From a virus (lineage: Duplodnaviria > Caudoviricetes), in IMG/VR virus record IMGVR_UViG_3300028422_001978, positions 1 through 43,029 of that record: a DNA stretch of 43,029 nt; one strand, written 5' to 3'. The notes under the pieces were generated by a model, which worked only from the letters and a program-made list of their open reading frames with translations, did not search any database and was not told the origin of the DNA. Both the position numbers and the translations under genes were made by a program. This document shows positions 1 to 43,029 of the stretch, one piece after another (positions within the stretch are counted from its first letter, which is position 1; each line of letters begins with the position of its first letter).

Positions 1-621
1 TGTCGCGCTTACCGACATGATAATATCACCAACACGATACATGGATTGTTTAACCGCAGATATTAAATTTGCAAGCGTGTAGCCGTCTTTTAACGTTTTG
101 CTATTTGTCCCGTCCCATTGTGGGAATTTTGCATCAGTATTTGCGCTTGGGGCGATAACACGCCCACTCTCTAATGCCGTCAATCTACTACCAAACGCGG
201 TTACAGCAATAAGCGCCGTCTGCAGGGATGTAAATTCATTCGTGCTTTCCGCCGCGCCAGTGATATTAATGGATGGCGATACGTCAAGCTTGAACTCCAG
301 TGAGCGTTTCTCAGCGTCTTCAGCAAAAGTTATGATGAACTGGCAGGTGAGCATCCCGGCAACTACACTGGTTTGGCTTGTAACCGCATAAGTGCATTTT
401 CCCTTTTCCGGCTCCGTTTCGGATACAGCGCAGCTGTTACCAATCAGCGTTTTATCTGGTTTTATGGCAGCAAGGATCACGAGCGCACCAGTCAGATTGA
501 TAGGCTGTGCGTTGTTAAGAAGCGTAATGTCAAGCACCGGCGAACCAACATCATACTGGCTGATTTTTATGGGATGTTTATATGGCTCACTGATGTCTAT
601 TTTTATAGGTATCGTGATCAT
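1..621 (-). CDS. BppU-family baseplate/tail fibre protein (3' end outside window)
   Basis: Absent from ORF track; open frame from ATG 621 (ATGA overlap with upstream stop): MITIPIKIDISEPYKHPIKISQYDVGSPVLDITLLNNAQPINLTG...KPD..., ending MYRVGDIIMSVSAT, which resembles the YPVGSIY fibre/collar motif. Confidence 0.8.
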   Translation of the reverse strand, partial: MITIPIKIDISEPYKHPIKISQYDVGSPVLDITLLNNAQPINLTGALVILAAIKPDKTLIGNSCAVSETEPEKGKCTYAVTSQTSVVAGMLTCQFIITFAEDAEKRSLEFKLDVSPSINITGAAESTNEFTSLQTALIAVTAFGSRLTALESGRVIAPSANTDAKFPQWDGTNSKTLKDGYTLANLISAVKQSMYRVGDIIMSVSAT

Positions 622-971
622 GTTTCCTCCTCATCCGCTGTTACGGTGACATTAAACTCCATCGATCGGAGCTCATCGCCACCTTTTATAATCAGCATCC
701 GGCAGCGCAGCTCACCTGCCATGTCAAATGCCTCATCTTTAACATCACACTGTACGTGACCTACTATAGAATCAAGATCGGCGCACGGGTTAATAACCAC
801 GCTGCCATCCGGCTTCTTGACGTAAAATATCACAACCGAATCCGTGATGTTTATAGGAAACACGCTCACTGACATGTGGATATCAAGAATATACGTATCA
901 CCCTCGCGCACCTCAATCGACTTCACGTATGATTTTAAAAAGTCGAGCTGTATTGTCTTTGTGATTGTCAT
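618..971 (-). CDS. Stand-alone BppU N-terminal-like baseplate protein
   Basis: PINITDSVVIFYVKKPDG and AGELRC..RSMEF patterns shared with the N-terminus of the downstream gene. Confidence 0.7.
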   Translation of the reverse strand: MTITKTIQLDFLKSYVKSIEVREGDTYILDIHMSVSVFPINITDSVVIFYVKKPDGSVVINPCADLDSIVGHVQCDVKDEAFDMAGELRCRMLIIKGGDELRSMEFNVTVTADEEET

Positions 972-1147
972 TTAGCAGCCTCCTTTTCTGTCTTTGGCTT
1001 ATCTGTTTTGGGCTTTTCTAGCGCGGTTACAACCTTCTCAATGTCATTCATGCAAGCCACAACAATGGAGCAGTTCTGCTTGCCTTTTGTTTCAAGCTGA
1101 TTCAGCGCTGCATGTATGCTTTTTAACAATATAATTTCTTCGTTCAT
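968..1147 (-). CDS. Small tail-region protein, 59 aa
   Basis: MNEEIILLKSIHAALNQLETKGKQNC...KEAAK; ATGA overlaps at both ends; GGAGGGAG RBS. Confidence 0.8.
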   Translation of the reverse strand: MNEEIILLKSIHAALNQLETKGKQNCSIVVACMNDIEKVVTALEKPKTDKPKTEKEAAK

Positions 1148-3273
1148 GCGACTCCCTCCAATTCGATAAGTCTTTTATCTAAGTTTTGTATTGCCGATAT
1201 CGCCAAAGCGACCATGTTGGAGTATTGCAAACTGTCCGGCTCATTGTTGTGATACGCCACAACATCCGGGCACACCTCATACACGTCCTCGGCTATCATG
1301 CCGACATTGATTGTTTTTTTATCGTCATCAATATAAGTGAACGTCGCGGGTTTGAGTTGGCGGCAAATATCAATTCCGTATTCATCGCCAAAGTATTTGA
1401 TATCGTCTTTGTACTTGCGCGATGATGTGTACCGTCCTAGCGACCAACCGCCAAGATCACCTGTTCTGTCCACCCACCGGCATTCGGATCCGCCAGATGC
1501 TGTTGCAGGGTTAGCCATAACAAAGCGGCTCTCCCCGGCATATGTCGAAACTTTAAAGCTGCCCCACACGTTTACCCATTTTCCCACGCCAGTAGTATAG
1601 ATGTTCACTTCGTCCGATGAAAACAGTCTCATTCCGTAAGTGGCGTCAACATCGATCTGCCCGCTCCATGTTGAACCAGAGTTTTTGGTGAATCTGATTG
1701 ATGACCAATATAGCTGCATACCGTATCCTGTTGACGAATCGATAGTGGTTAAATATGAAAATGTCCCGTCCGCGCCACTGAGATGTTTAACGCCTAGATT
1801 GTCAACATCTATCCTCGACGCTGCAATCGTGCCGGTTTTAATGTTGCTGCCGCTGATCGTTGTCGAGCCATCCGTCAGATTGGAGAATGCCACCATACCA
1901 CTGAATGATATGCTTTGGCTTGATATCTCGGTTGAACCGGCCATGAGTTTTAGTGTGCTTGATGTCGAGCCGTTTGTAACGGATAATGTCAGGCTGTCAA
2001 CATACTGGTCGATAGACGATATCGCGCCTTCAGCGGTCGATATTCGCGTCGTTAGGCTGGACGCGGTCTGCTGTAGTGTGGAAATATCACCTTCGGCATC
2101 ACCAACGGTTACCACAAGCCCATCAACGGTCAATTTTAGGGATGCATAGCCGCCAGAGATCTCTTCCTGCAAGTCTAATATGTCTTGATCCTGCGACCGC
2201 AACAAATCACCGAGCATGGGCATTTCAGTTCCAAGGACAATGTTTATATACTTTTTGGTCAACGAGTCATAATCATATAAAACAACTCTTAATGATATCG
2301 CTGTTGATTTATATTTGCATCTGACTGTATCTCCAATCTCCACGGTTTGGAGCATGGAAATATCCTTATACTCCTCTGTCTGTGACAGATCAATGAAATT
2401 TACAGTAGCGCTTTTTAGTGGCTGGTCAGCTCCCTGATCAAACATTTCTGCAACAAGTTCACGCAGTTTATTTCTAACATCGTCCGCGTTCCCGTACAGT
2501 AAGTTTTCGTCATCATCCACGGCCCCGACTTTTATATCGCTGAAATGAATATGTCGCACATGCGGGATAGGCGTTTCACTGATTTTTTCGCTGTCGATAT
2601 ATATTTCCGGAAGCATAATAACCGCATCATCTATATCGAGGCCGGTCGGGATAATACGATTCACTAGCTGGTCATCATCTTCTTCGTATATCAAACCAGT
2701 GAGGTTTTTGCGATATTCAATTACCACACCTCTATCGGCGCCGAGCCTTGATTTCATATTTACTGTGAAGTTATTGCGCTCGATTTCACCGTGCCAGCGA
2801 TTCACATAACTATTGTCCTGCTCGCCTATTATCGCTCTAAGAACAGATGTGCGCACAATCCTCATGCTTGCGACTTGGCTAATGTCAGACGTACCTGTAA
2901 ACCGTCTTTCAGATATTCCTGCCTGCAAAATATCCGGTAACGCTTCGACTCCTGTTTTGTTCGTCCATGCGCGATTTAATATTATATCTTGATCAAGATC
3001 ATAAGATATGTGCCATGCGAAGGCTTCTTTGCCGCCGTCGAGCATTTCCGTTGGTTTTGAAAGCCGGAAGAACTGTTCGCCGCAGGGCGTATCAGCCTTT
3101 ACGATAGCGCCTATAACAACATTGTCAAAATGCGGCGATGCTTGCGCCACTTTTATAGTCAGACTGAACTCGCCGTTTAGTTCTTCATGCACAACCGCAG
3201 ATTCGCATAGTATATTCCCTATGCCGTTTGTGGCCAGCTGCGCAGGTGTTGAGTTTGGCGCGTATATCCTCAT
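1144..3273 (-). CDS. Tal/tail spike (prophage tail endopeptidase family) with C-terminal peptidase S74 intramolecular chaperone
   Basis: VHEELNGEFSL, GEIERNNF and YRKNLTG motifs; C-terminal TSSRKYKDDIK...GMIAEDV...coiled coil; follows Dit. Confidence 0.88.
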   Translation of the reverse strand: MRIYAPNSTPAQLATNGIGNILCESAVVHEELNGEFSLTIKVAQASPHFDNVVIGAIVKADTPCGEQFFRLSKPTEMLDGGKEAFAWHISYDLDQDIILNRAWTNKTGVEALPDILQAGISERRFTGTSDISQVASMRIVRTSVLRAIIGEQDNSYVNRWHGEIERNNFTVNMKSRLGADRGVVIEYRKNLTGLIYEEDDDQLVNRIIPTGLDIDDAVIMLPEIYIDSEKISETPIPHVRHIHFSDIKVGAVDDDENLLYGNADDVRNKLRELVAEMFDQGADQPLKSATVNFIDLSQTEEYKDISMLQTVEIGDTVRCKYKSTAISLRVVLYDYDSLTKKYINIVLGTEMPMLGDLLRSQDQDILDLQEEISGGYASLKLTVDGLVVTVGDAEGDISTLQQTASSLTTRISTAEGAISSIDQYVDSLTLSVTNGSTSSTLKLMAGSTEISSQSISFSGMVAFSNLTDGSTTISGSNIKTGTIAASRIDVDNLGVKHLSGADGTFSYLTTIDSSTGYGMQLYWSSIRFTKNSGSTWSGQIDVDATYGMRLFSSDEVNIYTTGVGKWVNVWGSFKVSTYAGESRFVMANPATASGGSECRWVDRTGDLGGWSLGRYTSSRKYKDDIKYFGDEYGIDICRQLKPATFTYIDDDKKTINVGMIAEDVYEVCPDVVAYHNNEPDSLQYSNMVALAISAIQNLDKRLIELEGVA

Positions 3274-3954
3274 CTATACCCACCTCCAGTTTGGCGATAT
3301 TTCCAACTTTGTCACGCTACCATCCCAGCCAATGTTTATTGTCTCGCCAGCCTCTATAATAGGAAAATTGCCTGTCATTTTGTCGCTTGCGAGCACACCG
3401 TTTTTATAGCAATCCATCAGATCACCGTCGATCACTATTTCAGGGTCGATGTCAGTTAAACTGATTTCTTGATCGCCTACCGTTAGTGTGACATTCCCCG
3501 AGCCTGTCAGCTTTATGGTTGGATACGAAGGATGGTTACACGGGCTTATCAGTGTGACAGGGCTTGTGACTGCCGTGATGCTCTGCTGGTCAAGTTCGCG
3601 CTTAACCGGATTACAAATAAACTGAACTTCAAATTGATGCCACGTCGCTATTGTATTAACAATATCAGTGGCAATATCAATTCGGTAATCATATACCTTG
3701 TCCGGCTCGTTTGAAAATGTAACAGTGCTGCCACCAAGAATGATCTGTGCAATATGTTCTGGGAACGGACCGTCATAAAAAAAGCCTCCGGTTTTGACCA
3801 CTTCCTCATACGATCCGTCCCACTGCGTTAAATATCCTGACCGCCCGGGGATTGTTATCAGCTGTACGCGCTTTTGTGCGATTTGTATTGGAGGAAGCGC
3901 AGTTACGCGCAGCTTGTTTGTCTGCGTGTCGGCACCATCAATCAAAATATACAT
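3274..3954 (-). CDS. Distal tail protein (Dit)
   Basis: ITIPGRSG, FSNEPDKVY, FICNP and PNWRWV motifs; lies between TMP and Tal. Confidence 0.88.
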   Translation of the reverse strand: MYILIDGADTQTNKLRVTALPPIQIAQKRVQLITIPGRSGYLTQWDGSYEEVVKTGGFFYDGPFPEHIAQIILGGSTVTFSNEPDKVYDYRIDIATDIVNTIATWHQFEVQFICNPVKRELDQQSITAVTSPVTLISPCNHPSYPTIKLTGSGNVTLTVGDQEISLTDIDPEIVIDGDLMDCYKNGVLASDKMTGNFPIIEAGETINIGWDGSVTKLEISPNWRWV

Positions 3955-4913
3955 TAAGCTGTTCTTCCTCCTTTTGCTTTGATCTTTCGACGCGCTTCTT
4001 CTGCCAGGCTCTGTGATATCTTTTTGATATCGCTTTCGTTACGCACAATCATACCGTCGCCATGCACATGGACAATTATGTCGCCGCCGCTTACTTTGGC
4101 TGGCGCTTCCACTTGTCTTTGTGAATCGGCGGAAAGGTTGTATATCACCGGCGTTGCTTTAAGCGTGATCTCTTTCATTTTGTCAGCGTACGCATCATTG
4201 GAAGCTTGTGCAAACTTGCCAGTTGTCTCTTTCATGTGCTTTGTGCGAGACTCAATGCCCATCGCGTAACTGTCGGCCGATTGTGCTGCTGTTTCAATAG
4301 CCCGTTTTGCGGGAGAACGCTGTATATAATAATCTTTCCATCCTTGATTTGAGGCTTTTGCCAATGCAGCACTAGCGTTATAAACGGCATCGCGTTTGCT
4401 TCTTAAGCCAGATGCATAACTGTCTCCCGTTTGTGCCGCTGCTTTTGCTGCCTCATCGGATTTATTCATATCCTTGACAAGGCCATCAAGCTTAGCATTG
4501 ATGGCATCCATGTTGGTCTTAAAATCGGTCTCCATGTCCGCCACTGTGCCGGAGAACTTTTGTTTACCCTCTTCGACCTTCCCAAACTTTTCGTTTAGGG
4601 CTTTAATATCCTTTTCGCCGCCCGCAACAATAGCAGCGAGATATTTAGCCGATTCCTCCGATCCATCTGAAAGCTTCTGAATAAGTCCTTTATCAACGCC
4701 TTTTTCCATCGCTTTGGTGATGTTGTCTGCATACGTATCGAGGTAGTTGACCTGAGAATCAAGACTGGCGATTAAGTCTGTTATGCTCTGATCCGCCTCT
4801 GTGCTCATTTTCTGAAATAATCCGATTTGGCTATCGATGCTCTCATAAGCCGTCAGAAATGCCGCTTCATGGGCCGCCGCAAGATTTGCCAGTTCGCCTT
4901 CGAGAATAAGCAT
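3954..4913 (-). CDS. Tape measure protein, C-terminal part (downstream of a frameshift)
   Basis: Helical composition, IQRSPAK (SPS-like) TMP C-terminal motif; overlaps the N-terminal part in another frame. Confidence 0.8.
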   Translation of the reverse strand: MLILEGELANLAAAHEAAFLTAYESIDSQIGLFQKMSTEADQSITDLIASLDSQVNYLDTYADNITKAMEKGVDKGLIQKLSDGSEESAKYLAAIVAGGEKDIKALNEKFGKVEEGKQKFSGTVADMETDFKTNMDAINAKLDGLVKDMNKSDEAAKAAAQTGDSYASGLRSKRDAVYNASAALAKASNQGWKDYYIQRSPAKRAIETAAQSADSYAMGIESRTKHMKETTGKFAQASNDAYADKMKEITLKATPVIYNLSADSQRQVEAPAKVSGGDIIVHVHGDGMIVRNESDIKKISQSLAEEARRKIKAKGGRTA

Positions 4914-7525
4914 CTGATTGTACTGCTCTTCATGGTTGCTGTCGCGGCGTTATAGGCTTCTATGGTCATGCCGAATTTAGCAAGCGTCTCAGCGTTGGCG
5001 TCGAATTGCTCTTGTTCTATCGCCAGTGATTCCGTTGTACCTTCAAGGCTTTCTCTTAAAGCCCTGTCCGCGGTGTTGAGTTCCCCAAGACTCGACGTAG
5101 CGTCTCTTAGCGATTCATCAAGCAGTACAGCGGCGCCCAAATATGTCACCGCCGCAGACGTGCCATCTGAAGCAGCGTCGATCTGATCTCTTTGCTCTTT
5201 CGTTAGCCCAGCGAGGATTTTTTGGCGTTTGCGCTCGTTTTCAGCTAGTTGTTGTTCCGCTTTGTACTGCTCAGTCTCTAGCTCGATAATTCTGTCGCGC
5301 TGCAGCTCCGCTTTATGTTGGGCATTTAATGCTTCAGCTCGCCGTTTGATGATGGGGATGCTTTCTTTCAACTCAGCGGTATTGTCGCTTAGAAGACTGT
5401 TTAGCTCAGGGTACATCTCTGCGAGCTCGGCAGTGGTTCCCTCTAAAAGCATTTGCTCTGATGTTGTCAGCTTAGACTTTCCCGCCAACTCATCAAGCCG
5501 ATCAATGAGCGTTTTTGTCGTTTTCTCTTGTGCCGCAGCGGCCACGGTGTTTTTTTCATATTCTTCAGCCGCGGCGTTCATTTCATCGGATAGAGCTTTT
5601 GTATTTGCGGCAAGTTTTTTGCTTTCTTCATCAGCTTGAAATAATGCGGGCACAAGAGCAAGCAGCCCCGCGGTCAGTGCCGCAATGGCCGTCACAACAA
5701 GAAAGACGGGATTCGCCATAAGCGATGCCGTCATGGCTTTGATGGCCGGTATGACGGTTCCTTTTACAACCGTCGATGAAAATATAAGTGCTACTGACAA
5801 CACGCCGAGAGCAACCGTAACGCCAGTTATAACCGGCACAACCCACTCGTTTTCTTGAATAAAATCGTCCACCCATTCAAGCACGCCTGTACCTGCATCG
5901 ATGAGCATGTTCATAGCCGGGTTAAGCTGATCCCCCACGGTGATTTTTACCCGGTTAAAAGCATTGTCCAGTAGCTTCAGTTTGCTTTCGGTGGTTCCGT
6001 AACGAAGCTGAGCTTCTTTGGTAAGCGCCGTGTTTTCTGTCCATGCTGTATTTGATAAAGAAACCGAATCAGCAACCTTTTCCGATGCAAGCGATAGGGA
6101 TTTGAGCATGTTGGATTGTCTAATACCCGACAGCCCCATATCATCCAGGACAAGCGTGGCGCTTTCGCCTTTTTCCTCCAAGCCGCCAAGTCCGGATAAG
6201 AACGCCTGAATAGCTTCCATCGGTGCAGTTTTCCATTTGGTTGAGAACTCATCAGAAGACATACCCGCTATTCGTGCAAACTCTTCAAGATTGTCTCCGC
6301 CTTTAACAACCGCCTTTTCAATCGCATCAAGCGTTTGCGTCATGGCTGTGCCGCCAGCCTCAGCCTCGATTCCGACTGACGACATCGCTGCTGCAAGCGC
6401 AAGTATATCCGGTTCGGTTAGTCCGGCCAATGTTCCAGCAGATGCCAACCGTATCGCCATATCTGCTATATCGGCCTCAGTCGTGGCGCTGTTGTTTCCA
6501 AGAGCGACAACTGCCGACCCAAGGCGCTTGAAGTCCTCTTGAGCCATTCCGGTGATGTTGGCAAACTTAGCGAACGTTTGAGCCGCTTGCTCGCCTGAGA
6601 GGTTTGTTGCAACTCCCAGATCGGCCATTGTAGCAGTGAAGTCGACTATGTTTCCTTTGGCAATGCCGAGCTGCCCGGCGTTTTCTGCGATGCCAGCCAA
6701 TTCGGCAGCGGTCATGGGAATATCGCTTGATAACTCTTTGAAAGAATCTGATATAGCATCCAGTTCTTTATCTGTCAGATCGGTGGTTTTCTCAACGCCG
6801 GTCATTGCGCTTTCGTAAGCGATGGACGCCTGAGCGCATGCTATGAACGCATCCGCCATTTCTTTAAGGCCTCTGACGATGCCAGCCGATACAAGAGCGG
6901 TAGATAAAGCGTCAAGGCTTTTTGATGTCTTGTCGGTTTTGTTACCGAATTCATCTATGGACTTCGCTGTTTTATCAGTGCTTTTTTTCGCTTCGCCAAG
7001 ATATTTATCGTTTAGTTTGATCTCGTCGTTGGTTTTATTAAGCTCGGCCTTGGCTTTATTAAGAGACGTTTCCCAATTGTTCGTTCCCTTTTCAGCAGCA
7101 GTAAGACGCGCTTCGTTTTCGGCAAGTTGTTGCTTGAGCTTCTCGGTTTCGGCCGTGAGCTTGTTCTGCTGCTCGGTGGTGTCGCCCTCGGTGTTCTTGA
7201 GCTTTTCGAGAGCTGCTTCGTTGGCCGTGATCTTTTGCGTCAGTTCTTCCTTGCGCGATTTGTATGCATCGACAGCAGACTGAGCATTTTTATAAGCAGC
7301 ATTCAGTTCTTTGATTTTGACTGTTTGCGTAGACTGTAAGTCGGATAAGGCTTTTTGCTTTGCCGTCAAAGCCTCCAAGCTGTTCGCGTTGGTTTTATAT
7401 TCGCTCTGAACAAGACCTAGGGCAGACTGATACTTCTTCAGCTCGGCGTTTATGTTAGAAATGGATTGCTTATACTGAGTTTCGCCGTCAATCGCGATTC
7501 TGGTTGAAATAGTGCGCTGTGCCAA
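4853..7525 (-). CDS. Tape measure protein (TP901 family), N-terminal part
   Basis: YESAMTGVEKTT, AENAGQLGI and LGNNSATTE core motifs; probable TTG start at 7525 behind AAGGGTG. Confidence 0.93.
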   Translation of the reverse strand: MAQRTISTRIAIDGETQYKQSISNINAELKKYQSALGLVQSEYKTNANSLEALTAKQKALSDLQSTQTVKIKELNAAYKNAQSAVDAYKSRKEELTQKITANEAALEKLKNTEGDTTEQQNKLTAETEKLKQQLAENEARLTAAEKGTNNWETSLNKAKAELNKTNDEIKLNDKYLGEAKKSTDKTAKSIDEFGNKTDKTSKSLDALSTALVSAGIVRGLKEMADAFIACAQASIAYESAMTGVEKTTDLTDKELDAISDSFKELSSDIPMTAAELAGIAENAGQLGIAKGNIVDFTATMADLGVATNLSGEQAAQTFAKFANITGMAQEDFKRLGSAVVALGNNSATTEADIADMAIRLASAGTLAGLTEPDILALAAAMSSVGIEAEAGGTAMTQTLDAIEKAVVKGGDNLEEFARIAGMSSDEFSTKWKTAPMEAIQAFLSGLGGLEEKGESATLVLDDMGLSGIRQSNMLKSLSLASEKVADSVSLSNTAWTENTALTKEAQLRYGTTESKLKLLDNAFNRVKITVGDQLNPAMNMLIDAGTGVLEWVDDFIQENEWVVPVITGVTVALGVLSVALIFSSTVVKGTVIPAIKAMTASLMANPVFLVVTAIAALTAGLLALVPALFQADEESKKLAANTKALSDEMNAAAEEYEKNTVAAAAQEKTTKTLIDRLDELAGKSKLTTSEQMLLEGTTAELAEMYPELNSLLSDNTAELKESIPIIKRRAEALNAQHKAELQRDRIIELETEQYKAEQQLAENERKRQKILAGLTKEQRDQIDAASDGTSAAVTYLGAAVLLDESLRDATSSLGELNTADRALRESLEGTTESLAIEQEQFDANAETLAKFGMTIEAYNAATATMKSSTIRCLFSKANWQILRRPMKRHF

Positions 7526-7561
7526 TATCTTCACCCTTTCTCGGACATCGGCACTCAGGCA

Positions 7562-7714
7562 CTACTTGTCAGGTTTTATAATTATCTCAAATGTCTTTCC
7601 GCAGTTGCGCCCTTTGCATTTAACAAAAATGCCATTGCAAACCGCTTTTTTGTCGCGCTCTATCGGCATTTTATAACCGCAGTAAGGACACTTTATTTTT
7701 TCACGCGGATCCAT
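7562..7714 (-). CDS. Com-like zinc-ribbon protein, 50 aa
   Basis: Absent from ORF track: MDPREKIKCPYCGYKMPIERDKKAVCNGIFVKCKGRNCGKTFEIIIKPDK; CxxC...KCxxxxC pattern. Confidence 0.75.
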   Translation of the reverse strand: MDPREKIKCPYCGYKMPIERDKKAVCNGIFVKCKGRNCGKTFEIIIKPDK

Positions 7715-7715
7715 G

Positions 7716-8078
7716 TCAGTGTCTTGTCGGAAACTGCGTCACATGCGATTTTGCCGCGAGAGCATTTGCCTGATTGAACGCGGCTATCTCATTAACGATA
7801 TATGTTATGATGTCAAGACAGTCGCGCAGGTCAGGCGTCCTGTCCTTGAAGATTTTGTCGCTCGCGCCGACGTCACAGAGAACTTCGTTAATATAATCTT
7901 TGCAGATGATTATCGCTTCCGCTTCGGTTTTCTTACCCTCTTTATAGTCATTGGCAGCGCCGAGCACCAGCGGCCCACCCGTCCGCATCAGCTCGTTATT
8001 TTTAGCATCGATTTCTATTTCAAATTCTGTTCCCGCGATGTCAATTTTCAGCATGCGGTTTCTAAATGCAAAACTCAT
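7716..8078 (-). CDS. Hypothetical tail-region protein (second chaperone-like gene)
   Basis: 120 aa, GGAGG RBS, lies between G/G-T and TMP. Confidence 0.7.
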   Translation of the reverse strand: MSFAFRNRMLKIDIAGTEFEIEIDAKNNELMRTGGPLVLGAANDYKEGKKTEAEAIIICKDYINEVLCDVGASDKIFKDRTPDLRDCLDIITYIVNEIAAFNQANALAAKSHVTQFPTRH

Positions 8079-8652
8079 TTCTTTTCCTCCTGCTTATGAT
8101 TTTTTTCATACATGGTTACAAGATCGTTCATAACCCCTGGATTAAGCGCCATCGTTTCCTCTGCCGATAACCCAACGGTTATTCCGTTTTGGATATAGAC
8201 GGCTCGTTTATATCCGTTTTTTTTTGATGCTTGAGCAATACCAGGTCGACTTCCTCCACCTCTCCATCGATCTCGCGAACAAATCCAATGTCCGCAGCGT
8301 CGCCGCAGGCTTTCTGCAATTCAAGAAACATGTACGGAGCCGTATCAAGCTGCAGGAACTCTTCCTGCTTGAATGTCGGCACATCGATAATTCCGTATTT
8401 CGTGCATTTTTGCACTGCGCATTCTGTGAGGATTTCACTGACCCGCAGGATGTTCTTTAACCCAGTCTCCTCTTTGAGCGACAGTTCAGGTAAAATGCAC
8501 GGCCCGAATTCTTCCTGCAGTTTAAAAAGTGCGGTACCGTCATAAAGAAAAAAGTATTCAGTTCCTGCGATTATCGCGCTCGTTCCTCTTGCAATTCCGA
8601 TGATTACTACCTTCTTTTTCTCATCGGCTACTACCTTCTTTTTCTCATCCAT
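8075..8652 (-). CDS. Tail assembly chaperone G-T fusion via programmed -1 frameshift (~192 aa)
   Basis: CAA AAA AAA A at 8226-8217; -1 frame reads NGYKRAVYIQNGITVGLSAEETMALNPGVMNDLVTMYEKNHKQEEKK and stops in an ATGA overlap with the next gene. Confidence 0.8.
8179..8652 (-). CDS. Tail assembly chaperone (gpG-like)
   Basis: Directly follows the major tail protein; A9 slippery run near the 3' end. Confidence 0.8.
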   Translation of the reverse strand: MDEKKKVVADEKKKVVIIGIARGTSAIIAGTEYFFLYDGTALFKLQEEFGPCILPELSLKEETGLKNILRVSEILTECAVQKCTKYGIIDVPTFKQEEFLQLDTAPYMFLELQKACGDAADIGFVREIDGEVEEVDLVLLKHQKKTDINEPSISKTE

Positions 8653-8663
8653 AATTTCTCCTT

Positions 8664-8685
8664 AATAAAGGGGGCCGAAGCCCCC
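8664..8685 (-). terminator. Hairpin/terminator after the major tail protein gene
   Basis: GGGGGC-TTCG-GCCCCC followed by TTTATT. Confidence 0.7.
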
Positions 8686-8702
8686 AATATTATTGTTCAT
8701 CA

Positions 8703-9551
8703 TCAGGTCATAATCAGACTGTTCGTGTACACCGTCACGTCATTGTAAGTAATGGCGCAGCGGAACTCCACGTCCTCATCCTGATTATCTACCGTGGTCA
8801 GCGTAGCTGTATTGTAGCCCGTGTAGGAATCCGTCAGATTCGTCCACACACCCGCATTGAAATACTGCCACAGGTAAGTAATGCCGCTTGTCGGTTCAGG
8901 CGATCCGCTGAATATCGGGTCAGCCGTGATGTCCTCGCCAGCAGCCCCAACTGTTTCAGCCGCAATCGTTCCGCCAGTGATTAGGTTTGTACCGAACATT
9001 TCTGCGAGCCATGCCGCTGCTTCTGCAAATGTGGCGTACTCTTCTGTGTACTGCCATTTTGTAGCTTTGTGAAGCGGGCGCATAACGGTCAAATTGATCG
9101 TGTCGTTTTGCAGTGTAATCGAGTTGTTGCGAGACTGCGAAGGCTGCGTAGTTCTCGCCGCTATCACCTTTGGGAAAAAGTTGCCTTCAAACACCTCAAC
9201 TCCAGCGCGCATAATGTTTCTGATGTATCCATATGCGCCATACGGTGCAACGTCATCCCCGCCAAAGCTTAGCGCATGATTTGTCGGGTTGTATGTCGCG
9301 CCATAGACCACTGCGGCAGACGCCTTGGGCAAATCCGTCACTTGCAGCGGTATTGCGCCAGAGGCGAACTTCATCATTTTTTCTTGCAGTGTATTGTCGC
9401 CATACTGCTCACCTTCTGCGTTCGTAATCGCAAGATCGCCCTGAACAAAAGCGCCAAGGCTGACGGGCGCCTCAAACGTCGGGGTTGCGCTTGCTGTATC
9501 TGGAGTTGCATGTTTTGCGTAACGTGCATATTCCGAACCATATCCTGCCAT
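8703..9551 (-). CDS. Major tail protein with C-terminal Ig-like domain
   Basis: phi13-like tube motifs (QYGDN, DDVAPYGAYGYI, FFPKV); C-terminal ITYLWQY...FRCAITY. Confidence 0.9.
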   Translation of the reverse strand: MAGYGSEYARYAKHATPDTASATPTFEAPVSLGAFVQGDLAITNAEGEQYGDNTLQEKMMKFASGAIPLQVTDLPKASAAVVYGATYNPTNHALSFGGDDVAPYGAYGYIRNIMRAGVEVFEGNFFPKVIAARTTQPSQSRNNSITLQNDTINLTVMRPLHKATKWQYTEEYATFAEAAAWLAEMFGTNLITGGTIAAETVGAAGEDITADPIFSGSPEPTSGITYLWQYFNAGVWTNLTDSYTGYNTATLTTVDNQDEDVEFRCAITYNDVTVYTNSLIMT

Positions 9552-9578
9552 AGCATAAACCTCCTTGATTTTTTAAAA

Positions 9579-9601
9579 TTAAAAAAGGCCGTTTGGCCTT
9601 T
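9579..9601 (-). terminator. Intrinsic terminator upstream of the major tail gene
   Basis: AGGCC-AAAC-GGCCT followed by a T run. Confidence 0.6.
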
Positions 9602-9608
9602 CGGTGTG

Positions 9609-10112
9609 TTATAGACTGTCTTGATACTTTTGCAATACATCTGCAGCTGCTTCTGCTGCTTTTGGCGCAGCTTTTTCATTTGCTTTGCGCATCCACTGCT
9701 TCGCTGGAATGTTTCGCGATGGAGCACCAAACTCATGGATGAACGCGACTTCGGCATTGTTGGCCTTTTTATCGCTTCCACCATAGGTATACGTCCGCCC
9801 ATGCTTGCTGCGTTTATATGCCTTTGTTTTTGCGCGACCGCTATAGGTGTGATGAACTCCGTGAGGGTACACGTTGATGTACTGCGCCATGCCTTTCCCT
9901 CTTGTTTTCCCAAACTTATTATCAGCCTTGATCGAATCGCGCATTTTTGCCGTTTCTACCAGCCCTAGTGAGTTAATCTCTTTTTTCTGCGCTTCGATTA
10001 CTACGTCCGCTTCGGCCGCCAGCATTTCATAAATGACATCGTCCGGTATATTGGCAAGTTGATCCATAAAAAGTACACATTCCTCAAGTCCGTCCATTAC
10101 AAGCAGTGCCAT
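9609..10112 (-). CDS. HK97 gp10-like neck/tail component
   Basis: AFIHEFGA and PAKQWMRKA motifs; position. Confidence 0.82.
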   Translation of the reverse strand: MALLVMDGLEECVLFMDQLANIPDDVIYEMLAAEADVVIEAQKKEINSLGLVETAKMRDSIKADNKFGKTRGKGMAQYINVYPHGVHHTYSGRAKTKAYKRSKHGRTYTYGGSDKKANNAEVAFIHEFGAPSRNIPAKQWMRKANEKAAPKAAEAAADVLQKYQDSL

Positions 10113-10444
10113 TACACATCAACCCCCTCTATCGCATCGATTTCGAAAACCCAATGCTGGCCATTTTCATCACCCACAGGCGTCATTTCGGGATACCCAA
10201 ATCCTGCATCATACAGCATCCGTTTGATGGTCTTGCGTGTCGTGACGCTATCAAAGTCGCTCGGGCATACAAAATGCACCTGAATAAGCGCAATCTCGTG
10301 CTGGGGCTTGTTGTCGCCGTGATCATCGCCGAACGTGTTGTAGTTGAAGGTGAAGTAGTTTGGCTCGCTGCCCGAGTATGTATTAGGGTATGTCGGATAA
10401 CCAAACGATGCCAGCGCCGTCTTGATGCGTGATTCGATGCTCAT
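10112..10444 (-). CDS. Tail terminator/completion protein
   Basis: YFTFNY, GDNKP and IQVHF motifs; neck position; ATGA overlap start. Confidence 0.7.
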   Translation of the reverse strand: MSIESRIKTALASFGYPTYPNTYSGSEPNYFTFNYNTFGDDHGDNKPQHEIALIQVHFVCPSDFDSVTTRKTIKRMLYDAGFGYPEMTPVGDENGQHWVFEIDAIEGVDV

Positions 10445-10842
10445 CGTGCGCTCACCTGCCTTTTCACTTTGATCTCCATCCATTGATTACGATTTTCAAC
10501 GTTGTCAATGCTTATGATCTCAAAGCAAAGCTTTTCTTTTTCTGCCGTCGTTTTACTGGCGTCATCCGCATACAGAATACGGTACTTACTGCCGCTGTTT
10601 TTCTTCGGGTCAATGAGTGGACTGTACCTGCCTGTCAGCGTGGCCGGTTCGTTAAGCTCAAGGCGCATCGCCTCAAACACTTCTGTGCCGTGCACGTTTA
10701 CCCATTTGACGCGATATTCTTTACCAGTGCCAAATACGTTCGTCCACGTCTTTACGGGATAGCCGTTATCATTTTGAGTTTCCGTGTACTTTTCAATGAT
10801 GATCGATGTACGTAGCTCCCCGGCATTTGCTTCTTTAGACAT
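10441..10842 (-). CDS. Head closure protein (SPP1 gp16-like head-tail adaptor)
   Basis: NAGELRTSIII...FEIISIDNVENRNQWMEI. Confidence 0.85.
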   Translation of the reverse strand: MSKEANAGELRTSIIIEKYTETQNDNGYPVKTWTNVFGTGKEYRVKWVNVHGTEVFEAMRLELNEPATLTGRYSPLIDPKKNSGSKYRILYADDASKTTAEKEKLCFEIISIDNVENRNQWMEIKVKRQVSAR

Positions 10843-11158
10843 CGCTCACCTCCTCTACCGGCTCAACCACAGGATCCTCGCCAGCATACCGCAGCTCCAG
10901 AACAAATGAGTTAATAAGCTTTTGAGCGCTCTCTTGGGCAGATGCATTGCCGTTCCCGACAAACTTCATCCCCCTATTGTCATACCAGCAAGAAGCAAGA
11001 GCGCACAGAAACAAATCGTACTGCGCATTGTTTTGATAGTCTGGGATGCCCGCTGTTCTTGTTTTTGATTTTGCCGCATTAAGGCAAAGCTCTGCGATAG
11101 TGTCCGCTGCATCCGGCGGCATCCCAAGATAGTCTTTAAGCGTAGTGATTGATAACAT
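10835..11158 (-). CDS. Head-tail connector (gp6/gp15-like)
   Basis: LKDYL...LASCWYDNRG...LELRY; follows the capsid gene. Confidence 0.85.
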   Translation of the reverse strand: MLSITTLKDYLGMPPDAADTIAELCLNAAKSKTRTAGIPDYQNNAQYDLFLCALASCWYDNRGMKFVGNGNASAQESAQKLINSFVLELRYAGEDPVVEPVEEVSDV

Positions 11159-11174
11159 GTGCGCTCCTCCCCAT

Positions 11175-12623
11175 TTAGCTCATTGTGATAGCGTTTGTGT
11201 AAACCGATACGCCGCCGTATGTGATCTTGCAGCGGAACTTGACATCTTCGTCCTGCTCGTCTACCGTGGTCAGCGTGTTGGTATTGTAGCCAGTGTAAGC
11301 AACTGTCGTGTCCGTCCAAGTGCCAGCATTGTCATACTGCCACAGGTACGTGATGCCGCTGGTAGGTTTGCTTGCATCGTCTGTGTTGAATGTGCCAACC
11401 GCAGTCAAATCCTCACCCGCAAGCGCAGCAGATGTGGCCGATGTTGCGACACCGCCAACGATGGCCACCGCCACAATAGCCAAACGGAACGCGCTTTTGA
11501 GTTTGATCTGATGATCGCCCCACGTGGTCAGTACATACTTGTACATGCCGGTTTCGACATCTTTATCAGAGTCGAGCACTGCGGCAGGTTCGTAGTTCTG
11601 TTTTGCGAATCTGAAATCGCCGATAACTGGAATTGTTGCCCTGTCGTTGAACTCGACCGGCACGCCGAGAACATCCTGCGGCTTGGCTGTAAACAACTCA
11701 CCCGCCGTATTGGAAAGCGTCTGCACGTAGGTGTACCAATCAGCGGAGCGCATCACGACCTTGGCGTTTGCGCGGAATGCATCGGGAAGATCACCAAGCG
11801 CGGCCATAATGGCCGCAACAACGGTGGCACCGGTAACGCCTTTAATGCCGACCATGTAAAAAGACATGTGTTTGTGGGCGTCATCGGCAGACTTTGCAAA
11901 AGCGCGAAGTTTCTCTTTTCTGGCCAGTGCAGACTTCAAGCCGTTTTCAATCGTCGATACAAGGTCGGTGTCCGTACCATAAACAACAGTGTCAGCGACC
12001 TGAATTTTCACCTTCGTTTTCAGGCGTCCGTACGTGACGACATCAGACGATACTTCGATCTCTTTTGCTGTTTCGGCGTCAACGACATCCTCAAGCAAGT
12101 CTTCATCATCAATCGCAAACGTCAGGCGCGGTTCCTCAAGCCCTGCAATCTGTGACGTTTCCTCGACGTTGCGCAGACTGTTCTCCTCGAACGGCTCTGT
12201 GATGAGCTCACTGGAAAGCGTGGACGGAAGCAGATTTGATCCGCTGCCAAAATCGGCAGAACCGGCAGGAATAGCACCAAGGCCAGTATAAGTTTTCTTT
12301 ACACCTTCTTTGTCACCGAAGGCCACGCCGCGATAGAACGACGCCTTGGTTTTAACAAGCACATCTTTTTCAGTCATGCCGCCGCCGCTGCCGTCCTTCA
12401 TGGCAATCGCGGCGCGCTGCTGCTCTTCCATCTCGTCGTGAGAAGCTTTGAGCATGTCATAACGAGACTGGAGTTCGTCGCGGTGCTGCTTCTTGGTGTT
12501 GATGTCAGTCATCGCCACGGTCGGGTCAGCGGCCTTCTCCGCGATCCATTCCGCATCTGCGGAAATCTGCGCCTGAAGCGTCGCCATTTTTTCCTTGAGA
12601 TCAAACAATGTAACTTTAGCCAT
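11175..12623 (-). CDS. Major capsid protein, HK97 fold, with N-terminal scaffold and C-terminal Ig-like domain
   Basis: Coiled-coil delta domain, GSNLLP, VLGVPVEF, VIGDF and SAFRLA motifs, then a ~90-aa extension. Confidence 0.95.
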   Translation of the reverse strand: MAKVTLFDLKEKMATLQAQISADAEWIAEKAADPTVAMTDINTKKQHRDELQSRYDMLKASHDEMEEQQRAAIAMKDGSGGGMTEKDVLVKTKASFYRGVAFGDKEGVKKTYTGLGAIPAGSADFGSGSNLLPSTLSSELITEPFEENSLRNVEETSQIAGLEEPRLTFAIDDEDLLEDVVDAETAKEIEVSSDVVTYGRLKTKVKIQVADTVVYGTDTDLVSTIENGLKSALARKEKLRAFAKSADDAHKHMSFYMVGIKGVTGATVVAAIMAALGDLPDAFRANAKVVMRSADWYTYVQTLSNTAGELFTAKPQDVLGVPVEFNDRATIPVIGDFRFAKQNYEPAAVLDSDKDVETGMYKYVLTTWGDHQIKLKSAFRLAIVAVAIVGGVATSATSAALAGEDLTAVGTFNTDDASKPTSGITYLWQYDNAGTWTDTTVAYTGYNTNTLTTVDEQDEDVKFRCKITYGGVSVYTNAITMS

Positions 12624-13431
12624 TTTGATTTTGCTCCTTCATAAATTTTTTATTTTCGGCAAGTATTTTCGCCCGTTCGTTTCGCTCTGCATCATCTGTC
12701 AACGCGAGCTGGATTTTTTGGCCGATTGCTTTGAGGTCCTCGGCCTTGACTGTTGCGATGTCGGATGTCTTGAAAAGCTCAACCGCATCATTTAGATTTT
12801 CGGCGCCTTTTGTGACACCTGCGCCACGTTGGGAAGGAACAGCAACGAAAGAAAACTCGAATGCTTCTTGAGGATCTTTAAGCTCTCCAAAGCACAGTTT
12901 GCCATCGTATTCCTGACCTTTGATGTGGCCTGTCTCGCATTGGTACGTCCATGTGCACCAATCGAGCTTGAGCTTCTTGCTGCATATCGAGCATGCGCAT
13001 TCGCCCATGCGACAACCAACAGACACCTCTTTGACAATGCCACCCTCAATTGCTTCAATGAGCGGTTTGTTGGCATCGTTTCGCAGCATATAGGCACTGC
13101 CTCGCAAAACGTAAAGTGGTTCCCCGAGCGAGTTCTTTTCGCTCATTTCCTCTGTCTCGCAACGGTACAGACGTGCTACCTGCTTTTCAGCCGACCAGCG
13201 GTGATCAATCAAGCCGCTTTTCCCTAAGAAAAGCTTAGCGAGCTTATCAAGACTGGCTTTTGTGAAACGCTCAGTATCACGATCAACGTCGTTGTCACAG
13301 AGATGTACAGGGAAACAAAAAACGCCTTCGGGCGTCAGCTCCTTATGTGCGTATTGATTTATTAAAGCAATATCCGATTCTGGGTTTATCGGTGTCGCTT
13401 TTAACGCTTTGAGTTTTTCAATTCTATCCAT
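12616..13431 (-). CDS. Prohead maturation protease with Cys-rich insertion
   Basis: IDH, EVSVG and EFSFVAVP motifs; CACSIC...C..GH insertion; precedes the capsid gene. Confidence 0.78.
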   Translation of the reverse strand: MDRIEKLKALKATPINPESDIALINQYAHKELTPEGVFCFPVHLCDNDVDRDTERFTKASLDKLAKLFLGKSGLIDHRWSAEKQVARLYRCETEEMSEKNSLGEPLYVLRGSAYMLRNDANKPLIEAIEGGIVKEVSVGCRMGECACSICSKKLKLDWCTWTYQCETGHIKGQEYDGKLCFGELKDPQEAFEFSFVAVPSQRGAGVTKGAENLNDAVELFKTSDIATVKAEDLKAIGQKIQLALTDDAERNERAKILAENKKFMKEQNQNG

Positions 13432-13432
13432 A

Positions 13433-14032
13433 TCACGCCTCCTCATCTGCCGCTGCTTCTACAGCCGCCATCGTTTCGCCAGCAACGGTGATTGTGACGG
13501 ATCCTTCGGTCAATTCCACTACCCCGCCGTTTATAGTAAGCACAGGATGGAACCCTTCTACAGATGCAGCCGCAGCGTATGAAATAACATCGCCCGTAAA
13601 CACAGTGGCTCCGCTCGTCAGCGACACGGGCGTATCAAGATCAAGCGTTTCGCCATGGAGCCTGATAAGCGATGCTGTCAACGTAGTGTCAGCACCAACA
13701 GTGAGCGTCAATGTGTGTGGTATCAATCCTGCCGCATCAAGCGCAGGGCCAACGAGAGCGCCCATGCCGGACGATCCGAAATTGACCTCTACAGTCCCAG
13801 AAACAGCAGCTTTGATATAAAATGACGGTGTTCTGTCAGGGTGCATCCTAACATTAAACGCTTGCCATGCAAATGCCGGGATGTGCGCGGCGGCGGCCTC
13901 AATAAATTCACCATCGCAGAAAAGGACTTCACCAGCTGTTTCATTTTTGATGACAATTGAATTTGAACCGAAGCTATCAAAAACAAACTCTGTCGCGAGT
14001 CCTGCCGTCAGTGTGAGCCGTCTAGTTTGCAT
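13433..14032 (-). CDS. Hypothetical beta-rich protein, possible head decoration (C-terminal B-repeat/Ig-like)
   Basis: T/V/A/G-rich; HTLTLTVG...TVFTGDVISY...LTING pattern; AAGGAGG RBS. Confidence 0.55.
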   Translation of the reverse strand: MQTRRLTLTAGLATEFVFDSFGSNSIVIKNETAGEVLFCDGEFIEAAAAHIPAFAWQAFNVRMHPDRTPSFYIKAAVSGTVEVNFGSSGMGALVGPALDAAGLIPHTLTLTVGADTTLTASLIRLHGETLDLDTPVSLTSGATVFTGDVISYAAAASVEGFHPVLTINGGVVELTEGSVTITVAGETMAAVEAAADEEA

Positions 14033-14186
14033 TTCCTGCGCCTCCTTTCAGCGTGATTCGCTGTTTTGCTTTTTCAATGTCTTTTCGGAGAGCAGATTCA
14101 CGCACTTTCGGCGGCAAAAGAGTGTATGTGCTCGGATTCAAGCCGTGCTTTGCCGCCTCTTCCATCAGCTTCTTGTCAATGGCCAT
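14022..14186 (-). CDS. Small hypothetical protein, 54 aa
   Basis: MAIDKKLMEEAAKHGLNPSTY...GGAGNAN; overlaps both neighbours. Confidence 0.6.
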   Translation of the reverse strand: MAIDKKLMEEAAKHGLNPSTYTLLPPKVRESALRKDIEKAKQRITLKGGAGNAN

Positions 14187-14638
14187 CATTTGGAGTCACC
14201 GCTTTTCTTTTCAGCTGCAACGATGAACTCCGCCAGTTGCCGTTTTGTTTCCGTGCCGCTGATCGCCACGCCAGGTGTTTCTTGAGCAAGCTTGATGAGT
14301 GCGTCTTTGTTCATTGTTTTTATGAGGTTTTCGACGTCGCGCGGATCTTCTTTTTTCTTTTCCGGCGCGTTGGGTATGATTTCGCCGTCGATGCTGGTTG
14401 CATCTTTACCCCTGCCAAAATCAACCCCAGCATATACTTCCTGCGACTTTGACTTTGCCGCCAAAAGGTTGTCCGGCGTGAACTCTCCCTCGTAGCCATA
14501 TTCAGGCTTGTACCCATTAGTCGTTGCCCATGTCAAAAAGTTATGCGCAAGCTTCCATTCGGCCGGCAAAGCATTCATTTTATGGGCTTCGAGCCACATC
14601 GCATACAAGCTACGAGGCTTTTTGTTTTTGTTGTCCAT
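14186..14638 (-). CDS. Hypothetical protein with C-terminal Rho_N/HeH-like domain
   Basis: GGAGGA RBS before MDNKNKK; C-terminal MNKDALIKLAQE.PGV.....TKRQLAEFI. Confidence 0.6.
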   Translation of the reverse strand: MDNKNKKPRSLYAMWLEAHKMNALPAEWKLAHNFLTWATTNGYKPEYGYEGEFTPDNLLAAKSKSQEVYAGVDFGRGKDATSIDGEIIPNAPEKKKEDPRDVENLIKTMNKDALIKLAQETPGVAISGTETKRQLAEFIVAAEKKSGDSK

Positions 14639-15899
14639 CAGATCCTCCTTGTGTATTTGTTGATTTATCTGGATTCTTAATAACATACTCAAGCGTTGTC
14701 AAATCACGGGAGACCATCAACTTGTTGCCGTTAGGGTCTTTGTCCCTGCCGTAGTCTGCACGGGCTTCGTTTGGTGTTTCCCAGCCGCCGCGAATGGCTT
14801 TCTGGTGCACGTCCGCCCGGGTCGCTGCATCAGCTCTCAAGATTGCGTTCATATCGATCTGGAAGTTGTACCCGCGTTTCCGCTCTTCTCTGGTCAACAG
14901 CTTTCGGTTTAGCTCCTGCTCATAAGCTGTCACGATCGGCAGCATGGTGAGCATCAAGAATTCAAGCATTTGCTGTTCTTGCGAATTGAACGAGACGTCT
15001 GAGTAATCACCCAGCAGGTGAGGCGGTATATTGTACACCATGGCCACCTTTGACCGCGATATTTTTTCAACCTCAAGCAGTTTTGAGTCAACCGGCGAAA
15101 GATTAAGCGTTTTCGCCTGTACGCCAGATTCGAGCAGAAGGATATTGCCGCCAGTTTCGTTGTATGTCTCAACAAGCGCGGCGATTGTTTCTTTGCGCTG
15201 TGTTTCCCCGAGGTTTGCCGGGGCCTCTGCAACAATCTTCGCGTTCACGCCTTTTTCAAGTTGAGACGCGCTGAACGTCTGAATTTGATCGTTATAGGTT
15301 AGCGTATTAAAAAGCACCTGCACTGGGTTCACACCTTTGATCCCGTTTGTCGATATAAACGGAATATGAATGATGTAATAGTTATGCAGGTAGTACGCTT
15401 GTCCGATCTCTGGCATGATTTTATACCATAGCTCGCCAGAATCCGTTTCAAGCATCGGCGTCACTCGCAGCGGATCAAGCACCCTCATGCCTGTAAACGT
15501 ACCGTCCGGATCATACGTCTTAAGCGCGTATGCGTTGCCCTCTGAGCAACAACACGCCTCTAGTGATTTGAAGAACTGACATGCCGTCTGGTTTGTATTC
15601 GGAGCGCAGCTCACAATATCGTTTCTGTCATCATTCTTCACAGGTGTTGTTCCTCTGTAAAGCTGCACCGGCATAGTGGATAATGCATTCGCCCGGCGGG
15701 TCACAGCCGAAAAAATCAACTCGCTGTTCTGCAGCGTATAATCGCTCCGAAGAAACCGTGGCAAAAAAGATATTCCGAACGGTAGCTTGGTGGTGCCGGA
15801 CGGCGTTTTAACCGCAGCCTTTTTCTTTAAGCCGTTTATCTCAGCCCTTAGCGCGATTACCTCTGCATTCATTTTTTTACGCGAATTAAAAATGCCCAA
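14610..15899 (-). CDS. Portal protein, HK97 family
   Basis: EGNAY, IIHI, GIKGVNP, YNIPPHLLG and TPNEAR motifs. Confidence 0.95.
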   Translation of the reverse strand: MGIFNSRKKMNAEVIALRAEINGLKKKAAVKTPSGTTKLPFGISFLPRFLRSDYTLQNSELIFSAVTRRANALSTMPVQLYRGTTPVKNDDRNDIVSCAPNTNQTACQFFKSLEACCCSEGNAYALKTYDPDGTFTGMRVLDPLRVTPMLETDSGELWYKIMPEIGQAYYLHNYYIIHIPFISTNGIKGVNPVQVLFNTLTYNDQIQTFSASQLEKGVNAKIVAEAPANLGETQRKETIAALVETYNETGGNILLLESGVQAKTLNLSPVDSKLLEVEKISRSKVAMVYNIPPHLLGDYSDVSFNSQEQQMLEFLMLTMLPIVTAYEQELNRKLLTREERKRGYNFQIDMNAILRADAATRADVHQKAIRGGWETPNEARADYGRDKDPNGNKLMVSRDLTTLEYVIKNPDKSTNTQGGSDGQQKQKAS

Positions 15900-15903
15900 T
15901 TAA

Positions 15904-17661
15904 TCATCTCCTATCTTCCAGCTTGATTACTGTTGCAAGCTTTTTATCTGGCGGGATAATAAGCGGATGTTTACGCATCCATTCGGTATGTGCATCGAGC
16001 AAAGCCGCGAAACCGTCAATTTTACGATACTTATGCTGCCTTGTCGGCAAATAAGTCGCGTTCGGACCGCGTTTTGTCAGCCTCACATTACCCAAGTACC
16101 AGTTAAACAGCGGATTGTTGTTGTGCATAATCTTGCCGTCAATTAACCTCTCTTTGAGGTTGTCCAGAGGCGCGGTAAGCGTGAGCTCACCCTGCCTGAC
16201 CTCGTTCATGACAAAGCCTTTTTCCCGCATCTTCTGAACTAACATGAACGCCTTTGCAGGGTCAAACCCAATGCTGTCAATCGTAAAAATCTCGCGTTGC
16301 TTTAAAAACCATTCCAAAAGCAATTCATATTCGACATAATCAGTATCAACAATGGTCAGCACGCCTTCTTTTTCAAGGCGTGTCCAATCAAGCTTCTCGT
16401 GGTTCTCCTTAACTTTTTTTCTGGGTACCCATGAATGCTCAAGAACAAAGAACCAATTTTCGGGAAGCGGGAACTCTAAGCATGCCGATGTGAAGTCTTC
16501 GGATTCGGCCAAGTCAAAACCGCCATAGCAGCTGTAGCCTTTAAGCGATTCTAGCGTGCGCGTCTTGTTGTTTTTAAGGATTGTGGGAGCATCCAACAGC
16601 GAAAGCTCATCAACGTTTGTAAAAACGTTCAACTGCTTGTTTATGAAGTTCGAACGTTCTTGCGGAACGAGTTTGCATCGCTCCCATTCATCAATCAGAT
16701 CATCCAATAACAACAGTTCGCCAAGAGACGGGTTCGCCTTTATCCAGCAGTCCGTGTCTTCCGGTTCGTCACCCTCATCGATCTCCGCGATGTACACAAA
16801 CATCCTGTCTGCCGCGCGCTGGGCGATAGCGCCGGTGTTGTCAAGAATCTGCCCGCCGAGTATGTAATATTCCATAAGAGGCCCGTCAATGACCTCACCA
16901 AGAGTCGAAATAAACAAAAAAAGCGGTTGTCGCCGCTTCTTGCCCTTTGCTTTTATTCTGTTTATGAGGCTAAAATCACGAAAGTCCTGGACCTCATCGA
17001 ATATGCCCAGATGAACATTGAGGCCGTCCAGTGTCTTGCTCTCAGATGACCGTGCTTCGAACAGCCCGTTTGACTGGTCATAATATATGCCCTTTGTTGT
17101 GGTACGAAAATGCCTGTTAAGCAGCGCCGAGCTGTTTACCTGTCCTGTGCATGAACCCAAGATGATCATGGCCTGTTGCCGTGAATTGGCTAAGCAGTAT
17201 GCTTCGGGGCCCCTTTCGCCATCTTTCGATATCGCATACGGCACAATACCACCAATCATCGTGCTTTTACCATTGCCAGAGCCGACAAACACAACACCTT
17301 CACGAAAGCGCCTATACTCTGTTTTTTTATCAACCCAGCCGTACAGGTTTCCTTCAACGAAGTGCTGCCACGGCAGCAGCTTCATTCTGTCGTAGTTGCC
17401 CTTGGTGGGCACGATGAATTTTTCAGTGAAGTCAATCGGCCGATATGCTTTTGTAAGATCGAACGTCCATGGATATCTGACATCATTCAAAGCTCTGTCA
17501 AGATCATTCATAAACCGCTGACCAGCCTGTTTTACTCTTTTACATGCGGTGATTCTGTTGCCTATGACATCGCTTGCGTATCCGTAGCAGTCTGACGCTT
17601 CAATCCGCTCAAGGTATTCCCTGCTATCAGAATCTTTCAAACTCGTCTCTGACTGGCTCAT
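15904..17661 (-). CDS. terL: Terminase large subunit
   Basis: LLPWQ, Walker A GSGNGKST, Walker B IFDEV, WIKANP, GGFDLA, GFDP and KIDG motifs. Confidence 0.97.
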   Translation of the reverse strand: MSQSETSLKDSDSREYLERIEASDCYGYASDVIGNRITACKRVKQAGQRFMNDLDRALNDVRYPWTFDLTKAYRPIDFTEKFIVPTKGNYDRMKLLPWQHFVEGNLYGWVDKKTEYRRFREGVVFVGSGNGKSTMIGGIVPYAISKDGERGPEAYCLANSRQQAMIILGSCTGQVNSSALLNRHFRTTTKGIYYDQSNGLFEARSSESKTLDGLNVHLGIFDEVQDFRDFSLINRIKAKGKKRRQPLFLFISTLGEVIDGPLMEYYILGGQILDNTGAIAQRAADRMFVYIAEIDEGDEPEDTDCWIKANPSLGELLLLDDLIDEWERCKLVPQERSNFINKQLNVFTNVDELSLLDAPTILKNNKTRTLESLKGYSCYGGFDLAESEDFTSACLEFPLPENWFFVLEHSWVPRKKVKENHEKLDWTRLEKEGVLTIVDTDYVEYELLLEWFLKQREIFTIDSIGFDPAKAFMLVQKMREKGFVMNEVRQGELTLTAPLDNLKERLIDGKIMHNNNPLFNWYLGNVRLTKRGPNATYLPTRQHKYRKIDGFAALLDAHTEWMRKHPLIIPPDKKLATVIKLEDRR

Positions 17662-18034
17662 CCTTTTTTTCACCGCCCTCTTTTGGAATGAACCCTTTAT
17701 CTGCAAATTCCTTTCGCTGTGCCGGTGTCAGTCCGAGCGAACGCAGAAGGTTGTTGAGCACTTGAACTGTCTTTGTAAGCTCGATTGCAAGCGGGTTTTT
17801 GATTAGATTTTTTGCTCCAGCCTTATTGGTATATGACATCATCAGCTTTTTGCCTATGAGCTCACCTTTGAGCTGGCAATAAAACTGATATGTCTCTGCA
17901 TAGAGGTTAACAATCTCTATATCCGACGCTTGCAGTACATGCCCATCCTTGAGATAATTTGTTATCCTCGACTTGGCTTCGGCTGCTATCTGTTCAAGCG
18001 CCAATGTGGCTTTACTCTTTCTTGGCATGGGCAC
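17627..18034 (-). CDS. terS: Terminase small subunit (P27 family)
   Basis: KNP...SLGLTPAQR motif; immediately upstream of terL. Confidence 0.9.
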   Translation of the reverse strand: MPMPRKSKATLALEQIAAEAKSRITNYLKDGHVLQASDIEIVNLYAETYQFYCQLKGELIGKKLMMSYTNKAGAKNLIKNPLAIELTKTVQVLNNLLRSLGLTPAQRKEFADKGFIPKEGGEKKDEPVRDEFERF

Positions 18035-18039
18035 CCCCC

Positions 18040-18134
18040 TTTCATGTGAAAAAAATCAACCGCGCGTACACAAGGAAGCTGGGCACGCGGTTCTGGGATC
18101 AGCATCTCCAACCTGCAGGGCAGGGGGGATACTT
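18040..18134 (-). other. Probable cos region
   Basis: Non-coding gap between HNH and terS with a C6 run and an AACCGCG...CGCGGTT inverted repeat; usual cos position in HNH-dependent phages; cut site not determinable. Confidence 0.55.
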
Positions 18135-18479
18135 TTACGCTTTGATTATTCGTACGCCGACAGGCGCTTTCTTGCCGTATTGTTTTGTCTTCTCGTGACA
18201 TGCTTTACATAAGCTGATGAGGTTGATGTCTACAAGTGCAAGATCAGGATAGTCTTCGAGTTCTTTGATGTGATGTACCTCATTGGCTATGGGTATCTTC
18301 CTGTCCTCTTGCTTTAGCGGTACACCTGTGCGCAGCGCTTTCTCGATTCTTTCCTTGCAGTGCTGGCACATGTGATGATCTCTCTGTAAGATGTATGCTC
18401 TCTTCTTGCGCCATGCCTTTGAGTTGTAGAACCTTCTTACCCATGGTGGTTTGGTGTCGTAGTATCTACGCTTATACAT
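18135..18479 (-). CDS. Packaging-associated HNH endonuclease
   Basis: FYNSKAW, RDHHMCQHC, VHHI and NLISLCKACH motifs. Confidence 0.92.
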   Translation of the reverse strand: MYKRRYYDTKPPWVRRFYNSKAWRKKRAYILQRDHHMCQHCKERIEKALRTGVPLKQEDRKIPIANEVHHIKELEDYPDLALVDINLISLCKACHEKTKQYGKKAPVGVRIIKA

Positions 18480-18849
18480 CTGCAGGATGAGGACGCCGCA
18501 TATTGTACTGGCGTTCGTTTTCATAAAGTATCGCTCTGGCTAAAGCAAGTGATTGGTCTTTTGAGAAGCCAGCGTCATGAAGAATAACGTATGGTTGCGT
18601 TATGATATATTCTTTGTTTATGTCCCGTTGAACGCTTGACCCACAGTCAGGTGGCGATGATTGAATACTATGCTTCGGTTGGTATCCGCCGTTGTCTCGC
18701 GTCATCTGCATCTTCAAAAGTCTTCGTGTCCACCTCTTGCTTAATCCCGCTTTTTTAGCGATAGAAACAATTTCTTTGAGTATGTCTCTGGCTCTCTCTG
18801 CTTGAGATGTATCAACATCGATTGTGATTTTGATTCCTCTTGGTTTCAC
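18472..18849 (-). CDS. Hypothetical protein
   Basis: GGAG RBS, GTG start, operon packing. Confidence 0.6.
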   Translation of the reverse strand: MKPRGIKITIDVDTSQAERARDILKEIVSIAKKAGLSKRWTRRLLKMQMTRDNGGYQPKHSIQSSPPDCGSSVQRDINKEYIITQPYVILHDAGFSKDQSLALARAILYENERQYNMRRPHPADV

Positions 18850-18866
18850 GTTTCATTTCTCCAATC

Positions 18867-19094
18867 TCATTTCATTGTCAGGTTGCGATGGGCATACCGC
18901 GTCGCAAGCTCTATGTCCATCTTTGCCAATGTGTTTTCGCGATATGGCATGAACGGCTGACTGAATAAAGGTGTACGCATTGCCCAGTCCCATCCATCAT
19001 TCATGTACCTCGGCATGCCAGCACCTGCCCAGAAGTCATCTGTGACAGGGAAGTATCCGAGCTTTAATAGAGCGATTCTTTTCTCCTCATCCAT
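18867..19094 (-). CDS. Hypothetical protein
   Basis: GGAGG RBS. Confidence 0.65.
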   Translation of the reverse strand: MDEEKRIALLKLGYFPVTDDFWAGAGMPRYMNDGWDWAMRTPLFSQPFMPYRENTLAKMDIELATRYAHRNLTMK

Positions 19095-19109
19095 CTTTAG
19101 ATTCCTCCA

Positions 19110-19298
19110 CTATATTTTCCCGCGTACGCAGCGACCGAACGCGCATACCGGATGTCTGTCATCTGCCCATGTTACCCACACGCATCCGAAGCATCTGTGA
19201 TTATGTTTGGCTATTCTGATCCAGCGCTGTTCTCTGTCCTGCTCCTTTTCGATCTGCTTGAGTACTTCATCGCGGATTTGCTTTGGTGTTTTCTTCAT
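19110..19298 (-). CDS. Small Cys-rich protein (CxGCxW...CxFxxC)
   Basis: GAGGTG RBS; motif shared with 19890-20048. Confidence 0.7.
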   Translation of the reverse strand: MKKTPKQIRDEVLKQIEKEQDREQRWIRIAKHNHRCFGCVWVTWADDRHPVCAFGRCVRGKI

Positions 19299-19326
19299 AT
19301 GGTCACCTCATATCCCGAGAAGGCTC

Positions 19327-19515
19327 TTATGGCCTCCTAGGTGCTGGTGTATTTGGCTTAGTGGCTATACCGTGACGCTTGCGCCCGGGAACGTGCGCCT
19401 CAAGCCAAACCATCATAACAACACATGCTATGAGTCCTGCAAAGAGTATGCTTGCTATGATAATCGATGCTATATCAGCAACATCTGCAGCCTGTTGAAT
19501 CATCCCATGTAGCAT
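19327..19515 (-). CDS. Small membrane protein
   Basis: One hydrophobic segment; GGAGG RBS. Confidence 0.6.
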   Translation of the reverse strand: MLHGMIQQAADVADIASIIIASILFAGLIACVVMMVWLEAHVPGRKRHGIATKPNTPAPRRP

Positions 19516-19531
19516 GGTTTTATCCTCCTAA

Positions 19532-19897
19532 TCAGCCTTCTATGTCAGGCAGGTCTATCGTCTGCCCCGCCAGCTCGTGTGAGCAATCGCCCAAATACCG
19601 TATCTTGCCATCGGTTACGAAGCTGTGACATATGCAGCACTTGAACGGAGCTTCTTCGCCCGGGTGCTTTTCTGCCCAGCGGCACCAGCAATGCTCTGTA
19701 TTACCGTCCATGTAATGCCCGGACTTGTAAAGCACGGACGGCGTGAACGTAGGCTTTTCATAATCGCCGTTAAATTCCCAGCATGGACGGCTTCCTTGTT
19801 TTACGTTTAATACGTGGGTGTCGCCGCAGCCTGGGCAATTAAAATATATCCTTCCGGTTGGTGTGCCGTGTAATAGCTCATCCTTTACTTTAGGCAT
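19532..19897 (-). CDS. DUF6527-like Cys/His protein
   Basis: CPGCGDTH, WEFNGD.EKPTFTPS and CHSFVTDG..DCSHELAGQT motifs. Confidence 0.78.
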   Translation of the reverse strand: MPKVKDELLHGTPTGRIYFNCPGCGDTHVLNVKQGSRPCWEFNGDYEKPTFTPSVLYKSGHYMDGNTEHCWCRWAEKHPGEEAPFKCCICHSFVTDGKIRYLGDCSHELAGQTIDLPDIEG

Positions 19898-20048
19898 CGC
19901 GTTTCTCTCCAATCTCACGTTCATATTTCTTTTCTTCGTCCTTCATGCATTGGTTGAATGGACAGAAATATGTATCATCTTTGGATTTGCGAACCCATAT
20001 GCAACCACAGCATTTTGATTGGACGTATTCCACCTCATTCATTTTCAT
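19890..20048 (-). CDS. Small Cys-rich protein, 52 aa
   Basis: Absent from ORF track: MKMNEVEYVQSKCCGCIWVRKSKDDTYFCPFNQCMKDEEKKYEREIGEKRDA. Confidence 0.65.
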   Translation of the reverse strand: MKMNEVEYVQSKCCGCIWVRKSKDDTYFCPFNQCMKDEEKKYEREIGEKRDA

Positions 20049-20055
20049 TTACCCC

Positions 20056-20085
20056 AAAAGAAAAACCGCCTCGAATTGAGACGGT
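20056..20085 (-). terminator. Intrinsic terminator
   Basis: ACCGTCTC-AATTC-GAGGCGGT followed by TTTTCTTTT. Confidence 0.75.
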
Positions 20086-20220
20086 CTCGGTACTTAATGG
20101 TTCAACGCCACGCTTTATATCGCCAATTGCAACGGTCTACCCTGCTGTGTTTCCGTGTCCATTGCACGAATAGCTTACCGTTGGCGCCGTGCTTGTCTGT
20201 GTGTCGCTCACAGCTTTGTG

Positions 20221-20577
20221 TTATAAGCAGTCTGCCGTTTTCCATGCAGCGTATATCTTTGGGCCTTGGCATGCGAACCAATCAACCATTTCTTCATTCA
20301 ATGCCCAAGCGTCTGTTTCTCCCGAGTGTTGAGCTAAGCCGCTTTCGAATAAAAACGCGTGAACAATCTCATGCCTAAGTTTGGCTTTTTGATATGGAAC
20401 CAAAGTGTCGTGGAGTTCGTGGTTCCATCCCGGATATGTTGACATGTCACAAACAACAATTTCTTTCGCATACCCGTCGCAGAACGCATCGATTTCTCTA
20501 CGCTTAAACGATTCTTCTTCGTCGTACTTTTTAATGACAATTTTGTAGTTAGTTCCGAGTATGTTGATCGTTTCCAT
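20221..20577 (-). CDS. HExxH metallopeptidase-like phage protein
   Basis: LRHEIVHAFLFESGL...NEEMVDW. Confidence 0.75.
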   Translation of the reverse strand: METINILGTNYKIVIKKYDEEESFKRREIDAFCDGYAKEIVVCDMSTYPGWNHELHDTLVPYQKAKLRHEIVHAFLFESGLAQHSGETDAWALNEEMVDWFACQGPKIYAAWKTADCL

Positions 20578-20595
20578 GTTCGCCCCTTCTTTTGG

Positions 20596-20627
20596 AACAA
20601 AAATAGCGGCTCCGTTATGGAACCGCC
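20596..20627 (-). terminator. Terminator-like hairpin just downstream of the late promoter
   Basis: GGCGGTTCC-ATAAC-GGAGCCGCT followed by ATTTTTGTT. Confidence 0.6.
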
Positions 20628-20650
20628 GTCTTGATAACTTTACGGCTTAA

Positions 20651-20696
20651 AGTATAAACGTTTTGGTATGTAATGTAAATGCCCACTTTTTGCCCT
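20651..20696 (-). promoter_or_regulatory. Probable late promoter with upstream activator-binding direct repeat
   Basis: TTTACA-17 bp-TATACT; GGGCA-N6-GGGCA directly upstream of the -35 box. Confidence 0.7.
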
Positions 20697-20705
20697 GCTA
20701 TCTGC

Positions 20706-20894
20706 TTAGGTTTCTTTATCCGTTGTTTTCTTCACTTCGAAAATTCTTTTACAAGCTGCGTCATGCTTACATACGATAAGGCTTGATGTGTAGCATGGCG
20801 TATCTCTGTCGGTATACATCGTTATTGTGTCAAGACTCAAATCTGCTATAGGGCAACCTTCACAATAATCAGGTCTTTCAAATTCAATTTTCAT
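20706..20894 (-). CDS. Small Cys-containing hypothetical protein
   Basis: CEGC...CKH...C; overlaps the upstream gene. Confidence 0.6.
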   Translation of the reverse strand: MKIEFERPDYCEGCPIADLSLDTITMYTDRDTPCYTSSLIVCKHDAACKRIFEVKKTTDKET

Positions 20895-21273
20895 AATTCA
20901 TATCTCCCCTTTCCTTTTCGCTCTCATCAATCAACCCTCTTTTGTAAAGCGCAATGGCAAACCTAGCTGTGTAGTCAGATGTCATTCTTTCAATGCTTTC
21001 GTCACTCTGTCTTAAAGCGCCGTTTTTTAGTCGCGTTTTGCGCCAACTCACCCAGAACGCGCCATCTCTTTCAATGTTTATATAGATATTTACGCCGGCC
21101 GCAGGATGGATAACGTACTTACTTTCCATGCTGCTTCTTTTCGCGCGAAGACAGAACATATCAAACTCTTTGCACAACTCTTTTTCTCTTTCGCCTTCAT
21201 CTTCAGTAAGGCGCCACTCGTAATATTTTCTACTTAAATGCTCTATCCATAGTTTCTCAATAATTTTTAACAT
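20884..21273 (-). CDS. Hypothetical protein
   Basis: AAGGTG RBS, 129 aa. Confidence 0.65.
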   Translation of the reverse strand: MLKIIEKLWIEHLSRKYYEWRLTEDEGEREKELCKEFDMFCLRAKRSSMESKYVIHPAAGVNIYINIERDGAFWVSWRKTRLKNGALRQSDESIERMTSDYTARFAIALYKRGLIDESEKERGDMNYEN

Positions 21274-21345
21274 ATGCTTTCACCTTCCTTCTATTTAATC
21301 GGAGAGTCTTAATGCCGTTCTGATCACTCTGCATCTGCGTCATAT

Positions 21346-22596
21346 TCAAGCACATCTTCGGGTATTGTCAAACATCACAAGCTTATCTATGCGGTCAAAG
21401 ATACATGGTCGCTCATCGATCACCTTATTCACATCAAGGACATCAAACATAGACAGCTGGCCATTGCTTCTCGCAACCCTCAGTTTATTAAGCTCCGCCG
21501 CCATTCCTTTTTTCATAAACATTTCCCAATGCTTGGGGTGAGTCCGCCGAAGCATGGCCATGTGATTATTTTTATAAAGAAGGTCGGTTCCGCATCCCAT
21601 GCATCCATTGCGCTTTATTTTATGGAATATGCCTTCATCGTCCGTCCACCCCATGTCATAAAGCGGTGAATACGGAACGTGGTAGCGATTGATGTATTCC
21701 CAAATATCATCATCCGTCCAAATAGATAGAGGATTGCAATGATAAAATGAATCGCTGCCCAAGTGCGGCCTTGATGATTCAAACAGATATCCACGTGAGA
21801 TGAAGTTCGTCTGGCGTGAACGTGACTCCGCCGCCATCAACCCTTTAAAAATCACATCAACGTGCAGCTCTGCCTGAAGCTTCTCACTGGGTTCTTTTTT
21901 GAGCGTGTCGCAGCACGCCTGTGATATCTTTACATCTCGCAGGATGTCGTAATAGGCAAGCAATTTGGGGTCAATGCTTTCACTTTTAGAAAACTTAAGA
22001 AAGCAGTCTATATTGATTCGATGGGCTTTCAATTTTGAAAATGCTTTACCCAAGAGCGGCCAGCCGTACTGATCAATGCACCACCAATAGTTTTTTCTGT
22101 GCCCTTCTGGCCATATGAGATGTTCACGCTGAAACTTTTCTATCAGATGTGCCGGGCACGCGGTTTCGAGAGAAGCTGTGCTCTTAAGTTTTCCGTCCTC
22201 TTTAAGCAACTCGTCTATACGCTCGTTGTCGACATAATACTGCAACACTTCCTGTTGCGCGGAATATTTTAACCCAGAACATCCAGTCTTAAGCGGCTGT
22301 GCTTCATGGAACCTATCTCCGCCCCATTCTTGTCCGATCTTACGTGCAAAGCTAAGGCTTTCAGGATATTCAACGCCTGTATTTCCAAAGATTATATGAA
22401 TCTTATCCGCCGCGTCAGGGAAAAACCGCCGAATTAAGTCCCACAGTACAGTGCTATCCTTCCCGCCGCTAAAAGCGAGAGACATGTTATGTTTTGATAC
22501 TGCAATTCCGTTTGAAATAGCATCTACGGCCTTTTTTATTTTATAATCAAGGTCTTTACCTTGTTCTATGGCAAGCTCTTTGTAGCTGATATACAT
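21346..22596 (-). CDS. PAPS reductase-family (PP-loop, Fe-S) protein
   Basis: FSGGKDS PP-loop, NTGVEYPE, CC..LKKEP, WTDDDIWEY and RNGCMGC motifs. Confidence 0.9.
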   Translation of the reverse strand: MYISYKELAIEQGKDLDYKIKKAVDAISNGIAVSKHNMSLAFSGGKDSTVLWDLIRRFFPDAADKIHIIFGNTGVEYPESLSFARKIGQEWGGDRFHEAQPLKTGCSGLKYSAQQEVLQYYVDNERIDELLKEDGKLKSTASLETACPAHLIEKFQREHLIWPEGHRKNYWWCIDQYGWPLLGKAFSKLKAHRINIDCFLKFSKSESIDPKLLAYYDILRDVKISQACCDTLKKEPSEKLQAELHVDVIFKGLMAAESRSRQTNFISRGYLFESSRPHLGSDSFYHCNPLSIWTDDDIWEYINRYHVPYSPLYDMGWTDDEGIFHKIKRNGCMGCGTDLLYKNNHMAMLRRTHPKHWEMFMKKGMAAELNKLRVARSNGQLSMFDVLDVNKVIDERPCIFDRIDKLVMFDNTRRCA

Positions 22597-22616
22597 ATTA
22601 ATCCCTCACAATTTTG

Positions 22617-23162
22617 TTATTCCCGATCAATCGACTGTATCCCGAACAGCAGCGCCCCCATCTTGTCACAGGCAGCTTCAAAGTCTTTGTACACCGTCCT
22701 GTTATCGATGCCCTCTTTATCGGCTATATCGCCCACCTGCAGCGGTTCATCCAACAGGCACATGGCTTCAAGTACGCGATACCGGCGCTGCTCCTCTGGC
22801 TTTTTGGATGCATAGCATATCTGTTCGTACGTATGGAGCATAGAATCAATATGAGCCAGCATGATGGCCGAGCGTGCCTTTGATCTCTTGATGGCCACGA
22901 CATCGATATCGTCATTCTCCATGAGATCTCTGAAGAACTCATAGTCTTCTGTCACGACTTCGGAAAGAGAAGCAATGGCATCACCGGCATGTATTTTGAT
23001 CTCACGGTAGTTTCTCATAAGGCGCTTTGTATCGCGCAAGCGGCGGTTGATGCGCTGCTGCTTGCCTTTTTGCTGCTCACGGGTATAGAACTCAAGCGCG
23101 ATCTTTGATGCGACCTCTGCGGCCACACGAGCGACGCCATCTTGCGGTTTATCTTTAGACAT
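22617..23162 (-). CDS. Late transcriptional activator (ArpU/RinA-like, C-terminal HTH)
   Basis: LMRNYR...HID...IADKEGIDNRTVYK...LLFG; last gene of the early region. Confidence 0.75.
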   Translation of the reverse strand: MSKDKPQDGVARVAAEVASKIALEFYTREQQKGKQQRINRRLRDTKRLMRNYREIKIHAGDAIASLSEVVTEDYEFFRDLMENDDIDVVAIKRSKARSAIMLAHIDSMLHTYEQICYASKKPEEQRRYRVLEAMCLLDEPLQVGDIADKEGIDNRTVYKDFEAACDKMGALLFGIQSIDRE

Positions 23163-23175
23163 ATATGTTTCCCCC

Positions 23176-23397
23176 TTATCTCATATGGTTTCGTTTGATA
23201 CAGGCTGCTACCCTGTCCTTCTTGACCTCACCGATTGCCAACCGGCTTGCTTTCATCGCATGAAGATGATTGCGATATGCTTCTTGTTTTTCTGCGTATT
23301 CCTTGTGCTTTGAACACGAGCCGTCAAATTTGCATGTGACCGATCTGTCGGCGCATTCAGGGACACATGGATTTATTGGTTTATTCAAAGTCCTCAC
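23176..23397 (-). CDS. Small Cys-rich hypothetical protein
   Basis: PCVPECADR..TC....C. Confidence 0.65.
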   Translation of the reverse strand: MRTLNKPINPCVPECADRSVTCKFDGSCSKHKEYAEKQEAYRNHLHAMKASRLAIGEVKKDRVAACIKRNHMR

Positions 23398-23477
23398 ATT
23401 CCCTCATTTTAAATTGTTGCTCCGGCATCCTTGCTATCTATTTGGTTGTGTCGTACACTCTATCTGAGGTGACCTTT

Positions 23478-23684
23478 ATGCGTATAGATTCAACAGACAA
23501 ATGGGACGATGTTGCCCGGCGACTTTCAGAACAGGGCTATAGCTTGTGGCAGACGCAATTCGATACCGACGATCCGCATGGGTTCATTGCGCGTTTCATG
23601 ACTTCTGACGATACAAAACCGCGTGTTGAGCATGTCACCTATGACGCGAAAGTTCGTGATGCTATGCTGCGGTATAAGTTATAG
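23478..23684 (+). CDS. Counter-oriented hypothetical protein, 68 aa
   Basis: GAGGTG RBS before ATG 23478; fills a gap in the - strand operon. Confidence 0.65.
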   Translation: MRIDSTDKWDDVARRLSEQGYSLWQTQFDTDDPHGFIARFMTSDDTKPRVEHVTYDAKVRDAMLRYKL

Positions 23685-24368
23685 CTTCCATCCCTGCGGA
23701 AACTCTTTCCGTAAATCTGATCCAAAGCAAAACAACCTGTCTTCTAAACTGTCTTTCATAAAAAAGGGTATTTTATATGCCGTTGCCTGCTCCGACATTT
23801 CTTCTATCCAATCAGTGCGTGTCACGTGCTGCGGCTTCCCGTTCTTGGTCAAGTCGCCTACTATCCACCACATACAGCGCAAGCTACAAAGCACATCTGG
23901 CGATATCCGTTCCATCAGAGGTTCAAAGCTGATGAAGTCAGCACCGCCAGCATCGATCACAGCCTGAGCTTGTGCGTTGTTGGTGACGGTGGCGCCGATT
24001 AAAAAGTTTGCAGGGCATGGAATTGAATCGGAATACAATCTTTTTATACGATTGATAGCCACATAACTTTTCGTCAACGCAAGGTAAATATTATGGTTGT
24101 TCTCGACCATTGCCGCCACTGTATCGGTGATCCAAAAAGGCTCCCAATGCGCTATATCACTCATGCTGTCAATAAAAATGATCATCGGTTCCTTGGTGCG
24201 AAACTCTTTCAGCCTATTCGGGAAAAACTGCGGCTTTGAGAAGTCGGGCACCCAATGAAAGCGGTTGTTCATTGATCTCGCATAGCAGTATTCACATCCG
24301 TTCGGACACCCGCAGACAGGATTCGCAGTCTTGTCACACCACCCAATGTTATTGCCTTTGCGTTTCAT
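23679..24368 (-). CDS. DUF5131 (Gp37/Gp68) radical-SAM-like protein
   Basis: IGWCD..NP..GCPNGCEYCYA, SMSD, LTK, SFEP and PFFMK motifs. Confidence 0.85.
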   Translation of the reverse strand: MKRKGNNIGWCDKTANPVCGCPNGCEYCYARSMNNRFHWVPDFSKPQFFPNRLKEFRTKEPMIIFIDSMSDIAHWEPFWITDTVAAMVENNHNIYLALTKSYVAINRIKRLYSDSIPCPANFLIGATVTNNAQAQAVIDAGGADFISFEPLMERISPDVLCSLRCMWWIVGDLTKNGKPQHVTRTDWIEEMSEQATAYKIPFFMKDSLEDRLFCFGSDLRKEFPQGWKL

Positions 24369-24553
24369 ACGCTCACATCCTCTCCAGCAAACCATCGACG
24401 ACATGCTTTTTCCGGGTACACCCATTCCCTGCCTATCTTTTTACGCGGCATGCCTTGAGCCGCCCATTTGTATATCTGATCTTCTCTTTCAACATAAAAA
24501 GCTTTCATGAACTCTGCTTTAGACAGATATATTTCATCATCCATTTGTTTCAC
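24365..24553 (-). CDS. Small winged-HTH (Xis/AlpA-like) protein
   Basis: IYKWAAQGMPRKKIGREWVY. Confidence 0.7.
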   Translation of the reverse strand: MKQMDDEIYLSKAEFMKAFYVEREDQIYKWAAQGMPRKKIGREWVYPEKACRRWFAGEDVSV

Positions 24554-24560
24554 CTCTTAT

Positions 24561-25079
24561 TTATTTCGGCCACTCACCGTATTGCACATAGTAAATGTTT
24601 GCATCTCGCGCTCGTTTTAGGCTCTCAAGGCTCTCTCCGCTGTTCCCGCCGTCTGGATGCGCTTCTTTTGCCTTTTGCCGAAAAAAAGCATTGACCTGAT
24701 CGACGCTTTCAGGCTCAGATTCGAACCCAAGGATACGAAACGGCCCAGGCCGCTCTTTTGGTGCTTCGATAAATTTCATTCCAGCGAGAAGCGTTTCCCA
24801 TGTGAATATCCCAAGCTTACGAACTCTCGCCAACGCTTCAAGCGATAAAACCAATTGAGCGAACACGTCACTCACATACGATGATTTCAGCCCCGCCGCT
24901 TTTGCCCTCTCAAGGCTATGTTCGAACTTATAAAACCGTCCGTTAAGATCGAAGCTTATCCATACGTTTCCAAGGCGATCCCAATTGTACATAAGATTTT
25001 GCGCTTCCATTTTGTCGATCAATGATTTCAATTTTTTCTCGTACATTTCGGCGCTCGCGTATTGTTTTTTATTTGCCAT
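24561..25079 (-). CDS. Protein with C-terminal J domain
   Basis: FRILG...FRQKAKEAHPDGG (HPD motif). Confidence 0.8.
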   Translation of the reverse strand: MANKKQYASAEMYEKKLKSLIDKMEAQNLMYNWDRLGNVWISFDLNGRFYKFEHSLERAKAAGLKSSYVSDVFAQLVLSLEALARVRKLGIFTWETLLAGMKFIEAPKERPGPFRILGFESEPESVDQVNAFFRQKAKEAHPDGGNSGESLESLKRARDANIYYVQYGEWPK

Positions 25080-25261
25080 CACCGGCCTCCTCTCCAAACT
25101 CTTCAATAAAAAGTGCATCGATGTCTTTCTGAGCTTTCTCAGACAATCCAGTGTCATCAACCCCATCCGCATTTACAGCGCAGCGGGCCATATCCACCGC
25201 TCCCACAAAACGCACCGCATTTCGGACATTCACCGTCAATAAATATGAATGACTGCTTCAT
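25069..25261 (-). pseudogene. Small zinc-ribbon gene interrupted by an apparent 1-nt insertion
   Basis: MKQSFIFIDGECPKCGAFC...RCKCGWG stops at 25157; removing one G from the G4 run (25161-25164) extends it through VDDTGLSEKAQKDIDALFIEEFGEEAGDGK to overlap the next start. Confidence 0.5.
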
Positions 25262-25704
25262 AGTTGTAGCCCCTCCCAGTTCCATAATCTTTGACCACCT
25301 CGCGCGGGTATAGGCTCGTTCAGCATCTTAACTTTGGCTATCTCCCATGCATATCTGCCTGGTGTCCAATCTCCGAAGAGAAGCTCGTTATAGCTGATCA
25401 CCTTGTTTTTGATACGAAAAACGTTGTATTCATCCCTAGCCATCTTGTGGCAATCAACAAGCTCTGCCGTGGCTACGATGCACCCATAAGGCAATTCGCC
25501 AAAGCTGTAAATATCCTTGAGGTTGAGCGCGTTTGCAAAGGGATAAAGCTCCCTGTCAAAATACGTGTCGGTATCAAACGGCTTTTTGGCCGCATGGATC
25601 GCTATCGGTCCTCTGTACGATGTCGCCCAGCTGCGGGTTTCATACTGCTTCATGCCGCACGCCCACAGGGACGCCCACGGCTGCCAGAGAGTTATTGCTT
25701 TCAT
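25258..25704 (-). CDS. ASCH domain protein
   Basis: MKAITLWQPWASL, K.YETRSW, YRGPIAIHA and PARGGQRLWNW motifs. Confidence 0.92.
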   Translation of the reverse strand: MKAITLWQPWASLWACGMKQYETRSWATSYRGPIAIHAAKKPFDTDTYFDRELYPFANALNLKDIYSFGELPYGCIVATAELVDCHKMARDEYNVFRIKNKVISYNELLFGDWTPGRYAWEIAKVKMLNEPIPARGGQRLWNWEGLQL

Positions 25705-25937
25705 ACGGGCTGCTCCTTTTTCTTTATGAGTTTCCTCACAAGTTCTTTCGGATGGATCTCTTTTGCCCCATATCTTCGGGCTTTATCGCGCATCCTCTGA
25801 GTCGTCAAGGCATAATGTGAATACCAGCCTTTTTCTTGATACCATTCACGTTTCAGGCCGATTTCTTGGGCGAATGCGTGAAGCTCATCCGGTTCGCAAT
25901 CAGTGATCATGTGTCCTATGTTATCAAAGAAAATCAT
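25701..25937 (-). CDS. DUF4031-like protein
   Basis: HMITD...ELHAFA..IGLKREWYQ...HY. Confidence 0.8.
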   Translation of the reverse strand: MIFFDNIGHMITDCEPDELHAFAQEIGLKREWYQEKGWYSHYALTTQRMRDKARRYGAKEIHPKELVRKLIKKKEQPV

Positions 25938-26167
25938 TCTGGTTCTATATCAGGCTCTGGCATGTTTGCGCAATCCGTTGCCATAAAGCCTATAAACTCT
26001 GTCAACTCTTCGAACGCATCTTGAAATTCGTCCGCGATGTCTTTGTATTCCGGCGACGGAACGACTTTGCCGTCACAGCCTGATTTCAGACATTTGTCGC
26101 TTATCCCTGATTCAGATTTGGCAGCTGAGAAGCTATACTTTCCACAGCTCGTGCAAATGTATCTCAT
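25934..26167 (-). CDS. Small zinc-ribbon protein
   Basis: CTSCG...C....C. Confidence 0.65.
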   Translation of the reverse strand: MRYICTSCGKYSFSAAKSESGISDKCLKSGCDGKVVPSPEYKDIADEFQDAFEELTEFIGFMATDCANMPEPDIEPE

Positions 26168-26679
26168 CCCTTTTTTGCTCCTTTCGCATACCGCCTGATT
26201 GTTTCATAACAGCCTGTCTTATTATTGAGCTGGACCGCAACAGGACTTCCACAATCAAGACACGGAATATCGAACATGCTGTCTGATATATTGGTTCCAT
26301 ATCTAAATCGACGACCGCATTCACATGCTACAAAAAGAGGAATCAAAGCAGATGGTAAGTCGCTTGTTTTGCGGCATGAAGTGCAGAAATATGAACTTAT
26401 ATTGGTTCTTGCGTTGAAGCTCCTTATATCTCCACAATTCGGACATTGGATGTGCATAAAACCTTTATGGGATGTCTGTTCGTGTCCTTGTATGAATGTG
26501 GCTGTCTCTTCTTTGACTGATGGCGTTGGAACCTCAACCGGTTCATGCGTCACGTTGTTTTTTTGGTTGATCTCCGCTTTTATAAGGTCTTGCACTATCA
26601 TGCGGAACTGGATTGTACACTCGGGCTCTGGCAGCTCTGCCGAAAAAGTGTTTTGTCCGGCTAATACTGTAAGTTTCAT
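26164..26679 (-). CDS. Double zinc-ribbon protein
   Basis: CPNC, CTSC, CEC and CLDC. Confidence 0.75.
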   Translation of the reverse strand: MKLTVLAGQNTFSAELPEPECTIQFRMIVQDLIKAEINQKNNVTHEPVEVPTPSVKEETATFIQGHEQTSHKGFMHIQCPNCGDIRSFNARTNISSYFCTSCRKTSDLPSALIPLFVACECGRRFRYGTNISDSMFDIPCLDCGSPVAVQLNNKTGCYETIRRYAKGAKKG

Positions 26680-27992
26680 TGACTGTCCTCCTTGCTATAT
26701 TTCGTGTCCAATACCGTTTGTTTGCATCGATGCTGCCACTTTCTGATTCGCTTGCATCTATCACACATATCTATTTTCTTCCGGCTGATCACACTGACAC
26801 CGCAGCGGCGACAGTATTGTGGCTTAATGCGCTGGAAGCTCTTGCAGACGTCGCAGTTTTCCTCGTTAGCTGTGCAGCCTTCGATGTCATCCCAGAGCAT
26901 ACACATATCTTTCTGAAAGAACTCATCCCAGCCCAGCGCATTCCGCCGCATTTTCAGTAACATCACCAGCCGTGATAGGTCTTTTTCAGTTTGCGTCCGT
27001 GTACGGGAGAGGAAGCGCCCCTGCTTCACTGTCGGCACCGGCGCGCCCGTTCCCCAGGGACCGGAGCCAATCATCGCGCGTATCTTGTCCGCGTTCTCCG
27101 TCAGGTAGGTATAGTACACCTTTCCCCGGACGGCTTTTTCGGACCGCCCGAGCACCATGCCGATGACTGTATAGCTGTCGCCAGCTCTAATGCCGTCCGC
27201 GACAGCTTGGAAATCCGCGTCAGTCCACTCGTTTCGGTTGTCAGCTTTGACCGGGCGCTCTTTCAGCCCCAGATCGGTGCAGCGCCGTTGGATGGCGCCG
27301 GCCGATCGGCGGAGCATCGCGGACAGCTCTGCATACCCGTACTTGTACTGTTTGAGCAGATGCTTAAGACGGTTGTCCTCGGCTGGCGTCCACGGGTCTT
27401 TGCGCTGAAGCGCGAACGCCTCAAAATCCTTGCGGCGCTGCGCCGGTACCCAGTCAGGCTCAATCCCTAGCACAAACGGCTCCATCTTTGAAAAGTCCAG
27501 AAACGCGCGGTTCTTCTCAGCCCATTTCCAGAACTCCTCGATGTACACCACCCTGAACGAACAGGCATTGACGCGCTTCCGGTGGACAGGCAAGCCGCGG
27601 TTTTTTACCCAGCTCTCTATCTTGTACGAGTAGCTTTTTGCGCTCCCCGTCACGGCGGCAAGCAGCTGGTTGAGGGTGACATACTCTCCATTTTCGAGGA
27701 ACGCGCCCAGTCCCAAAGTATCTTTTCGCTGTATCACGCCTTGCCGTGACCGGCCGAGGCTCTGTGCTATCGTGCCGATCGACTTCTTTCCCCAGTTTTC
27801 CTCAAGATAGTCGTCCTCGGCCTTCGTCCAGTTACGCCCCATCTTGACGCCGAGCTTATCTAGCCTGGCAAATACCGCGCACCGGCTCCGCCCCATCTGC
27901 CGCGCGATTTCAGCGGCCGAAAGTTTCTTCCCGACCAACTCGCACAGCAGAGTTTCTTCTTCGGGTGTCCAGCGCCTGTATTCCGTCTTCAT
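26676..27992 (-). CDS. DNA-binding protein with repeated Myb/HTH-like units and a C-terminal Cys cluster
   Basis: Four WT units (WTPEEE, WTKAED, WTPAED, WTDAD), each followed by a GRS/RRS helix. Confidence 0.75.
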   Translation of the reverse strand: MKTEYRRWTPEEETLLCELVGKKLSAAEIARQMGRSRCAVFARLDKLGVKMGRNWTKAEDDYLEENWGKKSIGTIAQSLGRSRQGVIQRKDTLGLGAFLENGEYVTLNQLLAAVTGSAKSYSYKIESWVKNRGLPVHRKRVNACSFRVVYIEEFWKWAEKNRAFLDFSKMEPFVLGIEPDWVPAQRRKDFEAFALQRKDPWTPAEDNRLKHLLKQYKYGYAELSAMLRRSAGAIQRRCTDLGLKERPVKADNRNEWTDADFQAVADGIRAGDSYTVIGMVLGRSEKAVRGKVYYTYLTENADKIRAMIGSGPWGTGAPVPTVKQGRFLSRTRTQTEKDLSRLVMLLKMRRNALGWDEFFQKDMCMLWDDIEGCTANEENCDVCKSFQRIKPQYCRRCGVSVISRKKIDMCDRCKRIRKWQHRCKQTVLDTKYSKEDSQ

Positions 27993-29341
27993 TGTCCGTC
28001 GTCCGGATCTACGGCTTCAGGCTCCGGCTGCTCTGCCTTTTTCTCCGGCTGGTCGAACAACTCATGCGTTCCGTCCTGAAGCGCTTTTTCCTCGTCAGAC
28101 ATTTCATAGCCGAGCGCAGTTAACGTGTCATAGAGCACATCAAGGCTATTGTTTTTTTCATGCTCTATCATGTGCTGCCAGCTTTGTGCGTGGAAATAAT
28201 CGTTGCTCGGCTTATCGTCAAAGCAAGCATAGGCAACAAGAAGCAAGGTTTTTTCCGGCTGTTCATAATACCTTCCAAAAATCAACTTGCGCTTGGCGTC
28301 CTGCACTTCGCTGTTATAATCCTCGCCTGCTGGCTTCTCGATATCGAGCAACTTTAATATATTGTTGAGGTCCGCGTGGCTATATTGAGTCAGCCTCCGG
28401 AAGGCAAGTGTGTAAATATGGGCAGAATGCTTCTTTGCCGCGCCAAACTCCTTTACAAAAGCGTACCTCAGTTCAAATGCTCGCTTCGACAGTTTTTTAA
28501 GCTCTGCCTCGCGCTTGCTGAATATTTTCTCAGCTTCTGTCTTTTCTTTTTTCTCCGGAACATCGGCGGTTTTGTAGAGAGAGATAGCGTAGTCGTTTAA
28601 TGTGTAGAAATACTCCGTCTTGCCCGCGTCCTTCGGCTTTTTAAAATCTTCGCGCTTAAAGGCATGGAAATAGCGAACATTAGATGTGCCCTTAGGTTGA
28701 TCTTTGACTTTTTTTGCCCAATCACCAAGCCACTCCAACATCTCTTTTTTTCTCACGCTCTTCGCTTCTTCCTCGATGCACTGTTCCATTTGCCATTTAA
28801 AATTGTGCGTGCCGATCGCTTCAAGGGCTTTGTGTTTTAACTTGATGTCCTTTATCTGCTCCAGCGCAATATAATCTTGTATTGTGCCACCACGAGAAGA
28901 GGCTGCTTCAAGCTTATCCCGTTTTAGGTCCATGAGCCGTATTCTGTGGCGGATGGTAGTTTCACTGAATCCCGTTTGCTTTGATATTCCCGTAATGGTA
29001 TCGCCCAGGTTGAGCATCATCTGAAAGCCATCGGCCTGCTCCATCACAGTTAGGTCTGCGCGCTGCATGTTTTCAACCAGCATTGTTGCAACCTGCTCGT
29101 GTTTGTCCATGCCAGATATAACGCATGGCAGCTCTTCAACCCCCGCCATCACTGAGGCCGCGTGGCGACGATGCCCGATCACGATACGGTACGTTTCCTC
29201 AAATTCATCGGGTACGACCGTCAGATTTTGCATGACACCCTGTCTCTTTATGCTGTCTGCCAGCTCTGTCAAGTCGCCGAGGTCTTTTCTCGGGTTGTCC
29301 GGATGCGGAAAAAGCAGTCCGGTTTTTATCATCGTTATCAT
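27989..29341 (-). CDS. ParB/Spo0J-domain protein
   Basis: PHPDNPRK, GVMQNLTV, IGHRR and ENMQRADL motifs, plus HTH. Confidence 0.9.
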   Translation of the reverse strand: MITMIKTGLLFPHPDNPRKDLGDLTELADSIKRQGVMQNLTVVPDEFEETYRIVIGHRRHAASVMAGVEELPCVISGMDKHEQVATMLVENMQRADLTVMEQADGFQMMLNLGDTITGISKQTGFSETTIRHRIRLMDLKRDKLEAASSRGGTIQDYIALEQIKDIKLKHKALEAIGTHNFKWQMEQCIEEEAKSVRKKEMLEWLGDWAKKVKDQPKGTSNVRYFHAFKREDFKKPKDAGKTEYFYTLNDYAISLYKTADVPEKKEKTEAEKIFSKREAELKKLSKRAFELRYAFVKEFGAAKKHSAHIYTLAFRRLTQYSHADLNNILKLLDIEKPAGEDYNSEVQDAKRKLIFGRYYEQPEKTLLLVAYACFDDKPSNDYFHAQSWQHMIEHEKNNSLDVLYDTLTALGYEMSDEEKALQDGTHELFDQPEKKAEQPEPEAVDPDDGQ

Positions 29342-29371
29342 TTTTGCTCCTTTCAAATTGCGGGCTGCTGC

Positions 29372-30217
29372 TCAGAAAAACGCGAGCTGCCCTTTTTTTG
29401 TAACTCTATATTCCGTTTCCGGCTCTGCCAGCATCTCGGTGATCTCCGGTGCTTTGGCCGCAGCGCTGAATATCATGTCCATCTGCGACCATACCCGGCG
29501 CCAGTGCCATATCTCCGTGAAGTAGAACGGGGTGAACCATACATTGCTGTCATTCTGACGGGGTATCAACCCGCGCCCGTCGTAGCTGATGGACGGACTG
29601 GTGATCGTATTGTCGATAACCACGTAGCCAGGGCAGCCCATAAGCGAGAGTTGAATGTAGCACATGCAGCCTACGATCATGTCGATATCCTGAGCTACGA
29701 ATAGCACGGAGTTGTGGTAGTTGACGTTCTGCCTTCTGCATTCGTTGGCGAAGGCTACAAGCAGCGCGCCAGCTCCGCAGCACGGATCGCTGGCGGATAT
29801 CCAGCCCTTTTCATCGATGTGGGCCTGTAGGTCGGTGCTGTTGATCTGTGCCATCATCCGGCATACGCTGTACGGTGTGAAGAATTGACCCTTGTAGTCG
29901 TTACTTAGCTCCAGCGCCATGAACATCTCGCCGAGGAAATCCTGATCTAGGTTCTCTTCCATGCCCATCACCGTTTCGGCAAACATGTTGCCGAATTCCA
30001 CGTATTCCTCGTCGCTGTATTTCTTGCGCATGCCGTGGTATATCTGGGTTCGGTGTTCCGCGTTTGCATGATCAACGACGTTGGATATCTCGATCGCCGC
30101 CATCGTCACGAAGTCACTCCACACGTTCCAGCGGGAATGCCGGTAGCACAGCCGGTCAAAGCTCTTTGCGATATTCTTTTGATGGCCACCTCTGACCAGC
30201 TGTGCGCTGCTACTCAT
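29372..30217 (-). CDS. N6-adenine DNA methyltransferase-like protein
   Basis: GQFFTPY, motif I DPCCGAG, AQDID; no NPP[YF], but TPFY is present. Confidence 0.8.
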   Translation of the reverse strand: MSSSAQLVRGGHQKNIAKSFDRLCYRHSRWNVWSDFVTMAAIEISNVVDHANAEHRTQIYHGMRKKYSDEEYVEFGNMFAETVMGMEENLDQDFLGEMFMALELSNDYKGQFFTPYSVCRMMAQINSTDLQAHIDEKGWISASDPCCGAGALLVAFANECRRQNVNYHNSVLFVAQDIDMIVGCMCYIQLSLMGCPGYVVIDNTITSPSISYDGRGLIPRQNDSNVWFTPFYFTEIWHWRRVWSQMDMIFSAAAKAPEITEMLAEPETEYRVTKKGQLAFF

Positions 30218-30783
30218 GACTCGGACTCAATGTCCCCGTCATCCTCAATGCGCTCATATCCATAACCGTCATCAGCTTCCTCGTCATCATCGGCCAAGTC
30301 GTTTATATCCGGCGCTTCTTCGGTCTCAAGCGATTCCATGCCGTCAACGTTTTCACCGCGCATGTCACCTGCTTCATCACTGGCCTTGTCGATATCCTCG
30401 ACTGTCGGGAGGTTTTGCGTTGTTATCGGACCGACGGAAAGCTTGTCAATCACCTCGCGCTGGAAGTACTGCAACCACAGGTAATGCATGTTTTTGAATA
30501 GCCGTTTAATCTTGTTGAAGAGGACATCGCTGATTGAGAATGTCTCGGACATCTGGTATTCCAACTCACCGTCCTCGAATGTGAATACGATCTTTGCTTC
30601 GGGGCTTCTGTACCCGACTTCGTCCGCCTGTTCCAGCATGCTCATCTGTTCGCCCACGCCATTAGTGGGACAGATTGTGAGCGATATGGGGTATTTGTCT
30701 TGCCTGAATCGGAAAACGAGGTTGTTTTCGTCGCAGATACCCTGCAGCTTCTTTTTGTACGCATCGAACTTGAAATTTTCCAT
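30214..30783 (-). CDS. Hypothetical protein with acidic tail
   Basis: GAGGAG RBS before MENFKF. Confidence 0.75.
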   Translation of the reverse strand: MENFKFDAYKKKLQGICDENNLVFRFRQDKYPISLTICPTNGVGEQMSMLEQADEVGYRSPEAKIVFTFEDGELEYQMSETFSISDVLFNKIKRLFKNMHYLWLQYFQREVIDKLSVGPITTQNLPTVEDIDKASDEAGDMRGENVDGMESLETEEAPDINDLADDDEEADDGYGYERIEDDGDIESES

Positions 30784-30796
30784 GATATTTCTCCTC

Positions 30797-31267
30797 TCAT
30801 TTATTTGCGGTGAGGATTGTGACCTCGATCCGCGGTTGTCGTGAATAAAACTTTCTGACCTGTGCGTCAACTACTTGCGCATCATCCTTGTACGCAACTT
30901 TGTTTAAGCTGTCAGCCACCACTTTTGCGATGTTGTCCCAGTCTGGCTTTTTTGTTGGTCGAATCTCGCCGGTTTCTTTTTTTCTTTGCATTACCTTTGA
31001 GTCGCTTTTTGGAATCGTGTAGTATGCCATGACACGCATATCGAGCATCGCGTTATCTTGAAACTTGAATATTCCTATCTGCCGTCGATATTCGGATTTA
31101 ATGAGGTTCTCGTACTGCACGGTTTTATCCGGTGTATATTCGCTGATTATGGCGCGTCCTGTTTTTGGGTCTACGACAGGCTGTCTTGTTTTCTTGTTGA
31201 ACAGGGCCACCGCTCGCGCTCTCTCCTTACCCTGGGGTTCACCCAACACTGTGAATTTAACTTTCAC
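30797..31267 (-). CDS. rusA: RusA-family Holliday junction resolvase
   Basis: KKPDWDNIAKVVADSLN...YKDDAQV. Confidence 0.93.
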   Translation of the reverse strand: MKVKFTVLGEPQGKERARAVALFNKKTRQPVVDPKTGRAIISEYTPDKTVQYENLIKSEYRRQIGIFKFQDNAMLDMRVMAYYTIPKSDSKVMQRKKETGEIRPTKKPDWDNIAKVVADSLNKVAYKDDAQVVDAQVRKFYSRQPRIEVTILTANK

Positions 31268-31419
31268 CCTCTCAACCTCCATATCAGCCTTTTAAGCCAC
31301 CCGTGGCGGTGCTTCCAGTTATCTTCCGGCCCCATGTTTATCCACTTACACCAGCAGCATGGAGTGTCCATCATGTGCCGCGGGTTATGCTTGCATGTGG
31401 TGCAGTCTTTTTCTTGCAT
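31264..31419 (-). CDS. Small Cys-rich protein, 51 aa
   Basis: MQEKDCTTCKH...PCCWC...; overlaps both neighbours. Confidence 0.6.
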   Translation of the reverse strand: MQEKDCTTCKHNPRHMMDTPCCWCKWINMGPEDNWKHRHGWLKRLIWRLRG

Positions 31420-31979
31420 CACTTCACCTCTTCGTATGGATCCGGCAAAGTGAACTTCCAGTAGCGCCTTGAACCTTTTTTACGGAACCAGTTGTGACCA
31501 CCATGGCCAGCAAAAAATATGTATTCCACTGGAAGTACTCGCCCCACATCCTCAACACCTTGCTTTTCAAATAGCCACCGCGTCACAACATCTTTGGCAA
31601 TTTCACGAAGCTCTTCGAACAGCTCTTTATTTTTCTCACCGTATATTTTAGGATTGTCGCTATAAGCAAACTGTGACCTCTGTTTTATAACAGCACTGAT
31701 TGTGTCGGGGTATTTTTCGTGATCGACTCGGTTGAGGACTGTCCAGACAACGGATGCTCTTTCAGCCGTTTTCTTTACGCCTCTGCACTCATTCCACATC
31801 AATTTCGCAAGCATATCGATCTCTGTCTCATACTCGCCGAGCTGATCAGTCACTGTGGTTACGTCATCAATGGTGACGGATATCGTATGAGTGTCTTCCG
31901 GATCCGCCGCTTGTCCAATATTTACGTACATACAAAGCGTGCATACTATCACAACAAAAGATATAAGTATTTTCTTCAT
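31419..31979 (-). CDS. SleB-like cell wall hydrolase (Hydrolase_2) with signal peptide
   Basis: LAKLMWNECRG...VLNRV...YPDTI..VI.Q..QF; N-terminal MKKILISF hydrophobic leader. Confidence 0.85.
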   Translation of the reverse strand: MKKILISFVVIVCTLCMYVNIGQAADPEDTHTISVTIDDVTTVTDQLGEYETEIDMLAKLMWNECRGVKKTAERASVVWTVLNRVDHEKYPDTISAVIKQRSQFAYSDNPKIYGEKNKELFEELREIAKDVVTRWLFEKQGVEDVGRVLPVEYIFFAGHGGHNWFRKKGSRRYWKFTLPDPYEEVK

Positions 31980-31995
31980 GGTTACCTCCAAAATC

Positions 31996-32805
31996 TTATT
32001 TGTCTTTCAGTCGGTAATTGCGCCCCTCTCGGCGCGAAATATCCAGCGCATAATCGCCACACATTTGCTTTATCCGGCTTCCCATCGCTTCATCCAGCGA
32101 TATTATCTCGTCTATGTTCCTCTCAGACGTGATGATCGTTATACCGCCGCGTACATAGCGTTTGTTGATAATTCTGAATGAGTGGTCTATATCCGCTGCT
32201 GTCGGTGGTTTGACCCTGCCGGAAACCTGGTCTAATACAGGCTTCATGAAATCGTCGATGTACAGCACCGCGCACTCCCCGCAATCATTCAGCAGTTTGT
32301 AATATTCCTCATCATCGTTGACGTTGGCTTTCATCTCCGTCATTAGCAGACCATGTATCGCATACCGTGTAGATTCACCGCGGTTGAGATAGTGGGCACT
32401 TACCGCCGTTCCAAGATGAGTCTTTCCGCAGCCTGGTTGACCGGAGAGATACATGAAACGCGCCTTGTTTTGCTGTATAAATCTCTGGCACATATCAAGC
32501 ATTGATTTTTGCCACGGCTCAATGGCATTGAAGTTATCAAAGCTGTTTATTTGCAAAAACTCCTCGACCTCTTCAGCGCTCTTTCCAAATCCCGAGTTTT
32601 CAAGCCGTAATAGCGAGCGGTATCTTTCCGCCGCGCGATCTGTTTCCATCATGGCAATTTCAGCGCTTTTTTTTAATCGCTGTTCCCACGCTTCTTTTCC
32701 ATGTTCAGCGATAAATAATTTTCTGCGTTCTCGAGCTTCGCGCAGACCGTCAGCAAAAGCGCCGCCGATGCCTATAAACTCCGATATGTGATCAATATCG
32801 TCCAT
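31996..32805 (-). CDS. DnaC/IstB-like helicase loader ATPase
   Basis: SFDNF, GQPGCGKTHL, LYIDD, IINKRY and TIITS motifs. Confidence 0.92.
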   Translation of the reverse strand: MDDIDHISEFIGIGGAFADGLREARERRKLFIAEHGKEAWEQRLKKSAEIAMMETDRAAERYRSLLRLENSGFGKSAEEVEEFLQINSFDNFNAIEPWQKSMLDMCQRFIQQNKARFMYLSGQPGCGKTHLGTAVSAHYLNRGESTRYAIHGLLMTEMKANVNDDEEYYKLLNDCGECAVLYIDDFMKPVLDQVSGRVKPPTAADIDHSFRIINKRYVRGGITIITSERNIDEIISLDEAMGSRIKQMCGDYALDISRREGRNYRLKDK

Positions 32806-32806
32806 G

Positions 32807-33598
32807 TCATACCTCCTGTGTGTATCGCGGTTTATCTGGCGGTTTGTTTGGTTGCGGAGATGCGCGAGCATTGTCTTTTATCTCAAAAACGCCAAGCCAC
32901 CCACGCTCGATACTCTGATTTAGTATGGCGATTTTATCCTCATCCGTTTGTGCCAGTCTGTTTAGTTTTGCAATCATGAGTTCAACCGCTTTTGGTGTCA
33001 TTGTCCTTTTAAGTGCTTTGCGGTGTGCTTTAAAATCAGCTATCGCTTTTTCAAGTGGCGAAGCAGCATGCGCTTGCGCGTGGTCTTGGTCTTGGTCTTG
33101 GTCTTGGTCTTGGTTATGGTTTGGTATTGGTAGTGATACCGTTTCGATACCGTCTCGATACCGTCTCGATACCGTCTCGATACCGTTGAGTGGCTCTGGA
33201 AATTCATCTATGTATTTTTCACAATAAGTGTATAAATCTTCGTAAAATAATTCGTATAAATGACTTTCGACAAAGCCGGATATTTCATTAAAACTTCCTC
33301 GTGCGTGATTCATATTGTTGTATGGATTAAATTTTAAAAACTGCTTTATAAAAACAATGTCGCCGTCACATGCGATCAGTTCCGCATCCTCAAGTACTTT
33401 CATTGCTGATTTATATTTAACTTCTGTCCAATCAAGATCAGTTAATGCATATCCTATCGGTAATATAAAAATGCCAGCGCTATTTCCATGAGGGCATGAT
33501 AGCAAATACATATAGGCTAGCTTAGCAGTATCATCCACTGATTTTAGCTTTTTGCTGCCCCATATTGTTGACTGAACTTTTGAATATCTGCTTGCCAT
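32807..33598 (-). CDS. Phage replication initiator
   Basis: Upstream of the loader; N-terminal wHTH-like region, internal repeats, C-terminal ILNQSIERGWLGVF. Confidence 0.85.
   Translation of the reverse strand: MASRYSKVQSTIWGSKKLKSVDDTAKLAYMYLLSCPHGNSAGIFILPIGYALTDLDWTEVKYKSAMKVLEDAELIACDGDIVFIKQFLKFNPYNNMNHARGSFNEISGFVESHLYELFYEDLYTYCEKYIDEFPEPLNGIETVSRRYRDGIETVSLPIPNHNQDQDQDQDQDHAQAHAASPLEKAIADFKAHRKALKRTMTPKAVELMIAKLNRLAQTDEDKIAILNQSIERGWLGVFEIKDNARASPQPNKPPDKPRYTQEV
33081..33110. repeat. (TGGTCT)x5 repeat encoding a QD linker
   Basis: Seen directly in the sequence. Confidence 0.9.
33135..33186. repeat. Five 11-bp iterons (GATACCGTCTC), probable replication origin
   Basis: Three perfect and two variant tandem copies inside the initiator gene, near an AT-rich tract. 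Confidence 0.8.
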
Positions 33599-33693
33599 AA
33601 TGAACCTCTCAAAATAATCTATCTAAAATATAATTTAAGCGTCATGTTGTTAGGATTATGGGGCCAGCCTGTGCCGACCCCAATTCGTCATGA

Positions 33694-33954
33694 TCAGAGA
33701 CCGGCATCGTCCAGAGGCGGCAACCCCGCATCGTCCGTGGTATTTGATGGCTCGTCATCATCATTGCCAAATAACAAATCGAGCGTTTCAGTTAAATTGT
33801 AAGACTTCACTTTTTTGATAGCGCGAAGAGTTACTTTTAGCTGAATCTCTGCTTTCAGCAGCTCTTCAAACCGCTGTGCGCTGATTGTTGTAACGTCCTG
33901 ATCTGCACACAAAAGTCCTTCTTGAATCGTGGCTGTTTCCGAAGTGTTAACCAT
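33694..33954 (-). CDS. Hypothetical protein
   Basis: AAGGAG RBS. Confidence 0.7.
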   Translation of the reverse strand: MVNTSETATIQEGLLCADQDVTTISAQRFEELLKAEIQLKVTLRAIKKVKSYNLTETLDLLFGNDDDEPSNTTDDAGLPPLDDAGL

Positions 33955-33969
33955 GTAGAATCTCCTTTC

Positions 33970-34248
33970 TTAAAGATAGCTTTTTCCGAACACCTGCATG
34001 AATCTGTTCCGCCCATACAGCTGCTCAAATCGCTTTTGGGTTTCCTGTTTAATCTGCAGATCAAGCTTGCTGTCAAAATGTACGCCGCGGTCACTCATGT
34101 TGTGGTAGTCTGCGCGAAGCCATATCCAGCAGCCCCATTTATCTGAAGCTTTGCGGCGGCATCCATCGAATACGTGATGACAGTGAAGTCCGCTGACGCT
34201 GCCGGTTATGTAGCATTCCTTTTTTTCCTGCATGATGCTATCTGCCAT
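33970..34248 (-). CDS. HNH-like (Ref/NinG-type) small nuclease
   Basis: CYITG...HCHHVF...HN....GVH...FGKSYL. Confidence 0.7.
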   Translation of the reverse strand: MADSIMQEKKECYITGSVSGLHCHHVFDGCRRKASDKWGCWIWLRADYHNMSDRGVHFDSKLDLQIKQETQKRFEQLYGRNRFMQVFGKSYL

Positions 34249-34777
34249 TGTCTGCCTCCCATAACGCTTTCTGCCGGGCAAGCTCTTCCGGTGTCTCAAC
34301 CTCAATGCCGAGTTCTTGAGCTTCGTACCGGGCGCCATCTATGAGGCGGTACATTTCTTTAGTATCCATATGTCTTGTCCGCTTGTAGACCAAATAGCAG
34401 TTGAATGTCACGCCATTCTCCACGCGTGTATCGAAGCACTTTGTATAAGGATAGATCGTTTTGATATCTACGGCCTCTGGCAGCTTCAGGCCAACGGTTG
34501 CACCGTCACCGTATTTTGCGAGGGCTCCGTACTCACAGACCAGACGCGCCTTGACTTCCTCTTCTCCCAGGCATTGAGCTTCGGCGATTTTGCTTCGTAG
34601 CACATGGAAATAAGAATTGGCAGTCTTTGACCTGATCTCGCGAAACTTTTTGATATCCACGCTTACATCGACTTCCTTGAGACTGTCGAACGTCTGGCGG
34701 AAATCTTTGTCGAGCTCAATTGTGATGCGCTGTTTCCGATTAAGGCCGAACGACAGATCAATCAGTTTGCCTTTCAT
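34238..34777 (-). CDS. NinB/Orf-like recombination mediator
   Basis: RSKTANSYFH...KIA and TRHMDTKEMYRLID...ELGI motifs. Confidence 0.72.
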   Translation of the reverse strand: MKGKLIDLSFGLNRKQRITIELDKDFRQTFDSLKEVDVSVDIKKFREIRSKTANSYFHVLRSKIAEAQCLGEEEVKARLVCEYGALAKYGDGATVGLKLPEAVDIKTIYPYTKCFDTRVENGVTFNCYLVYKRTRHMDTKEMYRLIDGARYEAQELGIEVETPEELARQKALWEADNGR

Positions 34778-34795
34778 GTATCCTCATCCTCGTTC

Positions 34796-35359
34796 TCAGA
34801 ACGGCATATGTTCGTCGTCCGGCGGACCGTAGTCAGGTTCAAAATCCAGATCGTTATACATATCTTGTTTTTTGTTTAAAAGCTTATCTTCTGGAATAGT
34901 GAACTCGCCACTTCTTATGACCTGAACCGAGCGTGGCTGAAATGGCTTTGTGGAGAATGCTGTGCCGCCTTTTGTCTTTTGGTACTCCTCACGCCGAAAG
35001 AGCATCCCAATCAGTTTCCCTTTGAGCTTTTGTTCGTCAAAGTCCCATGTAAAGTTGTTGCTCTTTTCAATGTCCTGTACGAGCCCTTTAAAAAAACCAG
35101 CGGACTCAGGCGTAAGCATTTGATAGTATTTGCACCCCCACTTCTTTTCCTCGCGCGTGTCTGCCCTGTATGCTTTCATAAAGAAGTCTTTGTGTTCGCC
35201 CTCAGCGACATCAAGCAATAACTCAAGCATCGGTTTTTGCTTTTTGGAGAGAGTTTCTTTTGCGCCCATGATCTTGAGCACATGTCCCCCCGCAGGCAGT
35301 TCTTGGCGCTCACCAGTAACAACCTTCGCAGCATCGTAACCTTCCGGTTTCGTAATCAT
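34796..35359 (-). CDS. SSB-like protein (DUF669/gp2.5-type)
   Basis: LPAGGH.LKI start; acidic DDEHMPF tail; follows the Sak4-like gene. Confidence 0.72.
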   Translation of the reverse strand: MITKPEGYDAAKVVTGERQELPAGGHVLKIMGAKETLSKKQKPMLELLLDVAEGEHKDFFMKAYRADTREEKKWGCKYYQMLTPESAGFFKGLVQDIEKSNNFTWDFDEQKLKGKLIGMLFRREEYQKTKGGTAFSTKPFQPRSVQVIRSGEFTIPEDKLLNKKQDMYNDLDFEPDYGPPDDEHMPF

Positions 35360-35985
35360 TTCGCACCTCCGAGGTTGTAGTATTCGCGGATAGTGTCATC
35401 GACTAGCTTTAAGTCGTTTTCGATCTCTTCCGGAAACATATCCATCGGCGTTTTTGCTATGTCAAAGCCGTCGGACTGAGTTTTGAAAATATGCCGCCCA
35501 TCCACCAACGCGCTTCTCAAGACAATCGTGAACATTCCCTCGATGCAGACCTTTTCATCTAGCATCTTTCCGATTGTCTTAGGCTTGACTTCTCCAAAGT
35601 CGTTCTTCTCTTCATGCATCATGAAATACACGATCTTTTGTGGTGGCAATTTGTCAGCAACAAACCGTATCAAAGCCCAAAAGCTATCTCCAATATCGTT
35701 GTAGAACGAGAAGATTGCGTTGCCAGCACCGGATGAAGAATGGCCGCGCATAAAAGCGTTCGTCATGAGGTACCCAGAATCGTCAATCACTATGCTCAAG
35801 GCTGCTGATTTGGCAATTATGCTTTTGATGTTTTTGTAATCGTCTGTGATCGCGCAGGGCAATGTATTTTTGAACGGCATCGGTTTGCCGAGCACGTTTA
35901 TGATGCCAATGTTTTCTTTGAAATTGCGTAGGCTTGTTGATTTTCCGCTGCCGCTTTTACCGATTATCAGAATAGGCAATCCCAT
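35356..35985 (-). CDS. Sak4-like AAA ATPase (single-strand annealing)
   Basis: GKSGSGKST, IVIDD, IGKMLD and AKTPM motifs. Confidence 0.85.
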   Translation of the reverse strand: MGLPILIIGKSGSGKSTSLRNFKENIGIINVLGKPMPFKNTLPCAITDDYKNIKSIIAKSAALSIVIDDSGYLMTNAFMRGHSSSGAGNAIFSFYNDIGDSFWALIRFVADKLPPQKIVYFMMHEEKNDFGEVKPKTIGKMLDEKVCIEGMFTIVLRSALVDGRHIFKTQSDGFDIAKTPMDMFPEEIENDLKLVDDTIREYYNLGGAK

Positions 35986-37246
35986 ATTGATATCCTCCAA
36001 ACATAAGATTCTGTTCGAGCGCCTGTATGCGCTCCGGTGTGTCGGTGATCGTAATAACCACCGTCTTTTTACCGTCGTTTCTCGCAGGGGCGTTGACTGA
36101 ATTTCCCGTTCCAAATCCGGCGAAAAGCTGTGCATCTCCAGCCAGTGGAGCAACAGGTTTGAATGTAACCGTATCGGCAGGTATGGTATTTATCATCTCT
36201 TCCGGTACCGTGAAACCCGTCTGTGCGCTCTCTGTTTTCATAGGAACCTGCTCAACTTTTGCAGCCGCTGCTTTCTCGGCACGGATGCGCTCAGCCTCTG
36301 CTTGCCGCTCCTTTTCTGCTTCTATTTCCTTGTGCCGATTAATTACCGTGGTGATGGCGCTCGCTACATTGAGAGATTTGCAATACTCGACAAAGATTTC
36401 GTTGCGGTATTCCTGTGTGTCGATCAGCGCCTTGTCATCCACAGCCTTGTCCACCTTTGCGGCAATCGTTTTTCTAAGCGCCGTCTCAGTATCGGAGAGT
36501 CCAATTTTTAATCCGAGCCGATCAAATGTAAGAAACTCGACGTTTTTGCCGTTCGTGTATTTGGCGAAGTGTTCACGAGCGATGTCTTCTTTTTTCTTTT
36601 TTTGAGCGTTTTCAACCACCGCTATTCTTTCGCCAAGCGTCTTGTTCGCAAGATCAAAAATATCCTTCACTGTTTTGCAAGTCTGGTTGTATGCCTCTAT
36701 TGGTTTCATGACTATGCATCTTGCTTTTGAACAAACCTCAATATAATCGTCCTTGCTATGATTAAGAAGTGCGCGAATCTTTTTGATCTTTCCGACAGTT
36801 TCATCGTTGACTTCCAGCGCCAGCGCCTCGTCAACCTTGGCTTGAATCTTCGGCTTTATCTGTTCGATGCGATTGCTTATGGCTGGCAATTGCTCAACAG
36901 TTACAAGCTCAATGTTATCCTCAAACAGTATCAACGCTTGCTCTGGATTTTTTTCATTGTCCCCCACAGTCACCGGAGCTGAAGAATCATCGCAATCTTG
37001 TTGAAAATATGTTGATCCGTTTTCCTTTTCCACTAATGTGGTAATGACTTTGAGCTTTGGCAGAATGGCTTTATCAATCGAGTTTTCCGGTATGTCGAGT
37101 TCGGCCACCATAGCTTCCCGTTCTCCTCGTGAGGTTGGCGCCATCACAATATCGCCCACTTCGACAGGCAAATCACAAAAATACGTATACGTTTTTCCGG
37201 CATATTTTTGTGAATCGTTTTTGTACTTTACGCTAACTAATCTCAT
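35957..37246 (-). CDS. DUF1351-like coiled-coil protein with an extra N-terminal domain
   Basis: QLPAI...KKIRALLN...KPIE.Y pattern; upstream of Sak4. Confidence 0.7.
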   Translation of the reverse strand: MRLVSVKYKNDSQKYAGKTYTYFCDLPVEVGDIVMAPTSRGEREAMVAELDIPENSIDKAILPKLKVITTLVEKENGSTYFQQDCDDSSAPVTVGDNEKNPEQALILFEDNIELVTVEQLPAISNRIEQIKPKIQAKVDEALALEVNDETVGKIKKIRALLNHSKDDYIEVCSKARCIVMKPIEAYNQTCKTVKDIFDLANKTLGERIAVVENAQKKKKEDIAREHFAKYTNGKNVEFLTFDRLGLKIGLSDTETALRKTIAAKVDKAVDDKALIDTQEYRNEIFVEYCKSLNVASAITTVINRHKEIEAEKERQAEAERIRAEKAAAAKVEQVPMKTESAQTGFTVPEEMINTIPADTVTFKPVAPLAGDAQLFAGFGTGNSVNAPARNDGKKTVVITITDTPERIQALEQNLMFGGYQYGIAYSDNR

Positions 37247-37613
37247 TCGCTTTCCTTTCTTTAATTTGCTGGCGTACTATATCTGTAAGCCATTCCTGTA
37301 TTGTTTTCTCTCCAATGATTTCAAGCAGCGCCGCCATCTCTTCATCTTCCAATCGGCCTGTGATGCGAGCCGTGAGGCGGTGCCGACCATCACGTTGCTT
37401 CTTGGCTTTCGGCAGCAGCTCCGGAGCGTATTCACGATACAGAGCATTCAAAGCCGCTCGTTTGATGTTCACGCCATAATCATTGTCGCGGCAGCATTTG
37501 GTCACCACCGTCTTGTCAAACTTGGGATGAAAGCGCTTAACGACTTCAACCACCTGATGCTGCGATAGTTTTTTTGCATGCATGAGTTCTCGCAATTCAT
37601 CTGCTATAGCCAC
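37233..37613 (-). CDS. Hypothetical DNA-binding protein
   Basis: GGAGGAGGT RBS before GTG; RHH-like C-terminus. Confidence 0.65.
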   Translation of the reverse strand: MAIADELRELMHAKKLSQHQVVEVVKRFHPKFDKTVVTKCCRDNDYGVNIKRAALNALYREYAPELLPKAKKQRDGRHRLTARITGRLEDEEMAALLEIIGEKTIQEWLTDIVRQQIKERKANEIS

Positions 37614-37633
37614 AAGCGCACCTCCTCCCGGCC

Positions 37634-37720
37634 TTGACATCCTTTTTGTGCGTTGGTACACAGACTGTAGACGTTTTATGTCGAGGTTGATCCCATTGCG
37701 TTGGGACATCCTCTTTTTTT
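37634..37720 (+). ncRNA. Candidate antisense sRNA unit (promoter plus terminator)
   Basis: TTGACA-17-TACACA with TG extension; GAGG.TG.TCCCA/TGGGA.CA.CCTC hairpin followed by T7. Confidence 0.45.
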
Positions 37721-37770
37721 GTGCTAGGGCCTCTCATAAGACCTCCTTTCTCCGCTGTTCAATGCTCAAT

Positions 37771-38004
37771 CTATTCGATAACTTCATGGCAACGGAATCC
37801 ATGCCATGTGTGCTCCGGATCCATTTCACGCCACCGTTTCTCGTCGTAGAAAAACGAGCAGTTTATAACGTTTGGGTTTCGATCCGGGAATCTGGCTCTA
37901 AATTTCTCGTGTGCTTCACTCCAATCGGCCGCGTGAACCTCAACCCAGCCGTTCTGATATGGGAACCTCTCATCGCTGCCGAATGTATAGAAAAACTTTG
38001 GCAT
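37771..38004 (-). CDS. Hypothetical protein
   Basis: AAAGGAGG RBS; MPKFFYTFGSDERFPY. Confidence 0.8.
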   Translation of the reverse strand: MPKFFYTFGSDERFPYQNGWVEVHAADWSEAHEKFRARFPDRNPNVINCSFFYDEKRWREMDPEHTWHGFRCHEVIE

Positions 38005-38106
38005 CGCATCCTCCTTTCTTCTTTGTGTCCAGCACGGGCGCAGCTGTCTTTTCTCATGCTTGCCTTTGCGCCCATACCGGTCTGTCCCAATACCCGCCAT
38101 TGGCGG

Positions 38107-38201
38107 TGGTGGCGAACGCGAGAGTTTCCCCTCACGTAAGCGCTGGCTTGTCCATCCTTTTCTCGCTGGAGGTTGGCGGGCTATTACCTTTGCGCTTCGC
38201 C
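38107..38201 (-). ncRNA. tRNA-like element 3 (95 nt)
   Basis: GGCGAA/TTCGCC stem plus A-CCA; adjacent 8-bp GAAA hairpin; multibranch interior. Confidence 0.5.
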
Positions 38202-38280
38202 ATGACTTGGGCGGTTTACACGGCCCTTTGACCGCCCGTGTTTATCCTGCGCGATTGATGACCGAGCACAGGGCTAACGC

Positions 38281-38364
38281 TGGTGGGGAGGTGAGCCTTC
38301 CACTCACGCGGCGTTGGTGTGTCGCAACCGGCTGTCAGGCCGAACGCTGGTTTATCCACTCCCC
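38281..38364 (-). ncRNA. tRNA-like element 2 (84 nt)
   Basis: GGGGAG/CTCCCC stem plus A-CCA; 5-bp/7-nt T-arm-like hairpin GTGAG-TGGAAGG-CTCAC. Confidence 0.55.
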
Positions 38365-38478
38365 ATGTTGAGCCGATTCTCACGGCTCTGCGGCTTTACG
38401 TACTTACTCCGCTAAACGCCCGTCTTTCCGAGTGTCGGCCATCTTTCAGGCTCCGCTTAGAAATGCATCCCTATCGGG

Positions 38479-38571
38479 TGGTGGAGAGAGAAGGACTCGA
38501 ACCTTCACGCGTTTGTTCAATTCGCACACGATGTACCGTCGTGCTGCATCTACCTGTTTCGCCATCTCTCC
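38479..38571 (-). tRNA. Atypical class II tRNA, anticodon GTA (Tyr-like)
   Basis: GGAGAGA/TCTCTCC acceptor, A73, encoded CCA, D-loop GG, GAAGG-TTCGAGT-CCTTC T-arm, long variable arm; anticodon loop CG-GTA-CA. Confidence 0.75.
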
Positions 38572-38603
38572 ACGTCGGCGACCCACTGGCCGCCGTTTCA
38601 AAA

Positions 38604-38795
38604 TCACGCCATTATGTCTGCGATGCTGTGTCTCTTCCTTGGATCAGTGGCATGGCGCATAGCAGTGTATGCCTTTTGCCCGTATTTCTTTTGTTGCATT
38701 CCTGTCCATATGTCGCGCATCCCTTTGTTGCCATACTTTGCGCGAAGCTGATTTCTTCTCGTTGATCTGGTGATGATATGTATAGGTGTTTTCAT
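38604..38795 (-). CDS. Small basic hypothetical protein
   Basis: GGAGGT RBS. Confidence 0.65.
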   Translation of the reverse strand: MKTPIHIITRSTRRNQLRAKYGNKGMRDIWTGMQQKKYGQKAYTAMRHATDPRKRHSIADIMA

Positions 38796-38852
38796 TTGCG
38801 ACCTCCGATAAATTTGTGAAGCTTTTGAGGTTGGTTACTCTTTCGCCCCATG

Positions 38853-38985
38853 ACCGGCTTGTGTAGCGTCAAGCCGGTGATATAATGTGATAAGACTGTA
38901 AAGATCCTTTCTCCCTTTCGGGTGTTATTTGAAATATAATTTGCGGAGCGCGGTGCGTGGCTGCCCACCGGGCACGCTTTTATAT
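38853..38985 (+). ncRNA. Candidate antisense sRNA unit (promoter, inverted repeat, terminal hairpin)
   Basis: TG-a-TATAAT at 38878-38886, TTGTGT 16 bp upstream, ACCGGCTTG/CAAGCCGGT inverted repeat; 3' GC-rich hairpin followed by TTTTAT. Confidence 0.45.
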
Positions 38986-39185
38986 GCGCGTGCCGAATAC
39001 GTCCGTTCCGCTTGCTTGTCCTTTTTCTCGAATCTGGCAAGAATCACACAGGCCAGAACGAATATGCTTATCAACAATACCACTCCCCAAAATGTTTCTT
39101 TTGAAATCAGATAAAGCAGTATTATTGATACAGCGCCAGCCACAATGACGATAAGCCACAACATGCGTTTCATAGCCTTTTTCAT
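38925..39185 (-). CDS. Small two-TM membrane protein
   Basis: Two hydrophobic helices; GAGGT RBS. Confidence 0.7.
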   Translation of the reverse strand: MKKAMKRMLWLIVIVAGAVSIILLYLISKETFWGVVLLISIFVLACVILARFEKKDKQAERTYSARAYKSVPGGQPRTALRKLYFK

Positions 39186-39227
39186 CTCGATACCTCTCTT
39201 AATTTCTTAAACTGTGCTTCTTGCCGC

Positions 39228-39422
39228 TCATCTCGCGTATTTGTACTGTCTGCGGTGTTCCTGTTCTCTCCACTTTTCAAAAGCGGGGATATCGATGTAC
39301 CATCTACCGCCAAGTTTGTATGCCGGAAAACCATGCGTGTGAATCAGCTGATCCACGCTTCGACGCGGCATGTTGTAAGACTCAATAAATTGGGGTAATG
39401 ACATTTGCTTCACATTAGCCAT
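39228..39422 (-). CDS. Excisionase-like HTH protein
   Basis: GFPAYKLGGRWYI...FEKW. Confidence 0.8.
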   Translation of the reverse strand: MANVKQMSLPQFIESYNMPRRSVDQLIHTHGFPAYKLGGRWYIDIPAFEKWREQEHRRQYKYAR

Positions 39423-39433
39423 GGTTGCTCCTA

Positions 39434-39874
39434 TCATTGGTTATTGCTTTGTTTTCGCAAACTTAAGCGCCATACGATTTCGTCCAGTGTGCAGCATATC
39501 TCGTCATACCGTGCCCGCTCGTGGCCATCGATAATGCCATCACAACCGATATCTATTAAATCATCGCGGCACTTGATAAATTCCGTGACATCACGTTGTA
39601 ATTGCAATATGGCTTCGGGAAGATTTTTCTTGTCGAGTGACGGAAATATCATTCGCGCAGCCTCAGATTTGTACATCAGGTGGTCATAAGCGAGATCAGG
39701 GCTTTCGTAAATGTGCGACATCCTGCATGCGACTTCATCAGGTGGTATTGTCTGGCCTGTTTCATAAGCTCGAACGCTCTCTACGGATGTAGGTATCAGT
39801 TCAGCTACTTGTTCTTGCGTGAAATTAGTCTTAAGTCTGGCAATTTTATAGATGTTTTGGCAATGCTTCTGCAT
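39434..39874 (-). CDS. XRE-family HTH regulator (CII-like position)
   Basis: AR....FTQEQVAE...SVRAYETG...P; C-terminal DGIID..E. Confidence 0.85.
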   Translation of the reverse strand: MQKHCQNIYKIARLKTNFTQEQVAELIPTSVESVRAYETGQTIPPDEVACRMSHIYESPDLAYDHLMYKSEAARMIFPSLDKKNLPEAILQLQRDVTEFIKCRDDLIDIGCDGIIDGHERARYDEICCTLDEIVWRLSLRKQSNNQ

Positions 39875-39928
39875 GGTTTTATCCCCCGTATATTGATAAA
39901 ATTTTGGTATAAAGATGAGGAGGTGGTT

Positions 39929-40153
39929 TCAGTGTTTCAGCGAAAAGAACTTGATAAGTGCTTGTTCCTCGGTCAGCCCAAGAACTTCACCGATGCGGAT
40001 TGCAAGCTGCGTACTAGGCGATCGATCGCCATTCTCGATATAACGGATATAGATATCTGTCACATCCACGGCAATTGCCAGCTCCGTAACGCTCATATTT
40101 TTTTCCTCCCGTAGTTCTTTCAACCATGGCCTTGGTGTGGGTATGCGTCTCAA
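39929..40153 (-). CDS. Cro-like XRE repressor
   Basis: LKELREEKNMS..ELA...IENGDRSPS; TAAGGAGG RBS, TTG start; divergent from cI. Confidence 0.88.
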   Translation of the reverse strand: MRRIPTPRPWLKELREEKNMSVTELAIAVDVTDIYIRYIENGDRSPSTQLAIRIGEVLGLTEEQALIKFFSLKH

Positions 40154-40286
40154 CTATAATTCCCTCCTTACTTTTATTGCCTTTGCGGCTTTGGTGTGCT
40201 AAAGTATAAACAAACTGTTTTGTTTTGCTGATTTCAGGCACCCTCGTTGTGCGGCGCCTGTGTAACTTAATGTTTGTTATGGGTGT

Positions 40287-40315
40287 AGTGTAACTCGTAA
40301 TTACGTGCCTGTCAA
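40287..40315 (-). promoter_or_regulatory. Early lytic promoter with operator-like palindrome
   Basis: TTGACA-17-TACACT; perfect palindrome CGTAATTACG (40296-40305) in the spacer. Confidence 0.75.
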
Positions 40316-40345
40316 CACTTATTTAAGAGTTTTTTTGAGGTTACT

Positions 40346-40681
40346 ATGAGAATAATTGATCGCGTAGATGAGGTTATAAAAGAAAAAGGCTTAACTGCAA
40401 AGGAGCTTGCCCAAAACATAGGCGTATCAACCGGCAATGTAACCGACTGGCGAAAAGGAAGGTCGAAACCGTCCGCAGAAGTTGTGGCAAAGATTGCACG
40501 ATATTTAGGCGTGTCTACAGATTATTTGCATGGACTCTCGGATGAGCGCAATTCTACAGCCTCCCCTTCTGTAGTTGCTTTTCATAAAAATACCCCGGGC
40601 GATTTTACTGAAGATGAAAAAGAGGAGATAAGCAATTTCATTGAATTTTTGATAAGCAAGCGCGATAAAAAAGATAATTAG
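40346..40681 (+). CDS. CI/ImmR-like repressor (HTH only, no S24 peptidase domain)
   Basis: XRE HTH, IARYLGVSTDYL. Confidence 0.9.
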   Translation: MRIIDRVDEVIKEKGLTAKELAQNIGVSTGNVTDWRKGRSKPSAEVVAKIARYLGVSTDYLHGLSDERNSTASPSVVAFHKNTPGDFTEDEKEEISNFIEFLISKRDKKDN

Positions 40682-40717
40682 CGCTTTTATACAGAGTGTT
40701 GCACAACATCTAGCGGG

Positions 40718-40763
40718 TTTACATTGGCGTGTTTTACCAGTATGATTATAGAACACACATTCG
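40718..40763 (+). promoter_or_regulatory. Promoter with LexA-box-like site upstream of immA
   Basis: TTTACA-17-TATGAT followed by aGAAC-ACAC-ATTCg (one mismatch to GAAC-N4-GTTC). Confidence 0.55.
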
Positions 40764-40783
40764 CATCAAGAAGGTACACGCCA

Positions 40784-41227
40784 ATGACTGCAAACGAAAC
40801 CCTTGAGCAAATCATTGTTGACGAAGGCATATGCGTCACCGAAAAGAATAACATCCCAAAATGCCTTGACGGACTCTATTGTGAATACGGAAATGAGAAG
40901 ATTATTTGCTTGCGCTCTGGTATGCCGTCAAACAAACGTCTTTGCGTTCTGGCGGAGGAATACGCGCACATGGTCACGTCTTGGGGTGATGCCCAAGAGA
41001 TGGACACCTCAAGCATGGGTAAGCAGGAAGCCCGCGCCATTGCGTACGCGATAGAGCTTGTTGTTCCAATCGAAAGGCTTTATGAAGCGCGTGAAGCCGG
41101 GGTATGTAACGCTTATGAATGCGCTGAATGTTTGGGAGTGACGGGAGAGTTTTTGACTTGGGTTTTTGCTTATTACGAAGCTAAGATACCAGGCTTTAGA
41201 GAGTTTTTTATTAAAAGTGAAAGATAG
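40784..41227 (+). CDS. ImmA/IrrE-family metallopeptidase (anti-repressor)
   Basis: GLY, CVLAEEYAH, KQEARA and AECLGVT motifs; adjacent to cI. Confidence 0.88.
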   Translation: MTANETLEQIIVDEGICVTEKNNIPKCLDGLYCEYGNEKIICLRSGMPSNKRLCVLAEEYAHMVTSWGDAQEMDTSSMGKQEARAIAYAIELVVPIERLYEAREAGVCNAYECAECLGVTGEFLTWVFAYYEAKIPGFREFFIKSER

Positions 41228-41236
41228 GTATTTGAA

Positions 41237-41833
41237 ATGAAAAAAGTTGTTTTAATGGTATTGGGTTTTGTTTTGTTATTGTCTCTCTTGGGGTGCTCTA
41301 CACCCGCCAGCAATAGCGAGCCTATATCTGCTCCATTGCTAGATCAGCCTTCTCACACGCCTGAAGCTACAGCCGTTTTTGATTTAGCTGAATATAAAAC
41401 TCTTGCGCTGGCGCTCAAGGATGCCATAATGGACGAATCTATATTGCTCTCGAACATGGGGAATTATGAGTATAACTATTGGGCGGCAGAGGAATCACTT
41501 GGCGATATAGGCGGAGCAATAGATTATGACGAAATGTCTTCTGCTGCAAATGACTGGCTTTGTGAAAATGCCGAAATTGCCGTCGGTGAACTCGAAAATA
41601 ACTACAAAAATATATGCGACCAGTATAAAGAAATAATACATTTTGCTGTTTCAGGAGCAGAAGCTGAAGAAATCCAAGATAAAACAAGTGAAATGTTTGG
41701 ATCTTTTGATGCTCTTTATTTATTGGTTACTGCTCCATCTGGTGATATATCTGATTTTGCAGACAAGTTTAACGAGTATTCAGATGATATTAAAAATAAT
41801 GATAGCGTCTTATCGACGCTACTTTCTGACTGA
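41237..41833 (+). CDS. Acidic lipoprotein, possible superinfection exclusion
   Basis: Signal peptide with lipobox LLGC; lies between immA and int. Confidence 0.75.
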   Translation: MKKVVLMVLGFVLLLSLLGCSTPASNSEPISAPLLDQPSHTPEATAVFDLAEYKTLALALKDAIMDESILLSNMGNYEYNYWAAEESLGDIGGAIDYDEMSSAANDWLCENAEIAVGELENNYKNICDQYKEIIHFAVSGAEAEEIQDKTSEMFGSFDALYLLVTAPSGDISDFADKFNEYSDDIKNNDSVLSTLLSD

Positions 41834-41856
41834 TATCACTAAAATAGGAGTATGTG

Positions 41857-43029
41857 ATGGCTAAGTATACGAAAAGATCTGATGGCCGATATCGTGCTGA
41901 TGTCACTGTCGGTATGAGCGCTGATGGAAAACGCATCCGCAAAACGCTGTACGGCCTAACGATAAAGGAGCTGGACGCAAAGATTGCCGATATAAAATCC
42001 ATGCAAAATAAAGGCGTTACTATATCGGACAACAAAATCACCCTGGGGCAGTGGGCTCAGACTTGGCTTGAGGCTTATAAGCAAGGCGTTGCATACAATA
42101 CCCGCGAGTTATACCGGCACGTGATCGAAAAACATATCAACACCGCAGATGTCGCCTGTTTGCCCTTGACTAAAATTAAAACAGTTGACCTTCAAAGCCT
42201 CGTAAATAAAAAGCAGGACGAAGGACTGACCAGAACGATTGACATGCTCGTTCTTACGCTGCGCCAGATATTTGACCAGGCTGTCGAAAATGACTTGATT
42301 TATAAATCACCGGCAAAGTCGCTTAAAAAACCGCAGATAAAAACAGCACCGAAGCGTGCTCTTTACGATATCGAAAAGCAAGCGATAGAGAAGGCTGCGC
42401 TATCAGACAACAAACGCGCATTCGTTTATCTTGGCATGTATGCTGGATTGCGCCGTGGCGAAATTCTGGCGTTGACTAAAGGTGACTTTGACATAAAAGA
42501 TAAAACGGTCACTGTAAGCAAAACAATTATTTTCAAGGGAAATACAGGTGAGCTCCAGCACTTCCCAAAATCAGAGGCTGGGTTTAGGACTGTGCCCATG
42601 CCGTCAATCTTGCTTGATTTTATGATCGAGTATTTAAAGACCGTTGACCGCGTCTATCTCTTTACAACAGCAAAGGGAGAATTATTCAGCAAGACAGCGA
42701 TGCACCGGCTCTGGCGATCGATTCTTTGCAAGCTCAACAAGGCCGCTGCACCGAAAGACAGCAAGATAAAACCTATATCAGGATTGACACCGCACATTCT
42801 GCGGCACGAATATGCCACCAGCCTCTACTATGCGGGGGTAGATATAAAGACCGCTCAAAAGCTGCTTGGGCACAGCGATATCAAGATGACACTGGCTGTA
42901 TACACTCACCTTGAGCAAGACAACAACGACGTTACTGAGAAGCTGGATAAATTATATTGCGGTAAAAATGCGGTCAATGCCCCAAACGACGATGATGGGG
43001 CAAAAGAAAAAACTCCCGAATGCTCGTGA
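41857..43029 (+). CDS. int: Tyrosine integrase
   Basis: GLRRGEILAL, PKS, HILRH, LGH and VYTH catalytic motifs; N-terminal arm-binding domain. Confidence 0.97.
   Translation: MAKYTKRSDGRYRADVTVGMSADGKRIRKTLYGLTIKELDAKIADIKSMQNKGVTISDNKITLGQWAQTWLEAYKQGVAYNTRELYRHVIEKHINTADVACLPLTKIKTVDLQSLVNKKQDEGLTRTIDMLVLTLRQIFDQAVENDLIYKSPAKSLKKPQIKTAPKRALYDIEKQAIEKAALSDNKRAFVYLGMYAGLRRGEILALTKGDFDIKDKTVTVSKTIIFKGNTGELQHFPKSEAGFRTVPMPSILLDFMIEYLKTVDRVYLFTTAKGELFSKTAMHRLWRSILCKLNKAAAPKDSKIKPISGLTPHILRHEYATSLYYAGVDIKTAQKLLGHSDIKMTLAVYTHLEQDNNDVTEKLDKLYCGKNAVNAPNDDDGAKEKTPECS
42958..42977 (+). repeat. Possible integrase arm-type direct repeat
   Basis: TGCGGTAAA and TGCGGTCAA with 11-bp period at the 3' end of int. 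Confidence 0.4.

Follow-up and report, generated by a model that had tools for sequence, protein, structure and literature searches.

Three CCA-ended units lie in tandem on the minus strand at positions 38107 to 38571 of the window, the whole 43,029-nt stretch of Caudoviricetes DNA that was analyzed (IMG/VR record IMGVR_UViG_3300028422_001978). These units are real: the coordinates, the lengths of 93, 84, and 95 nt, the GG starts after CGT or CAT, the terminal stems, the ACCA ends, and the stacked hairpins of the original prediction are all present in the sequence. A leader hairpin upstream of each unit is an addition to these features, and the repeated module consists of a GC hairpin, a 4- to 7-nt leader ending in U, a stem-closed unit, and ACCA, with the interiors free. 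The RNA cassette is probably maintained, and we give even chances to a reading in which its units are processed by host RNase P, stabilize the early transcript, and carry variable RNA inserts on a tRNA scaffold.

Architecture and setting of the cassette

All elements of the cassette are read on the minus strand. An 8-bp leader hairpin with a 4-nt loop (38576 to 38595) ends 4 nt before unit 1 (38479 to 38571), a 93-nt cloverleaf recognized by ARAGORN, Rfam, and alignment to host tRNA-Ser(GGA). Spacer 1 (38365 to 38478, 114 nt) contains several small hairpins; its 3' end is like the leader of a unit in the related locus L048, and its middle hairpin is like one that precedes a unit in locus L140. 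The second leader hairpin (38370 to 38388, 6 bp, 7-nt loop) ends 5 nt before unit 2, and its region matches the leader and start of the L048 unit at 82% over 38 nt (E = 0.003). Unit 2 (38281 to 38364, 84 nt), delineated by folding, has a 6-bp acceptor, ends in ACCA, and holds in its interior a 3-bp mini-hairpin, a hairpin with a 6-nt loop, and a 16-nt unpaired linker; its T-like arm has 5 to 6 bp and the loop UGGAAGG, which we take to fit the general T-loop motif. Spacer 2 (38202 to 38280, 79 nt) has two hairpins, and the third leader hairpin (38209 to 38237, 7 bp, 15-nt loop), for which an alternative pairing with upstream bases is likewise predicted, ends 7 nt before unit 3. Folding predicts unit 3 (38107 to 38201, 95 nt, ending in ACCA) as a three-way junction made of one long irregular hairpin, in place of the multibranch interior first proposed for it, and an 8- to 9-bp GAAA-capped arm in the T-arm position, leaving it without a T loop. 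A structured trailer (38005 to 38106), with a small GC hairpin right after the CCA and then a long hairpin, continues up to the ribosome-binding site of the next gene.

All three units fold as separate domains in an 811-nt context, and all three have an RCCA end, a U at position -1, and a stacked hairpin. The acceptor pair probabilities are 0.87 to 1.0 in units 1 and 2 (0.87 to 0.96 in unit 2); in unit 3, pairs one to four reach 0.88, the fifth 0.48, and the sixth 0.02. We count the acceptor of unit 3 as 5 to 6 bp because its sixth pair competes with the stacked hairpin, and of the 6-bp acceptors that had been assigned to units 2 and 3 only that of unit 2 stands unchanged. The folding energies of the three units alone are modest (z = -1.15, -1.24, and -2.61).

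Two pattern scans were run to different stringency. The figures of the strict one (purine-T leader, GG start, closing stem of at least 6 bp, stacked hairpin, and ACCA) overstate significance, since its criteria were drawn from the units after these had been seen: it found exactly three matches in the window, units 1 to 3, while dinucleotide shuffles (n = 200) averaged 0.005 matches and 199 of them had none; the whole genome (5.94 Mb, both strands) had 10 matches, comprising three host tRNAs, units 1 to 3, two in a second prophage, and two AT-rich ones that look like chance. Five of the genome matches fall in two prophage early regions. The looser scan (G start, closing stem of at least 6 bp, stacked hairpin of at least 5 bp, and NCCA) likewise found exactly units 1 to 3 on both strands of the window, and its 62 non-tRNA matches genome-wide correspond to 0.9 per window-sized stretch.

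On the evidence of gene content, the window covers most of a temperate siphovirus-like prophage. The integrase gene (41854 to 43029, plus strand) is followed by an ImmA-like protease and a repressor, then on the minus strand by a Cro-like gene, early genes, and a Sak4-like recombinase, with further minus-strand blocks of replication, terminase, head, and tail genes. A host tRNA cluster begins immediately past the right end of the window, and the prophage appears to be inserted in tRNA-Lys(TTT) (G000:C4:43056-43131 and C129:4047-4109), a 63-nt piece of which is duplicated on contig C129 at what is likely the other prophage end. That contig starts with small ORFs resembling lysis genes and may hold the missing end of the prophage. 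The records of related loci are mostly Clostridia.

The cassette occupies a gene-free gap of ~600 nt with a G+C content of 0.59 to 0.64, compared to 0.47 across the window. Directly upstream lies a 63-aa orphan ORF (38604 to 38795, minus strand), for which the search returned only itself and Pfam gave no match; directly downstream lies a 77-aa gene (phrog_28990; 37771 to 38004, minus strand), which has no link with the cassette in other phages. A promoter scan placed a sigma-70-like site with 10 of 12 consensus matches at 40287 to 40315 (minus strand), ~1.7 kb upstream of the cassette and pointing into the early operon; it likely drives the cassette, and no terminator-like site was found by scan on the minus strand between the two.

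Three other features were recorded. A 25-nt noncoding motif (38879 to 38903, minus strand) after an 86-aa gene, possibly an operator or regulatory site, has exact copies on contig C37 of the host genome and in genome G007. An accessory block at 21346 to 30217 (minus strand), which has genes like those of PAPS reductase and ParB and gives a weak match to methyltransferases, is possibly a DNA-modification module. Near a close homolog of the window's excisionase-like gene, L047:550-615 gives a subthreshold Rfam match to the type II hammerhead ribozyme (28.3 bits, E = 0.12).

Origin of the units and their relatives in other prophages

Alignment points clearly to descent of unit 1 from host tRNA-Ser(GGA), with 72% identity and a score of 105 compared to 48 ± 5 for interior shuffles. 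The acceptor and anticodon stems are identical to those of the host gene, and the T stem carries one compensatory change from G-C to A-U; the loops differ while stem pairing is kept. The changes comprise a Leu-like D arm, the anticodon loop CG-GUA-CA, an enlarged variable loop, and a discriminator shift from G73 to A73. Unit 1 has the 7/5 acceptor and T stems, TTCGA loop, and CCA of a cloverleaf, and it is unlikely to decode, since it carries G33 and C37, whereas every one of the 45 host tRNAs has U33 and a purine at 37. As had been expected, ARAGORN calls unit 1 alone, and unit 1 alone scores as tRNA with Rfam (35.1 bits; gathering score, 29); the Rfam gathering search of the whole window gave 0 matches.

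Neither ARAGORN nor Rfam matches units 2 and 3 to tRNA, and these two units have no cloverleaf, no D- or T-loop consensus, no anticodon arm, and no likeness to host tRNAs above shuffles. A tRNA-Trp origin of unit 2, plausible by eye, was rejected at a score of 44.2 against a shuffle mean of 45.5. The statement that two of the three units are not tRNAs is correct for units 2 and 3, but unit 1 is noncanonical as well (G33/C37 and A73). Comparison of the sequences suggests that the units probably arose from captured host tRNAs, capture being seen for unit 1 and not detectable for units 2 and 3.

With those of the window, 20 units of this class occur in 11 loci in the early regions of related prophages: three in a second prophage of the same genome (L049), two each in L048 and L269, four in L140, one in L138, and a family of five described below. 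They were found partly by scan or model and partly by eye, with duplicate records counted once; 18 were tabulated, and two with less regular acceptors were left out of the table but taken into the leader-hairpin count. In the tabulated units, which are related rather than independent and whose selection rested in part on pairing, U at -1, and ACCA, the first six acceptor positions are paired in 18/18, A stands at the discriminator in 17/18 (compared to 20/45 host tRNAs), U at -1 in 14/18, exact CCA in 13/18, and G3.U70 in 5/18. Lengths range from 57 to 165 nt, and the acceptor sequences vary among units. The surviving anticodon arms are usually irregular, with an 8-nt loop, a short stem, or a long insert.

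In two related units, the body has no normal D arm and carries an arm like that of initiator tRNA: L049:4654-4730, called tRNA-Met by ARAGORN, and L140:4610-4680 both have an initiator-tRNA anticodon arm (three G-C pairs, CAU) and a 6-bp G3.U70 acceptor, and L138:2880-2956 has a similar arm with an 8-nt loop. Four oversized units of 118 to 165 nt (L140:4904-5021, L140:5152-5295, L269:1359-1523, and L048:7336-7462) combine Ser-type acceptors with large structured inserts replacing the anticodon arm, and L140 has ~450 nt more structured noncoding sequence beyond its oversized units. A GC-rich hairpin between a tRNA-like unit and the next start codon is common to L049:4180-4237, L140:4450-4510, and L138:2985-3035.

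The five-member family consists of 57- to 71-nt units without an anticodon arm, situated just upstream of the phrog_6499 anchor gene (L141:1170-1228, L157:701-767, L158:1458-1527, L159:662-732, and L160:4456-4512). Each is built from a 6-bp acceptor, a mismatch, one hairpin, a true T arm, and ACCA or ACCG, with more conserved hairpins after it. In this small sample of five related sequences, all 55 of 55 acceptor and T-stem cells pair and 5 of 11 columns change on both sides, which 0 of 5,000 permutations reached; the pairs were counted from end-anchored positions because MAFFT misaligned the 5' ends.

The distribution of the class is patchy. Of the 23 genome loci that match the anchor gene over a long stretch, 6 have units and 17 have none, and none were found in 80 viral loci reached via the neighboring 126-aa gene, in 8 viral loci and 350 genomes of the order reached via the downstream 77-aa gene, or in 18 family loci picked by the ImmA-like gene. 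Direct homologs of units 2 and 3 were found neither by BLAST of 101 relatives, where only host tRNA-Ser matched, to unit 1, nor in 40 family genomes or GenBank phages and plasmids. End-to-end patterns gave 20 and 3 matches in viral contigs, all rejected as lacking a stacked arm or similarity, and leader and scaffold patterns gave 0 matches in viral contigs and 1 in 401 genomes of the class. A search of 40 family genomes with model R1 was swamped by host tRNAs, and one of 151 genomes with model R2 found no new member and gave three weak matches. Five short motifs were absent from three of the nine supplementary files of PMC10690425, which surveyed 10,006 candidate viral RNAs and whose supplements may include relatives. 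Units of this class are probably undercounted in prophages, because tRNA finders miss or mislabel them, as in the call of unit 1 as tRNA-Tyr.

A CRISPR array beside a cas7-like gene in a genome of the same genus (L050:2270-4360, G018:C47) has spacers matching the window's gene downstream of unit 3 (33/38 nt) and the L140 noncoding cassette (31/34 nt), indicating that relatives of these phages are active and targeted.

The leader hairpin played no part in choosing the units, and for this reason it is the strongest independent indication that a maintained module includes units 2 and 3. A GC-rich hairpin of at least 5 bp ending 2 to 12 nt before G+1 precedes 15 of the 20 units, including all three in the window; the corresponding figures are 4 of 45 for host tRNAs, 10.5% for positions taken at random nearby, and 6.8% for shuffles. 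In an imperfect control of four lytic phage regions, which differ in host and several of which are AT rich, it precedes 4 of 44 ordinary tRNAs, or 3 of 21 when those packed behind another tRNA are set aside. The leaders have a G+C content of 0.53 in the units and 0.42 in host tRNAs. One of the control regions, a Stenotrophomonas phage tRNA array, contains a 155-nt unannotated stretch (L308:4348-4502) with a 6-bp closing stem, a stacked hairpin, and GCCA in a tRNA-like slot.

Candidate functions

In the reading that we favor, the early promoter would transcribe the cassette and host RNase P would likely cut at the first G of each unit, releasing stable, nondecoding mimics of the tRNA top half. 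Trimming at the 3' side or CCA repair would yield the CCA ends, and each upstream piece, whether mRNA or spacer, would be left with a protective 3' hairpin; such a 3'-terminal hairpin would slow 3' exonucleases. The selected job would be to punctuate and stabilize the early transcript and to carry variable inserts. The original idea of a cassette of tRNA mimics cut from the early transcript finds indirect backing in an RNase P RNA gene and a PF01743 gene (CCA-adding-enzyme family) in the host and in the U at -1, RCCA, and stacked hairpin of the units. According to PMC10465520, the features read by RNase P are the RCCA end, the T stem-loop, and residue -1, and model substrates whose T loop is replaced by GAAA are cut 2- to 1,000-fold more slowly. 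The five units without an exact CCA are in keeping with a function that depends on processing and not on a tail already in place. Several observations weigh against this reading: the acceptors are short, at 5 to 6 bp (PMC4201824); U(-1) may pair with A73; unit 3 has no T loop; most related loci have no such units (17/23, 80/80, 8/8, and 18/18); no homolog of unit 2 or 3 was found; and the units were chosen partly on pairing, U at -1, and ACCA and have leaders richer in G+C than those of host tRNAs.

With the same processing, selection could have acted on a different property: the released RNAs may mainly be decoys for toxins that read the acceptor stem and CCA end, such as the toxSAS CapRel and FaRel2, nucleotidyltransferase, or GNAT toxins, an alternative to which we assign a minor share of the probability. 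The half of the tRNA that is kept is the half that such toxins read; in PMC11559606, toxSAS bind the CCA in a conserved groove, read the variable acceptor stem, and modify minihelices. Acceptor sequences vary among the units, the early-operon position and patchy presence fit accessory counter-defense genes, and AbiEii-family genes occur in 3 of 5 hosts. A phage-borne tRNA-Tyr may serve as decoy or supplement against Septu (PMC13096335), and unit 1 has GUA and an altered variable loop. Set against this are the 5 of 18 units without an exact CCA, a RelA_SpoT search that gave one long enzyme per host in five hosts and no small toxSAS, a full AAA_13 match in only 1 of 5 hosts, the absence from all window units of the C2-G71 pair needed by FaRel2, and the leader hairpin, which decoys leave unexplained. 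Toxins reading the acceptor and CCA seem a better fit than the anticodon nucleases suggested originally, which find no support in the loops of the units: an anticodon-like one is missing from unit 3, that of unit 2 has 6 nt, and that of unit 1 has G33/C37. The suggestion of T-box ligands is not supported either, as a T-box needs the tRNA anticodon. A broader conjecture, again with a chance of perhaps one in five, is that temperate clostridial phages combine the hairpin, leader, and top half with an exchangeable insert and in this way make large amounts of anticodon-less RNAs that titrate defense toxins reading the CCA and the acceptor. If true, this would be an RNA-only counter-defense whose specificity is changed by swapping the acceptor stem, and it would explain T4 RNA C as well.

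Somewhat less probable than decoys is that the units are decaying host-derived tRNA genes without present function. The descent of unit 1 from tRNA-Ser(GGA), related loci that run from near-tRNA to barely tRNA-like, imperfect CCA ends in 5 of 18 units, and the orphan status of units 2 and 3 all fit decay. However, the changes spare the top-half pairs, some of them are compensatory, and the shift from G73 to A73 in Ser-type acceptors took place in more than one lineage. Moreover, units 2 and 3 resemble no host tRNA above shuffles yet retain closing stems, ACCA, U at -1, and the leader hairpin. Recurrence in related prophages with top halves intact and anticodon arms broken or missing argues against simple decay, one of the outcomes by which the original prediction would have fallen.

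A further and rather doubtful alternative is that the RNAs are charged with amino acids and, as ligands of EF-Tu, synthetases, or Rel, affect translation or its surveillance. Unit 1 might be charged with tyrosine or leucine: it has A73, U35, and G1-C72, bacterial tyrosine determinants, and A73 is the main leucine determinant, while the alanine determinant G3.U70 occurs in 5 of 18 related units (determinants as given in PMC9976931). Irregular tRNAs that are charged but untranslated are described in PMC5389517. Against charging, G3.U70 is missing from all three window units, neither D/T-loop consensus nor a recognizable identity set is seen in units 2 and 3, and acceptors are not conserved between units.

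Least credible, and already largely refuted, is that units 2 and 3 result from chance folding, are fragments of an attachment-site tRNA, or belong to an overlapping gene or antisense RNA. The looser-scan background and the raised G+C content of the region leave some room for chance, but the strict scan and its shuffles speak against it. The prophage's attachment duplicate is the tRNA-Lys(TTT) piece outside the window, and the units sit 4.5 kb within the prophage; Pfam gave no match for five overlapping ORFs, and no complement above chance level was found in the genome (best E = 0.15).

Relation to known systems

The description of the array as an undescribed system was too strong, since T4 RNA C has the same top-half layout and irregular-tRNA polycistrons are already published (PMC5389517). 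In the literature searched, mostly without subscription papers, no description of hairpin-led, anticodon-less tRNA mimics in clostridial prophage early regions was found.

Several RNA classes share single features with the cassette. Attachment-site tRNA fragments, the comparison class of 10.1101/2022.07.05.498093, are near-identical copies of a host tRNA at an element end, unlike the units. Bacterial Y RNA YrlA has a tRNA-like module, is cut by RNase P and receives CCA in one species, occurs in some phages, and is encoded next to Ro60/Rsr, all according to PMC4201824; no TROVE gene (PF05731) was found in any of five hosts, including G000 (92.7% complete), and the window units have no Rfam match to Y RNA. 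The tRNA-like domain of tmRNA likewise joins acceptor, T arm, and CCA without an anticodon, and three related units match the ends of the tmRNA model weakly and five have G3.U70, but the window units have no tag reading frame, pseudoknots, G3.U70, or tmRNA match (RF00023). In MALAT1/mascRNA, RNase P is guided by a tRNA-like element, and the 3' end formed by the cut is shielded by a structure immediately upstream of it; this is an analogy only, being eukaryotic, with a triple helix instead of a hairpin and of unrelated origin. Allo-tRNAs and irregular-tRNA polycistrons are likewise tandem, with Ser-type bodies, non-Ser anticodons, and some members unused in translation (PMC5389517 and PMC7609411). 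In allo-tRNAs, the acceptor/T branches are 8/4 or 9/3, the V arm is long, and position 73 is mostly G or U (PMC5389517), whereas the window units have 7/5, 6/5-6, and 5-6/8-9 branches and A73, and units 2 and 3 have no cloverleaf.

The closest counterparts are T4 RNA C and RNA D (rnaC and rnaD; species 1 and 2), likewise non-tRNA RNAs beside phage tRNA genes, which the T4 record lists as small stable RNAs. In RNA C, a true T arm stacks on a closing stem that is imperfect and a large insert replaces the D and anticodon arms; an encoded ACCA end follows rnaD. The window units share the RNA C layout, with nonconsensus loops in the T position of units 2 and 3, and have no sequence likeness to rnaC or rnaD (shuffle fractions, 0.11 to 0.80), so that they are alike in shape and not homologous. 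T4 is lytic and its RNAs are late and stand in a canonical tRNA array, whereas the cassette lies in the early region of a temperate clostridial-type phage, with no canonical tRNA and with a leader hairpin for each unit. The function of RNA C is given as unknown in PMC9697503. Phage RNAs with tRNA-like ends and no decoding role have been known since T4 RNA C and RNA D, with a function still lacking. The cassette provides three such RNAs, with no normal tRNA among them, in a small temperate phage; in its relatives the frame is kept while insert, acceptor, and tail differ, forming a natural series in which a processing signal, a toxin decoy, and a charged ligand predict different results.
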